From an uncultured Pelagibacteraceae bacterium (GTDB lineage Bacteria > Pseudomonadota > Alphaproteobacteria > Pelagibacterales > Pelagibacteraceae): a stretch of DNA of 64,000 nucleotides. Shown here in pieces: positions 1 through 64,000 of this stretch (position 1 is the stretch's first letter; each line of letters begins with the position of its first letter). The translations under genes and the position numbers were made by a program. The notes below the pieces were generated by a model. The model had not been told where the DNA came from. It saw nothing but the letters and a program-made list of their open reading frames with translations, and searched no databases. The DNA lies in the NCBI GenBank assembly GCA_902624015.1, contig CACNVV010000002.1:25325-89324 (forward strand), given 5' to 3'.

Positions 1-1655
1 AAATCTTCATAAACACTTTGTTTAGATAAATTTTTAAATTTTGAAAATGCTACAAAATGTTTAGATAGCAATTTTGCATTTTCTAATCCAATATGTCTTA
101 TCCCTAATGAATAGATTAACTTTTCTAAAGAAATATTTTTTTTTTGATCTATTGAGTATCTTAAATTTTGAACAGAAAGTTTGCCCCAGCCTTCTAACTT
201 TTCAATTTTTGAAAAATCCAGATTAAAAATATCTTGGGGATATTTAATTAATTTTAAATTCCAAAAATTTTCAATTATTTTTTTTCCTAGGCCATCTATA
301 TTAAATGCTTCTTTTGATACAAAATGTTTTAGTTTTTCAATTGAAATCTTATCACAATAATAACCTTCACTTGAACATCTTCTTACAGCATCAACTTTTT
401 TTGTTATCTTATTGAATTCTTTAATCGTTCTTGATCCACATGAAGGACAATTTTCTGGAAAAATAAACTTTTTTGAATTTTTTAATCTTTTTTTTATATC
501 TACAGAAAGTATGTGAGGTATAACATCTCCCGCTCTCTCTATGACAGCTGTATCACCTACTCTAATATCTTTTCGATTGATTTCATCTTCATTATGTAAA
601 GTTGCATTTGAAACTACAACTCCTCCAATATTTATTGGCTTGATCTTTGCAACTGGCGTTAATGCACCAGTTCTACCAACTTGTATCTCTATGTCTAAAA
701 TTTGGGAGACAGCTTTATTGGATGAGAATTTATGAGCAATTGCCCACCTTGGAGCATTAGCTACGTTTCCTAATCTTTTTTGAATTGCAAAATCGTTAAC
801 CTTGTAAACTATTCCATCTATATCAAAATCTATATCAGCTCTTTTTTTTTCAATATCTTGGTAATTTTTCATTAAGTTTTTAATACCTGAGGTTAAAATA
901 TTTAATGGGTTTGTTTTGAAACCCCATTCATTTAATTTTTTCAAATAATCAAATTGATTGTTAACTATTAAACCCTTTTCATATCCAAAAGTGTAAGCAA
1001 TAAATTTCAGGGGTATTTTTTTTGTTTCTTCTGGATTTTTTTGTCTCAATGAACCAGATGCTGCATTTCTTGGGTTGGCAAATTTTTCATTTAAACTTTT
1101 GAAATCACTATTTTGAATAAATACCTCACCGCGAATATCAATTTCCTCTGGAAAATCTTTAGAGGAAATTTCTTTTGGTATATCTTTTAATGTCTTAAGG
1201 TTGTCAGTTATATCCTCACCCTCTTTTCCATCTCCTCTGGAAAGGCCTTTGAAAAATTGACCTTTTTTATATGTTAATGATGCTGAAATCCCATCAATTT
1301 TAGGTTCAGCGCTATAATGAATTTTAAAATCATTTTTTATTGATAAATAATTTTTAATTTTTTTTTCAAAATTAACTAAATCTTCCTCTGAAAACGCATT
1401 ACCCAAAGATAACATTGGCGCTTTATGCAAAAATTTTTTGAAATTTTTTGAAGGTGTATAACCAACTTTTTCTGATGGAGATTCTTCTGATTTTAAAAAA
1501 TTAAATTTATTTTCTAAGGCTAAAATTTGTTTTTTTAAATTATCATACTCTTCATCAGTTACTTCTGGTGTATTATCATTAAAATAAGATTTATTGAATT
1601 TTTTAAGAATTTTTATTTTATTTTTATAATCATTATAAATCTTTTTTTTATTCAT
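1..1655 (-). CDS. ligA: NAD-dependent DNA ligase (5' part; runs off left edge)
   Basis: Manual minus-strand translation from ATG at 1655 gives AEPKIDGISA (KxDG adenylation motif), RGDGKEGED, ANPRNAASGSLRQ, PRWAIAHKF and QVGRTG. Absent from the ORF track because it has no stop inside the window. Confidence 0.95.
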   Translation of the reverse strand, partial: MNKKKIYNDYKNKIKILKKFNKSYFNDNTPEVTDEEYDNLKKQILALENKFNFLKSEESPSEKVGYTPSKNFKKFLHKAPMLSLGNAFSEEDLVNFEKKIKNYLSIKNDFKIHYSAEPKIDGISASLTYKKGQFFKGLSRGDGKEGEDITDNLKTLKDIPKEISSKDFPEEIDIRGEVFIQNSDFKSLNEKFANPRNAASGSLRQKNPEETKKIPLKFIAYTFGYEKGLIVNNQFDYLKKLNEWGFKTNPLNILTSGIKNLMKNYQDIEKKRADIDFDIDGIVYKVNDFAIQKRLGNVANAPRWAIAHKFSSNKAVSQILDIEIQVGRTGALTPVAKIKPINIGGVVVSNATLHNEDEINRKDIRVGDTAVIERAGDVIPHILSVDIKKRLKNSKKFIFPENCPSCGSRTIKEFNKITKKVDAVRRCSSEGYYCDKISIEKLKHFVSKEAFNIDGLGKKIIENFWNLKLIKYPQDIFNLDFSKIEKLEGWGKLSVQNLRYSIDQKKNISLEKLIYSLGIRHIGLENAKLLSKHFVAFSKFKNLSKQSVYED

Positions 1656-2498
1656 CTAATTAAAGATTGACTGGATTTTTTTTAAAAAATTTTTTTGTTT
1701 GTCTTTTTCAATTTTTAATTTATTTATTTTATTCTGTTCATATTTTTTATCGAAAAGAGCATATGAATTTTCATACCATTGAGATGATTCATAGTTATAG
1801 CCCAATAGTTTTGCATATTTTTTGGATTCTTCTTTTAGTCCTAATAAATAATAAACTTCAACTAATCTATAAAGGGCCTCTTCTATGTAAATCGTAGTAT
1901 CATAATCATTTACAACATTTTTAAATCGATTTATTGCCGGTATCCATTTTTTTCGATCAATATAGTATCTGCCAATATACATTTCTTTTGCTGCCAAAAT
2001 ATCATCTATTAGTTCAAGTTTAAAAGTTGCATCAATTGAGTATTCTGTATTAGGGTAATTAGCATTGATATACTCAAAATATTCTCTGGCTTGAAGAATT
2101 GAAAAAAGATCTTTTCTTTCATCAACTATTTGTTCATAGTGAGAAATAGCTAATAAATAGTAAGCATAATCTTTTCTTTTATGTTTAGGATAAACTTTTA
2201 AAAATCTCTCTAACTCCTCTATACAGTCATCATAATAATCCTGTGCATAATATGAATAAGCTGACATTAATAGTGCCTTAGGGGCCAAATCTGATTGTGG
2301 GAACAAAATTTCTACCTCATTAAATTTACGTGCTGCAAACAATACATCTCCTTGCTCTAAAGCCTTAATTCCCTCCATATAAGCCTCTCTTACTTGAAGA
2401 TCTAAACTTTTTTGATTTGAAATTGATTTTTCTTTTATATCTTTAGTGCATGAGACACATATTAAAACTATTGAAAACAAAAAAATAAATCTCATCAT
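1656..2498 (-). CDS. bamD: Outer membrane protein assembly factor BamD (ComL) lipoprotein
   Basis: Lipobox-like CVSC, TPR-like helices, AINRF and EEALYRLVE motifs; position after lpxC. Confidence 0.93.
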   Translation of the reverse strand: MMRFIFLFSIVLICVSCTKDIKEKSISNQKSLDLQVREAYMEGIKALEQGDVLFAARKFNEVEILFPQSDLAPKALLMSAYSYYAQDYYDDCIEELERFLKVYPKHKRKDYAYYLLAISHYEQIVDERKDLFSILQAREYFEYINANYPNTEYSIDATFKLELIDDILAAKEMYIGRYYIDRKKWIPAINRFKNVVNDYDTTIYIEEALYRLVEVYYLLGLKEESKKYAKLLGYNYESSQWYENSYALFDKKYEQNKINKLKIEKDKQKNFLKKIQSIFN

Positions 2499-2550
2499 TT
2501 ATAAATAAAAGTTATACTTATTAAGGTGAGATTTTAAAAGATATCTTTTG

Positions 2551-3471
2551 TTAAGCTATAGATCTTAAAAAGCTTTTATTAATTAAATTATGAGGTAAGT
2601 TTTTCTCTTTAATTTCAACAATAGAAAAATTGTCGTTGTTTTGAAAGACTTTTCTTAAAAGTTGATTTGTTAAATGGTGACCTCCTTGTGAACAAATTAC
2701 TGAACCAACAATCCTGTAACCAGTCGTATAAAGATCTCCTATACAATCAAGTATTTTGTGATTTACGAATTCTTTTTTATTTCTCAACCCTCCTTGATTT
2801 AAAATTTCTTTATCTTTAACAACAATAGCATTTTCCAAACTTCCACCTTTGGCTAAACCATTTTTTTTTATGAGCTCAATATCTTCAAACAAACAATAGG
2901 TTCTTGAATTAAAAATATCACTTAAATCATCTTCATAAACCTTAACCTTATTTTTTTGATTGCCTATAATTTCATTTTTGTATTTTAGTTCGAAATCAAT
3001 ATCGAGACTTAAGGTTGAAGGTTTAATTCTAATAAATCTTTCACCATCACAATACTTAACTTCTTTATTAATTTTAATTACTTTAATTGGAGAATTACTA
3101 ACCTCAATTCCAGCAGAAATAATTTTTTCAATGAAAACTTTTGCAGATCCATCTAAAATTGGTACTTCCTCATTATTTATCTCTATTAGAGCATTGTCTA
3201 TACCTAAACCAAATAATGCACCCATTAAATGCTCGATAGTCGAAACCTTTGCTCCAAAATCGTTTTCGACTGTAGTATTTAAAGAGGTGTTTGTAACATT
3301 CATAAAATTTGGATAAACTAAATTATCTTTTTCCAAGTCTATTCTTTTAAAAACTATTCCAAAATCTGGGTGAGCTGGTTTAATGCATACATCGACATTT
3401 AAACCACTATGAAGTGCTATTCCAGAAAACGACACTTTTTGTTTGACTGTTTTTTGAGTTAAATAAGACAT
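2551..3471 (-). CDS. lpxC: UDP-3-O-acyl-GlcNAc deacetylase
   Basis: QKT...GIALHSG, TIEHL and HKILDCIGDL zinc motifs. Confidence 0.97.
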   Translation of the reverse strand: MSYLTQKTVKQKVSFSGIALHSGLNVDVCIKPAHPDFGIVFKRIDLEKDNLVYPNFMNVTNTSLNTTVENDFGAKVSTIEHLMGALFGLGIDNALIEINNEEVPILDGSAKVFIEKIISAGIEVSNSPIKVIKINKEVKYCDGERFIRIKPSTLSLDIDFELKYKNEIIGNQKNKVKVYEDDLSDIFNSRTYCLFEDIELIKKNGLAKGGSLENAIVVKDKEILNQGGLRNKKEFVNHKILDCIGDLYTTGYRIVGSVICSQGGHHLTNQLLRKVFQNNDNFSIVEIKEKNLPHNLINKSFLRSIA

Positions 3472-3535
3472 AAATAAGTTTTAAAGTTAAATATGCTAAA
3501 TTTAAAAACAACTAATGTTACGGTAAAAAACAGAT

Positions 3536-4240
3536 TTAACTGAATAGTTGAAAAAATTTTTCAAAAAAACCAACTTTTTTTGTGTTTTTTGGAACTAATG
3601 TGACTTCATTTTCGTTAAATCCATTTTTAATACCATAAGTCATTTGACTAAAATCAAGGTTACTATCTCTAAAAAAATTTCTTATATAATTTCCGTCTAA
3701 ATACTGAATTATTTGAATTTGATATTTTTCCAACACTTTTTCTATTTCGTTAGTTAATCTTAAGGATATAGAACTAATTTGTATTTCTAAACAGAAATTA
3801 TCTCCACTTAAATTTTTTTCAAATAATGATTTTAATTTTCCATCAATTAAATATTTTTGAATTACAATATGCATAATTTTATTTTCTTTATAATTTTCAT
3901 TAAATAGCTCTTTTGCATCAATTATTGAATTTTCTAAATATTTTTTATTTATTATCTTTTCATAATTTTTTTTTTTTATTCCAATATTAAAATTAAAGAT
4001 TTGATTGTTTTCAATTACAAGAAATAAATTTGTAATAAATTTTCCAGTTAATTTTTCAATTTTAAAAATATTTTGATCTAAAAATTTATTTAGATGGTTT
4101 ATGTCTATTGAATTAATTTTATTTTCTAAATTAACTTCGTTAATATAATAATTAGTTTGATTTTTTGGATCAAACAAACTTATTAAAAATTTATTTGGTA
4201 ATAAAAATAAATAAGTTTCTAAATCAGCTTTCTCAGTCAT
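3536..4240 (-). CDS. Truncated/divergent FtsA-like protein (subdomain 1C-like region plus C-terminal amphipathic helix)
   Basis: Occupies the ftsA slot after ftsQ. KIMHIVIQKYLIDG..LSG resembles FtsA subdomain 1C, and it ends in GFFEKFFQLFS. No ATP-binding motifs visible; only 234 aa. Confidence 0.65.
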   Translation of the reverse strand: MTEKADLETYLFLLPNKFLISLFDPKNQTNYYINEVNLENKINSIDINHLNKFLDQNIFKIEKLTGKFITNLFLVIENNQIFNFNIGIKKKNYEKIINKKYLENSIIDAKELFNENYKENKIMHIVIQKYLIDGKLKSLFEKNLSGDNFCLEIQISSISLRLTNEIEKVLEKYQIQIIQYLDGNYIRNFFRDSNLDFSQMTYGIKNGFNENEVTLVPKNTKKVGFFEKFFQLFS

Positions 4241-4904
4241 TTAATATTATTTGATTTTTTATTCTGGTATCAATAGTTTTAAGCGTCATTTTTTTATTAT
4301 TATTTAGAAATTCATGTGCATAATTAAGCTTATCCTTTACATTATAATTTGGTAATTTTATTAAAATATTATCTTCAATTTCTAGATCCCATCTTTTAGA
4401 AGGGAAGAAATATAAATTTTTTATTTTTTCAAATGAAAATTGTGATTGATCAATAATTTTTTTCATTTCTAAAAATTCATTAATTTTTGGTTTTCCAAAA
4501 ATAAAAGGTAGATTGTTGCTAAAATTATAATTTTTAATTAATTTACCATTACTTCCAATAAGATAAGTTTGTCCTTTAATATTTATTTTTGCTAGAAATT
4601 TTGTTTCAACAATTTCAATGTTAAGTCCATAGGGATATATTTTAAAAATATTATAATTTTCAATTAATGGATTATCGTTAAATATTTTTTTAAATTTATT
4701 TTTATTAATTAAAAAAATATTTTCTAAGTTTTGATTTTTTATTTTTTTTAACATACTTAAATTTTCAATTTCATCCAGTCCTGAAATATTAATTGAATCA
4801 ATTTTGAAAATTTCTATATTATTTAATGATTTATTATTAATAGAACCAATGAGAAGAAATAAAAAAAAATAAATTAAAATTTTTTTACTTTTTCGTAGAT
4901 GCAT
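4233..4904 (-). CDS. ftsQ: Cell division protein FtsQ/DivIB (short)
   Basis: N-terminal TM helix, POTRA-like segment (KIYPYGLNIEIVE), RWDL..IKLP and IDTR C-terminal motif; follows ddl. Confidence 0.85.
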   Translation of the reverse strand: MHLRKSKKILIYFFLFLLIGSINNKSLNNIEIFKIDSINISGLDEIENLSMLKKIKNQNLENIFLINKNKFKKIFNDNPLIENYNIFKIYPYGLNIEIVETKFLAKINIKGQTYLIGSNGKLIKNYNFSNNLPFIFGKPKINEFLEMKKIIDQSQFSFEKIKNLYFFPSKRWDLEIEDNILIKLPNYNVKDKLNYAHEFLNNNKKMTLKTIDTRIKNQIILND

Positions 4905-5796
4905 CTTTTAAGATCCATTCAATTAAATTTTTAAAACTTATGCCTTTAAATTGTGCAATTTCAGGGACAAGAGATAATTTTGTCATCCCTGGCTGAGTAT
5001 TTATTTCTAATAAAAAAAATTTATTATTGTAAAATTTAAAATCTGACCTTGTTACACCTCTACAACCAATTATTTTGTGAGCTTTAAAAGCAATATTTAA
5101 AATTTGTTGTAATTTTTTTTTTGTTAAATCTACTGGTATTATATGTTTAGTTTTAGCATTAGTATTATACTTAGCTTTATAATCATAAAATTTTCTTTTA
5201 GGTTTTAATTCGATTGCACCTAATTTTTTATTGCCCATTATAGCAACTTGAATTTCTCTTCCACCAATAAATTTTTCTATCATAATTTTTTTATAGTGCT
5301 TAATCTTTTTTAAATTCTTAAATATATTTTTTCTAGAGCAAATAAATACATTGACACTTGATCCTTCATTGATTGGTTTAATTACAACTGGAAATTTTAA
5401 CTCTTTATTTATTTTTTTTATTAAATCTGAATTTTTTTTATCAAAAAAATAAATAAATGATTTTGGAGTATTAATTTTATTTTTTATAAATAATTTTTTT
5501 GAGATTTCTTTATCCATAGCAATTGAAGATGCGATGACTCCCGAGTGTGTATAAGGTATTTTAAATCTTTCAAGTGCACTTTGAATGTACCCATCTTCAC
5601 CAAACTGTCCATGTAAAGCATTAAATATTATCTTAGGTTTAAACTGATTTATATTTTTTGTTAATTTATCAGGTTCAGAAATTTTAACTGAATATCCGTT
5701 TTTTTTTAACTCTTTTGCAACTTGATAACCTGTGTCGAGACTAATTGATCTTTCTTTAGAAATGCCTCCAGATAGTATGAGAATTTTTTTTTTCAA
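4885..5796 (-). CDS. ddl: D-alanine--D-alanine ligase
   Basis: GGISKERSISL, LHGQFGEDG, EGSS, FYDYKAKY, EINTQPGMT; TTG start. Confidence 0.97.
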   Translation of the reverse strand: MKKKILILSGGISKERSISLDTGYQVAKELKKNGYSVKISEPDKLTKNINQFKPKIIFNALHGQFGEDGYIQSALERFKIPYTHSGVIASSIAMDKEISKKLFIKNKINTPKSFIYFFDKKNSDLIKKINKELKFPVVIKPINEGSSVNVFICSRKNIFKNLKKIKHYKKIMIEKFIGGREIQVAIMGNKKLGAIELKPKRKFYDYKAKYNTNAKTKHIIPVDLTKKKLQQILNIAFKAHKIIGCRGVTRSDFKFYNNKFFLLEINTQPGMTKLSLVPEIAQFKGISFKNLIEWILKDASTKK

Positions 5797-5797
5797 T

Positions 5798-6703
5798 TTA
5801 TTCTAAAATTTTTATTTCTGTTTCTAGTTTAATCCCTGTTTTCTTAAGTACACTTTGAGACACAAAATTTATTAATTTTTTCATGTCCTCAAACTTAGCA
5901 TTACCTTTATTTACAAAAAAATTACAGTGTTTTTCAGAAATTGATGCATCTCCAAAAGATTTTTCTAAAGGTACAGACTCCTTAATTAGTTGCCAAACTT
6001 TTTTATCAGATTGATCTATTGGGTTTTTAAATGTGCTACCACTTGTCTTAATTTTCGTTGGTTGGGCTCGCTCTTTTTTTTCTTTTAGTAGTCTCATCTC
6101 TTCATTGATTAATTTCTTATCTTTCCTATAACCTTTAAATGAAGCGCTTAAAAAAATAAGATCTTCTGATAATCCACTATCTCTGTATTTAAAATTAATT
6201 TCTTTTGTAGGTATAGTAATTACTTGTCCTAATTTATTTAATGCCTGTATAGAAATTAAAATATCTTTAAACTCCCTTTGAAAACAACCCGCGTTCATTT
6301 TAATACCGCCACCTATTGTACCGGGTATACATGATAGAAACTCAAACCCACCTAGACTATTTTCCATTGCAAATTCAGATAATGATTTATCTTTAACTGC
6401 ACTACCAGCCACAATGATTTCTTCAGAATGTTTAGAAATATTATTAAAATTTTGAGCAAGTTTTATTACAACTCCATCGAATTTATTGTCTGATATCAGA
6501 GTATTAGAGCCGGCTCCTAATATGAATATTTTTTCTTTATTTTGAATTTTTTTAAGAAATTTGATTAAGTCTTTTAAATTATCCGCTCTATAGAAAGCTT
6601 TAGTTTTGCCTCCTATATTAAACCAATTTTTTTTTTTTAAATCATAATCTAACTTTAAATTATCACTAAATTCTTGCTTAAGTTCTTTTAATTCAACTCT
6701 CAT
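5798..6703 (-). CDS. murB: UDP-N-acetylenolpyruvoylglucosamine reductase
   Basis: GAGSN, IPGTIGG..MNAG, SGSTFKNP, HCNFFVN. Confidence 0.97.
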   Translation of the reverse strand: MRVELKELKQEFSDNLKLDYDLKKKNWFNIGGKTKAFYRADNLKDLIKFLKKIQNKEKIFILGAGSNTLISDNKFDGVVIKLAQNFNNISKHSEEIIVAGSAVKDKSLSEFAMENSLGGFEFLSCIPGTIGGGIKMNAGCFQREFKDILISIQALNKLGQVITIPTKEINFKYRDSGLSEDLIFLSASFKGYRKDKKLINEEMRLLKEKKERAQPTKIKTSGSTFKNPIDQSDKKVWQLIKESVPLEKSFGDASISEKHCNFFVNKGNAKFEDMKKLINFVSQSVLKKTGIKLETEIKILE

Positions 6704-8097
6704 GATAATAAATCAGGTAATTCTCGCATCCAACTTGAAATAGTTCCTGCACCCATACCTATAACTATTTTTTTTCCGTATATATTTGCTTTAATAAATT
6801 TAGCTAACTGAAATTTATTATCTACTAATAATAATTGAACTTTTGAATTTTTAATTATTTCCTTTGCAAAGTTTATATAATTAAATCCAAGTTTAATTTT
6901 TTCTCCCGCTGTATAAATAGGAAAAAGAATAACTTTATCCGCATTTTTAAAAGCAAACGTAAACTCCTTTTTTAAATCTTTAAGTCTTGAAATTCTATGC
7001 GGCTGAAAAACACATATCTTCTCATAATCTTTATAAACATTTTTAACACCATCGAGCACCTCTTTGATTTCTGTAGGATGGTGGGCATAATCATCGTAAA
7101 AATTTACATCATTAAAATTAAAAATTTTATTAAATCTTCTTTGAACCCCTTTAAAATTTTTAAGTCCTTTTTTTATGTTATTAATTGGCAAACCCACTGT
7201 TAACGCCAATGCTGTTGCAGCTACAGAATTTTTAATATTATGGTTTCCTAACAAAGGAATTTTAAATTTTTTAATCAATTTATTTTTTTTATTAGGTAAT
7301 TTTATTCTTAAATCAAACTCAGAGAATTCTTTAAATTGTTTAATATTTTTTATACAAAAATTTGATTTTGTGTCTAAGCCATATGTATAGAAGTTTTTAT
7401 TTTTTATATTTTTAATTAAGTTTTTATTATTTTTGTCATCTAAACAAATAAATGATTTTCCAAATGAAGGAACCTTATTAACAAAATTTTCAAAATATTT
7501 ATTTAATTTATCCATAGTGCCATAATAATCCATATGTTCTCGATCTATGTTTGTGATGATTGAATATGTTGGGGGGATAAAAACAAAACTTCCATCAGAT
7601 TCATCTGCCTCTAATATAGACCAATCACTTTTACCAAGCTTTGCAGAATTATTTATTGAATTTATTACTCCACCATTGATAATAGTGGGATCAATTTTTG
7701 TTTCTTGAAATATGGATGCTATTAGAGATGTTGTTGTAGTTTTACCGTGTGATCCAACTACCACAATATTTTTTGTTAAAGAAACTATATTAGCAAGCAT
7801 TTCTCCTCTTTTATAAATTGGTAATTGTTTTTTTTTAGCCTCAACAAGCTCAGGATTATTTTTTTTAATAGCTGAAGATACAACTAAGATAGTTCCCCTA
7901 TGTGTATTTTGTTTCTTATGTCCAATAAAAACTTTTATTTTTTCTTTTTTTAATCTTTCAATATTTTTATTATTTGAAATATCGCTTCCTTGAACTTTAA
8001 AACCTTTTCCTCTCATTATTAATGCTAAGCCACTCATGCCTATTCCACCTATTCCAACAAAATGTATAATTTCAGATTTTGCTAATTTAATTTTCAT
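6700..8097 (-). CDS. murC: UDP-N-acetylmuramate--L-alanine ligase
   Basis: GIGGIGMSG, GSHGKTTT, EADESD, DDYAHHPTE. Confidence 0.98.
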   Translation of the reverse strand: MKIKLAKSEIIHFVGIGGIGMSGLALIMRGKGFKVQGSDISNNKNIERLKKEKIKVFIGHKKQNTHRGTILVVSSAIKKNNPELVEAKKKQLPIYKRGEMLANIVSLTKNIVVVGSHGKTTTTSLIASIFQETKIDPTIINGGVINSINNSAKLGKSDWSILEADESDGSFVFIPPTYSIITNIDREHMDYYGTMDKLNKYFENFVNKVPSFGKSFICLDDKNNKNLIKNIKNKNFYTYGLDTKSNFCIKNIKQFKEFSEFDLRIKLPNKKNKLIKKFKIPLLGNHNIKNSVAATALALTVGLPINNIKKGLKNFKGVQRRFNKIFNFNDVNFYDDYAHHPTEIKEVLDGVKNVYKDYEKICVFQPHRISRLKDLKKEFTFAFKNADKVILFPIYTAGEKIKLGFNYINFAKEIIKNSKVQLLLVDNKFQLAKFIKANIYGKKIVIGMGAGTISSWMRELPDLLS

Positions 8098-9151
8098 TGA
8101 TAATTTTTAGTATTTTTTGATTAACATTATTCCAGGTGTTTTGATAATTTAATTTCTGCAAATTATTTTTTTTTGTCATGTAATCCTGACTTTTGTTTAT
8201 CAATTCTAGTAACAATTTTCTAAATTTTTCTTCATCAAAATTTTTTTGATCAATTATCCAGCAACAATCCAGTTCTTTATAATATTTTGCGTTTTCATAC
8301 TGATGATTATCTTTTGATGATGGAAGTGGTATTGCTACAAATGGAATATTTAAGAATGATAGTTCGGCTAAACTAGATGCACCAGCTCTTGTTACACATA
8401 AATCACCTTGTTTTAAAACTTCATTCAGATTGTGTTCAAAACTGAAAACTCTACTTTTAATATTATTTTGAGAATAAAAATTTTTCAAATAATTTATATT
8501 TTTCTTACTTGTTTGATGAACAATTTCTATAGAAACCTGTTTTGATATACTTACAAAAGATTTTTTTAAAAGTTCATCAAAGATTTTTGCACCCTGACTA
8601 CCTCCTATTATTATAATTTTGAATAAATTATCTTTTTTGAGGTAAGTTTCTGTTTCATAATATTCTTTTCTTATCAAAGGGTTAATAATGGATAATTTAT
8701 CATTATTTCCAGATGGCAAATTAATTAAATTCTTTGAATAACATATTAGTTTTCTTGAAAAATTTAAAAAAAATTTATTTGCTCTTCCAAGAACCATATT
8801 TGGTTCAATTAAAAAGATTTTAATGCTTAATATTTTTGCTGCTAAACATTGTGGTAAAGACATATAGCCACCTGTAGAAATTAAAATTGAAATATTATTT
8901 TTTTTTAAAAGAAAAAAAGATTTAATAGTTAGAAATAATATTTTTAAAAATGAAAAAGGAAGTAAAAAATAATTATTTAATTTTGGAGTGTTAATTACAA
9001 ATGCTTTATAATTCTTATCTAAATACGCAAGACCTCTTTTATCAGTAGAAATTAAGATTTCATGAGTATTCTTTAAATGATTGTAAATTGTAATTGCTGG
9101 TATAACGTGACCTCCAGATCCACCTGTGGAAATTAAAACTTTTGTTTTCAT
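8087..9151 (-). CDS. murG: Lipid II GlcNAc transferase
   Basis: GGSGGH, GGSQGA, RAGASS, HQYENA. Confidence 0.96.
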   Translation of the reverse strand: MKTKVLISTGGSGGHVIPAITIYNHLKNTHEILISTDKRGLAYLDKNYKAFVINTPKLNNYFLLPFSFLKILFLTIKSFFLLKKNNISILISTGGYMSLPQCLAAKILSIKIFLIEPNMVLGRANKFFLNFSRKLICYSKNLINLPSGNNDKLSIINPLIRKEYYETETYLKKDNLFKIIIIGGSQGAKIFDELLKKSFVSISKQVSIEIVHQTSKKNINYLKNFYSQNNIKSRVFSFEHNLNEVLKQGDLCVTRAGASSLAELSFLNIPFVAIPLPSSKDNHQYENAKYYKELDCCWIIDQKNFDEEKFRKLLLELINKSQDYMTKKNNLQKLNYQNTWNNVNQKILKIINEN

Positions 9152-9154
9152 TTG

Positions 9155-10276
9155 TTAATTTATTTTTCTTTTTGTTAAATTTAAAATTATACCAGCTAAT
9201 ATTGATGTACTTATTATCGATGAACCACCATAACTTAAAAAAGGCAATGTCATTCCAGTGGTTGGAAATAATCTTATATTAACTCCAATATGAATTGTGG
9301 CCTGCATTAATATTAAACTAATAGATCCGATTAAAATAAGTTTAGCTTTATCATTTGTCTCAAAACTTATTTTTTTGAAAACCATATAAATTAAAATTAA
9401 AAACAATAATAATATTAACATTATGGCAACAACGCCAAACTCCTCAGAAATTACTGAAATAATGTAATCAGTGTGGGCCTCTGGAACTCTATTTTTAAGA
9501 ACTCCTTCACCTATACCTTTTCCAAAAAAACCTCCACTTGTAATTGACTCTATTGCTTTATCAGATTGAAAATTATGAGTACCTGTTTCTCTATTAAAAA
9601 AAGAAAAAATTCGTCCCTGGATATAATCAAATTTAGGAACAAAAATAATAAGATAAGCAAGCAAAGATGCACCAGCAATAAATATTGCTAAAAGAATATA
9701 TATATTAATTCCTGATGTGAATATAAGGGCTGCCCAACAAAATACTACTAATAAAGTTTGGCCAATATCTGGTTGAGCTATTAAAAGTAAAGAAATAACT
9801 GATATCAACATAATAGATATCAAATACTTAAATAAAATATTTGATCTAATATCACAAAAAATAGTTGCTAAAATTATTATCAAAAATGGTTTTAAAACTT
9901 CTATAGGCTGAAATCTTGGTAAGAAAAATAAGTCTATCCATCTTTTAGAACCTTTAACTTCAACACCAACGAATGGCACTAAAAATAAAGAAATAAGTGA
10001 AATAAAAAAAAGAAAAATAGAGTATTTATATAATTGATCTGAATTTAATGAGGAAAATATAAAAATAAGAGATATTCCAATTAATACATAAATCAAATGT
10101 TTAAAAAAGAAGAAATAACTGTTGGTATCTAACTTATCAGAGGCTATTAGAGAAGTTGAAACTAAAGAAAAAAATAATCCAATAACAAATAATAAACTTA
10201 TTAGTAGAAAAATAGATTTGTCTATGTTTTTCCACCATTGATAATAAAATTTGTAAACAATACTATCGCTTTGCAT
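9155..10276 (-). CDS. ftsW: SEDS peptidoglycan polymerase FtsW
   Basis: Multi-TM; GSKRWI, FQP.E, QPDIG, PEAHTD, GMTLPFLSYGGSS. Confidence 0.96.
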   Translation of the reverse strand: MQSDSIVYKFYYQWWKNIDKSIFLLISLLFVIGLFFSLVSTSLIASDKLDTNSYFFFFKHLIYVLIGISLIFIFSSLNSDQLYKYSIFLFFISLISLFLVPFVGVEVKGSKRWIDLFFLPRFQPIEVLKPFLIIILATIFCDIRSNILFKYLISIMLISVISLLLIAQPDIGQTLLVVFCWAALIFTSGINIYILLAIFIAGASLLAYLIIFVPKFDYIQGRIFSFFNRETGTHNFQSDKAIESITSGGFFGKGIGEGVLKNRVPEAHTDYIISVISEEFGVVAIMLILLLFLILIYMVFKKISFETNDKAKLILIGSISLILMQATIHIGVNIRLFPTTGMTLPFLSYGGSSIISTSILAGIILNLTKRKIN

Positions 10277-11561
10277 TTATATACTTTTTAGTTATTTGAT
10301 TAAAATAATACCCTCTATCTTCAAAATTTTTAAAACTATCGAATGAAGCTCCAGCTGGACTGAAAAAAATAATATTTTTTTTAGATTGTTGAATATTAAT
10401 TTCTGAAAAAATAACTTTTAAAGTTTCTTGTAAATTTTTAAAATTTTTAATTTTTAATCTATTTTTTAAAATTTTTATAAATTTTCTATGATGCGATCCA
10501 AAAATATAAGCTTTGATATTTTTACACTTTATTTTTGATAGTTTAAATTTATCTCCCTTTTTGGGAATTCCTCCTAAAATCCAATATGCATCATTTAAAT
10601 TTTTTAATATATTTTCCGAGGAAGCAAAGCTTGTAGATTTAGAGTCGTTAATTATTGTAAGGTTTTTTTTATCAAATATAATTTGTTGTCTGAAATCAAG
10701 GCCTTTAAATTTGTTAATGGTCTTAATTAATTTTTTGTAATTAAGTTTTAATCTTGGAGCAATTTTTAATATAAATGATAAATTTTCTTTATTGCCATCA
10801 GATAAAAAATATTTATTCGTAATTTTATTAAACTTTTTATCTATACTTGAGGTCTGTACTCTGTAGATTTTTGAACTATATTTATTTTTATATAATTTTT
10901 TAGTTATTAATTCATCCTCTTTTTTTACATATGCAAAAGATCCGCTTATTTGAGATTTTAATAAATTAAATTTTGCATTTACATAATTTTTTAAACTTTT
11001 ATGTCTCTCAATGTGGTCTGCAGTTATGTTTAAAATTACAGCATATTTTGATCTAAATACGCTACTGTAATCTAGTTGATAAGAAGAAGCCTCTATTACA
11101 AAGATTGTTTTTTTTGTAATATTTTTTTCTGATAATGCTGGATTACCAATATTCCCAATAAGTCTTGAGTCTCTTTTTTGATCGATTAAAACATCATGTA
11201 AAATTTTAGCAGTTGTAGATTTACCGTTAGTTCCAGTAATCGTAATACTTTCATTGTTATAAAATGAAAACAAAACGTCAAGGTCGGTATGAATTTTTTT
11301 ATAATTTTTCTTTAGAAATTTTGATAATTTACAATTTGAGATATCAATTCCAGGACTAATAATAATTCTATCAAAATTTATTTTTTGGATTTGCTCCAGT
11401 TTAATAATTTTTTTTTTAGGTTTAAATTTAATTTTTTTATTGTCATCAAACAAATATACATCAGACTTGTTTTTTAAAAACTTATAAGATGAAAGACCGC
11501 TCTTTCCTAAACCATAAATTAATATTTTTTTTCTTAAAAAAATATTATTAAATATTTTCAT
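10263..11561 (-). CDS. murD: UDP-MurNAc-L-Ala--D-Glu ligase
   Basis: GLGKSG, GTNGKST, GNIG, EASSYQL, DSKST, SPAGASFD. Start moved to ATG at 11561, which overlaps the mraY stop (TAATG). Confidence 0.95.
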   Translation of the reverse strand: MKIFNNIFLRKKILIYGLGKSGLSSYKFLKNKSDVYLFDDNKKIKFKPKKKIIKLEQIQKINFDRIIISPGIDISNCKLSKFLKKNYKKIHTDLDVLFSFYNNESITITGTNGKSTTAKILHDVLIDQKRDSRLIGNIGNPALSEKNITKKTIFVIEASSYQLDYSSVFRSKYAVILNITADHIERHKSLKNYVNAKFNLLKSQISGSFAYVKKEDELITKKLYKNKYSSKIYRVQTSSIDKKFNKITNKYFLSDGNKENLSFILKIAPRLKLNYKKLIKTINKFKGLDFRQQIIFDKKNLTIINDSKSTSFASSENILKNLNDAYWILGGIPKKGDKFKLSKIKCKNIKAYIFGSHHRKFIKILKNRLKIKNFKNLQETLKVIFSEINIQQSKKNIIFFSPAGASFDSFKNFEDRGYYFNQITKKYINAKR

Positions 11562-12646
11562 TATCTTAATTTTAAGGTAGCTAAACCAATCATTGCAAGG
11601 ATGATAGAGATAATCCAAAACCTAATTACAACTGTAGATTCTGGCCATCCCTTTTTCTCAAAATGATGATGAATAGGCGCCATTCTAAAAATTCTTTTTC
11701 CAGTAAGTTTAAACGAAATCACCTGAACCATTACTGAAACTGCCTCTAGTACAAAAAGTCCACCAGTAATAGCTAAAACAATTTCATGCTTTGTGATAAT
11801 TCCTACTGCACCTAAAGATCCTCCAAGAGATAATGAACCTGTATCACCCATAAAAATTTTAGCAGGTGGAGCATTGAACCACAAGAAACCTAGACAAGAG
11901 CCAATAATTGCCCCACAAAAAATTGCTACTTCACCTGTTCCTTCGATGTAGGGAATTTGTAAATAATTTGAAAATACGATATTTCCAGTAACATAACTTA
12001 TAAATGCAAAACATGCAGCAACTAAAATTACAGGCACTGTTGCTAGACCATCCAATCCATCTGTAAGGTTAACAGCATTAGATGAACCTATGATTACGAA
12101 TATTGCAAATGGTATAAAAAACCATCCAAGGTTTATGATTAAATTTTTAAAGAATGGAAAATATAAATTATTTAAATCTTGATAATCGTTTAAATAAACA
12201 AAAAAACTTACACCAACAATTGCTAATATTATTTGTGAAATTATTTTAAACTTTGATGAAATTCCTGATGAGCTACTATGTTTAATCTTCTTAAAGTCAT
12301 CATAAGCTCCCAATAAACCAAAAGTAATTGCTATGTAGACACAAAATAAAATATTAATATTTGATAAATCTGCCCAAAATATTACTGATACCAACAAGCC
12401 GAATAGAATTATTAAACCTCCCATTGTTGGTGTACCAATTTTTTTAACTATATGATCCTCAGGTCCGTCGTTCCTTATTGGATTTAAAATTTTTTGTTTT
12501 GAAAAAAATTTAATAAAAGGACCTCCAATAATCAGCACAATAACCAATGAGGTGAAAAAAGATAAACCTGTTCTAAAAGTTAAATATTTAAATACATTTA
12601 AAAAACTAAATGTATCAACAAAATTTAATAAAAATTGATAAAGCAT
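11561..12646 (-). CDS. mraY: Phospho-N-acetylmuramoyl-pentapeptide transferase
   Basis: GTPTMGG, NAVNLTDGLDGL, FMGDTGS, MAPIHHHFE. Confidence 0.98.
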   Translation of the reverse strand: MLYQFLLNFVDTFSFLNVFKYLTFRTGLSFFTSLVIVLIIGGPFIKFFSKQKILNPIRNDGPEDHIVKKIGTPTMGGLIILFGLLVSVIFWADLSNINILFCVYIAITFGLLGAYDDFKKIKHSSSSGISSKFKIISQIILAIVGVSFFVYLNDYQDLNNLYFPFFKNLIINLGWFFIPFAIFVIIGSSNAVNLTDGLDGLATVPVILVAACFAFISYVTGNIVFSNYLQIPYIEGTGEVAIFCGAIIGSCLGFLWFNAPPAKIFMGDTGSLSLGGSLGAVGIITKHEIVLAITGGLFVLEAVSVMVQVISFKLTGKRIFRMAPIHHHFEKKGWPESTVVIRFWIISIILAMIGLATLKLR

Positions 12647-15490
12647 CTAACGTAACCCTTTCAGACTTTTTACTATGTCATTGAATCCTGTCGCAAGTGA
12701 GGCTTTGATCATTAAATAATCATTATTATTTAAATCTTTTCTAATCAATTCAATAATTTGTGACTTATTCGATAAAATCCTTCCCTTTTTTACCTTTGAG
12801 ATGTTTTCAAATATTATTGAGGCTAATTTTCCTTTAACAAATACCTTGTCTATTTTGGTTTTATTAATTATTGGAGCAATAGATTGATGGAGTTTTTTAG
12901 AATGACTACCAAGCTCCAACATGTCACCAATTAGTAAATATTTATTTGATTTTTTTGAGTTTATTTTATCAAAATTTTTTATTGCTGATTTTAGTGAAAG
13001 AGGATTTGAATTATAACTTTGATCAATTAAATTAATTTTTTTATTATTAATTTTTACTACAGAATGGTCTCCTCTTCCTCCAGGAATTTTGAAATTTAGA
13101 AAAATATTCTCATTAAGTTCAAATATATTTTTATAAATACTAATAACTGCTAAAGCAGAAAGTGTATTATATACATTATTTTGAAAATCATTAGATAATG
13201 TGAAATACTTTTTTTTATTATTTAATCTAATATTGATTCTAAATTTTTTTCTAAAGGGCTTCAAATTAATTAATTTGATATCTGCTTTCTGATTTTTAAT
13301 ACCAAAAGAAACTACTTTAATTTTCTTTTCTTTGGCAATTTTTTTATGTAGTTGAAAAAAACTATCATCTGCATTCAATACAACATTACCATGAGGTTTT
13401 ATGTTATGAATGATTTCAGATTTTGCCAATGCAATTTGTTTAATATTTTTAAAATTTTTAGCGTGCGCATAATTTATGTTTGTTATTACTCCAACATCTG
13501 GTTCTATAATTTTTGATAAATAATCAATTTCGCCTTTTTTATCCATTCCAACTTCTAAAATTCCAAATTCATCATTTTGTTTTAAATTAAAAAGACTCAA
13601 AGGTACTCCAAATTTATTGTTATAAGATTTTGGAGAAATACTTACTTTCGTAATTTTACTCAATACATTGCCCAACAATTCTTTAAGTGTAGTTTTGCCA
13701 CAACTACCTGTGATAGCTATAATATTTGTATCAATACTTTTTCTAAAAGTTTTTGAAATATCTGTTAAAAATTTTAAAGTATCTTTAACTTTAATCTGAC
13801 GACTTTTATTTAATTTATTTTGAATTTTGTTTACTATAGCTAAAGATGCTTTTCTATTAAATGATTGTGCAACATATTTATTACCGTCGTTTTTTTTTCC
13901 TCTAATTGCAAAAAAAACATCATTTTTAGTGACTTCTTGAGAATTAATTCTTGCCATTTTTAAAGATGTAGTAGGAGACAATTTTTTAATTTTAACTACT
14001 TGTTTAACCAGATTTAATTTTAAGTTGTCTGATAAAGTATTATTTTTATTTTTAATAGCGTTTAAAATTACTTTTCTATCTGAAAAAAAAATTTTCTTAT
14101 TTCCAACATCTTGAGTTTTCTCATGGCCTTTCCCGGCAACTAACAAGATGTCGCCTGAGTTCAGATTATGAATAGCTTCTTTTATTGCTATTGCTCTATT
14201 TGAAATTTCGGTAATTCTTTTTTTTTTAATACCTTTTTTAATATCTCTTCTTATTTTTTCAGGATTTTCAAATCTAGGGTTATCATTTGTAAGAATGATA
14301 TTATCTGCAAAATTACTAGCTATTTTGCCCATTTTTGATCTTTTATTTTGATCTCTATTTCCGCCACATCCGAATAGCACTGTGATTATTTTATTGGGAA
14401 ATTGTTCTCTAAGATTTAAAAGACACGTTTTTAGAGCATCAGGGGTATGAGCATAATCAAGAATTACTTTAGATTGATTTTTAATTTTACCTATTTTTTC
14501 AAACCTTCCCTCAACTGGTTTTAATTTTGGAATTGTATTTAAAATTTTATCTATACTAATACCACTGTATTTTGCTGCAATTATTGCCATCAAAACATTT
14601 TTTAATTGTATTTTTCCAATTAAATTTAAATTTACATCCCTTATTGAGCTATTTAATTTTATTCTAAGAAATTGACCCTCTCCTTTAAAATTATGAGATA
14701 AAAGCTCTAGATTATTTTTCTCATCATTAAGTGTATGCAATTTTAATTTTTTATTAATTGCAATTTTTTTTATGTTTTTAAACTCAGGTATTAATTGATC
14801 TGTAATTACATTTCCTCTTTTTGAGATTAGATTTTCAAATAAATAAAGTTTTGCATTTAAATAGTTCTTTAAATTTTTATGATAATCAAGATGATCCTGA
14901 GATAGATTAGTAAATATACCTGAATTAAACTTTAAACCATCTAATCTATTTTGCTTTAAACCATGGCTTGAGGCCTCCATAATTACATTTTCTATTTTTT
15001 GATTTTTTAACTTACTTAATATTTTAGCCAATTTTATTGGATCTATTGTGGTATTAGATAAATTCAAATTAATACTTTTTGATTTAACACCTAATGTGCC
15101 AATTGAAGCACCTTTTTTATTATTTAATTTTAATATTTGATAATAAAAATCTGCAACTGATGATTTTCCGTTTGTACCAGTAACTGCAATTAAATTTTTT
15201 GGTTTTTTATTATAAATTTTAAAAGCAGTTTCAGCTAATAATTTTCTTATATTATTTGTATGAATATATAAAATTCCATTTTGAAATTTATTTACTTTAT
15301 TTTCAGTTACAATAATTTTAGATCCTTTTTTAATTGCTTTAGGTATATATTTATTACCATCAATACTATTTCCTTTAATTGCAAAAAAAATATTATTTTT
15401 TTTAATATTCTTCGTATCAAATGAAATTCCTGAAAAAGAAAAATTTTTATAATTTTTATTTATATTATGAAAGTAGTTTCCTAGAAGCAT
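12647..15490 (-). CDS. murE: Bifunctional MurE-MurF fusion ligase
   Basis: 947 aa. N-half: GTNGKSS, EASSHG, DHLDYH, DYAHTPD, DNPR, AGKGHE (MurE). C-half: GSCGKTT, SYNN..GVP, EVGM, DQSYNSNP, GDMLELG (MurF). Confidence 0.95.
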   Translation of the reverse strand: MLLGNYFHNINKNYKNFSFSGISFDTKNIKKNNIFFAIKGNSIDGNKYIPKAIKKGSKIIVTENKVNKFQNGILYIHTNNIRKLLAETAFKIYNKKPKNLIAVTGTNGKSSVADFYYQILKLNNKKGASIGTLGVKSKSINLNLSNTTIDPIKLAKILSKLKNQKIENVIMEASSHGLKQNRLDGLKFNSGIFTNLSQDHLDYHKNLKNYLNAKLYLFENLISKRGNVITDQLIPEFKNIKKIAINKKLKLHTLNDEKNNLELLSHNFKGEGQFLRIKLNSSIRDVNLNLIGKIQLKNVLMAIIAAKYSGISIDKILNTIPKLKPVEGRFEKIGKIKNQSKVILDYAHTPDALKTCLLNLREQFPNKIITVLFGCGGNRDQNKRSKMGKIASNFADNIILTNDNPRFENPEKIRRDIKKGIKKKRITEISNRAIAIKEAIHNLNSGDILLVAGKGHEKTQDVGNKKIFFSDRKVILNAIKNKNNTLSDNLKLNLVKQVVKIKKLSPTTSLKMARINSQEVTKNDVFFAIRGKKNDGNKYVAQSFNRKASLAIVNKIQNKLNKSRQIKVKDTLKFLTDISKTFRKSIDTNIIAITGSCGKTTLKELLGNVLSKITKVSISPKSYNNKFGVPLSLFNLKQNDEFGILEVGMDKKGEIDYLSKIIEPDVGVITNINYAHAKNFKNIKQIALAKSEIIHNIKPHGNVVLNADDSFFQLHKKIAKEKKIKVVSFGIKNQKADIKLINLKPFRKKFRINIRLNNKKKYFTLSNDFQNNVYNTLSALAVISIYKNIFELNENIFLNFKIPGGRGDHSVVKINNKKINLIDQSYNSNPLSLKSAIKNFDKINSKKSNKYLLIGDMLELGSHSKKLHQSIAPIINKTKIDKVFVKGKLASIIFENISKVKKGRILSNKSQIIELIRKDLNNNDYLMIKASLATGFNDIVKSLKGLR

Positions 15491-15492
15491 AA

Positions 15493-17184
15493 TTAATTAA
15501 CCTCTATATATTTTGTGGCTAAAATAGGCCCAATTTTATCTATGACTTTTCCAGCTACCTCTACTGAGGTCCAGCCAGCAGTATTATAAAGTGTACCCTT
15601 CCACCCTCCTTTTCGATGTCTATATTTATAATAATAATCTTTAGATTTTTTTGGAGTATCTAGCATTACAACAAAAACAAATTGTGGATTTGATGTAGGA
15701 AAAATGGAAGCAAAAGTATTTATTTTTGCCTCAGAATATGCTCCTCCCTCAGGTTGATCAGCAGTTCCTGTTTTTCCACCAATTTCATAATTTTGAACAT
15801 CTGCAAATTTAGCTGTCCCTTCCTCAGTATTTACAATTTTTCTCAAAGCGCTAACAACTTGTTCTGAAATACCTCTGTTTAATATTCTTTTATTTTTTTT
15901 ATTAAAATTATTTTCTTTATAAATTAATGTTGGCTTAATTTCATATCCACCATTTGATAAAACAGAATAACCTTTTGCTAATTGAAGAATTGTAGTTGCT
16001 ATTCCATGTCCAAAAGAAGCTGTAGCCAATCTGCATTTTCCAAAATCATAATTTTTTTGAGGAGCAACTTCTTCAATATCAAAATCTATATCACTTAACA
16101 CGCCAACTTTTTCTAAAAATAATTTAAATTTTTCTGGGCCAACTTTTTGGGCAATTTTTACTGATCCTATATTTCCAGATCTAACTAAAATTTGCTCAGC
16201 AGTTAAATCTGATGGTATTTCATTGTCGTACTCACCTATTCTGTATTTATCGCATTTAATTGATTTTGGTAAATCTACAAATTCAGTCCCTGGTTTAATT
16301 ACTTTTTCATTTAAGGCGCTAGCAAAAGTAAATGCTTTAAATACAGACCCGAGTTCATATGTTCCTTTAGTTACCCTGTTAATATAATTTACATCTGTAA
16401 TATTTTGTCTTTCATTTGGATTGAAGTCAGGCAAAGAAACTAATGATAAAATATTGCCATTGTTAACATCCATTAAAATAGCTGCACTACCTTTGCTTTT
16501 AAAAATTTCCTGATATTTAATTAATTCTTTTCTAATTAAAAATTGAATATCTTTATCTAATGTAAGTTTAATTGACTCTTTAGATTTTCTAAGTTCATCA
16601 TTTAACGATTTTTCTAATCCAGAAATACCATTATTATTATCATCTATCTGACCTAAAACATGACTAAAAAGATTTTTTTGAGGGTACATTCTGAGGACTT
16701 TTTCTTCTGGTATTAAAGACTTATCCCCTAATTTCATTATTTTTTCATAATTTTCCTCAGAAATTTTCTTCTCTAAATAAAAAAATTTCTTAGTTTTTAT
16801 TTTTTTTTTAATTTCATCAAAATTTTTATCAGGAAAAATAATATTTAAACTTAGGAGTAATTTTTTTTCATTAATTATATCTGAAGTTTTTAAACCAATA
16901 TCAATCGATTTAACTGTCTTAGCTAAATAATTTCCATTAATATCTATGATGTCTGCTCGATAAAGCTGATTTTTAGATCTAGGAAGATTATTGATTTGTT
17001 CTAATTTACTCTTTCGTGAACCTAAGTGAATTAGGTGTATTGTGTAAATTAAATAAATAATAAAAAAAACAAAGAAAATAAAAGCTACACGATTAAATTG
17101 AATATTTAATCCATTTTCTTTTTTCTTAAATGCAAAATCACTTTTATAGTCCTCTATAGTTAATTTCGATTTATTATCAGTCAT
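15493..17184 (-). CDS. ftsI: Penicillin-binding protein 3 (division transpeptidase)
   Basis: RADIID, GSVFK (SxxK), SGN (SxN), KTGT motifs; dcw position. Confidence 0.95.
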   Translation of the reverse strand: MTDNKSKLTIEDYKSDFAFKKKENGLNIQFNRVAFIFFVFFIIYLIYTIHLIHLGSRKSKLEQINNLPRSKNQLYRADIIDINGNYLAKTVKSIDIGLKTSDIINEKKLLLSLNIIFPDKNFDEIKKKIKTKKFFYLEKKISEENYEKIMKLGDKSLIPEEKVLRMYPQKNLFSHVLGQIDDNNNGISGLEKSLNDELRKSKESIKLTLDKDIQFLIRKELIKYQEIFKSKGSAAILMDVNNGNILSLVSLPDFNPNERQNITDVNYINRVTKGTYELGSVFKAFTFASALNEKVIKPGTEFVDLPKSIKCDKYRIGEYDNEIPSDLTAEQILVRSGNIGSVKIAQKVGPEKFKLFLEKVGVLSDIDFDIEEVAPQKNYDFGKCRLATASFGHGIATTILQLAKGYSVLSNGGYEIKPTLIYKENNFNKKNKRILNRGISEQVVSALRKIVNTEEGTAKFADVQNYEIGGKTGTADQPEGGAYSEAKINTFASIFPTSNPQFVFVVMLDTPKKSKDYYYKYRHRKGGWKGTLYNTAGWTSVEVAGKVIDKIGPILATKYIEVN

Positions 17185-17489
17185 TACTCTTTAATTATTT
17201 TAAAATTTTGGATTTTATTTACATCATTTGAAATATTATAGACTTTTATGTCGTTTATATTTTTTTGAATTAACTCATCCTCAAAATACTGAAACTGATA
17301 TTCAAGTAATCTTTCTGCAGAACTTAAATAATCATACTCTAATAATACATTTTCAAATTCAGATTTTAAAACTCTTATATTCTCTTTTACTGTAAATATT
17401 TCATCTTCAATCTGTTTGGTTGTATTTTTTATTATTGCAGTTGATAGAACTAAAAAAAAAATCACTACTGCTAAAGCAAACTTTTTCAC
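17184..17489 (-). CDS. ftsL: Cell division protein FtsL-like
   Basis: TM helix plus coiled coil ending [11 protein letters not shown]; between rsmH and ftsI; GTG start. Confidence 0.75.
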
Positions 17490-18496
17490 AGTTTGTCTCC
17501 GTAATTTTCAATTTCAATATAATTTCTGAATTGTTCCTCAATATCAGTATCAAAATTGTAAAAATCATTCTTTTTTATTACATATCTAAATTTAGCAGAT
17601 CTAGATGGTGGATTTTCATTTACCTCTTCAACTGAAGGAGTTATTGGTTTTTTTTGAATTAAATTAAATAATGTTTCTGCTTGTTTTACAACAGGGCTAT
17701 ATCGTGAAATACTTTTATTTTCAGAAAGACTTTTAAAAAAATATTTTACTATTTTGTCTTCTAAAGAGTGAAATGTAACTACACCTAAAACACCACCTTT
17801 TTTTAAAACTTTAGTGGCATTTATTAATCCAAAAATTAATTCACTTATCTCTTTGTTTACAAATATTCTAAGAGCCTGGAATACCTTGGTTGCATTATGA
17901 ACTTTAAAATTTTTCCTTTTTTTTGATTTGTCAATAATTTCCACTAATGATTTAGTATCAATTTTATTTTTTGATCTTTCTTTTATAATATTTCTTGAAA
18001 TATATTTTGCTTCTTTTTCATCTCCAAAAAATTTAAAAATTTTTTCTAATTCTTTTTCATCGAGTTTGTTGATTACATCTTCTGCTGAATATCTATTTAA
18101 TCCTAACTGCATATTTAATTTACCTCTGGCATCGAATGATAATCCTTTTTTTGGATCTTTTATTTGAGTATATGAATAACCAAGGTCAAAAATTACACCT
18201 CTTATATTTTCATTTTTAAGCTTTAAATTGCTTAATTGACTAAATTTTATATTTTTAAAAATAAATCTATCTTCAAAGTTTTCTTTTAATTGATTAGCAA
18301 TTTTTTCACTCTCTATGTCTCTATCAATAGCTATTACTTTTGTATTTTTAAAATCTAAAATTTTTTTGGAATAACCGCCTTGACCTAAAGTACAATCGAT
18401 AAATGTGCCACCATGTTGAGGGGAAATAACGCTAATAATTTCTTTTAGCAGTACCGGATAATGCTTTTGCATTTTCGGTACTATGGTGGCGTCCAT
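17486..18496 (-). CDS. rsmH: 16S rRNA m4C1402 methyltransferase
   Basis: [44 protein letters not shown]. Confidence 0.97.
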
Positions 18497-18514
18497 TTAT
18501 CTCTTGGAAGACCA

Positions 18515-19996
18515 TTAATTTTTTTGTCTTCTTAAGAATGCTGGTATCTCAAGATCATCTTCTTCCTCTTCATCTGAATTCAATAAATCTTCAGGGCTTG
18601 AATTATCAGATTCTGAACTAAATAAATCTGGTGCATCTGAGTCAACTCCGAATTCTTTTAAATCATTAGAGGTTTCTTCTTCGTTTTTTATATCTTGATG
18701 ATCTTCATGGTTAGTTTCCATAGCTTCTTGAGCAAAAGATTTCTCCATTTCATTAACTGAACTATCCTGAACTATACTCTCGCTTTCCATGCTAGTATTT
18801 TGGACAACTTCGTCACTCATCATCTGATTATGAGAACTCTCAGTCTGTTGTTCTTGTATAATCTCATTTTCAAGTTTTAAAGCATTAGCACCATGTGTAA
18901 TTGGATTTGATCCTGTTGAGTTTGAAAAATTGAAAGATTGTGAGGATCCCATGTTTGAAAAATCAGAGTAACCTGGATTACGGTTTTGAATTCTATGAAC
19001 CATATTTACTACAGATTTTGATTCTGGCTGTTGCCCATCTAAAGAGGTAGCAACAATTGAAACTCTCATTTTTCCATCTAGCTCTGTATCAGTGATTGCA
19101 CCAATAATTAACTCTGCTTCAGGATCAACTTCAGCTCTTACTTTATTTACAGCTTCATCAACTTCAAAAAGTTTTAAATCTTTGCCGCCAGTAATATTTA
19201 CTAGTAATCCTTTTGCACCTTTTAAAGTGTAGTCATCTATTAATGGATTGCTAATTGCCATCTCAGCTGCTTTTAGAGCTCTACCTTCTCCTTCGGCTTC
19301 ACCTGTTCCCATCATAGCTTTACCCATTGCCGCCATCACAGTTTCAACATCAGCAAAATCTAAGTTAATTAGACCAGGTCTAACCATTAAGTCTGTAATA
19401 CTTTGAACGCCATGCATCAAAACATTATTTGAAAGATTAAAAGATTCTTCAAAAGTTGTTTGTTCATTTGCTATTTTAAACAAATTTTGATTTGGAATAA
19501 CAATTATTGTATCAACATGTTTTCTTAATTCCTCCAAACCTTGTTGCGCTCTTCTCATTCTAGAGGGGCCTTCATATAAAAATGGAAGAGTCACAACACC
19601 TACAGTTAGTATGTTTAATTCTTTAGCAGCTCTCGCGATGACATGAGCAGCACCAGTGCCCGTTCCACCACCCATACCAGCTGCAATAAAAACCATATTT
19701 GCACCTTGAAGAGTATTTACTATTTCATTTAAAGATTCATCAGCAGCTGCCTGACCAATATCAAGTTTTGCACCAGCCCCTAAACCTTTTGTTAAATTTA
19801 ATCCAATTTGAATTCTTGTTTTTGCTTTACTAAGCTTCAAATCTTGAGCATCAGTATTTACTGCAATAAATTCTACTCCTTGTAGATTATTTTCTATCAT
19901 TTCGTTAATTGCATTTCCGCCAGCTCCACCAACTCCTAAAACTAGTAGTCGTGGCTGTAGCTCTTTTATCTCTGGTGCTTTAAAGTTAATTGTCAT
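18515..19996 (-). CDS. ftsZ: Cell division GTPase FtsZ
   Basis: [22 protein letters not shown], long acidic linker, C-terminal [10 protein letters not shown]. Confidence 0.99.
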
Positions 19997-20006
19997 CTTT
20001 TATCCC

Positions 20007-20465
20007 CTATTGTTTGTTATGTTGAAGCTCCCATTTAAGATTACCACGATTAATATTTGCTTTTTTTCTCGCTGTTATCTTAAATTTTTCAAATGCTGTT
20101 GGTTCCCATATTTGAAATGTTTGGCCTTGACCAACAAACAACATGCTATTTTTTATTTTTGCATGTTTTAATAATTTTGATGAAAGTGAAATTCTGCCCT
20201 CACTATCAAATTGTAAATTTATACTTTCTGCTAATATTGATGTTGCAAAATAATCTCTTTTTTCCTCAAAGGGATTTAAAGAGTCAATTGCTGAAGAAAT
20301 TTTTTCAATTCTATCTTGGGAACATGCTTCTATAGATGAGTTATTAAAGGACGGATAACAAATAACGCCATTGTAACCTAAGTTGGATAAATGTGACCTA
20401 AAACTAGCAGGCACAGATACTCTCCCTTTTTTGTCTAATTTGTTTTCGTATGTTGATAAAAACAT
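20007..20465 (-). CDS. mraZ: Transcriptional regulator MraZ
   Basis: Two DxxGR repeats (LDKKGRVSVP, FDSEGRI) and FQIW. Confidence 0.96.
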   Translation of the reverse strand: MFLSTYENKLDKKGRVSVPASFRSHLSNLGYNGVICYPSFNNSSIEACSQDRIEKISSAIDSLNPFEEKRDYFATSILAESINLQFDSEGRISLSSKLLKHAKIKNSMLFVGQGQTFQIWEPTAFEKFKITARKKANINRGNLKWELQHNKQ

Positions 20466-20475
20466 AAAACATAAA

Positions 20476-20538
20476 TCCCTTTATTCCCATATAAATGGGA
20501 ATTTATGGGATATTATGGGTTTTACAACTAGACGTCAA
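20476..20538 (-). promoter_or_regulatory. dcw promoter (TTGACG-N17-TAATAT) overlapped by MraZ-type TGGGN boxes
   Basis: -35 at 20533-20538 and -10 at 20510-20515 on the minus strand. TGGGA/TGGGA/TGGGT on + at 20496, 20506, 20516 (10-bp period), with inverted copies at 20485-20489 and 20476-20480. Confidence 0.75.
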
Positions 20539-20646
20539 TACCTATTATTTTAGTACTGTTATCGTTTTAATAATAAAGAAAATAGAAATTGGTACTTATA
20601 AAATGAGAACAAACTAAGAAACTTATAGAGATATTTTTATTTGAAG

Positions 20647-21003
20647 TGCCAGATAAACTATAAGCCGGGTTCTGTCTTTTAAACTTATCATTTATCTAGG
20701 CTTAAGATCACTCTTAAGCTCAAGCAACTAACCCTGATGACTAGCCAAGGACGGCTTTTAGTTCTTAAACTATGTCATCTCTACTTAGTCTTGCTCCCAG
20801 TGGGGTTTTCCAGCGTTCATTGTTACCAATAGAACCGGTGTGCTCTTACCACACCTTTTCACCCTTGCCATGTTATGGCGGTTTATTTTCTGTGGCACTA
20901 TCCCTAGGGTTTCCCCCGCCAGGTATTACCTGGCACTGTGTCCTTGTAGAGCCCGGACTTTCCTCTTTAAATTAAATTAAAGCGATAAGTCATTTATCTG
21001 GCA
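20647..21003 (-). ncRNA. rnpB: RNase P RNA, bacterial class A
   Basis: Minus strand has GAGGAAAGTCCGGGC, AGTGCCACAGAAA, GGGTGAAAAGGTGTGGTAAGAGCAC and ACAGAACCCGGCTTA; terminal P1 pairing TGCCAGATAAA/TTTATCTGGCA. Confidence 0.97.
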
Positions 21004-21042
21004 ATGTTAACTTATTACTAAAGTTTTATTTTTCAAGAAAAA

Positions 21043-21774
21043 TTATTTAAATTTTTTAACCAGATTTTTACTAATAATTAAACATTCTTTATCTATAATT
21101 CCATTTATTAACTCTTGCCTAAATCGCCTTTGAAAAGAACTTGTAAGTATTTTGGAGTATTTTTTATATTTTTTATTTAAATCCTTTGAATAACCAATTT
21201 TGTATAAATTTTGAATAAATAAATTCTCCTCTAATTTACTTATTTTGTGATTTCTATATTTTAGTATACTTTTTTGATTTAAGTTATACCAGTAGCCGAT
21301 CTTTTTTTTTGATAAATAAAACCATGGAAATTTCTCTCCAGGATCTTTTTTTCTATCTGGTGAAATATCTGAATGACCTAAGATATATTTTGATTTAATT
21401 TTATATTTTTTGATTAAAAATTTACTTATATTTAAAATTGAATTCATTTGTTTTTGATTAAAGTTTTCATATTTAAAGTTATGACCAGTGTTACTTATCT
21501 CTATGCCTATAGAGTATTTATTAATTGATCTATAATTTTTCCAGATTGATATTCCTGCATGCCAAGCTATATATAAATCTGGAACTAATGTTAATATTTC
21601 TCCATTTTTTTTTATTAAATAATGACTGCTTACTTTTGATTTAGCACTGGTCAATCTATTAATTGAGTCTCTCTCATTTTTCATACCCGTATAATGAAAA
21701 ATAATAAATTTAATCTGATTTTTTTTTCTCTTTTTTTTATCAAAATTTGGTGAGTAATTAAAAATTGTGTCCAT
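21043..21774 (-). CDS. N-acetylmuramoyl-L-alanine amidase (Amidase_2, AmiD/AmpD-like)
   Basis: HYTGM, VSSHY, AWHAG, IGIE, GHSDI..RK.DPG; C-terminal FQRRFR. Confidence 0.92.
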   Translation of the reverse strand: MDTIFNYSPNFDKKKRKKNQIKFIIFHYTGMKNERDSINRLTSAKSKVSSHYLIKKNGEILTLVPDLYIAWHAGISIWKNYRSINKYSIGIEISNTGHNFKYENFNQKQMNSILNISKFLIKKYKIKSKYILGHSDISPDRKKDPGEKFPWFYLSKKKIGYWYNLNQKSILKYRNHKISKLEENLFIQNLYKIGYSKDLNKKYKKYSKILTSSFQRRFRQELINGIIDKECLIISKNLVKKFK

Positions 21775-21878
21775 AATTATTCTTGGTATTAATTTTGGCT
21801 ATTTATAAACACTTTATCGACATTATTTTACATTAAATGTTATTTTACAAATAAGAGCTATTTAATATATAATTAATT

Positions 21879-22679
21879 ATGTTCAAAAAATTATCAATAT
21901 CAATAATTTTCATTTTTTTATTTGCATTTAATGCAAACGCTGGATCTGATGGTCAATTAGAGTTTAAAAAAAACAATGGAGAAAAAGAGGTAAAAGATTG
22001 TTTTGAAAAACTAAATAGAATTACTTTCTCATTTAATCAAGGTTTAGATAAAGCTGTAATAAAACCAATTGCAAAAGGCTACAGAAAATTACCTGACCCA
22101 ATTCAAAAAGGTACAAATAATGCAGTTAAAAATTTATCGAGTTTAATTACAATTCCAAATAATATTTTGCAAGGAGATGTAAAAACAGCAATTATTAATA
22201 CTGCTAGATTAGCTGTTAACACAACAATTGGATTATTGGGAACTGTTGATGTTGCTAATAAAATGGGTTTTCCAAAATATATAATGGAAGATTATGGTCA
22301 AACTTTAGGCTCGTGGGGCGTAGGACCTGGTTGTTATGTAGTCCTTCCAGTTTTAGGACCTTCAACTGTAAGAGATACAGCTGGATCTTTTGCAAATATA
22401 TTAGGTGGAGACCCTTGGTATAATGCTTCTGTACATGGTAATAATGAATTTTTAAGTGATAAAGTTTATATTACATCTAAAGCTTTAAGTGGTATTGATT
22501 TTAGAGCAAATAATATTGAATCTTTTGACAATCTTGAAAAGAATTCTATAGACTTTTATGCGTCTTTAAGAAGTCTATACTTGCAAGATAGAGAAAATAA
22601 AATTAAGAATAATCAAAGAGGAAGTATTGAAGTTCTATATAAGGATGAAGAAGACTGGGAAGAAATAGACAACAAATAA
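21879..22679 (+). CDS. mlaA: MlaA/VacJ family protein
   Basis: FEKLNR..F.FN, NTTIG..G..D, EDYGQTLG.WG, LPVLGPSTVRD. Confidence 0.93.
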   Translation: MFKKLSISIIFIFLFAFNANAGSDGQLEFKKNNGEKEVKDCFEKLNRITFSFNQGLDKAVIKPIAKGYRKLPDPIQKGTNNAVKNLSSLITIPNNILQGDVKTAIINTARLAVNTTIGLLGTVDVANKMGFPKYIMEDYGQTLGSWGVGPGCYVVLPVLGPSTVRDTAGSFANILGGDPWYNASVHGNNEFLSDKVYITSKALSGIDFRANNIESFDNLEKNSIDFYASLRSLYLQDRENKIKNNQRGSIEVLYKDEEDWEEIDNK

Positions 22680-22697
22680 TCTTTAATAAAATTATTT

Positions 22698-23288
22698 ATG
22701 CATATAAAAAAAATTTTTTTAATATTTTTTATATTTAATCTTACAAATACACATCTATATTCTATGGAGCCACAAGTGTTTGTTCAATCAACTGTGAACC
22801 GAGCTTCACAAATTCTTTCAAAAAATATTTCGAAAGAAAATAAAATAAACGAATTAAAAACTATAGCTAAAGAAACTGTAGATATAAGAGGAGTAGGATA
22901 TTATTCACTAGGATCAGTTAGGAAAAATTTAAATGATAGTCAAAAAAAACTGTACTTTAATTTATTTGAAGATTATTTTTTAAAGAGTTTTTCTAGTAGA
23001 TTGTCTGAATATACTAATCCTAAAATAGAAGTTTATGGTAAAGAAATTTTAAATAAAAATTATACGATTGTTAATAGTCTTCTTATTGCAACATCAGAAA
23101 GACCAGAAGTTAAAATTGATTGGAGAGTATATACAAAAAACCCTGATAATCCTTTAATTAGAGATCTTATTATTGAAGGTCTTAGTTTAGCCAGAACCCA
23201 AAAAGAGGAGTTCATATCAATTATAAACTCTAACAATGGTGATATAAACGCACTGTTCAAAACATTAGAAGAATTTTCAAAAAAATAA
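22698..23288 (+). CDS. mlaC: MlaC/Ttg2D phospholipid-binding protein
   Basis: Signal peptide; IDWRV...IRDLIIEGLSL..TQKEEF; adjacent to mlaA. Confidence 0.88.
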   Translation: MHIKKIFLIFFIFNLTNTHLYSMEPQVFVQSTVNRASQILSKNISKENKINELKTIAKETVDIRGVGYYSLGSVRKNLNDSQKKLYFNLFEDYFLKSFSSRLSEYTNPKIEVYGKEILNKNYTIVNSLLIATSERPEVKIDWRVYTKNPDNPLIRDLIIEGLSLARTQKEEFISIINSNNGDINALFKTLEEFSKK

Positions 23289-23292
23289 TTTT

Positions 23293-23369
23293 TGGTGGGC
23301 CCGCCAGGACTCGAACCTGGGACCAATACATTATGAGTGTACTGCTCTAACCAACTGAGCTACAGGCCC
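23293..23369 (-). tRNA. tRNA with CAU anticodon, most likely tRNA-Ile2 (lysidine type)
   Basis: GGGCCTGTAGCTCAGTTGGTTAGAGC...CTCATAA...GGTTCGAGTCC...CGGGCCCACCA. Paired G1-C72 and no GGG/CCC anticodon stem exclude the initiator; acceptor stem is Ile-like. Confidence 0.85.
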
Positions 23370-23428
23370 AAAACTTACACGTAGTTATATCATTTTTTTG
23401 AAGTTATCAATTAAAGATAATCTAATAA

Positions 23429-23503
23429 TGGTGGGCCGTGTTGGTTACGCTCCAACTACCCCTGCAATGTCAATGCAGTACTCTACTATTGAGCTAACGG
23501 CCC
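23429..23503 (-). tRNA. tRNA-Val(GAC) with non-canonical T- and D-loops
   Basis: Full cloverleaf: GGGCCGT/ACGGCCC, GCTC/GAGT, CTGCA-TTGACAT-TGCAG, GTTGG-AGCGTAA-CCAAC, ending ACCA. Confidence 0.88.
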
Positions 23504-23507
23504 AGAA

Positions 23508-25331
23508 CTAACTTTCTAGAAAACTTTTTAGTTGTTTAGACCTACTGGGATGTTTTAATTTTCTTAAAGCCTTAGCTTCTATTTGTCTTATTCTTTCTCT
23601 GGTTACAGAAAACTGCAATCCTACCTCTTCAAGTGTATGGTCTGTATTCATTCCTACTCCAAATCTCATTCTTAAAACTCTTTCCTCTCTGGGAGTAAGA
23701 GTAGATAGTATTTTAGTAGTAGCCTCCCCAAGGTTTGATTTAATCGCTTGTTCTAGTGGTGCTAAAGCTTTTGTGTCCTCTATGAAATCTCCTAAACTAC
23801 TATCTTCTTCGTCACCAACTGGTTTTTCTAAAGATACTGGTTCCTTTGAAATTTTTAATACTTTTCTTACCTTGTCCAAAGGCATTCTGAGTTTTTGAGC
23901 TAATTCTTCAGGAGTTGCTTCTCTTCCAAACTCACTTAATATTAGTCTTTGGGTCCTAACAATTTTATTTATTGTCTCTATCATATGTACTGGTATACGA
24001 ATTGTTCTTGCTTGGTCTGCAATAGATCTAGTTATTGCCTGTCTTATCCACCATGTAGCATATGTTGAAAACTTATATCCTCTTCTGTACTCGAATTTAT
24101 CAACAGCTTTCATTAAACCAATGTTTCCTTCTTGGATTAAATCTAAAAATTGAAGACCTCTATTGGTATATTTTTTTGCTATAGAAATAACTAATCTTAA
24201 ATTTGCTTCGACCATCTCCTTTTTGGCTATTCTAGATTCTTTCTCACCTTTTTGAATTCGACTAACTAATTTTTTGAACTCCGTTACTGAAATTCCAAGT
24301 TTGTAGCTAATTTCTACTAATCTCTCTCTAATATTTTTAAACTCATTTTTATATTTAGAAAAAAATTGTTTCCAAACTACATTTGTATCTAAAAATTTTT
24401 TTAAATTTGGATTAATTTCATTACCTACATAAAATTTAATAAATTCATTTCTTTGAATTTTGTGATCTAATGCCAATCTTAAAAGATTACCCTCTAAAGA
24501 GATAATTTTTTTATTTTCAACATAATGTTTTTGAACTAATTCCTCTAAAACAGATGGAGATAATTGAAGTGATTTAATATTTTCTAAAATGTCACCAACT
24601 ATTTTCTCATATCCTTTCTCCTTGGATGTAGAAAAGCTTTGAGAATTTAGAACACACTCTAATCTATCTTTTTGGTATTTTATGAGTTTTGTATATTCTT
24701 TAGTAAGAGTATTTATGGTTTTTAAAACTTTTGGTTTAATTTCTGTTTCCATGGCTGCAAGAGTGGGATTAAAATCATCGTCTTCATCAGATGAACCTTC
24801 ATCTTTATCAGCATCACCAGAATTTTTCTGCTTTGCGCTAGGACCTGTTGTTTCATCTTCCATATAGTTTGTATCAATGTCAATTATTTCTCTGACTAAA
24901 ATTTCATCTTTTTGTAATTTTTCATTCCATTCAAAAAATTGTTGTGCAGTAATTGGACTTTGTGCAAGTGCAATTAACATTACATCTTTTCCAGCTTCTA
25001 TTCTTTTTGCAATTGCTATTTCACCTTCTCTAGATAAAAGTTCGACACCTCCCATCTCCCTTAAGTACATTCTTATAGGGTCATCACTTTTTTCAATTGT
25101 TTTACCTTCCTCTTTATTTGAATTTTCTTTTTTTCTAAGAATTTTAAAATCTGATTTTTTTTCTACTAAAGTTATTTTTTCATCTAAAATATGAATAAAA
25201 GCTTGAGCTAAATTTTCATCTGATAAATTTCTTTTTCCCAATGATTTATTTAATTCTTCATATGTAATAAATCCTCTATGAGTCCCACGGCCCATTAATC
25301 TTGCAAATGATTTTGTAATAATTCTTTCCAC
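23508..25331 (-). CDS. rpoD: Primary sigma factor RpoD
   Basis: [53 protein letters not shown]; GTG start. Confidence 0.98.
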
Positions 25332-25398
25332 GATAATTTGAGTTTAGAGGTCTTATATAATGTCAATTATACAAAAATCTATTAATAATTTAGTCAGT

Positions 25399-27174
25399 TT
25401 AATTGAGATTCTGCTTTTTTTTGAGCTCTTTTAACTCATTAAATGTGGACTCGCTCATATCTACAGAAAACTTCGATTCTAATTCCTGGATTCTGAACTC
25501 AAGATCGTAATTCATCAAATCTCTAGAAATGTCCTCTAATAATTCGATTACTTTTTGATCGTCATCAGATTGATTATTTAGGATATGTTTGATTGGAGCA
25601 AATTTGTTTATTTTTTCTAATAATTGATTATCTAAGTCAAGATCTTGAGTTGTTATTTGTGAACCAGATTTCAATTTTTCAATAATCATTTCAAATATTT
25701 TTTTATTAAACTCAGTAAATAATTTAATATTTTCAATCAAATGAATATTTGCTTGTAACAAATCTAATTTATTTATGACCAGATATAATAAAGAAAACTC
25801 TTTTAATTCAACTCCCGTCAAAGACTGACTTTCTTTAAAATATTTTTTTGTACTCTCTAAAGATTTTGTTTTTTTTGTATAAAATCTTTTATTATTTTGG
25901 TTAGAATGTGGTGTTAACTCAGAAATTTTTTCTAAAAAATATTCTAAAACATATTTTTTTATAAAATCATCTTTAATTGTATTTGCAATTGCTCTAAGTT
26001 TTTTCTCAAAAATAGCCATTGACGAAGGATTATTTTTAGTTTGTTTTTTATAATGACTAAAAATAAATTGATGAATTGATAATTTGCTCTGCTTTGTAAA
26101 ATCTATAAAATCAGATTTTCCATTTTTTTTTACATAGCTATCAGGATCTTCTTTATCTGGTAAAAATAAAAAAGAAATTTGTTTCTCTGGCCTTAGTTCC
26201 TTTATTGAATTTTCAGCAGCTCTAACAGCAGCTTTATATCCACTTTCATCACCATCAAAACATATTATTATATCATCAAAAAATTGGTTTAAAGTCAAAA
26301 TTTGCTTGTCGGTTAAAGACGTACCAAGATTTGCTACCGCATTATCTATTCCATTTTTACTTAGACCTACTACATCCATATATCCTTCAACTAGATATAT
26401 CTGATCAACTTTATTAGAAAGTTTTCTTGCTAAATCTAAATTATATAAATTTGATCCCTTTTTAAAAAAGTTTGTTTCAGGTGAATTTATATATTTAGCT
26501 AAGTAATCTAAATTTTCTATTATTCTTCCACCTAGTGCTATTGGTTGACCTGAAATATTATTGATTGGAAATATTAATCGACCTCTAAATCTTTCTAAAT
26601 AAATTTTTTTTTTCTCGTCTAAGTAAAATAAACCAGTTTCTACTAAAGTTTGTTCACTATAATCTTGTTTTAATTTTTCAAATAAATTTGGATTTTTTTC
26701 TATGTATCCTATCTTAAACTTTTTAACTTCATCTTTACCTAATGATCTATTTTTTAAATAATCTCTAGCAATAGAATAATTTTCATTTTTTAAAAGTTCA
26801 TTGTGATAAAATTCAACATAATGACTAAAAATAGATTTATACTCATTCCACTTTTTTTCTCTTTCTTCATCTTGTTTAGAAAACATATAGGGCTGCATAC
26901 CTGCTAATTGAGCTAAATATTTAACGGCTTCTCCAAATTTTAAATTTTGAGTTTTCATCACAAAATCAAAAATATTGCCGTGTTCAGAAGTTGCGAAACA
27001 ATGATAAAATTCTTTTTCATCATTCACAGTAAATGAGGGTGTTTTTTCATTTTTGAAAGGTGATAAACCTACAAATTCTTTACCTCTTTTTTTTAAGGAA
27101 ACAGTTTTTGATACTACTGTTGAAACTTTGAGTCTGTTCTTAATTTCATCAAGATACTCTTTTGGATATTTCAT
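25399..27174 (-). CDS. dnaG: DNA primase
   Basis: EKTPSF, KYINSPET, VEGYMDV, CFDGDESG (TOPRIM), EDPD. Confidence 0.97.
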   Translation of the reverse strand: MKYPKEYLDEIKNRLKVSTVVSKTVSLKKRGKEFVGLSPFKNEKTPSFTVNDEKEFYHCFATSEHGNIFDFVMKTQNLKFGEAVKYLAQLAGMQPYMFSKQDEEREKKWNEYKSIFSHYVEFYHNELLKNENYSIARDYLKNRSLGKDEVKKFKIGYIEKNPNLFEKLKQDYSEQTLVETGLFYLDEKKKIYLERFRGRLIFPINNISGQPIALGGRIIENLDYLAKYINSPETNFFKKGSNLYNLDLARKLSNKVDQIYLVEGYMDVVGLSKNGIDNAVANLGTSLTDKQILTLNQFFDDIIICFDGDESGYKAAVRAAENSIKELRPEKQISFLFLPDKEDPDSYVKKNGKSDFIDFTKQSKLSIHQFIFSHYKKQTKNNPSSMAIFEKKLRAIANTIKDDFIKKYVLEYFLEKISELTPHSNQNNKRFYTKKTKSLESTKKYFKESQSLTGVELKEFSLLYLVINKLDLLQANIHLIENIKLFTEFNKKIFEMIIEKLKSGSQITTQDLDLDNQLLEKINKFAPIKHILNNQSDDDQKVIELLEDISRDLMNYDLEFRIQELESKFSVDMSESTFNELKELKKKQNLN

Positions 27175-27635
27175 TATTTATTCAACAATTCTTTTATTAA
27201 TGATCCTGCTTTTGAAAAATCAATTTCGTCTGCATGAGTTTTTTTAAGCTCACCCATAACTTTTCCCATATCTTTCAATGAATTTGCTTCAATTTTCGTA
27301 ATAACATCTTCACAAATTTTCTTAGTTTCCTCCACACTAAGTTGCTTTGGTAAAAAACTTGTTAAAATATCATATTCATTTTGCTCAACCTCTAAAAGAT
27401 CTGTTCTATTATTTTTTTTATAAATATCGATCGATTCGGCTCGTTGTTTAACCATTTTTTTTAGAAGTTTTTTAATGTCCTCATCATCAGTTTCTTTTTT
27501 GTTAGGGCCTGATCTATTAACAATGTCCAAATCCTTAATAGAAGATAATATTAACCTATAGGTTGATATTTTATTTTTATCTTTAGATTTTAAAGCATTT
27601 TTATATTCGTTTTCGATGGTCTGTTTTAATGACAT
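27174..27635 (-). CDS. GatB/YqeY domain protein
   Basis: KQR.ES..Y, LPKQLS, DMGKVMG. Confidence 0.92.
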   Translation of the reverse strand: MSLKQTIENEYKNALKSKDKNKISTYRLILSSIKDLDIVNRSGPNKKETDDEDIKKLLKKMVKQRAESIDIYKKNNRTDLLEVEQNEYDILTSFLPKQLSVEETKKICEDVITKIEANSLKDMGKVMGELKKTHADEIDFSKAGSLIKELLNK

Positions 27636-27761
27636 AATTTTTTAATCTACTTTAAAGAAAAAATTCTTCAAAAGAAAAATTGTTTTTTTACAATTTTATA
27701 TTACATCTCTGTTGCGATAATAAAGCAATTATTGTATTAACCTTTAACTCATGAGTTGTAA

Positions 27762-28958
27762 TTGAACAAAAAATCAAAAAAAACTAACTCAAAAATAAAA
27801 TCTGAAATCAATACAGGCGTTTTAGTTCTCGAAAATAAAAAGGTATTCAAAGGAATTGGAATTGGTTACCAGGGAGATGCCACTGGCGAAGTTTGCTTTA
27901 ATACATCATTAACAGGCTATCAAGAAATTATCTCTGATCCGTCATATGCAGGTCAAATTATTAACTTTACCTTTCCCCATATTGGAAATGTTGGAACCAA
28001 TAAAGAAGATCATGAATCTGATAAAATATGGGCCAGAGGAGTGATAATCAATTCTGAAATAACTTCACCCTCAAATTACAGATCATTCCTACATTTAGAT
28101 ACTTGGCTAAAAAAAAATAAAATTGTTGGAATTACTGGCTTAGACACCAGAAGCCTAACAAACTTTATAAGAGACAAAGGTGCCCCTAAAGGTACTATTA
28201 GTTATTCAAAAAAAGGAAAATTTAATATTAATAAATTGACCAACTCTACAATAAAATGGAGTGGATTAAAAAATCTTGATCTTGCAGAAGTAGTTTCAAC
28301 CCAAAAAAATTATATTTGGAAAGGTCTTAAAACATGGAAAAAAAAACATGGATATAAAAAAAATAATAAGAACTCATTTCATGTTGTTGCAATTGATTAT
28401 GGAATTAAAAAAAACATCTTAAGATATTTCTCTGACTTCAACTGTAAAGTTACAGTTGTCTCCTGTAAAACTAATGCCAACAAAATTTTAGCTTTAAAAC
28501 CAAATGGAATATTTTTATCAAATGGTCCTGGTGATCCAGCTGCAACAGGAAAATATGCTATAGAAATTATTAAAGATCTAATTAAAAAAAATTTACCAAT
28601 ATTTGGTATTTGTTTGGGTCATCAAATTTTAGCATTGGCATTAGGTGGTAAAACAAAGAAAATGAAACTTGGTCATAGAGGAGCAAATCACCCTGTTAAA
28701 AATTTAATTCATGACAATGTCGAGATAACAAGTCAAAACCATGGATTTGAGGTAGTTAAAGAAACATTACCAAAAAATATTGAGGTCACACATAAATCTT
28801 TATTTGATAATAGTATTGAAGGTATCAAACTAAAAAATAAACCAGTCTTTTCAGTTCAATATCATCCAGAGTCTAATCCAGGACCTCAAGATAGCGTTTA
28901 TTTGTTTCAAGAATTTATTAACAACATGAAAAAAAATGCCAAAAAGAAAAGATATTAA
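27762..28958 (+). CDS. carA: Carbamoyl-phosphate synthase small subunit
   Basis: [29 protein letters not shown]; TTG start. Confidence 0.98.
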
Positions 28959-31900
28959 AAAAATATTAGTTGTAGGAGCTGGTCCAATAATTATAGGACA
29001 AGCGTGTGAATTTGATTATTCAGGGACACAAGCATGTAAAGCACTTAAAGATGAGGGCTATAAAGTAGTTTTAATAAACTCAAACCCTGCAACGATTATG
29101 ACTGATCCAGATGTTGCGGATAAAACTTATATTGAACCAATTACACTAAATGTTTTAGAAAAAATTCTCAGAAAAGAAAAACCCGATGCAATTCTTCCAA
29201 CAATGGGAGGGCAAACTGCGCTTAACCTTGCAATGGAAGCAGAGAAAAAAGGAATTCTAAAAAAATACAAAATTGAGTTGATAGGAGCAAATTCTAAAGC
29301 AATTTCTAATGCCGAGGATAGAAAGAAATTTAGAAAAAATATGATAGATATTGGTTTAGATTTACCAAAATCAGAAATCGTAAATAATAATAATCAAGCA
29401 TCAAAAGTATTAAAAAAAATTGGTTTACCTGCAATTATAAGACCTGCTTTTACACTTGGTGGGCTTGGTGGGGGAATAGCCAAAACTAGAAAAGATTATT
29501 TTAAGATTGTTAAAAATGGATTACATGAATCTCCAGTAAGCCAAGTTCTTGTAGAGGAATGTTTAGAAGGTTGGAAAGAATTTGAGATGGAGGTTGTAAG
29601 AGATAAGAAAGATAACTGTATCATCATTTGCTCGATTGAAAATATAGATCCAATGGGAATTCATACGGGAGACTCAGTAACAATTGCACCAGCTCTTACA
29701 CTTACTGATAAAGAATACCAAGTAATGAGAAATGCATCTATTGCATGTTTACGAAAAATTGGAGTTGAAACTGGAGGATCAAATGTTCAGTTTGCTATCA
29801 ATCCTAAAAATGGTCGAATGGTTGTCATTGAAATGAATCCACGTGTATCAAGATCTTCAGCACTTGCATCAAAAGCAACTGGATTTCCAATTGCGAAAGT
29901 AGCTGCAAAATTAGCGGTTGGTTATACTCTAGATGAACTAAAAAATGAAATAACTAAAGTTACTCCTGCATCATTTGAACCAAGTATAGATTATGTAGTG
30001 ACTAAAATTCCAAGATTTACATTTGAAAAATTTTCTACTTCTCCTGCAACTTTAGGGACATCAATGAAATCAGTAGGTGAAGCAATGGCTATTGGAAGAA
30101 ACTTTAAAGAATCTTTACAAAAGGCGCTAGTATCTCTTGAAACTGGTTTTTCAGGTTTAGACAGAATTTTTGATTTAAATAAAAAGCAAATTGAAAAGAA
30201 GCTTAAAGAAAATATCCCAAATAAAATATTACTGGTTGCTGAAGCAATTAGAAAAAAAATAAACTTAAAGAAAATATATAATTTATCCAAAATTGATCTT
30301 TGGTTTTTAGAACAAATTAAAGAGATAGTCGATTGTGAAAAACAAATAAAAACTAAAGGACTTCCCAGGGATTTTGCAGAATTCAATAGAATAAAATCAA
30401 TAGGATTTTCAGATAAAAAACTTTCGGAATTAACTAAAACGTCTGAAGAAATTATCAGAAGAAAAAGATCAGCGCTTAAAATACTTCCAGTTTATAAAAA
30501 AGTAGATACTTGTGCAGCTGAATTCAAATCGTTTACGCCTTATATGTATTCAACATATCAAAGAAACTTTTCAATTAACTCAGAATGTGAAGCAGATCCA
30601 TCTAATAAAAAAAAAATAATTATTCTTGGAGGAGGACCAAATAGAATTGGTCAAGGAATTGAGTTTGATTATTGCTGTTGTCAGGCAAGTTTTTCATTAA
30701 AAGATGCGGGTTTTGAGACTATTATGGTTAATTGTAACCCTGAAACAGTATCAACAGACTATGATACTAGTGATCGATTATACTTTGAACCTTTAAAAGA
30801 AGAATATGTTTTTAACATAATTAAAAAAGAACAAGAAAAAGGAAATCTGATAGGAGTAATAGCTCAGTTTGGAGGCCAAACTCCGATTAAGCTTGCTAAA
30901 TTTTTGCACGATAACAAGCTTCCAATTTTAGGAACTCAATATACTTCTATCGATTTAGCAGAGGATAGAGATAGATTTAGAAATTTATTAAATAAATTAA
31001 AACTAAAACAAGCAGAAAGTGGGATTGCAAAAACATTTAATCAGGCAATAAAAATTGCAGACAAAATAGGATTACCATTAATGGTAAGACCATCATATGT
31101 TCTAGGTGGAAGAGCAATGGAAATTGTTCATGAAAAAAATCAGCTTAAAAAATTTGTTGAAGAAGCGTTTAAAGCTGCAGAAGAAAATCCAATTTTGATT
31201 GATAAATTTATCGATCATGCAATGGAAGTAGATGTGGATGCCATATCAGATGGGAAACAGGTTCACGTTGCAGGAATTATGCAACATATCGAAGAAGCTG
31301 GAATTCATTCAGGAGATTCGGCGTGTAGCCTACCTCCAGTTTCAATAAAACCATATCTTCTTAAAGAAATTGAAAATCAAACAAAAAAATTAGCAATAGC
31401 TTTAAATGTCAAAGGTTTCATGAATATACAGTTTGCAATTAAAAAAGATGAAATTTATGTGATTGAGGTAAATCCTAGAGCGAGTCGAACAGTACCTTTT
31501 GTGTCAAAAGCTAAAGGATTGCCCCTAGCTAAAATTGCATCAAGAGTAATGGCTGGTGAAAAGTTATCTAAGTTTAATTTAAAAGATAAATCTAAAGGTA
31601 TGTACGCAGTTAAAGAAGCTGTATTTCCATTTAATAAATTTCCCAACAGTGACTTATTGTTAGGGCCTGAGATGAAGTCGACAGGAGAAGTTATGGGATT
31701 TGATAAAAATTTTGGAATGGCTTTTGCCAAAAGTCAAATCGCAGCAGCTAACTCATTACCAAAACAAGGACTAGCTTTTATATCTCTCAAAGATAGTCAC
31801 AAAGATGAAGGAATAGATTTAGCTAAAGAACTCCTTAAACTTAAGTTCAAATTATGTGCAACTAGAGGAACCGCAGAATATATTCGAAAGCATGGGATGA

Positions 31901-32160
31901 AATGTAAAATTATAAATAAAGTAAGCACTGGCTCGCCTCACATAGTAGATGTTTTAGACTCTAAAAAAATAGCATTAGTAATAAATACTGGAGGTGGAAA
32001 TAGTGAACATAGATTAAGCGATGCAATAGCTTTAAGAAGAGCAACGCTTAAGAATAAAGTTCCTTATTGCACTAATATGTCCACAGCTCAGGCATGTTTA
32101 GAGGCGATTAGATCGCTAAAAACAAAAAAATTAGAAGTGACTTCTCTTCAGGACGTTTAA
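28936..32160 (+). CDS. carB: Carbamoyl-phosphate synthase large subunit
   Basis: [16 protein letters not shown], two ATP-grasp domains, MGS domain. Confidence 0.99.
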
Positions 32161-32822
32161 GAATTTACTTTCCAATCAGTTTCAAAGGTAACATAATTTA
32201 CTTGAATACATCGTCTTTCTTTAACGATCTTTTTCTTCTCCATCCCATGCCAAGTGTTTGGTCCGCTGGTAAAAAGATAACCATAATTATGTTTGTAAGG
32301 AAGTGTCTTAACCTTTTCTAATTTTTCATTATAAAAATCAGTTCCTAAATCTTCAGACTCATTTGTTTTATTAACAAATATTAAGCCTGACATAAGTTTT
32401 TCTTTTATATCGCAATGAGGTTTTAACCAAAAACCCTCTCGGTCACATATAACCTCGACCCTGACATAGGAATTAGATAAATCTTTATTTATCATTTTAG
32501 AAATTGTTTCATATGTTTCTTTAGATTGAAGTTCATTTATAAATTTTACTAAATTTGGAAATTGAGATGAGTTTTCTTTATTAACAAAACATCTAAACTT
32601 TATCGCTTGTCCGCCTGAAGCTATACCTTGTCTAAATTCTGCAGCTCCACCATCTATTGCTCTTGTTCCATCATAATTAAGATTATGTTTACTTACATCA
32701 GGAATGTCAGCTTTAACTATTTCGTCAATTGCTCCTTCTGACAAAGCATCACTATACTCCCAATGATTAAAAGGGAAACTATGTTCTTTTGAATTATTTT
32801 TAATTGAATTTAAAAATGACAT
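32157..32822 (-). CDS. 2OG-Fe(II) oxygenase superfamily protein, unknown substrate
   Basis: HxD (PHCD), distal H (TWHG) and downstream R (ERRCIQVNY), typical of the DSBH facial triad and 2OG-binding Arg. Confidence 0.75.
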
Positions 32823-33766
32823 TATGATTGTATTTTTTCTTTAATAATTTTGGCTACTCTATTCGTTTCATCTAATTTTTGATAGTTCCAATTTTCAATT
32901 TCTTCACCTAAGTTTCTAGTAATATTTAATTCTCTAAATAAATTTCTAAAATTCTGAAATCTAACGTCTTTCCTTTTTGGTAAAATATTAGCAACGTAAA
33001 TTGGTTTTCCAGTCAAAGCAGCCTCAGATATCATTGAGCTAGAGTCGCATGTTATGACTATATTTTCTGAAATAGCTAAAGCTGAAAGATAAGCTTTTTT
33101 GTCAACATTCATAATCACAGTGTGATTTTCTCCAAAAAACTCTTTTGCATAATGTATAGTATTTAAAGGTGTTCTCATTGAAGGTATCACCACAAGTTGA
33201 AAGTCATGTTTTTTCAATAATTTGTAGAAAATTGAAAAGATGTGCTTCATATTTTTTGTTGAGTAATCGTAATATTTTGTAGGACCACCCATTATCAAAC
33301 ACCAAACTTTTCTATTATCCTGTTTGATATATGAATTTAAATAACTTCTATTTTCTTCAATTTCATTTTCCGTTAAATAGTGAATTGCACCTTTTGTTTT
33401 AATTACATTTGTGCCGCTTATCCCATCATGTTCGGGAGCAACAATAAAATCAAAATGATTAAAATCCACCTTTGGGTCTTGAATATGAATGTTTAAAACT
33501 TTTTTTTTTGAAATACTTTTTAAGTGAATTGACGGAATCACGCTTTTTCTTCCACATGAAATAATTACATCAAAATCAGACTCGTTTATTTTTTTATAAA
33601 CGTTTTGCGATACTGGTGTTAATTTTGGTGGAATAATTTTCCAAAAATTATTTAGTTCAACTTTATGGTGTGTAAAATCAATATCTAAGGCTTTTGCTAA
33701 ACCTTCTACCTGGCTTATCATGCCATGCATTCCTTGAGTTAATAATAAACCTTTTAATTTAGACAT
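32822..33766 (-). CDS. ELM1/GtrOC1 family protein (putative nucleotide-sugar/glycosyltransferase-like)
   Basis: G..SQ..GLA, ISCGR, IHIQDP, IVAPEHD, GAIH, GG, SMRTP, TCDSSSMISEA..TGKP. Confidence 0.85.
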   Translation of the reverse strand: MSKLKGLLLTQGMHGMISQVEGLAKALDIDFTHHKVELNNFWKIIPPKLTPVSQNVYKKINESDFDVIISCGRKSVIPSIHLKSISKKKVLNIHIQDPKVDFNHFDFIVAPEHDGISGTNVIKTKGAIHYLTENEIEENRSYLNSYIKQDNRKVWCLIMGGPTKYYDYSTKNMKHIFSIFYKLLKKHDFQLVVIPSMRTPLNTIHYAKEFFGENHTVIMNVDKKAYLSALAISENIVITCDSSSMISEAALTGKPIYVANILPKRKDVRFQNFRNLFRELNITRNLGEEIENWNYQKLDETNRVAKIIKEKIQS

Positions 33767-33787
33767 TAATCACTATATAGCTTTCAT

Positions 33788-34732
33788 ATGAGTCAAAATC
33801 CAACTAAACACACAAAAGTGTTAATAATTGGATCTGGTCCTGCCGGATACACAGCAGCAGTTTATGCGGCTCGAGCGATGTTAGATCCAATTTTAGTTTA
33901 TGGTTCTGAACCTGGTGGTCAATTAACAACAACTACTGATGTTGAAAATTTTCCAGGATTTGCTGAAGTTATTCAAGGTCCGTGGTTGATGGATCAAATG
34001 AAAGAACAAGCAAAAGCAGTTGGAACTGAAATGATTGAAGATCATATTGGTTCGGTAAATTTAAAATCTACTCCGTTTGAAGCTATAGGCGATAGTGGGC
34101 AAAAATATACTGCTGATAGCATAATTATTTCTACAGGGGCTCAAGCCAGATGGTTAAATCTTAAATCTGAACAAGAATTTAGAGGATTTGGTGTTTCTGC
34201 GTGCGCTACTTGTGATGGTTTTTTCTTTAAAGATAAAGAGGTAGCAGTTGTTGGAGGAGGTAATGCAGCTGTTGAAGAAGCGATGTTCCTTACAAAGTTT
34301 GCATCCAAAGTTAAATTAATTCATCGAAGAGATAGTTTGAGAGCTGAAAAAATGCTTCAAAAAAAATTAATGGAAAATAAAAAAATAGAAATTATTTGGG
34401 ACTCTGTTGTTGAAGATGTATTGGGAGATCAAGAGCCTAAAAATGTTAAAGGTATTAAAATCAAAAATTTAAAAACAGATAAAACTGAAGAATTAAAACT
34501 AGATGGATTGTTTATCGCTATTGGACATGATCCAGCAACTTCACTCTTCAAAGATCAACTTAAGATGGATAATGAAGGGTATTTAATTACTAAACCGGAT
34601 TCTACTGAAACAAATATTCCTGGAGTTTATGCTGCGGGAGATGTAAAAGACAAAACATTTAGACAAGCTGTAACCGCTGCAGGTATGGGATGTATGGCAG
34701 CATTAGAAGCCGAAAAATTCCTATCTCACTAA
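33788..34732 (+). CDS. trxB: Thioredoxin reductase
   Basis: GSGPAG, CATC active site, GGGNAA, AAGDV. Confidence 0.98.
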   Translation: MSQNPTKHTKVLIIGSGPAGYTAAVYAARAMLDPILVYGSEPGGQLTTTTDVENFPGFAEVIQGPWLMDQMKEQAKAVGTEMIEDHIGSVNLKSTPFEAIGDSGQKYTADSIIISTGAQARWLNLKSEQEFRGFGVSACATCDGFFFKDKEVAVVGGGNAAVEEAMFLTKFASKVKLIHRRDSLRAEKMLQKKLMENKKIEIIWDSVVEDVLGDQEPKNVKGIKIKNLKTDKTEELKLDGLFIAIGHDPATSLFKDQLKMDNEGYLITKPDSTETNIPGVYAAGDVKDKTFRQAVTAAGMGCMAALEAEKFLSH

Positions 34733-35373
34733 TTCAACTATCTCATTTGATTCAAATATACTTTGATTAATATTTTCATTTGCCAACTTTACCATTGCTT
34801 TAGCGACTATTTCTGCCCTAATTGGTTTCATTTTTCTTAAAGGTCCAACTAAAATTGGAGTTAACAATTTAAATAATACTATACCAAATTTTTCACCTAT
34901 TCTTTTTTCTTTTCTATTTCCCAATAAGAAGGATGGTCTCATGATCCCAATTTTATCAAAATTTTGATTTTTAATTTCTTGTTCAACTAATCCTTTGAAT
35001 TTTAAATAATCACCTGAACTTTTTGGATCTGCATAACCAGATGAAACAAAAAAAAATGATTGAATTGAATTTGATTTAGCGATTTGGGCAATTTGTCTAG
35101 GAATATTGAGCTCAATTCTTTCATATTCATTTCTATTAGGTGAGTTTTTTCTTGTTGTACCAATACAAAAAAAACAGTCTTCACCTGTAATATCATTTCT
35201 ATGCTTTTCTAAATTATTAAAATCAGTTTCAATAATTTCAATTTTTGGATTAATAAGTTCTATTTTTGAACGAACAAAAATCTTTATTTTTGAATAATTT
35301 GAATTCAGGATAAGTTCATTAACAAGATGCCCGCCAACTAAACCTGATGAACCAAACACTAGGGCTGTTTTCA

Positions 35374-35374
<1 letters not shown>
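34721..35374 (-). CDS. NAD(P)-binding atypical SDR (TIP30/YraR-like)
   Basis: GSSGLVG, CIGTT, Y...KG, RPS.LLG.R. Confidence 0.85.
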
Positions 35375-38765
<3,391 letters not shown>

Positions 38766-38784
<19 letters not shown>

Positions 38785-39518
38785 TAATTACTGGTGGGGC
38801 TACTCGAATGGGGGCAGCAATTGCCAGAAAATTATCTGGTCCAAATAAAGAAATCTTAATCCATTACAACAAGTCAAAATTAAAAGCAGAAAAATTAAAA
38901 AAAGAATTATCTAACAAAGGTACAAAAGTATACTTAGTCAAAGGTGATTTAAGTAAAGAAACTGATATAAAAAAAATAATTAAATTTGCAAAATCTAAAT
39001 TAAAGTTTTTTGATTGTCTTGTTAATAACGCTTCTTTATTTGAAAATGATAAATTAGAAAATTTTTCATTGGATAGTTGGAGCAAGCATTTAAGAACCAA
39101 TTTAAGAGCACCTGCATTATTAACAAAAGAATTTGCTAAAAATGTTAAAAGTAAAAATAATAATATTATAAATATTATTGATCAAAGAGTTTTCAAATTA
39201 ACTCCTTACTTTTTTTCATACACCCTTAGCAAAACTGGTTTGTATACTTTAACAAAAACTAGCGCTATGAGTTTGGCTCCAAATATAAGAGTAAACGCAA
39301 TTGCACCTGGACCCACTATAAAAAATCAAAGACAATCTGAAAAACATTTCAAAAAGCAATATTTAGCAACACCTCTTAAAAGACAAGTTGATGTGGAACA
39401 AATATGTAATGCTGTTGACTTTTTTATTAAAAATATATCTATTACTGGTCAAGTTTTAGCTATTGATAGTGGTCAAAATCTTAACTGGCAAACCCCAGAT
39501 GTAATGGGTAAAGAATGA
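38766..39518 (+). CDS. SDR oxidoreductase, pteridine reductase/FolM-like
   Basis: TGGATRMG (Arg in the glycine motif as in PTR1/FolM), [22 protein letters not shown]; adjacent to folB. Confidence 0.75.
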
Positions 39519-39940
39519 AAAAAAATAATTTAAAAATTGTCAAAATAGATAAAAATAAAAGCTTATTTAATTATGAGAAAAAAATCCTAATTAATGAATT
39601 AATCTTAGATTTAAAACTTGGTTATTACGATTTTGAAAAAGAAAAACCACAAAAAGTTAAATTTAGTCTTGAAATAGACTATGAAGACAAAAAACCTTCA
39701 AGCGATAAAGATATCAAATCCATTGTTAATTATGGAACTATAGTAAAATTAATTACAAAACTTGTAAAAAAGAAACATTACAATTTCTTAGAAACTTTAG
39801 CAGAAGCTGTTTTTGACGAACTATTTAAAGACAAAAGGATTGCTAAAATAATGTTGAAAATTGAAAAATTAGAAATCTTAAAACAGTGTTCATCTGTTGG
39901 TATTCAAATTACCAAAAAGAGAAGCCATGATAAGCTCTGA
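39515..39940 (+). CDS. folB: Dihydroneopterin aldolase
   Basis: G.Y..E...Q, VNY, LETLAE, K...VGI. Confidence 0.85.
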
Positions 39941-41762
39941 AATAGGAAAAGAAGTAATTAAAAAAGAGCTACCTCTAGTACCAAAACTTCCAGGCGTATA
40001 CAGGATGCTTAATGAAAAAAATGAAATTCTTTATGTAGGTAAAGCCAAAAATTTACCAAATAGATTAAAGAGCTATGTTGCAGAAAAAAATCACATAATT
40101 AGAACTGAAAGAATGTTATCTCAAACAAGAAAATTGGAGATAACAACAACATCTAATGAAAGCGAAGCTTTGCTTCTAGAAGCAAATTTAATTAAAAAAC
40201 ATAAACCAAAGTTTAATATCCTATTACGTGATGATAAGTCATTTCCATTTATATTTATTGGTAATAAAGATAAATGGCCTCAAATAAAAAGACATAGAGG
40301 AAAAAAAACAAAAGAAGGTTTTTACTTTGGACCCTTTGCCTCTGCTGGTTCAGCTAATTGGACAATCAAAATGATTCAAAAAATTTTTCATTTAAGAGTT
40401 TGTGATGACACTGTTTTCAGAAATAGAGAAAGACCGTGTATTTTATATCAAATAAAAAGGTGTTCTGGACCTTGTGTGGGATACGTTAAAAAAGAAGATT
40501 ACAATCAAACAGTAGAGGATGCTATTGAATTTGTTTCAGGCAAATCTAGGAAAATTCAAAAAAATCTTTCTAACCAAATGGAAAAGGCAAGTGAAGGTCT
40601 TGATTTTGAAAAAGCTGTAATTTTAAGAGATAGAATCAAAGCATTAAACATAATTCAATCTTCACAGAGAATTAATGAAGCAAACTTAGTTGAGGCTGAT
40701 GTCATTGCTGGATATAAAGAATCTGGAAAAACTTGTATTCAAGTATTTTTTTATAGATCAAAACAAAATTGGGGCAATCAAGCTTTTTTCCCAAAACACG
40801 ATCCAGATGAAAAGTTTAGTGAAATCCTTAATTCATTTGTTTCTCAATTTTATGAAAATAAAAGTGTTCCTTCATCGATTATCCTTTCAGAAGAAATAAA
40901 AGAAAAGGCATTAATTGAAAAAACACTGACCCAAAAAGAAGGTAAACAGATAAATATTACTGTCGCAAAAAAAGGATCAAAACTAAAAGTAATTAATCAA
41001 GCAATTAAAAATGCAAAGGATAGTCTAAATAGAAAACTTTATGAAAGTCAGAATAATAAAGAATTATTCGAGGCAGTGGCTAAAAAATTTAATTTAGAAA
41101 CTAATATAAATTTAATTGAAGTTTATGATAATAGTCATATTCAAGGTACAAATAGTGTTGGTGCTTTAATAGCATATGGTGATGAAGGATTTATTAAAAA
41201 AAGATATAGAAAATTTAATATCAAGCATAAAAGAAATGAGCAAGACGACTATGGAATGATGAGAGAAGTATTAAACAGAAGGTTCAAAAGAGCAGTTCAA
41301 GAAAAAGATAACTATCTTGCTTTTCCTGATTTGGTTCTAGTAGATGGGGGAAAAGGTCAATATTCAGTAGCTAGAGAGAGCCTTAATGAATTAGGACTTC
41401 ACGACATTCCAATTATTGCAATTGCAAAAGGCAAATTTAGAAATAGTGGAAATGAAACTTTTTTTCACAATGGCAAAGAATATAAATTCACTAGAAATGA
41501 CCCTACCCTATTTTTTCTTCAAAGAATAAGAGATGAATCACATAGATTTGCCATAAGCGCTCACAGAGCAAAGAGAAAAAAAGGTATAAGCAAATCTCTG
41601 TTAGATCAAATAGAGGGGATTGGGGCTATAAGAAAAAGAGCTTTATTGAACCATTTTGGATCTGCAAGATCTGTTGAGTCTGCTAGCTTAGATGAAATAA
41701 AATCTGTAGAAGGTGTTGAAGAAAAAGTAGCAAAAAAGATATATAACTTTTTTCACGAATAA
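39927..41762 (+). CDS. uvrC: Excinuclease ABC subunit C
   Basis: [14 protein letters not shown] (GIY-YIG), Cys cluster, [19 protein letters not shown], HhH; ATG at 39927. Confidence 0.97.
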
Positions 41763-41764
41763 TT

Positions 41765-42349
41765 ATGCTAAAAAAAATTCCAAACATATTAACGATAGGG
41801 CGAATAATAATTGTTCCTTTTTTTGTTTTAGCTTTTTATCTTCCAGGGTTTTATGGTGATCTTACTGCTTTAATATTGTTTATTATTGCATCATTTACAG
41901 ACTTCTTGGATGGTATGTTGGCTAGAATGTTTGGAGTAGAGTCAAAACTGGGTGAATTATTAGATCCTATAGCTGATAAAATCATTGTTGCTACAGCATT
42001 AATACTTCTGGTTATGGATGGAACAATCAGAAATTATGAAGTAATTGCAGCAATAATAATTCTTACAAGAGAAATTTTAATTTCAGGTTTGAGAGAATTT
42101 TTGGCAAAGGGAAAAATAAAACTTCCTGTTTCAAACCTTGCTAAACTTAAAACAGTATTACAAATGGTATCAATTGCTCTTTTATTGTCTGGAGATACTG
42201 GAAATAAAATAATTAATTTCCAAGATTATAATGCTCAAACTATAGGTATAATTCTTTTGTGGTTATCGGCTGCTTTAACACTTTTTACTGCATATGATTA
42301 TATGCGAAAAGGTATTGATCACGCTATGTCTGAAGACAGTAAAGATTAG
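41765..42349 (+). CDS. pgsA: CDP-diacylglycerol--glycerol-3-phosphate phosphatidyltransferase
   Basis: IPNILT..R, TD.LDG.LAR, G..LDPIADK, RE..ISGLRE. Confidence 0.96.
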   Translation: MLKKIPNILTIGRIIIVPFFVLAFYLPGFYGDLTALILFIIASFTDFLDGMLARMFGVESKLGELLDPIADKIIVATALILLVMDGTIRNYEVIAAIIILTREILISGLREFLAKGKIKLPVSNLAKLKTVLQMVSIALLLSGDTGNKIINFQDYNAQTIGIILLWLSAALTLFTAYDYMRKGIDHAMSEDSKD

Positions 42350-43227
42350 GCTGCTTTTTTCTTCCTAACTAATGCCTGATAACTTTCATTTAAATCAATA
42401 ATAGTATCACAAACTTTAAACTGATTTTCAGCAATACAAGACACTGGTGTTACTTCTGCTGCTGTTCCAGTTAAAAAACATCCAACAAAATTAGGTAATT
42501 CGGTTGGACTAATTTTTCTCTCATGTACTTTTATATTTTTTGATTTTGCAATTCCAATTACTGTTCTTCTTGTAATACCATCTAAAAAGGAATCTGGTAT
42601 TGGAGTGTGAATTTCTCCATTTTTATCTTTGAAAAAAATATTTGCTCCAGTTGCTTCAGCAATATTCCCTTCATGATCAAGCATTAAAGAATCTGTATAT
42701 CCTTGCTTTTCTGCCTCATGTTTTGAGAGTGTACAAATCATGTAAAGACCTGACGCCTTTGTATCCCATGGGATTGTATTAGGTGCAGGCCTTCTCCAAT
42801 TTGAAATATTTAATCTTATTCCTTCTACTTTAAGTTTAGGATCAAAATATGATCCCCATTCCCATGTTGCAATCGCAACATGTATTTTTGTTTGTTGCGC
42901 AGAAATAGCCATCATCTCACTACCTCTCCAAGCAACAGGTCTTACATAACCATTTTCTACTTTTTGGGTTGCTATAATTTTATTGGATGCATTATTGATT
43001 TCTTCTTCTGTATATGGAATTTCAAAACCCATTCTTCTTGCAGAATGAAAAAATCTAGCTGTGTGCTCTTCTAATTTGAAAATTGAACCATCATAAACTC
43101 TCTCACCCTCAAATACACAACTGGCGTAGTGCATACCATGGCTTAAAACATGTAGTTTAACGTCAGCCCAATCAACTAATTCGTTGTTGTACCATATTTT
43201 TCCAGATCGCTTGTCGTAAGGTATCAT
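42346..43227 (-). CDS. ilvE: Branched-chain amino acid aminotransferase
   Basis: HY...FEG, K.SGLY, EATGANIF, L.GITR, FLTGTAAEVTP. Confidence 0.95.
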   Translation of the reverse strand: MIPYDKRSGKIWYNNELVDWADVKLHVLSHGMHYASCVFEGERVYDGSIFKLEEHTARFFHSARRMGFEIPYTEEEINNASNKIIATQKVENGYVRPVAWRGSEMMAISAQQTKIHVAIATWEWGSYFDPKLKVEGIRLNISNWRRPAPNTIPWDTKASGLYMICTLSKHEAEKQGYTDSLMLDHEGNIAEATGANIFFKDKNGEIHTPIPDSFLDGITRRTVIGIAKSKNIKVHERKISPTELPNFVGCFLTGTAAEVTPVSCIAENQFKVCDTIIDLNESYQALVRKKKAA

Positions 43228-43256
43228 GAGTGAAAATTTTTTTAATTTATAAATGA

Positions 43257-43285
43257 AAAATATCTTTGTATCTTTAATATGTCAA
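43257..43285 (-). promoter_or_regulatory. Putative sigma70 promoter for ilvE (TTGACA-N17-TATTTT)
   Basis: Perfect -35 at 43280-43285, 17-nt spacer, -10 at 43257-43262, about 30 nt before the ilvE start. Confidence 0.5.
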
Positions 43286-43300
43286 TATAACTTACCTATT

Positions 43301-43738
43301 ATGAAAGAACTTTTATATTTAAAAGATGACCAGCTTAAAGATCTAATTGAAAAACTATTCGTAAGCTATAGAGAAACCTTTTCTGACTCAAAAAAAATAT
43401 TAGATAGATATTCAATTGGTTTAGCACACCATAAAGTAATTCATTTACTGTCAATGTATGAGGGGATCTCAATTTCTGAGCTGCTTAAGAGATTAAAAGT
43501 AACAAAACAAAGCTTAAATCGTGTTCTCAAAGATTTGATTAAACTTGAAATCGTCATTTTTAAAAAAGATGACCAAGATACTAGAGTAAAGCATGTTTTT
43601 CTTAATGATAAAGGTAAAAAAATTTTTAATGAAATTTTCAATTTACAAAAAAAGAGAATTTATAATGCTTTGCTAAATTCAAGTTCTGAAGAAGTTATTA
43701 ATTTTGATAATGTACTAAGTAAAATAATTAATGGATAA
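43301..43738 (+). CDS. MarR family regulator (PetP-like)
   Basis: wHTH ISELL..LKVTKQSLNRVL..L, D.R; start moved to ATG at 43301. Confidence 0.88.
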   Translation: MKELLYLKDDQLKDLIEKLFVSYRETFSDSKKILDRYSIGLAHHKVIHLLSMYEGISISELLKRLKVTKQSLNRVLKDLIKLEIVIFKKDDQDTRVKHVFLNDKGKKIFNEIFNLQKKRIYNALLNSSSEEVINFDNVLSKIING

Positions 43739-44408
43739 GTTTATTGCACATATACTAGTGGTTGATGATGATGATGGAATTAGATCTCTTGTAAAAAAGT
43801 ATTTAAATGAAAATAAATTTTTAGTCACTACTGCTGAAAGTGCAGAAAATGCATCAGAGAAAATCAAAATAATTAAGTTTGATTTGATAGTTTTGGATAT
43901 CATGATGCCTGGTAAAAGTGGACTTGAATTTTTAAAAGAAAATAAAAAAAAATTAGATACACCAGTAATACTTCTCACTGCCAAAGGTGAAGCAAGTGAA
44001 AGAGTTGAGGGGTTAGAGATTGGTGCTGATGATTATTTACCAAAACCATTTGAACCAAAAGAATTAATTCTAAGAATACAGAACATATTAAATAAAACTA
44101 TCAAAACAGATCAGAAAAGGGTTATAGAATTCGCAAATGTGAAAATTGATTTGAATAAACTTTTAATATTTAAAAGTGATAAAGAATTTAAGATTAATGC
44201 AACGGAAAAAACGATTTTAGAAAAAATGATTAATAACCCAGGCAAAACATTTTCTAGGGAAGATATTGGTCAATTAATTAATCTAGATAAAGAGAGATCA
44301 ATAGATGTTATTATTACTCGGCTAAGAAAAAAAATTGAAATTGATCCAAAAAATCCAAAATTTTTACAAACAATAAGAGGTGCAGGATATGTTCTCTGGA
44401 TTGAGTGA
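43731..44408 (+). CDS. OmpR family response regulator (PetR/OmpR-like)
   Basis: VVDDD, LDIMMP, LLTAKG, GADDY.PKPF, RSIDV.ITRLR.KIE, RG.GY. Confidence 0.95.
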   Translation: MDKFIAHILVVDDDDGIRSLVKKYLNENKFLVTTAESAENASEKIKIIKFDLIVLDIMMPGKSGLEFLKENKKKLDTPVILLTAKGEASERVEGLEIGADDYLPKPFEPKELILRIQNILNKTIKTDQKRVIEFANVKIDLNKLLIFKSDKEFKINATEKTILEKMINNPGKTFSREDIGQLINLDKERSIDVIITRLRKKIEIDPKNPKFLQTIRGAGYVLWIE

Positions 44409-45708
44409 TTACTTAAAAAAAATATTACCAAAAAGATTATTTTATAGAGCACTTCTTATAGTTGCTATTCCAGTTTTGGTTTTGCAACTAGTAATTACAA
44501 TTGTTTTTTTTGATAGCCTTTGGATCAAAACAAACAAAGGTATGACAAGAACCTTGGTAAATGAAATTAGCACATTTATTGAAGCCTATGGAAGTGAGCA
44601 AGAAAATAAACAAGAGTTGCTAGATCTTTTTTCCATATTTTTAGATTTAAATATTGAGTTCACCAATAACGAAAAATTACAAAATACAGATACTGAAAGA
44701 TGGTTTAGTCCTATAGATAGAACTTTAAGAAGAGAACTAAAATCTAAATTTGGATTAGATGAATACTGGTTTGATACAACAAGTTATAAAGAATTAATTG
44801 ATTTAAGAATTAAATACGAAGATGGTTATTTTAAATTTTTAGTGCCTAAAGATAGGGTTGCAAGTTCTTCAGCAAGAATATTTGCACTTTGGATCACAGT
44901 ACCTGCAATTATAATGGTGATCATTTCTCTAATATTTTTAAAAAATCAAACTAGACCAATCACAAATCTAGCTCGTGCGGCTGAAAGGTTTGGTAAGGGA
45001 GAAAATATTGAAGAGTTCAAACCTTCTGGAGCCCTTGAAATAAGACAAGCAGGACATGAATTTGATAAAATGAGAAAGAGAATTGAAAGACACTTAAATC
45101 AAAGAACAGAAATGTTATCTGGAATAAGTCACGATTTAAGGACACCCTTAACAAGGATGAAACTACAATTAGCTTTTATAAAAGATAAAGAAACTGTTAA
45201 TAAATTGACTGAAGATATCAATGAAATGGAGAAAATGCTAAATGAATATTTGCAATTCACCAGCTCATCATATGTTGGAAAAGATGAAATGTTTAATCTA
45301 TCTGAATTAATTTCAGAAGTTATTGAAAAATATAATAACGAAAATATTTCACAAAACTTAACACCAAGAATTTACTTTAATGGCAGGAAAAATTTAATTA
45401 ATAGGTGTCTTAATAATCTAATTGATAATTCACTGAAATATGCAAATAAAGTTGAAATTAACTTAAGTAAAAAAAATACCAACTTATTCATTGTTATTGA
45501 TGATGATGGTCCTGGAATACCAAAAGATGAGTATGAAAATGTATTTAAACCTTTCTATAAAATAGATAAGGGTCGAGCAGACTCTAAATCAAGTGTTGGT
45601 CTTGGCTTATCAATTTCATCAGACATTATCAAATCACATGGAGGAAATATAATGTTAGAAAAATCAAAAATGGATGGTTTAAGAGTTAAGGTTTTCTTGC
45701 CTGTTTAA
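44389..45708 (+). CDS. EnvZ-like sensor histidine kinase
   Basis: Two TM helices, HAMP, H-box SHDLRTPLTR, N-box, DDGPGI, GLGL. Confidence 0.93.
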   Translation: MFSGLSDYLKKILPKRLFYRALLIVAIPVLVLQLVITIVFFDSLWIKTNKGMTRTLVNEISTFIEAYGSEQENKQELLDLFSIFLDLNIEFTNNEKLQNTDTERWFSPIDRTLRRELKSKFGLDEYWFDTTSYKELIDLRIKYEDGYFKFLVPKDRVASSSARIFALWITVPAIIMVIISLIFLKNQTRPITNLARAAERFGKGENIEEFKPSGALEIRQAGHEFDKMRKRIERHLNQRTEMLSGISHDLRTPLTRMKLQLAFIKDKETVNKLTEDINEMEKMLNEYLQFTSSSYVGKDEMFNLSELISEVIEKYNNENISQNLTPRIYFNGRKNLINRCLNNLIDNSLKYANKVEINLSKKNTNLFIVIDDDGPGIPKDEYENVFKPFYKIDKGRADSKSSVGLGLSISSDIIKSHGGNIMLEKSKMDGLRVKVFLPV

Positions 45709-45937
45709 CTTTTTTTACTTTTTTTTTGTCAAGTTTATTTATTTTATTTTCAAGACTCTCAACACGTTTTGAGAGTACTTCAAACTCATCTTTACTGGTA
45801 AGTTTCATTTTAAAAACAAACTCATCTCTTTTGGATTTTAAGATATTAAATAATTCAGTAGTTAAGTCTTTTGAAGATACTAGTCCCTGCTCTATTAATT
45901 TAGCAAACTTATCAATTATAAATTTAGAATTTTTCAT
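45686..45937 (-). CDS. UbiK/BMFP-like small coiled-coil protein
   Basis: L.SKDEFEVL..RV..LE motif; divergent from lgt as in other alphaproteobacteria. Confidence 0.7.
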   Translation of the reverse strand: MKNSKFIIDKFAKLIEQGLVSSKDLTTELFNILKSKRDEFVFKMKLTSKDEFEVLSKRVESLENKINKLDKKKVKKVKQARKP

Positions 45938-45969
45938 ATTTAAGATATACATTATAAGTATTATTATAA

Positions 45970-46740
45970 ATGTTCATTAATAATTTTGACCCAGTAGCAT
46001 TAGAAATATTTTCTTTTGAAATTAGGTGGTATTCTTTAGCTTATATATTTGGAATTATATTAGGCTGGATTCTGGCAAAAAAATTATTTATCCAAGACAT
46101 AGAAGTTAAAAATAAATTTGATGATTATTTAACTTATTTAATTATAGGTATAATTTTAGGAGGAAGACTTGGTTATATTATTATTTATAATTTAAGTTTT
46201 TATATAAATAATCCATTAGATATATTTAAAATTTGGCAGGGAGGAATGTCCTTCCATGGTGGTTTAATTGGAGTTATTTTTGCATCTATATTTTTCGCAA
46301 AAAAAAATAATCAAAACCCATTCTTATATTTGGATATTGTCGCTTTAGTAGCTCCAGTGGGGTTATTTTTTGGACGAATAGCAAACTTTATAAATTCAGA
46401 GTTATATGGAACTATAACTAATGTACCCTGGGCAGTAACATTTGTTCAGATAGATAATCTTCCTAGGCATCCCTCGCAATTATATGAAGCACTATTAGAA
46501 GGTTTATTTTTATTTTTATTATTAATTTATTTTAAAAACAAATTTTCAAATAAACCTGGTGTAATTTCAGGATTATTTTTAATAATTTACTCAATCTTCA
46601 GATTTATTGTTGAATTTTATAGAGTTCCAGACGAACAGCTAGGTTATATATTTTTAAACTTAACAATGGGGCAAGTAGTAAGTTTAATATTTATATTATC
46701 AGGGGTAATCTTATTTTATTTAAAATATGAAACTCGCTAA
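45970..46740 (+). CDS. lgt: Prolipoprotein diacylglyceryl transferase
   Basis: IRWY, GGRLGY, GGMSFHGG, GRIANFIN.E, HPSQLYE. Confidence 0.98.
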   Translation: MFINNFDPVALEIFSFEIRWYSLAYIFGIILGWILAKKLFIQDIEVKNKFDDYLTYLIIGIILGGRLGYIIIYNLSFYINNPLDIFKIWQGGMSFHGGLIGVIFASIFFAKKNNQNPFLYLDIVALVAPVGLFFGRIANFINSELYGTITNVPWAVTFVQIDNLPRHPSQLYEALLEGLFLFLLLIYFKNKFSNKPGVISGLFLIIYSIFRFIVEFYRVPDEQLGYIFLNLTMGQVVSLIFILSGVILFYLKYETR

Positions 46741-47779
46741 AACAAATAATTTACCATTAGATCAATTTATAAATTTTGCTCTTTACGATAAGGATAAAGG
46801 TTTTTATATGAAAAAGAATCCTTTTGGTGAAGATGGAGATTTTATTACTTCTCCCAATATCACAAGATTATTTTCAGAGATTATTGCAATTTGGACGATT
46901 ACTTTTTGGAAAAGTTTAGGCTCTCCAAAAAAATTTAATTTGCTAGAACTGGGAGCTGGAAATGGCGAAATGATGAAAGTCATTGATGAGACACTTATAA
47001 ATTTTCCCGAATGTTACAATGCCTGCAGTTTTGTAATTCATGAAAAAAGTGATTTTTTAATAAATGAACAAAAAAAAAATTTAAATTCTAAAAAATTTTC
47101 ATGGTTAAAAGATATTGAAAAAATAAACTCTAACCCAACAATTTTTTTAGCTAATGAATTCTTTGATGCCGTACCAATCAAACAATTTTTTAAAAAAAAA
47201 GATGGTTGGTTTGAAAGATACGTGTTTATGAACGATGCAAAAAAAGCTGAATTTAAAGAAGAAAAAATAGATATAGAAAAAATTGAAAAATATCTGAATT
47301 TTGAAATATCAAAAAATCAGAACATAATAGAATATTCACCAGACACTTTTAAATATTTAAGAACAATTTGCGACCTAGTGCAAAAAAATGATGGAGGAAT
47401 GTTAATAATTGATTATGGTTATGCAGACAGCAAAATGCATGAAACCCTTCAGGCGGTAAATAACCATAAATATTCTAACATTTTAGAAAATATTGGAGAC
47501 TCTGATATTACTTACAATATAAACTTTCATTCTTTTGAGAAATTTATAAGTCAGTTTAAAGAAATTAATTCAATTTTTACAAATCAAAAAAAATTTTTAA
47601 CAAGTATGGGTATTCTTCAAAGAGCAGAAATAATCAGCAAAAATATAGCATTTTCTAAAAAAGCAGATTTATTTTATAGGGTAAGACGTTTGATAGATGA
47701 CAAGCAGATGGGTGAATTATTCAAAGTCATGCTTATAAAAAATAAGAAAAATAATTTTAGAACAGGTTTTCAAAATTGA
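46727..47779 (+). CDS. MidA/NDUFAF7 family SAM-dependent methyltransferase
   Basis: GDFITSP, ELGAGNG, ANEFFDA.P, IDYG, MG.LFK. Confidence 0.92.
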   Translation: MKLAKTNNLPLDQFINFALYDKDKGFYMKKNPFGEDGDFITSPNITRLFSEIIAIWTITFWKSLGSPKKFNLLELGAGNGEMMKVIDETLINFPECYNACSFVIHEKSDFLINEQKKNLNSKKFSWLKDIEKINSNPTIFLANEFFDAVPIKQFFKKKDGWFERYVFMNDAKKAEFKEEKIDIEKIEKYLNFEISKNQNIIEYSPDTFKYLRTICDLVQKNDGGMLIIDYGYADSKMHETLQAVNNHKYSNILENIGDSDITYNINFHSFEKFISQFKEINSIFTNQKKFLTSMGILQRAEIISKNIAFSKKADLFYRVRRLIDDKQMGELFKVMLIKNKKNNFRTGFQN

Positions 47780-48534
47780 TAAAATCAAAAAAACTCTCAA
47801 AAATTAAAAATATTAAACATGGTTTTTTTAATAAAACTGGTGGTAAATCAAAAAAAATTTATAAAAGTTTAAACTGTGGTCCTGGTTCTAAAGACAATCC
47901 GTCAGATGTTAAAAAAAATTTAAAAATAGTTATAAAAAAAATAAAAAGCACCTCTAAAAGTATTTTTTTACTTCATCAAATACATAGTAATAAATTTGTT
48001 TATATTGATGAAAAAAACACATTTAAATCAAAACCAAAAGCAGACGCAGTAATTACAAATCAAAAAAACATGCCAATTGGCGTTTTAACTGCTGATTGTG
48101 TGCCAATTTTAATCTGTGATGAAAGAACAAAATTAGTTGCAGCAATTCATGCTGGGTGGAAAGGTGCATACAAAGATATAATTAGCAAAGTAATCCAATT
48201 TATGATCAAAAAAGGATCTAATCCTAAAAATATTACTGCAGCTATTGGACCTGCTATCTCGGCTAAAAATTATGAAGTAAAAGCAGATTTTAAAAGAAAA
48301 TTTATAAAAAAGGATAAAAAAAATAATAAATTTTTTAAAATTAAGTACAAAAAGCTTTATTTTGATTTACCTAAATATGTGAAATCGTGTCTTTTAAAGA
48401 ATAAAATAAAAAATATTGAGTCTTTAAATATTGATACATTTGATATTAATAATAATTTTTTTAGTGCAAGAAGAGCGTTAAGGCTAAATCATGATGATTA
48501 TGGTAGAAATATTTCAATAATTATGCTTTATTAG
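47776..48534 (+). CDS. pgeF: Peptidoglycan editing factor PgeF (YfiH)
   Basis: HGFF, LN, QIHS, TADCVP, HAGW, FFS.RR; TTG start. Confidence 0.93.
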   Translation: MIKSKKLSKIKNIKHGFFNKTGGKSKKIYKSLNCGPGSKDNPSDVKKNLKIVIKKIKSTSKSIFLLHQIHSNKFVYIDEKNTFKSKPKADAVITNQKNMPIGVLTADCVPILICDERTKLVAAIHAGWKGAYKDIISKVIQFMIKKGSNPKNITAAIGPAISAKNYEVKADFKRKFIKKDKKNNKFFKIKYKKLYFDLPKYVKSCLLKNKIKNIESLNIDTFDINNNFFSARRALRLNHDDYGRNISIIMLY

Positions 48535-48543
48535 GCTTTTTTA

Positions 48544-49476
48544 ATGAAATTATTATCCGGAAATAGCAACAAACCATTAAGCAAGAGTATTGCTAAATAT
48601 CTAAAATCTAAATTAGTAAACTCTAGTATTAGAAATTTTTCTGATGGAGAAATCTATGTGGAAATAAATGAAAATATTAGAGGTAATAGTATTTTTTTAA
48701 TTCAATCTGTTTCATCTCCTGCAAATGATAACCTAATGGAATTACTACTATGTATTGATGCACTTAAGAGATCGTCAGCAAAAAATATTACTGCTGTTAT
48801 TCCATACTTTGGCTATGCTAGACAAGATAGAAAAGTTGCACCAAGAACCTCAATTTCTGCAAAACTTGTCTCAAATCTAATTACTAAAGCAGGAGCAGAT
48901 AGAGTTGTTACTGTTGATTTGCATGCAGGACAAATTCAAGGATTTTTTGATATTCCAGTTGATAACTTGTTCGCAACACCTATTTTTGCAAGACATGTAA
49001 AAAAAAAGATAAAAAGTAAAAATCTAATTTGTGTTGCACCAGATGTTGGTGGTACTGAGAGAGCTAGAGCACTAGGAAAGATTTTAAATGTTGGACTAGC
49101 AATTGTAGATAAAAGAAGACCAAAGCCAGGTCAATCTCAAGTAATGAATATTATTGGAGATGTTAAAGGAAAAACTTGTATTCTTGTTGACGATATAATC
49201 GATTCAGGTGGTACAATTGTAAACGCAGCTAAGGCTCTTAAAGATCGAGGGGCTAAAGAAGTTTATGTTTACATTACTCACGGTGTACTTAGTGGAGAAG
49301 CTGTAAATAAAATTAAAAAATCAGTAATTAAAAATTTAGTAATAACTGATACAATTGATAACATGAACAGAGTTAAAGGTGCTAAAAACATTGAAGTTCT
49401 GTCAATTTCAGGGCTTATGGGAGAAGCAATTAAAAGAATATCTAATTCAACCTCAGTATCAGATTTATTCAAATAA
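48544..49476 (+). CDS. prs: Ribose-phosphate pyrophosphokinase
   Basis: [35 protein letters not shown]. Confidence 0.98.
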
Positions 49477-49521
49477 ATACCTTGAGTTATTAAGTAACTT
49501 GAGCTAAAAACCCTTGTTTTT

Positions 49522-50235
49522 ATGAATTCATTAAACGCCAACATCAGAAATACCAAAACTAAAGGTGAATTAAATTCATTAAGAGATAATGGTAATGTGC
49601 CTGCTATAATTTATGGTGGTGAGGCTCAAAACGAGAAAATTTCAATATCTAAAAAGATACTCAAGTCACTAATTGAAAAAGAAAACTTTTTATCAAGCAT
49701 AATAACTTTAAATGTTGATGGTAAACCTCAAAAAGTTCTACCAAGAGAAATAAAATATGACATTATTTCAGATGAACCAATTCATGTAGACTTTCTAAGA
49801 ATAGTTTCAGGCATAAAAGTTAGAATTGAAGTTCCGGTAAAATTTTTAAATCATGAAAAATCTCCTGGTTTGAAAAGAGGTGGAGTTTTAAACATTGTAC
49901 GAAGAAAAGTTGAGCTAAAATGTCCAAGCGAAAAAATTCCTGAAAATCTTGTGATAGATCTTGATGGAGTTGATATTGGAGAGAGTTTTAAGATCTCTTC
50001 TATAAATCTTGACAGTGACGTTACTCCTACAATTCAAGGAAGAGATTTCGTAATTGCAACTCTAGCAGCTCCGACTGTTATGAAGGAACCTGAAAAACCT
50101 GCAGAAGCTGAGGCGGCTGAGGGAGAAGGTGCTGAAGGAGCAGAAGCGGCAGCAGCTGAAGGTGGAGATAAGCCAGCAGCTGAAGGTGATAAAAAAGAAG
50201 GTGAAGAAAAAAAACCTGCTGAAGAAAAAAAATAA
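49522..50235 (+). CDS. rplY: 50S ribosomal protein bL25/Ctc
   Basis: VPAIIYG, HVDF, PGLKRGGVL; Glu/Ala/Lys low-complexity tail. Confidence 0.96.
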   Translation: MNSLNANIRNTKTKGELNSLRDNGNVPAIIYGGEAQNEKISISKKILKSLIEKENFLSSIITLNVDGKPQKVLPREIKYDIISDEPIHVDFLRIVSGIKVRIEVPVKFLNHEKSPGLKRGGVLNIVRRKVELKCPSEKIPENLVIDLDGVDIGESFKISSINLDSDVTPTIQGRDFVIATLAAPTVMKEPEKPAEAEAAEGEGAEGAEAAAAEGGDKPAAEGDKKEGEEKKPAEEKK

Positions 50236-50276
50236 GTTAATTAAAATTGAATTTTATCCTCCAATATTAATATTTT

Positions 50277-50837
50277 ATGCTTTTACTTGTAGGATTAGGC
50301 AATCCAACCCCAGACAGTGAAAATAATAGGCACAATATTGGTTTCAAAATTATAGATGCAATAAACAAAAAATTTGGACTTTCAAAACAAAAACCAAAAT
50401 TTAAAGGACTTCTTACAACTGGTAATGTAGGAGAACAAAAAGTTTATGCGATTAAACCTTTAACATTTATGAATAATTCTGGAATTTGTATTAGAGAATT
50501 AATTGAATATTTCAAAATAGATGCTGAGGATGTTATCGTTTTTCATGACGATCTAGATGTAGAATTTGGAAAAATAAAAGCAAAATTTGGTGGCTCTGAT
50601 GCAGGACATAACGGAATTGCATCAATAGATAAATTTATTGGTAAAGATTATTCAAGAGTGCGAATAGGAATTGGTAAACCAAAAGATAAAATGGAAGTTA
50701 GTGATTTTGTTCTTCAAAATTTTGATGAGGATGAAATGCTTGGATTGGAAAAAATTACAAATAACATCACAGATTCTATTTCAATACTCATAGACAAAAA
50801 ATTAGATTTATTCTCTAGCACAGTAAATAATAAATAA
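50277..50837 (+). CDS. pth: Peptidyl-tRNA hydrolase
   Basis: GLGNP, NRHNIGF, KPLTFMN.SG, HDDLD, GHNG. Confidence 0.97.
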   Translation: MLLLVGLGNPTPDSENNRHNIGFKIIDAINKKFGLSKQKPKFKGLLTTGNVGEQKVYAIKPLTFMNNSGICIRELIEYFKIDAEDVIVFHDDLDVEFGKIKAKFGGSDAGHNGIASIDKFIGKDYSRVRIGIGKPKDKMEVSDFVLQNFDEDEMLGLEKITNNITDSISILIDKKLDLFSSTVNNK

Positions 50838-51910
50838 TGAGTTTTAAATGTGGAATTGTTGGTTTACCTAATGTGGGTAAATCTACACTCTTCAACGCTC
50901 TTACAAACTCAAGCAAAGCCCAAGCTGCAAATTTTCCATTTTGTACAATAGATCCCAATGTGGGAGTAGTCCCCGTTCCAGATGAAAGATTGAACAAATT
51001 ATCAGAAGTTTCAAAATCAAAAAAAACAATAAATACAACTATTTCATTTGTGGATATAGCTGGTCTTGTGAAAGGTGCATCTAAAGGTGAAGGATTAGGC
51101 AATAAATTTCTGTCCCATATAAGAGAAGTTGATGCAGTTATTCATATGATTAGATGCTTTGACTCAGACGATATTCAAAATGTTAATCCGAACGTTGACC
51201 CAATAAGAGATCTTGAGATCATTGAAACTGAAATGATGTTGGCTGACCTAGAGTCTATACAAAAAAGACTTGAAAAAAATAATAAGAAAAACGTTGATGA
51301 AGATCAGCTTAAGATTTTAGAGATTGCATTAGACTGCATTAATAATAATAAAGATATATCAATATTAAATTCTCAATTTGACACAAAACAACTTAATCAA
51401 AGTGGTCTTTTATCAATAAAACCAAAGATTTTTGTTTGCAATGTAGATGAGCAAAGCGTACAGGATGGAAATAAATATACTAAAAACTTTATCGAAAAAT
51501 TTGGAAAAGATAACACTCTGATTGTTTCCGCAGACATAGAAAACCAAATAAATGAATTAGCAGAAAATGAAAAAAAAAATTATATGGATATGATTGGTTT
51601 AAAAGACACAGGTCTGAGTATGTTAATTCAAAAGGGCTATAAAATATTAGAACTTGATACGTATTTTACTTCTGGACCTGAAGAAACAAGAGCTTGGACT
51701 ATACAAAAAAACTGTACTGCACCTAAGGCTGCGGGTGAAATTCATACAGATTTTGAAAAAGGTTTCATTAGAGCTGAAACTATATCTTATGAGGATTTTG
51801 TAGCCAATAATGGATGGGTAAATTCTAAAGCTAACGGAAAAATGAGATTAGAGGGTAAAGACTATATTGTTAAAGATGGAGACGTACTAAACTTCAGATT
51901 CAACACGTGA
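50837..51910 (+). CDS. ychF: Ribosome-binding ATPase YchF
   Basis: GLPNVGKST, NFPFCTIDPN, DIAGLV, TGS domain. Confidence 0.98.
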   Translation: MSFKCGIVGLPNVGKSTLFNALTNSSKAQAANFPFCTIDPNVGVVPVPDERLNKLSEVSKSKKTINTTISFVDIAGLVKGASKGEGLGNKFLSHIREVDAVIHMIRCFDSDDIQNVNPNVDPIRDLEIIETEMMLADLESIQKRLEKNNKKNVDEDQLKILEIALDCINNNKDISILNSQFDTKQLNQSGLLSIKPKIFVCNVDEQSVQDGNKYTKNFIEKFGKDNTLIVSADIENQINELAENEKKNYMDMIGLKDTGLSMLIQKGYKILELDTYFTSGPEETRAWTIQKNCTAPKAAGEIHTDFEKGFIRAETISYEDFVANNGWVNSKANGKMRLEGKDYIVKDGDVLNFRFNT

Positions 51911-52666
51911 CCAGATTCTTTTCATACTAAAATAAACTAAAACAGTTAAAATAATTAAATAAACAATCGCTTTAAAGCCCATCTGATGTCGAGATTCTAA
52001 ATGAGGTTCAGCTGACCACATTAAGAAGGTCGTTACATCTTTTGACATCTGTTCTACTGTTGCATTTGTTCCGTCACCATACTCAACTAATCCATCTGAT
52101 AATGGAGCAGCCATTCTAATTTTATTACCATACATATATTTGTTGTAATAAACTCCGTCATCTAAAGATACGTTGCTAGGAGCTTCTTCATATCCTTGTA
52201 ATAAAGAATATATGTAATCAACTCCACCACCTCGAGCTTTAACCAAAACAGACATGTCTGGAGGGTATGCACCACCATTTGCCGCTTGGGCAGCTTTTAC
52301 ATTGTCATACGGCATTACAAATTTATCAGATAATTTACCTGGTCTTGTAAACATTTCACCATCTGAATTTGGACCATCAGTTACTTCAAATGAAGCTGCT
52401 ATAGCTTTAGCTTGAGCTTCAGAGAATTCTGGACCTCCTGGCTCTGCTAAATTTCTATAACTTAAATACTTCATCGAATGACATGAGGCACATACTTCAG
52501 TATAAACTTGATAACCTCTTTGAAGAGAAGCTCTATCAAATTTTCCAAATAGACCCTTAAAACTCCAGTCAGTTTTTAGATATTCTACTTTTTCAGCAGC
52601 AAAAGAATTTGAATTTGAAGTAATAATTAAGATTATTATAGAAAATAATTTAAATAAATTTTTCAC
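51887..52666 (-). CDS. petC: Cytochrome c1
   Basis: CASCH heme motif, PPDMS, C-terminal TM; GTG start. Confidence 0.97.
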   Translation of the reverse strand: MKNLFKLFSIIILIITSNSNSFAAEKVEYLKTDWSFKGLFGKFDRASLQRGYQVYTEVCASCHSMKYLSYRNLAEPGGPEFSEAQAKAIAASFEVTDGPNSDGEMFTRPGKLSDKFVMPYDNVKAAQAANGGAYPPDMSVLVKARGGGVDYIYSLLQGYEEAPSNVSLDDGVYYNKYMYGNKIRMAAPLSDGLVEYGDGTNATVEQMSKDVTTFLMWSAEPHLESRHQMGFKAIVYLIILTVLVYFSMKRIWSRVESEV

Positions 52667-52667
52667 C

Positions 52668-53930
52668 TTATTCTATTTTACTTTCTTTATTTCTGGCGGC
52701 AGCTAGATTTGGTGAACCACCTAGAACAGGTTCGGTAATACTTAGAGGCACTGGTAAAGTTTTTTCTTTAAAGCCTAGAACAGGAAGAATAACTAAAAAA
52801 TGCAAAAAGTAATACGCTGTTGCAACTCGTGCTATCAATAAGTAAAGTCCCTCAGCTGGCATCGCACCCACATAACCAAGTATCAAAACATCAGCAACTA
52901 GTATCCAGTAAAATTGTTTATATAAAGGTCTGAATACCGCAGATCTTATTTTTGACGTATCTAACCAAGGTAAAACCGCTAAGATCAATATTGCAGATAA
53001 CATAGCTACAACTCCTAGCAATTTATCAGGAACTGATCTTAATATTGCATAAAAAGGTAAGAGATACCATTCAGGAACAATGTGTGCGGGTGTTACCATT
53101 GGGTTTGCCTCGATATAATTATCTGCGTGACCTAAAATATTTGGTGCGTAGAATACAAAGAAAGCAAACACAATCATGAACATTAATAAAGCAAAACCAT
53201 CTTTAATTACTATGTAAGGATGGAAAGGTACAGTATCTTTAGAAGGTTTTTTTATATCTATTCCAACTGGATTATTGTTACCAGGAACATGTAAAGCCCA
53301 TATGTGTAAAACAACTAATCCTAAAATTAAAAATGGAATTAAATAATGCAAAGTAAAAAATCTAGTTAACGTAGGGTTGTCGACTGAATAACCTCCCCAC
53401 AACCAAGTGACGATACCCTCTCCAACTAATGGAATAGCACTAAATAAATTTGTGATTACAGTTGCTCCCCAGAAGCTCATTTGTCCCCAAGGCAATACAT
53501 AGCCCATAAATGCAGCCGCCATCATTAGCAAATAAATAATTATTCCAATTATCCAAATTATTTCTCTTGGTGCTTTGTAAGAACCATAAAATAATGACCT
53601 GAAGATATGAATGTAGACTGCTAAGAAAAACATAGATGCACCATTTGCATGAATGTATCTAATTAACCAACCATAGTTAACATCACGCATGATGTGCTCA
53701 ACACTTTCAAAAGCCATATCTGCGTGAGCAATGTAATGCATTGCAAGAGTTAATCCGGTAACAATTTGAGTGATTAAGCAAAAAGTTAAAATTCCACCAA
53801 ATGTCCACCAATAATTTAAATTTTTAGGAGTTGGATAATCTGTTAAATGATTTGCAAGAGTTAATAGTGGCAATCGATCATTAAACCATTGTCCTACCTT
53901 CGATTTTGGTCTGTAATCGTGGTCACTCAT
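52668..53930 (-). CDS. petB: Cytochrome b
   Basis: [22 protein letters not shown]. Confidence 0.99.
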
Positions 53931-53935
53931 TTTCT

Positions 53936-54445
53936 TTATCCAATTTTAATTGTGTTTGCATCAACGAATTCATATTTTGGCACTTCCATATTCCAAGGTG
54001 CTGGTCCTTTTCTTATTCTTCCAGATGTATCATAATGAGATCCATGACATGGACAGAACCAGCCATTATAATCACCTTTGTCATTTAGAGGTACACATCC
54101 AAGGTGTGTACATACACCTAACATGACAAGCCACTCAGGGTTTTTTGCTCTATCTTCATCTTTTTCTGGATGAATTAAATCTTCCATCTTAACTTTTCTT
54201 GCCTCATCAATTTCTTCTTGGGTTCTTCTTCTTATAAATACTGGTTTACCTCTCCATAAAACAGTCAATGTATTTCCAGGTGTTAATGAACTTACATCGA
54301 CCTCTGTACTAGCTAATGCTTTAACAGAAGCATCTGGATTCATTTGATCTATCATTGGCCACACTACTGCAGCTGCGCCAACAGCTCCTACAGCTGTGGT
54401 AGCTGTAAATAAAAAATCTCTTCTTTTTGTTTTTTTTTCAGACAC
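53936..54445 (-). CDS. petA: Rieske Fe-S protein
   Basis: Tat motif RRDFL, CTHLGC, CPCHGS; GTG start. Confidence 0.98.
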
Positions 54446-54537
54446 TTTTAGTAGCTTTTATTATTATCTCTTTTTGATTTAAAATAGTTAATATACGAAT
54501 TCATATAATATAAAATAATTATTTTACTACTGAAAGA

Positions 54538-55011
54538 ATGACACAGAATTCAACAATTTTAGGACCCAAAATAGCTTTGTATGAGCCTGATATACCTCAG
54601 AATACTGCTGCAATCATAAGAACCTGTGCTTGTTTGGGTGCTAAATTAGAAATAATTGAACCATGTGGCTTTCTATTATCAGACAAACGTTTTAAAAGAG
54701 TGGTTATGGACTATATGGACTATAGTCAAATAGAGTTTTATCAAAGTTCGGAAAAATTTTTTGAGGCAAAGAAAAAACAGAGAATCGTATTGATGACAAC
54801 AAAGGGTTCAATAAATTATACTAAATTTAAATTTAAGCCTGATGATACTATTTTGTTTGGAAGAGAAAGTGCTGGGGTACCCGAAAAGGTTCATAAAATT
54901 ATTAAAAATCGTTTAAAAATACCAATGAATAATCAAGTAAGATCTCTTAATATTTCATCGTCTGTTGCCATTGTTTTGGCAGAAAGTTTGCGTCAAATTG
55001 AATTAATATAA
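54538..55011 (+). CDS. trmL: tRNA (cytidine/uridine34-2'-O)-methyltransferase
   Basis: P.IPQNT, FG.ES.G, IPM..RSLN SPOUT motifs. Confidence 0.93.
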   Translation: MTQNSTILGPKIALYEPDIPQNTAAIIRTCACLGAKLEIIEPCGFLLSDKRFKRVVMDYMDYSQIEFYQSSEKFFEAKKKQRIVLMTTKGSINYTKFKFKPDDTILFGRESAGVPEKVHKIIKNRLKIPMNNQVRSLNISSSVAIVLAESLRQIELI

Positions 55012-55012
55012 A

Positions 55013-55840
55013 ATGGATATTTCAATTAAAAAAGACTTAGCGAGTAATTGGTTTAAGCTACTACAAAATGCAATATGTGACGACATTTTAAAAATTGAAA
55101 AAAACAAAATAAATTTTCAAACAACTTCTTGGAATAGAAGCAGTAAAAAAGATGAGGGTGGTGGTGAATATAGAATTCTTAAAAATGGAAAAATTTTTGA
55201 AAAAGTAGGAGTAAATTTTTCAAAAGTTTATGGAAAATTTCCTAAGCAATTTCAAAAAAATATACCTGGCGCTAGTAAAGATCCTAGATTTTGGGCATCA
55301 GGAATATCAATTGTTATGCACATGCAAAATCCCCATATTCCTGCAATGCATTTTAATACCCGATTTATTTGTACAACAAAGAATTGGTTTGGTGGAGGTA
55401 TGGATGTAACCCCAGCAATAAAAGATGAAAAAGAGAAGAAAAACTTTCATAAAATATTAAAGGCAATGTGCGATAGACATAATAAAAATTATTATAAAAA
55501 ATATAAAAAGTGGTGTGATGAATATTTTTATCTACCTCACAGAAAAGAAGCCAGAGGTATAGGTGGAATATTTTTTGACTATAAAAATGATAATTTTGAA
55601 AATGACTTTAAATTTGTCAGAGATGTTGGTGTTACATTTCAAATGCTATTTAATCAAATAATTAAAAAAAAATTAAAAAGAAAATGGACTTTAAAAGATA
55701 AAGAGTTTCAGTATATTAAAAGAGGTCGATACGCAGAATTTAATTTGCTCTACGATAGAGGAACAAAATTTGGGCTACAAACTGGTGGTAATGTTGAAGG
55801 AATTTTGATGTCATTACCTCCGGTTGCAAAATGGAAATAA
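55013..55840 (+). CDS. hemF: Oxygen-dependent coproporphyrinogen III oxidase
   Basis: FEKVGVN, HMQNP..P..HFN.R, WFGGG.D, RGRY.EFNL.YDRGT.FG. Confidence 0.97.
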   Translation: MDISIKKDLASNWFKLLQNAICDDILKIEKNKINFQTTSWNRSSKKDEGGGEYRILKNGKIFEKVGVNFSKVYGKFPKQFQKNIPGASKDPRFWASGISIVMHMQNPHIPAMHFNTRFICTTKNWFGGGMDVTPAIKDEKEKKNFHKILKAMCDRHNKNYYKKYKKWCDEYFYLPHRKEARGIGGIFFDYKNDNFENDFKFVRDVGVTFQMLFNQIIKKKLKRKWTLKDKEFQYIKRGRYAEFNLLYDRGTKFGLQTGGNVEGILMSLPPVAKWK

Positions 55841-55843
55841 AAA

Positions 55844-56320
55844 ATGGATAAAGAGCCAATAACATTAAACGGATTAAATAAGCTAAAAGAAGAATTAGTT
55901 TTTTTAAAAGAAAAAAAAAGACCTGAGATAGTAGCTGCAATTGCTGAAGCGAGATCCCATGGAGACCTTAAAGAAAATGCTGAATATCATGCAGCTAAAG
56001 AAGAACAATCGCATAACGAAGGAAGAATTACAGAAATTAACGATATTATTGCAAGAGCAAATATTATTGACGTTACAAAACTAAACAATGAAGGAAAAGT
56101 AATTTTTGGATCTACAGTTTATTTAGAAGATTTAGATACTGGTGAAAAAATTAATTATAAAATTGTTGGAAGAGATGAAGCAGATTTAAAACAAAAACTA
56201 ATTTTCTTTCAATCACCAATTGGCAAAGGTTTGATTGGAAAAAATAAAAGTGATTTAGTTGAAATAAATACACCCTCTGGTGTAAAAAATTTTGAAATTA
56301 AAGACGTTAAATATATTTAA
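55844..56320 (+). CDS. greA: Transcription elongation factor GreA
   Basis: [24 protein letters not shown]. Confidence 0.97.
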
Positions 56321-57591
56321 CTTTTAACTATTTGTTGAACCTGCTTATCTGAAATTTGAAATCCGTTTTGAACCCAAGTTTCTTCTATCCTTTTTAATTT
56401 ATTACCTAAAGTTTTGCCCTCAGGAATTTGAAATTTAGACATTAATAGATCGGCTCCTATTGGTAAAGTTGGAATTACTTTCTCTTTATAAGTATCTAAT
56501 AGTTTGATTAGTTTTTTCTCTACTTTGTTTGAGATAAATATTTTAAAATTAATTATATCCAATACAGCCTGTCGCCCATTAAAATAAAAAAATTTATTCA
56601 AGTTTTTCTCTGTAAAGTTGTTTAAAGTTACTTTTTCTCTATAAAAAAGATCTATTAATTTTAATCTTTTCTTATCTTTGTTAGATATTTTAAATTTATA
56701 AAGAAAATAATCAGCATTATCAGTCCCATCAATCACTAAAAGCGCAATTAAGAATATAAAGTCAATTTTTAAAAAATTCTCTGCAGCATAAGAATTTTGT
56801 TTTTTAAAATTTTTAATATTCTTTAATTGAGGGAAAATTATTTCTATGAGTTCTAAACTTTCTTTATCTTTGAAAAGTTTTAAAAATCCATTTGAATTAG
56901 TTATTTTTTTTAGCTCATCGATTAACCTTTCAGATGATATATTTGAAATTCCATCAATATTTTTTTTTATATTTTTTATTATTTCTGGCTGGTGCTCATG
57001 ATTTGAGTAGTTTAAATAAAATCTTAAATACCTTAAAATACGCAAATAATCCTCTTGAATTCTTTTTTCCGCATTGCCAATAAAATTAATATAACCATTC
57101 TCCAAATCTTTTTTACCGTTAAATGGATCAAATAAATTACCATCACCATCTGCATAAATTGAATTGATAGTAAAATCCCTTCTAGAGGCATCTTCCTTCC
57201 AATCTAAAGAGAATTCTACTTCAGCATGCCTTCCATCAGTTGAGACGTCTTTCCTTAAAGAAGTAATTTCATATTTATATTCACCAATTATTGCTGTTAT
57301 AGTTCCGTGTTCAATTCCCGTTTCGTAATAACTTATTTGTTTGTTTTTAAGAGCCTCACAAACTTCCAGGGGAGTTAAATTTGTAGCTAGGTCAATATCA
57401 TCAACATTTTCTTTTTTTATCACTTTTCTTACACACCCACCCACATATCTGATTTCACTTTTCTCTGAAAAATTATTAATTGCTTCAAAAATTTTATTTG
57501 CGGGTGTTGTTAAAGTAATTTGTTTTAAATTTTGACTGATATAATCAAGATTTTTTGATCGGGAAAAAAATTTATCTAAAAAATTTTTCAT
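56317..57591 (-). CDS. cca: CCA tRNA nucleotidyltransferase (class II)
   Basis: [28 protein letters not shown]. Poly(A) polymerase is not strictly excluded. Confidence 0.85.
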
Positions 57592-57594
57592 AAA

Positions 57595-57668
57595 TGGCTG
57601 GGGCGCTAGGATTCGAACCTAGGATGCAGGTACCAAAAACCCGTGCCTTACCGCTTGGCTACGCCCCA
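57595..57668 (-). tRNA. tRNA-Gln(UUG)
   Basis: TGGGGCGTAGCCAAGCGGTAAGGC...TTTTGGT...GGTTCGAATCC...CGCCCCAGCCA. Confidence 0.96.
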
Positions 57669-57701
57669 ATATTAGCTTCCTATAACATAAAAATATAAAA
57701 T

Positions 57702-58547
57702 TCATATAGTTTTTGCTGTAACACACCAATAATTTTTATATTTTCTTTTAAATTTGGCTTTTGCCAATTTACAACTCTTTAATGAATTATAATAGGCAAC
57801 AATTGTTGATCCTGAACCAGTCATTCTTACAAACAATGGATTATTTATACTTTCTAAGAACAACTTTATTTTTTTAAGTTTTGGATATTTTTTGAGTGCT
57901 ATTGTTTCAAGGGCATTTTGTTGATCAATCAAATATTTTACTCCAAACATGTTTTTTTTAGGTTTGTTATATTTTGATTTTGTATACTTTCGAACAGCTG
58001 AGTATATTTTTTTAGTTGAGCACCCAAAATCAGGTTTTACTAAAGTAGAATAATATTTTGGAGTATTATAAATCTTTTTTATTCTACCACTTGATGACAA
58101 CACACAGCTGGATGAAATGGTTCCCAGAATAACATCAGAACCAACCCAGTCACAGATACTTCGAGTTTTTTGATGATTAGGATTAATAATTTTTTTTTTA
58201 ACCAGATAATTAAACACACTAGCTGCGTTCATCGATCCCCCACCCAATCCAGCTTCTTGAGGGATTAATTTTTTAATTTTAACTTTGAATTTTTTATTTT
58301 TTAATAAATTTTCTTTATCTAGTATCTGAAATAATCTTTGAACAGTATTTTTTTTTCCAATATTTTTAGAAAACTTTCCATAAAAAGAAATGTGGTGTTT
58401 TTTTCCATTATGTTGATTTATCGAAATAACATCATGTAAATCTATGAAACCAATTATACTTTCAATTTTATGTAAAACCTTTTTTTTTCCAGTGATATTT
58501 AGTGCTAAATTTAACTTTGCGTTAGATTTAATTTTATTAATTTTCAT
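57702..58547 (-). CDS. ispE: 4-diphosphocytidyl-2-C-methyl-D-erythritol kinase
   Basis: AKLNL.L, IP..AGLGGGS.NAA, GSDV, MTGSGST. Confidence 0.95.
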   Translation of the reverse strand: MKINKIKSNAKLNLALNITGKKKVLHKIESIIGFIDLHDVISINQHNGKKHHISFYGKFSKNIGKKNTVQRLFQILDKENLLKNKKFKVKIKKLIPQEAGLGGGSMNAASVFNYLVKKKIINPNHQKTRSICDWVGSDVILGTISSSCVLSSSGRIKKIYNTPKYYSTLVKPDFGCSTKKIYSAVRKYTKSKYNKPKKNMFGVKYLIDQQNALETIALKKYPKLKKIKLFLESINNPLFVRMTGSGSTIVAYYNSLKSCKLAKAKFKRKYKNYWCVTAKTI

Positions 58548-60233
58548 TTAGGAATTTTTAAGACCCTCAATTACTTTAATATTGATTTTTTCTCTCATAT
58601 CGTCTTCGGTGTCATCAAAAGTTAATACGTTGTTCCAAAAATATCTTGCTTGAATTTTTCGATTTAATTTCCATAAAATGTCTCCATAATGATCATTCAC
58701 GATCGGGTCATCTGGCATTAATTCTACAGCTCTTTTTAGATACTTTTCTGCTTCTACATAGTCCTCTATTAAAAAATAAGCCCATCCAATTGAATCAATA
58801 ATATATGGATCATTGCTTTTTAAATCATATGCTGTTTTCAACATATCCATTGCTTCATTAATTTTATATTCACGCTCTAACCAAGAGTAAGCAAGGTAAT
58901 TTAAAATATATGCATCACTAGGATCAATTTTAAGCGCATGCAATAAATCTTCATCTGACTTTTCATAATTGCCCATTCTTTCATAACTACCACCTCTACG
59001 ATACAATACATCTGATTTGATAAGTGAATTGTCATCCAGTGTTAAAATAATTTCTGTATAACGATCTATTGCCTTTTCATAATTTTTAGAATTTTTATAA
59101 AAATTGGCTAAATCAAAAATCATTTTTATATTTGGATTTTCAATTTTATTAAATTTTGAGTCTATGTATTTAATTCCATTTTCATAATCCTGCTGTTGAA
59201 TTATTATTTGAGCTTCCTTTTTTAATCTAAACCAATAATAAAATTCATCTTCTTTTTTAAAGTTTTTTAAGATCCTTTGTACTTTATCAAATTCATCATT
59301 GAGATAAAAATTTTCTGCAACCAATGACAAATTAAATTCAAACTTGGGATTCAAATAGTTTGACAAATTTAAGTAAAAATTTGATTTCTCAAAATTATCC
59401 TGAGAAGAATAAAGATTAGAGATTAAAAATAAAAACTCACTTACAAGATCATTATGATCTTTGCATGAAAAAATTTTTCCAAAATCATCAAATTTTTCTT
59501 TGTCTACCCAACTTTTGCTTTGTGAGAGTAAAAGTGTTGAATTTATATAATCAATTTGTTCAACAACTAATCTTGCTTCATTTAATTTATTATTATCAAT
59601 TAAATGATTAAGATAAAAGAAAATGTATCTTGAATAATCACCTTGTTGATTATTTATTAAATTAAGAAAAAATGACGAAGTTCTTTTATCTTCAATATAA
59701 CATCTTTGGAATGTCTCGGCTATAAGAGACAAGTTTCCAAAATTTTTTTTGTTATCTAATATTTTTTTATTTCTAAATGTATAAATATACTGTTTTAGAG
59801 TTTCAAATATAACTAGGTTTATTCTATCTTCATCTTGAAATTTTAAACTTTGTATTAAATATTCGTTAGCCTTTTTAAAGTTATTTTTTTTTAAACTGTC
59901 AATTATTAAAATTATATACGCATCATAAAAATCTGAATTAGATTTGTTTGCATTGTTATTTAATACATTAATTGCTTGAGGTACTTTGTTATCTAAAACT
60001 AAAGAGTTAACATATCTTTTTAAATAACTGTCATGTTTGTTAATTAATACTTTGGTTAAGTTAAAAAATTTTAAAGCTTCAGAATTATCTCGATTTTCAA
60101 ATGCAACAATTCCAGAAAAATAATTTGATAAATCTCTTGAGTTGAAATCATTAAAAGTAGCACTTTTAGAATACAAAGGTGTCTGATAAGATATGAATAT
60201 TAATAGTACTAATTTTAGAAATTTTAGGAACAT
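58548..60233 (-). CDS. Exported tetratricopeptide-repeat protein
   Basis: Signal peptide; C-terminal TPRs LNYLAYSW, DSIGWAYF, DPIVNDHYGD; ispE-linked. Confidence 0.85.
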   Translation of the reverse strand: MFLKFLKLVLLIFISYQTPLYSKSATFNDFNSRDLSNYFSGIVAFENRDNSEALKFFNLTKVLINKHDSYLKRYVNSLVLDNKVPQAINVLNNNANKSNSDFYDAYIILIIDSLKKNNFKKANEYLIQSLKFQDEDRINLVIFETLKQYIYTFRNKKILDNKKNFGNLSLIAETFQRCYIEDKRTSSFFLNLINNQQGDYSRYIFFYLNHLIDNNKLNEARLVVEQIDYINSTLLLSQSKSWVDKEKFDDFGKIFSCKDHNDLVSEFLFLISNLYSSQDNFEKSNFYLNLSNYLNPKFEFNLSLVAENFYLNDEFDKVQRILKNFKKEDEFYYWFRLKKEAQIIIQQQDYENGIKYIDSKFNKIENPNIKMIFDLANFYKNSKNYEKAIDRYTEIILTLDDNSLIKSDVLYRRGGSYERMGNYEKSDEDLLHALKIDPSDAYILNYLAYSWLEREYKINEAMDMLKTAYDLKSNDPYIIDSIGWAYFLIEDYVEAEKYLKRAVELMPDDPIVNDHYGDILWKLNRKIQARYFWNNVLTFDDTEDDMREKINIKVIEGLKNS

Positions 60234-60244
60234 GTAACCATACT

Positions 60245-60964
60245 ATGACTAAAAAAATGATAAATCAAAATACCAAATTAAACCAAGAACTAATTAATAC
60301 TATTGAGCCAAAATTTATATTCGCAGATAAGCCAATAAATAGATTTAATATTTTAGAAACGGACAATGACACCCTGCAAATTAATAAAGAAGAATTACTT
60401 AAAAATTTAAAAGATCAAATAAATTCAATTGAAAATTGTAAATTGAAAGAAAATTCAAATAAAATCATTTTAGGTGAGGGAAATATAAATAGCCCTTTAA
60501 TGTTAATTGGAGAATCTCCTGGGGCTGAAGAAGAAAAATTGGGTGTCCCATTTAGAGGAGAGGTTGGTGAACTTCTTAACAAAATGCTTATAGCTATCAA
60601 TATTAAGAGACAAAATATTTATACAAGTTATGCAATCAATTTTAGACCACCTGATGACAGAAAACCAACCTCAACTGAAATTAAAAGATACTCAGTATTT
60701 TTGAAGGAGCATATATCCATTATAAACCCAAAGATTATTGTTTTGATGGGTAGTTCGGCAATGGAGGCTGTAACAGGAATAAGTGAAAAAATAACTACTG
60801 AAAGAGGACATTGGAAGGAAGTGATTTTAAAAAACAAAACATTCCCTTTAATGATAACTTTTAATCCATCTTATTTAATCCGTTTTCCAGAAAATAAAAA
60901 ACACTCATGGGAAGATTTAAAGAAAATTAGAGACAAAATCAAAGATCTTAAGTTAAAAATTTGA
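60245..60964 (+). CDS. Uracil-DNA glycosylase family 4-like protein (degenerate motifs)
   Basis: GE.PG..E...G.PF.G..G.LL..ML, RPP..R.P, RG.W, P.YL.R.P..K..W.DL. Confidence 0.85.
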   Translation: MTKKMINQNTKLNQELINTIEPKFIFADKPINRFNILETDNDTLQINKEELLKNLKDQINSIENCKLKENSNKIILGEGNINSPLMLIGESPGAEEEKLGVPFRGEVGELLNKMLIAINIKRQNIYTSYAINFRPPDDRKPTSTEIKRYSVFLKEHISIINPKIIVLMGSSAMEAVTGISEKITTERGHWKEVILKNKTFPLMITFNPSYLIRFPENKKHSWEDLKKIRDKIKDLKLKI

Positions 60965-61524
60965 TGAAGATAATTGCTGGGGTTGATGAGGTTGGTAGAG
61001 GAAGTTTAATTGGGCCTGTTTATGCTTCAGCAGTAATTTTAAAAAAATCAATTAATTCAAAGTTATTAAAAGATTCAAAATCATTAAGTAAAAAAAAGAG
61101 AGAGTATCTATGTACATATATAAAAAAAAATTCTACTTGGTCCATAGGCAAAGCTTCTGTCAAAGAAATAGAAAAGCTGAATATACTTCAAGCAAGTTTG
61201 CTGGCTATGAAAAGAGCCATCAAAAAACTTAAGAAAAAACCAACACACGTTCTGATAGATGGAAACAAAACTCCAGAATTAGAAAATTATAATTTAAAAT
61301 CAGTTATTAAAGGAGATAAAAAAATCCCCTCTATTTCGGCAGCTTCTATAATTGCGAAAGTATCAAGGGATAAATTTATAACCACCTTGTCAAAAAAAAA
61401 TAAAGGTTATGACTGGGATAAAAACTTTGGGTACGGAACAAAACAGCATTTAAAAGCTTTGAAAAAATTAGGTATTACTAAACATCATAGAAAAACTTTT
61501 TCACCGATATCTAAAATAAATTAA
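60964..61524 (+). CDS. rnhB: Ribonuclease HII
   Basis: GVDEVGRG, DSK, IDG, KGD, AASIIAKV.RD, HRKTF. Confidence 0.97.
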   Translation: MKIIAGVDEVGRGSLIGPVYASAVILKKSINSKLLKDSKSLSKKKREYLCTYIKKNSTWSIGKASVKEIEKLNILQASLLAMKRAIKKLKKKPTHVLIDGNKTPELENYNLKSVIKGDKKIPSISAASIIAKVSRDKFITTLSKKNKGYDWDKNFGYGTKQHLKALKKLGITKHHRKTFSPISKIN

Positions 61525-61563
61525 CACTACATCTAGTTACCTTCTAATTTAGAAACACTAATC

Positions 61564-61616
61564 GAATCCAAATTTTTCAATCTCAGGTTGACCGTAGAAT
61601 CCATTTGGAGTCTAAT
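61564..61616 (+). promoter_or_regulatory. Putative ccrM promoter (TTGACC-N17-TCTAAT) carrying three GANTC sites
   Basis: -35 at 61588-61593, weak -10 at 61611-61616; GAATC 61564, GAATC 61597, GAGTC 61608. Confidence 0.55.
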
Positions 61617-61628
61617 TAATTTTTACAA

Positions 61629-62699
61629 ATGAAAACTGATTTCAAAAATAAAATAATTAATGGAGATAGTCTCGAAGAATTAAAAAAAATTCCACGTGAA
61701 ACTTTTGATTTAATTTTTGCTGACCCTCCTTACAACTTACAATTAAAAAGTGAATTAACAAGACCGGATAGATCAAAGGTTAGTGCGGTAAATGATAAGT
61801 GGGATCAATTTGAAAACTTTAAAAAATATGATGATTTCACTTATGAATGGCTTAGTGAATGTAAAAGAATTTTAAAAAAAGATGGAGCTATTTGGGTTAT
61901 AGGAAGCTACCATAATATTTTTAGAGTTGGCACGGCAATACAAAATTTAGGTTTCTGGATTTTAAATGATGTTATTTGGAATAAAAATAATCCAATGCCA
62001 AACTTTAGAGGGACACGTTTTACTAATGCTCATGAAACTTTAATATGGGCTTCTAAAAGTGAGAAATCAAAATATACATTTAATTATCAATCTTTAAAAT
62101 GTTTAAATGATGATCTTCAAATGAGATCTAATTGGAATCTTCCAATATGCAATGGTTCTGAAAGACTTAAAAAGAATGGAAAAAAAATTCACTCAACACA
62201 AAAACCAGAAGCGCTATTACATAGAATTTTACTAGCTACATCTAATAAAAATGACCTCATACTTGATCCTTTTTTAGGATCAGGAACAACAGCTACAGTA
62301 GCAAAAAAACTAGGAAGAAATTATTTTGGAATAGAAAAAGAACAAAATTATTTTAAAGCTGCTGAGCAACGCATAAAAGAAACAAAACCTATTGAAGATG
62401 ATTTATTAGATACGCTAAAAAATAATAGATCGAAACCAAGAATTCCTTTTGGCTCATTAGTCGAGCTTGGAATAATTAAACCTGGAACTAATATTTTTGA
62501 TAATAAGAAAAAAATAACAGCCAGAATTATGGCTGATGGTAGTATAAAACATAATCAAGCAGAGGGTTCTATACACAAAGTTGCGGCTACTATTTTAGGA
62601 GCAGAAAGTTGCAACGGATGGACTTTTTGGCACTGTGATATAAATGGGCGAACTTATCCTATTGATTATCTAAGACAAAGATTAATTTCTAAAAGTTAA
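61629..62699 (+). CDS. ccrM: Cell-cycle regulated GANTC N6-adenine methyltransferase CcrM
   Basis: FADPPYNLQL, NPMPNFRG.RFTNAHET, HSTQKPE, DPFLGSGTT, C-terminal GSIH..CNGWTFW domain; rnhB-ccrM synteny. Confidence 0.96.
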   Translation: MKTDFKNKIINGDSLEELKKIPRETFDLIFADPPYNLQLKSELTRPDRSKVSAVNDKWDQFENFKKYDDFTYEWLSECKRILKKDGAIWVIGSYHNIFRVGTAIQNLGFWILNDVIWNKNNPMPNFRGTRFTNAHETLIWASKSEKSKYTFNYQSLKCLNDDLQMRSNWNLPICNGSERLKKNGKKIHSTQKPEALLHRILLATSNKNDLILDPFLGSGTTATVAKKLGRNYFGIEKEQNYFKAAEQRIKETKPIEDDLLDTLKNNRSKPRIPFGSLVELGIIKPGTNIFDNKKKITARIMADGSIKHNQAEGSIHKVAATILGAESCNGWTFWHCDINGRTYPIDYLRQRLISKS

Positions 62700-63838
62700 C
62701 TTTTATAAATTTTACCCAAATAACTTTCTAAAAATTTTTTATTTTTAGTTAAAAGTTTTAAAAAAATATTTCTAAATATGATTATAATTGGATTTGATAA
62801 ATGGAAGGCAAATTGATTGAAATTAGATCTACTGTTAATCATTTTTACTCTCTTTAATCTGATATCATAAAAATTATTATTATTTATTAAACATTCATAT
62901 AATTCATTAGCACCCTCAATTGATTGGGAAGCTCCCTGCGCAAATGAAGGTGAAAAAGCAAAAAATGCATCTCCTACAAGGAATATATTTTTTGGAGGAT
63001 TATATAAGTTTTTACTTACAAATATTGGAAATAATTTAATATTTTGAAGACTTTCCAAAAAACTTTGAGAAACTTTTTGAGATAATTTAAATTTAATATT
63101 TTTTATAAAAGAACTCTCAGTAAAAAGATTATAGTTCTCTTGCTCACTTGAATTTAATTTATGTTTTAAAATGCCAATAAAATTCAATTTTTTATCATTA
63201 TTAATTGGATAAACAACATAATGAAAATTTGGTCCTAAAAACAAAGAAATATTTTCTTCATTTATATTTTGAAAATTTTCTCTAGATATAGTGCCCCTAA
63301 TAGCGATCGTATCATTGTAAATTGGTTTTGATTTATTGGCTGAAATTAATAACTTCCCTTTAGAAAACACACCGTCTGAAATAATTAAGTAATCACAAGT
63401 TATATTATTTTTATCAAATGTTAATTTTATTGAATCTTTATCGTAAACAATCTGTTCAATATTGTGGTTATATTTAATCATATCTTCGTTTATTTGTTTT
63501 TTTAAAAATTGAAGCAATTTTGATCTTTTCAATGTTGTGTATTTGCAATCTTCTGAATTAAATTTAGAGATGTCTAAGTCACAAATTTTTTTTGAATTTT
63601 TAATTTCATAAAAATCAATTTTTTTTGGATTAAATTTTTCTTCTTCAGTGAAAGAGGTGAAGCCTATTTTATTTAAAAGCTTTACACTATTTACCGACAA
63701 CTGAATTCCATATCCTTCTTCCATTTCTATTGAATTTCTTTTTTCATAAATCGTAACCTGATAATCCTTATGATCTTTGAATAAATTGGCAATATACAAA
63801 CCAGAAATTCCAGCACCAATTATTGCAATTTTTTTCAT
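62696..63838 (-). CDS. FAD-dependent monooxygenase (class A, salicylate hydroxylase-like)
   Basis: GAGISG, SDG, GDA...P..AQGA.Q.IE fingerprints. Confidence 0.85.
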   Translation of the reverse strand: MKKIAIIGAGISGLYIANLFKDHKDYQVTIYEKRNSIEMEEGYGIQLSVNSVKLLNKIGFTSFTEEEKFNPKKIDFYEIKNSKKICDLDISKFNSEDCKYTTLKRSKLLQFLKKQINEDMIKYNHNIEQIVYDKDSIKLTFDKNNITCDYLIISDGVFSKGKLLISANKSKPIYNDTIAIRGTISRENFQNINEENISLFLGPNFHYVVYPINNDKKLNFIGILKHKLNSSEQENYNLFTESSFIKNIKFKLSQKVSQSFLESLQNIKLFPIFVSKNLYNPPKNIFLVGDAFFAFSPSFAQGASQSIEGANELYECLINNNNFYDIRLKRVKMINSRSNFNQFAFHLSNPIIIIFRNIFLKLLTKNKKFLESYLGKIYKS

Positions 63839-64000
63839 TTATGACTTTCTAAAAATTTAACTATCTTTTTTGTAAATGTTGGCAGTGTATAATTTTGAAG
63901 CTTTGTTGGATCAATCCAATAATTATTTTTATTTAAATTATATTTATTTTTAAATTCAATTTTAATATTCATACTCATATTGGACATTTTAAAATTCAAA
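63835..64000 (-). CDS. mutY: 3' end of probable A/G-specific adenine glycosylase MutY (partial)
   Basis: Manual translation ...YWIDPTKLQNYTLPTFTKKIVKFLESHK* resembles the MutY C-terminus. ccrM/mutY neighbourhood is common in alphaproteobacteria. ATGA overlap with the next gene. Confidence 0.6.
   Translation of the reverse strand, partial: LNFKMSNMSMNIKIEFKNKYNLNKNNYWIDPTKLQNYTLPTFTKKIVKFLESHK

What the first reader, a model, noticed from the sequence alone, without database searches (positions are those of the whole stretch)
23429..23503. tRNA-Val(GAC) with a rewired elbow: T-loop AGCGUAA and no G18
Seen: all four stems pair (7/7; 4/4 with one G-U; 5/5; 5/5), and A73 and CCA are encoded. The T-loop is A54-G55-C56-G57-U58-A59-A60 instead of UUCRANY, and the D-loop AAUAGUA lacks the GG doublet. 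The changes look coordinated: U54:A58 is swapped to A54:U58, G18:U55 becomes A18:G55, G19-C56 is kept, and positions 15/48 are A/A. Known: U54, U55, A58 and G18 are near-invariant in bacterial tRNAs and are targets of TrmA/TrmFO and TruB; the elbow is read by RNase P and the ribosomal L1 stalk. Inference: an alternative tertiary core maintained by selection rather than decay, or a tRNA-like element repurposed as a processing signal at the end of the rpoD mRNA.
Basis: partly seen in the sequence, partly recalled or inferred. Interest (0 to 1): 0.7.

Follow-up and report, generated by a model that had tools for sequence, protein, structure and literature searches.

The report
SAR11 valine tRNA with rewired elbow
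This is the working valine tRNA (anticodon GAC) of the abundant ocean bacterium Pelagibacter, in which four near-universal bases that lock the tRNA corner are replaced by a fixed alternative set, and a normal version of the same gene survives at the same locus in a few sister species.

Summary
Window 23429-23503 (-) is a tRNA-Val(GAC) (ARAGORN; Rfam 53.6 bits against a cut-off of 29). All stems pair, A73-CCA is encoded, the D-loop is AAUAGUA (A18, G19) and the T-loop is AGCGUAA (A54 G55 C56 G57 U58 A59 A60).

It is not decay.
- The same elbow occurs in 242 of 274 sampled genomes of the genus (Candidatus Pelagibacter, SAR11).
- Twelve stem pairs show two-sided compensatory changes.
- It is the only GAC tRNA in a complete genome with 32 tRNAs, and GUU+GUC make up 58% of valine codons.

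A few Pelagibacter genomes carry, at the same rpoD-tRNA-tRNA locus, an allele with a canonical elbow (GG, UUCGA). One such allele differs from the window's at 7 positions, all in the two loops. No intermediate allele was seen.

A18/G55 also occurs in the sole tRNA-Phe, in Thr(GGU) and in His(GUG) of this family. The exact A18 + AGCGUAA elbow recurs in unrelated phage tRNAs.

Pelagibacter has deleted truB. Neither TrmA nor TrmFO was found in the five complete or near-complete Pelagibacterales genomes tested.

The 3-D geometry, charging and selective cause remain inferred.

This scan has noted both swaps before on other DNA (Patescibacteria, phages). I found no published description.

The parts
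23429..23503 (-). tRNA-Val(GAC) gene, 75 nt, CCA encoded
   Evidence: ARAGORN; Rfam RF00005 53.6 bits; cloverleaf is the MFE fold; stems co-vary
23484..23490 (-). D-loop AAUAGUA: A14 A15 U16 A18 (23487) G19 (23486) U20 A21. G18 is replaced by A and G19 is kept
   Evidence: Sequence. Alignment with canonical alleles that have GG here
23469..23471 (-). Anticodon GAC, inside the invariant loop UUGACAU
   Evidence: The loop is invariant in 18 distinct alleles
23445..23451 (-). T-loop AGCGUAA: A54 G55 C56 G57 U58 A59 A60, closed by G53-C61
   Evidence: Sequence. The same loop is in 242/274 genomes of the genus. Variants are AGCAUAA and AGCGUUA
23508..25331 (-). rpoD (sigma-70) open reading frame, ending 4 nt upstream of the tRNA. 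The true start codon was not determined
   Evidence: ORF list. The C-terminal translation reads ...[23 protein letters not shown]
23293..23369 (-). Downstream CAU-anticodon tRNA with a canonical elbow (ARAGORN 'Met'; probably tRNA-Ile2). It is the third member of the conserved rpoD-tRNA-tRNA block
   Evidence: synteny

Best explanation
This is the functional elongator tRNA-Val(GAC) of Candidatus Pelagibacter (SAR11). It most likely reads GUC and GUU, is made from the rpoD transcript, and is released by RNase P and 3' trimming.

Its elbow is built from an alternative, self-consistent set of bases:
- A18 with G55 instead of G18 with pseudouridine-55;
- A54 with U58 instead of T54 with A58;
- A60 instead of a pyrimidine.

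The parts that other machines touch are kept: the G19-C56 outer pair, purine 57 and the G53-C61 closing pair.

The switch evolved inside Pelagibacteraceae from a canonical allele of the same gene. It is held by purifying selection. It sits in a lineage that no longer has the enzymes that need U54 and U55: truB is deleted, and no TrmA or TrmFO was found.

Shown here: the gene, its conservation, the covariation, the canonical sister allele, the loss of truB, and a mature-length RNA in metatranscriptome contigs. Inferred: the 3-D pairing geometry, charging with valine, decoding, and the reason the alternative elbow is favoured.
For: 1. A real tRNA.

2. Conservation with co-varying stems. The pattern combining the Val anticodon loop with T-loop AGCGUAA occurs in 242/274 genomes of genus g1, in 1/8 of g5 and 1/3 of g7, and in 0/60 of the sister family. 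The reversed-pattern control gave 0 everywhere. Across 18 distinct alleles, 100% of cells in all four stems are paired and 12 stem pairs show two-sided changes. Covariation is 0.42 against 0.11 in shuffles, with 0 of 500 shuffles as high.

3. Tertiary covariation in the same alignment: 54:58 is A:U in 12 alleles and U:A in 6; 18:55 is A:G in 12 and G:U in 6; 19:56 is G:C in all 18.

4. Canonical alleles exist at the same locus (rpoD - Val - CAU tRNA) in Pelagibacter genomes G149, G150, G392, G416, G515, G594 and G666; G663's short contig shows only the tRNA. G663's allele (L178) differs from the window's at 7 positions (15, 18, 54, 55, 58, 59, 60), all in the 14 loop positions and none in the other 61. 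The chance of that under uniform placement is about 1.7e-6 (my calculation). A search of 401 genomes for alleles without A54 found only UUCGA loops, so no intermediate was seen.

5. It is needed. Complete genome G013 has 32 tRNAs and this is the only GAC tRNA. In G042 it is also the only Val(GAC) found. GUU is 53% and GUC 5% of valine codons in the window's genome.

6. The A18/G55 elbow works in translation. The sole tRNA-Phe of G013, of the window's genome and of G140 has A18 with U54-G55. Thr(GGU) of G013 and His(GUG) of G041 have it too.

7. Independent recurrence. Unrelated phage tRNAs in IMG/VR (His, Met, Val-GAC, Val-UAC) carry an A18 D-loop plus AGCGUAA. Phage Ile and Tyr tRNAs carry A54/U58 with a normal GG D-loop and U55.

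8. RNA. A metatranscriptome contig covers exactly 23429-23503 with no differences. It stops at G1, and an adapter joins just behind the CCA end. A second study's contig also stops at 23503.

9. Enzymes. TruB_N was found in 0/82 genomes of g1 that are at least 95% complete, and in 14/14 genomes of g5, g6, g7 and the sister family. rbfA abuts rpsO where truB lies in G041. No TrmFO reached the cut-off and no TrmA family member was found in the genomes tested.
Against: - There is no direct evidence of aminoacylation or ribosomal use.
- The RNA evidence comes from assembled contigs of metatranscriptomes. Contigs cannot prove ends and may contain DNA.
- Ala and Pro boxes in G013 are served by a single U34 tRNA. 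Val(UAC) might therefore read all four valine codons, which would make Val(GAC) less than essential.
- The geometry of A18-G55 and A54-U58 is inferred from covariation only.
- The link to truB loss is loose. G041 (truB present) has an A18/G55 His tRNA. Genera g5 and g7 (truB present) include genomes with the rewired Val. Some truB-less Pelagibacter keep canonical Val and Phe.
Confidence: 0.85

Rival explanations
1. The switch has no adaptive value. Once truB was lost (and with m5U54 enzymes also not found), U54 and U55 were no longer held by enzyme recognition. The elbow then drifted to a second neutral solution by compensatory substitutions. This rival concerns the cause of the switch, not the identity of the element.
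For: truB is deleted in g1, g8 and g9, and TrmA/TrmFO were not found. tRNA-Phe with G55 was seen only in truB-less genera in the sample (g1 52/82, g8 3/3, g9 1/1). Both alleles persist in the genus.
Against: The same narrow solution (A18, A54, G55, U58, A60) recurs in unrelated phage tRNAs and in truB-positive genera. No single-swap intermediates were seen in 401 genomes. The rewired allele is the large majority.
Confidence: 0.35
2. The rewired gene was acquired horizontally, for example from a phage tRNA set, and displaced the native Val(GAC).
For: The elbow type is found in phage tRNA arrays. Distribution is patchy in g5 (1/8) and g7. The gene sits at different loci (after rpoD, or after pntB next to tRNA-fMet). 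The canonical Val(GAC) of g5 and g8 shows no BLAST similarity to it. The canonical and rewired alleles are scattered on the rpoD tree.
Against: Canonical alleles with the same acceptor, D, anticodon and T stems sit at the same locus, which points to conversion in place. There is no blastn match in 50,697 phage records. The phage tRNAs with this elbow have unrelated bodies. No integrase or phage genes flank the G042 copy.
Confidence: 0.1
3. It is an accessory or non-ribosomal tRNA. It could be an aminoacyl donor outside translation, like the staphylococcal non-proteinogenic tRNA-Gly, or a variant kept to escape tRNA-cutting toxins, while Val(UAC) does the decoding.
For: Altered D and T loops are typical of non-proteinogenic tRNAs (PMC4574755). 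U34 tRNAs alone serve the Ala and Pro boxes in G013. The other rewired tRNAs include Thr(GGU), which also has a U34 partner.
Against: It is the only GAC isoacceptor, not an extra copy. Its T stem, the EF-Tu contact, is identical to that of the canonical allele. G19-C56 is kept, unlike the staphylococcal tRNAs, which have U19 (PMC4574755). The sole tRNA-Phe uses the A18/G55 elbow. GUU is the commonest valine codon.
Confidence: 0.06
4. It is a tRNA-like structure that mainly serves as an RNase P processing signal defining the 3' end of rpoD mRNA.
For: It starts 4 nt after the rpoD stop. No promoter-like or terminator-like site is nearby. In G042 the same tRNA lies 2 nt after the pntB stop. RNA contigs stop at its 5' end.
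Against: The anticodon loop is invariant, the anticodon stem co-varies, and A73-CCA is kept. In G009 and G017 the tRNA and the rpoD 3' end lie on different contigs. It is the only GAC tRNA. A canonical tRNA occupies the same place in sister genomes.
Confidence: 0.04

Closest known systems
Canonical bacterial elongator tRNA-Val(GAC) (Rfam RF00005), including the canonical alleles in Pelagibacter genomes G150, G416, G594 and G663
   Same: Cloverleaf, anticodon loop UUGACAU, A73-CCA, G19-C56, G53-C61 and purine 57. The stems are identical to the G663 allele and the gene sits at the same locus after rpoD.
   Different: A18, A54, G55, U58 and A59-A60 replace G18, U54, U55, A58 and Y59-Y60. The tRNA cannot carry T54 or pseudouridine-55.
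Eukaryotic initiator tRNA-Met T-loop (A54 with A58), the one exception at position 54 named in the review PMC7912444. That it also has A60 is from my own knowledge.
   Same: A54 instead of U54, and A at position 60. A purine at 54 is accommodated in a working T-loop.
   Different: The partner here is U58, not (m1)A58. U55 is also replaced by G and G18 by A. This is a bacterial elongator tRNA, not an initiator.
Staphylococcal non-proteinogenic tRNA-Gly (PMC4574755)
   Same: Bacterial tRNAs that lack the D-loop GG and U55.
   Different: Those tRNAs have U18/U19 or C18/U19, so they lose G19-C56. They are extra isoacceptors with weak EF-Tu binding. This tRNA keeps G19-C56, is the only GAC isoacceptor, and shares its T stem with the canonical allele.
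A18/G55 and A54/U58(/A60) tRNAs noted earlier in this scan (Patescibacteria tRNAs and phage tRNA arrays). These are AI notes, not publications.
   Same: The same two base swaps. I verified the same D-loop/T-loop combination myself in IMG/VR phage contigs.
   Different: Here the tRNA is a core chromosomal tRNA of a cultured, globally dominant free-living genus. A canonical allele is still segregating at the same locus, and the genus has deleted truB.
In-vivo selected T-loop variants of E. coli suppressor tRNA (Zagryadskaya, Doyon and Steinberg 2003, listed in the references of PMC7912444). The paper is not held, so this is a lead from memory only.
   Same: It shows that the 54-58 pair can be replaced in functional tRNAs.
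   Different: Those are laboratory constructs, whereas this is a natural, fixed variant. I could not check which combinations they obtained.

Membership tests
tRNA (Rfam RF00005), elongator tRNA-Val(GAC) | Cloverleaf with 7/4/5/5 stems scoring above the family cut-off | tested here: met
   53.6 bits against 29; ARAGORN; MFE fold; 100% of stem cells paired in 18 alleles
tRNA (Rfam RF00005), elongator tRNA-Val(GAC) | Anticodon loop with U33, GAC and purine 37; discriminator A73 and a CCA end | tested here: met
   UUGACAU and ACCA are invariant in the alignment
tRNA (Rfam RF00005), elongator tRNA-Val(GAC) | Canonical elbow bases G18, U54, U55 and A58 | tested here: not met
   A18, A54, G55 and U58. 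G19, C56, R57, G53 and C61 are met
tRNA (Rfam RF00005), elongator tRNA-Val(GAC) | Mature, processed transcript | tested here: inconclusive
   A metatranscriptome contig covers exactly G1 to CCA with an adapter joined at the 3' end, but contigs cannot prove RNA ends
tRNA (Rfam RF00005), elongator tRNA-Val(GAC) | Charged by ValRS and used on the ribosome | not testable with these tools
   Indirect evidence only: it is the sole GAC tRNA, and GUY codons are 58% of valine codons
Alternative-elbow tRNAs (A18/G55 with A54/U58/A60); not a published family | A18 with G55, A54 with U58, A60, and G19-C56 kept | tested here: met
   The same combination occurs in phage tRNAs
Non-proteinogenic tRNA (staphylococcal tRNA-Gly type) | An extra isoacceptor beside a proteinogenic one, with T-stem pairs that weaken EF-Tu binding | tested here: not met
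   It is the only GAC tRNA in G013. Its T stem is identical to that of the canonical allele
tRNA-like mRNA processing element | tRNA shape without a conserved decoding function, tied to one mRNA | tested here: not met
   The anticodon arm is conserved and co-varies. The tRNA is found after pntB in G042 and on a different contig from the rpoD 3' end in G009 and G017

The most novel reading that the evidence does not exclude
Pelagibacter has given up the whole T54/pseudouridine-55 system: truB is deleted and no TrmA or TrmFO was found. The purine-rich elbow (A18-G55, A54-U58, A60) would then be a self-sufficient alternative design. It would fold without TruB's chaperone action, would be invisible to factors that read the U54-U55 dinucleotide (modification enzymes, T-loop-cutting toxins of phages or competitors), or both. 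The canonical and rewired alleles would be kept as a dimorphism by such pressure. That would explain why the same solution is enriched in phage tRNAs.
Probability: 0.2. Interest if true: 0.85.

Novelty: new variant of a known kind. Interest (0 to 1): 0.62.

Why it matters
G18, U54, U55 and A58 are treated as near-invariant in cytoplasmic tRNAs. The review I read (PMC7912444) names only the eukaryotic initiator tRNA as an exception at position 54.

Here a core tRNA of one of the most abundant bacteria on Earth replaces all four of them in a coordinated way. The sole tRNA-Phe replaces two of them. Nature also supplies a near-isogenic control: a canonical allele with the same stems at the same locus.

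Together with the clean loss of truB, this gives a tractable system. Cultured strains carrying the rewired allele exist (for example HIMB1695, HIMB1748, nBUS_33 and nBUS_49). The system could be used to ask what the conserved elbow bases and their modifications are really for, and whether an alternative elbow changes recognition by RNase P, the ribosome, modification enzymes or tRNA-targeting nucleases.

There is also a practical point. tRNA scores are lowered by this elbow (53.6 bits against 61-73 for the other two tRNAs in the window), so weaker members of the class may be missed by annotation.

Tried and rejected
- **Phage database.** blastn of the tRNA against 50,697 phage records gave no match, so there is no sign of a pelagiphage copy in that collection.
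- **Pattern errors.** The tRNA-Phe pattern was too loose and also hit coding sequence, so I counted only hits with the tRNA-Phe variable-loop context.
- **Papers not held.** Zagryadskaya et al. 2003 could not be read by DOI or PMC id. What it found is therefore not used as evidence.
- **Literature searches.** Searches for A18+G55+tRNA+D-loop, A54+U58+tRNA and Pelagibacter+tRNA+T-loop found nothing relevant. The SAR11 tRNA paper PMC3937112 does not mention the T-loop. Most of the listed hits for truB+SAR11 look like author-name matches (Trubl) rather than the gene; I did not open them. This covers open-access text only.
- **Own genome and truB.** The truB locus cannot be inspected in the window's own assembly, because contig C21 ends inside rbfA. 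The deletion was shown in G013 and G140 instead.
- **rpoD tree.** The tree did not resolve a single origin. The 7 canonical alleles need 6 changes, and at least 3 are forced by supported branches. I do not interpret this beyond saying that alleles are shuffled or the switch is recurrent.
- **Metatranscriptome depth.** Bins without cover between the two tRNAs are not used as evidence.
- **Rejected readings.** Sequencing error or strain-specific decay, a tRNA pseudogene, and A15/A48 as part of the switch were considered and rejected.

Full report
**What is there**

Window 23429-23503 on the minus strand is called tRNA-Val(GAC) by ARAGORN. The Rfam tRNA model scores it at 53.6 bits (E = 1e-8, gathering score 29). 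Read directly, it has a 7-bp acceptor stem, a 4-bp D stem with G10-U25, and 5-bp anticodon and T stems. The anticodon loop is UUGACAU, the variable loop is GGGUA, and A73 and CCA are encoded. The D-loop is AAUAGUA, so there is one G where GG is expected (A18, G19). The T-loop is AGCGUAA (A54 G55 C56 G57 U58 A59 A60). The cloverleaf is the minimum-free-energy fold.

rpoD (ORF 23508-25331, minus strand) ends 4 nt upstream, and a CAU-anticodon tRNA follows at 23293-23369. I found no promoter-like or terminator-like site around the junction, so co-transcription with rpoD is likely.

**Whose genome**

These included cultured strains and complete genomes. The window's genus (g1) is therefore Pelagibacter (SAR11), and its family (f1) is Pelagibacteraceae.

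**Not decay**

- In 20 same-genus genomes the D-loop and T-loop were unchanged (one D-loop read AAUAGAA), while the acceptor, anticodon and T stems changed by paired substitutions.
- Across 401 genomes of the order, the pattern was found in 242/274 genomes of g1, 1/8 of g5 and 1/3 of g7. It was found in none of g6, g8 or g9 and in none of 60 genomes of the sister family. The reversed-pattern control gave no hits.
- Variants keep the core: AGCAUAA (purine 57 kept) and AGCGUUA (position 59 free).
- On an alignment of 18 distinct alleles, all stem cells are paired and 12 stem pairs show changes on both sides. No shuffle out of 500 reached the observed covariation.

**A canonical twin at the same locus**

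A search for alleles of this gene without A54 found 7 of 401 Pelagibacter genomes, all with UUCGA T-loops and GG D-loops. One search showed the same for G149 and G150. Where flanks are available, these alleles sit in the same place: after rpoD, and in most of them before the CAU tRNA.

The G663 allele differs from the window's at positions 15, 18, 54, 55, 58, 59 and 60 only. That is 7 differences in the 14 loop positions and none in the other 61. Under uniform placement the chance is about 1.7e-6.

In the alignment, 54:58 is A:U in all 12 rewired alleles and U:A in all 6 canonical ones. Position 18:55 is A:G against G:U. Position 19:56 is always G:C. No single-swap intermediate turned up.

On a tree of the adjacent rpoD segment the canonical alleles are scattered. 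They need 6 changes, at least 3 of them forced by supported branches. The two forms have therefore been exchanged or converted more than once. I cannot say which.

**The tRNA is needed and the elbow works**

- The complete genome G013 has 32 tRNAs. Its two valine tRNAs are UAC (canonical) and this one.
- In the window's genome, GUU is 53% and GUC 5% of valine codons.
- The only tRNA-Phe of G013, of the window's own genome and of G140 (g8) has A18 with U54-G55 (UGCGA). Thr(GGU) of G013 and His(GUG) of G041 (g5) also pair A18 with G55. All other tRNAs in these sets have GG and UUCRA. A18/G55 is therefore compatible with translation.
- Phe is dimorphic within the genus too: G093 and G150 have canonical Phe with the same anticodon arm (G148 gave an equally good match).

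**Independent recurrence**

IMG/VR phage contigs carry tRNAs with unrelated bodies but the same elbow, an A18 D-loop plus AGCGUAA. Their identities are His, Met, Val(GAC) and Val(UAC). In the same contigs, Ile and Tyr tRNAs have A54/U58 with a normal GG D-loop and U55. The two swaps are thus separable, and each co-varies.

Among 150 other alphaproteobacterial families (one genome each), the elbow pattern was not found.

Notes from this scan report the same two swaps on other DNA, in Patescibacteria and phages. I treated these as leads and checked the phage part myself.

**RNA**

In one marine metatranscriptome, a 105-nt contig (depth 59) covers exactly 23429-23503 with no differences. It stops at G1 and carries adapter sequence just behind the CCA end. 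A contig from another study covers both tRNAs and also stops at 23503. This fits a processed, unedited tRNA. Contigs cannot prove RNA ends, and RNA libraries can hold DNA.

**Modification enzymes**

- The TruB_N domain was found in none of 82 Pelagibacter genomes that are at least 95% complete, and in none of g8 (3 genomes) or g9 (1 genome). It was found in all 14 genomes of g5, g6, g7 and the sister family.
- The TruB protein of G041 finds nothing in five truB-less genomes.
- In G041 the operon order is infB-rbfA-truB-rpsO-pnp. In G013 and G140 rbfA is directly followed by rpsO. This is a clean deletion.
- No TrmFO reached its cut-off (the weak hits lie in 620-640-aa frames, which I take to be the paralogue MnmG), and no TrmA-family enzyme was found.
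- According to PMC7912444, TruB recognises G53-UUYRANYC-61, and alphaproteobacteria normally use TrmFO.
- So the enzymes that would need U54 and U55 are missing in this genus.
- The association with rewiring is loose, though. A18/G55 and the rewired Val also occur in truB-positive genera, and some truB-less genomes keep canonical alleles.

**How it most likely works**

The tRNA keeps the elements that partners are known to use. This part rests on established knowledge rather than on tests here. Those elements are the G19-C56 outer pair, on which RNase P, the ribosomal L1 stalk and T-boxes stack, purine 57, which intercalates, the G53-C61 pair, and the T stem, which EF-Tu reads. The T stem is the same as in the canonical allele.

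Inside the elbow, A18 would replace G18 as the partner of residue 55, and A54-U58 would replace the reverse-Hoogsteen U54-A58 pair. A60 accompanies A54 in the AGCGU-type loops seen here, as it does in eukaryotic initiator tRNAs. These contacts are inferred from covariation only.

**Why it arose**

Relaxed constraint after the loss of the modification enzymes, better folding without pseudouridine-55, and escape from factors that read U54-U55 are all open. I rank a simple functional-equivalent reading highest. I give the adaptive self-sufficient or evasive elbow about 0.2.

**Verdict**

This is a real, conserved, almost certainly working tRNA with a coordinated alternative elbow. It is a new variant of a known kind of molecule. 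It is made more interesting by the segregating canonical allele, the sole tRNA-Phe sharing part of the design, the loss of truB, and the availability of cultured strains. I found no published description in the open-access literature searched.

Noticed in passing
L301 (G013:C1:1214934-1218176), L300 (G140), L299 (G041:C1:80000-84000): truB is cleanly deleted from the infB-rbfA-truB-rpsO-pnp operon in Pelagibacter (g1) and g8. TruB_N was found in 0/82 g1, 0/3 g8 and 0/1 g9 genomes, but in 14/14 genomes of g5, g6, g7 and the sister family. No TrmFO reached its cut-off and no TrmA family member was found in the five genomes tested for each.
   Followed up: yes
G000:C22:10117-10191 (L336:101-175, minus strand): tRNA-Phe(GAA), the only tRNA-Phe found in the window's genome (and the sole tRNA-Phe of complete genome G013), has D-loop AGGAGUA (A18) and T-loop UGCGAAU (G55). 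The same form is seen in 52/82 sampled Pelagibacter genomes and in g8 and g9. G093 and G150 have a canonical Phe.
   Followed up: partly
G000:C34:1185-1258 (L337) and G013:C1:1131481-1131553 (L061): tRNA-Thr(GGU) is also odd. In the window's genome its T-loop is GUCAGUA (G54, G58) with a normal GG D-loop and a 4-nt variable loop. In G013 its T-loop is UGCAAGU with D-loop AGGUAGUA (A18/G55).
   Followed up: no
L108 (G041, genus g5): tRNA-His(GUG) has D-loop AGUUAGUUA and T-loop UGCAACU (A18/G55) in a genome that still has truB.
   Followed up: no
window 23293-23369 (-): The CAU tRNA called 'Met' has an acceptor stem (GGGCCUG) like that of tRNA-Ile(GAU) (GGGCCGG). It is one of three CAU tRNAs in the genome, so it is probably the lysidine-dependent tRNA-Ile2.
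   Followed up: no
window 20645-21001 (-) and 61564-61632 (+): A bacterial class A RNase P RNA (295 bits) and a bablM sRNA (77.7 bits) lie in the same window.
   Followed up: no
L302 (IMGVR_UViG_3300008120_000431), also L303 and L305: A phage tRNA array of at least 17 genes holds several non-canonical T-loops: Val AGCGUAA, Ile AUCGUUA, Glu AUCGAAA and AUCGACA. It also holds a CUA-anticodon tRNA (ARAGORN 'Pyl'), a possible amber suppressor.
   Followed up: no
L093 (G042, genus g5) 1486-1560 (-): The rewired Val(GAC) lies 2 nt after the pntB stop and is convergent with the initiator tRNA. A tRNA directly abutting a protein gene's stop codon is a recurring layout here.
   Followed up: partly
Nine of 120 Pelagibacter loci, e.g. 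L261 and L273: About 1.2-2.5 kb is inserted between rpoD and tRNA-Val in some genomes. I did not examine the content.
   Followed up: no
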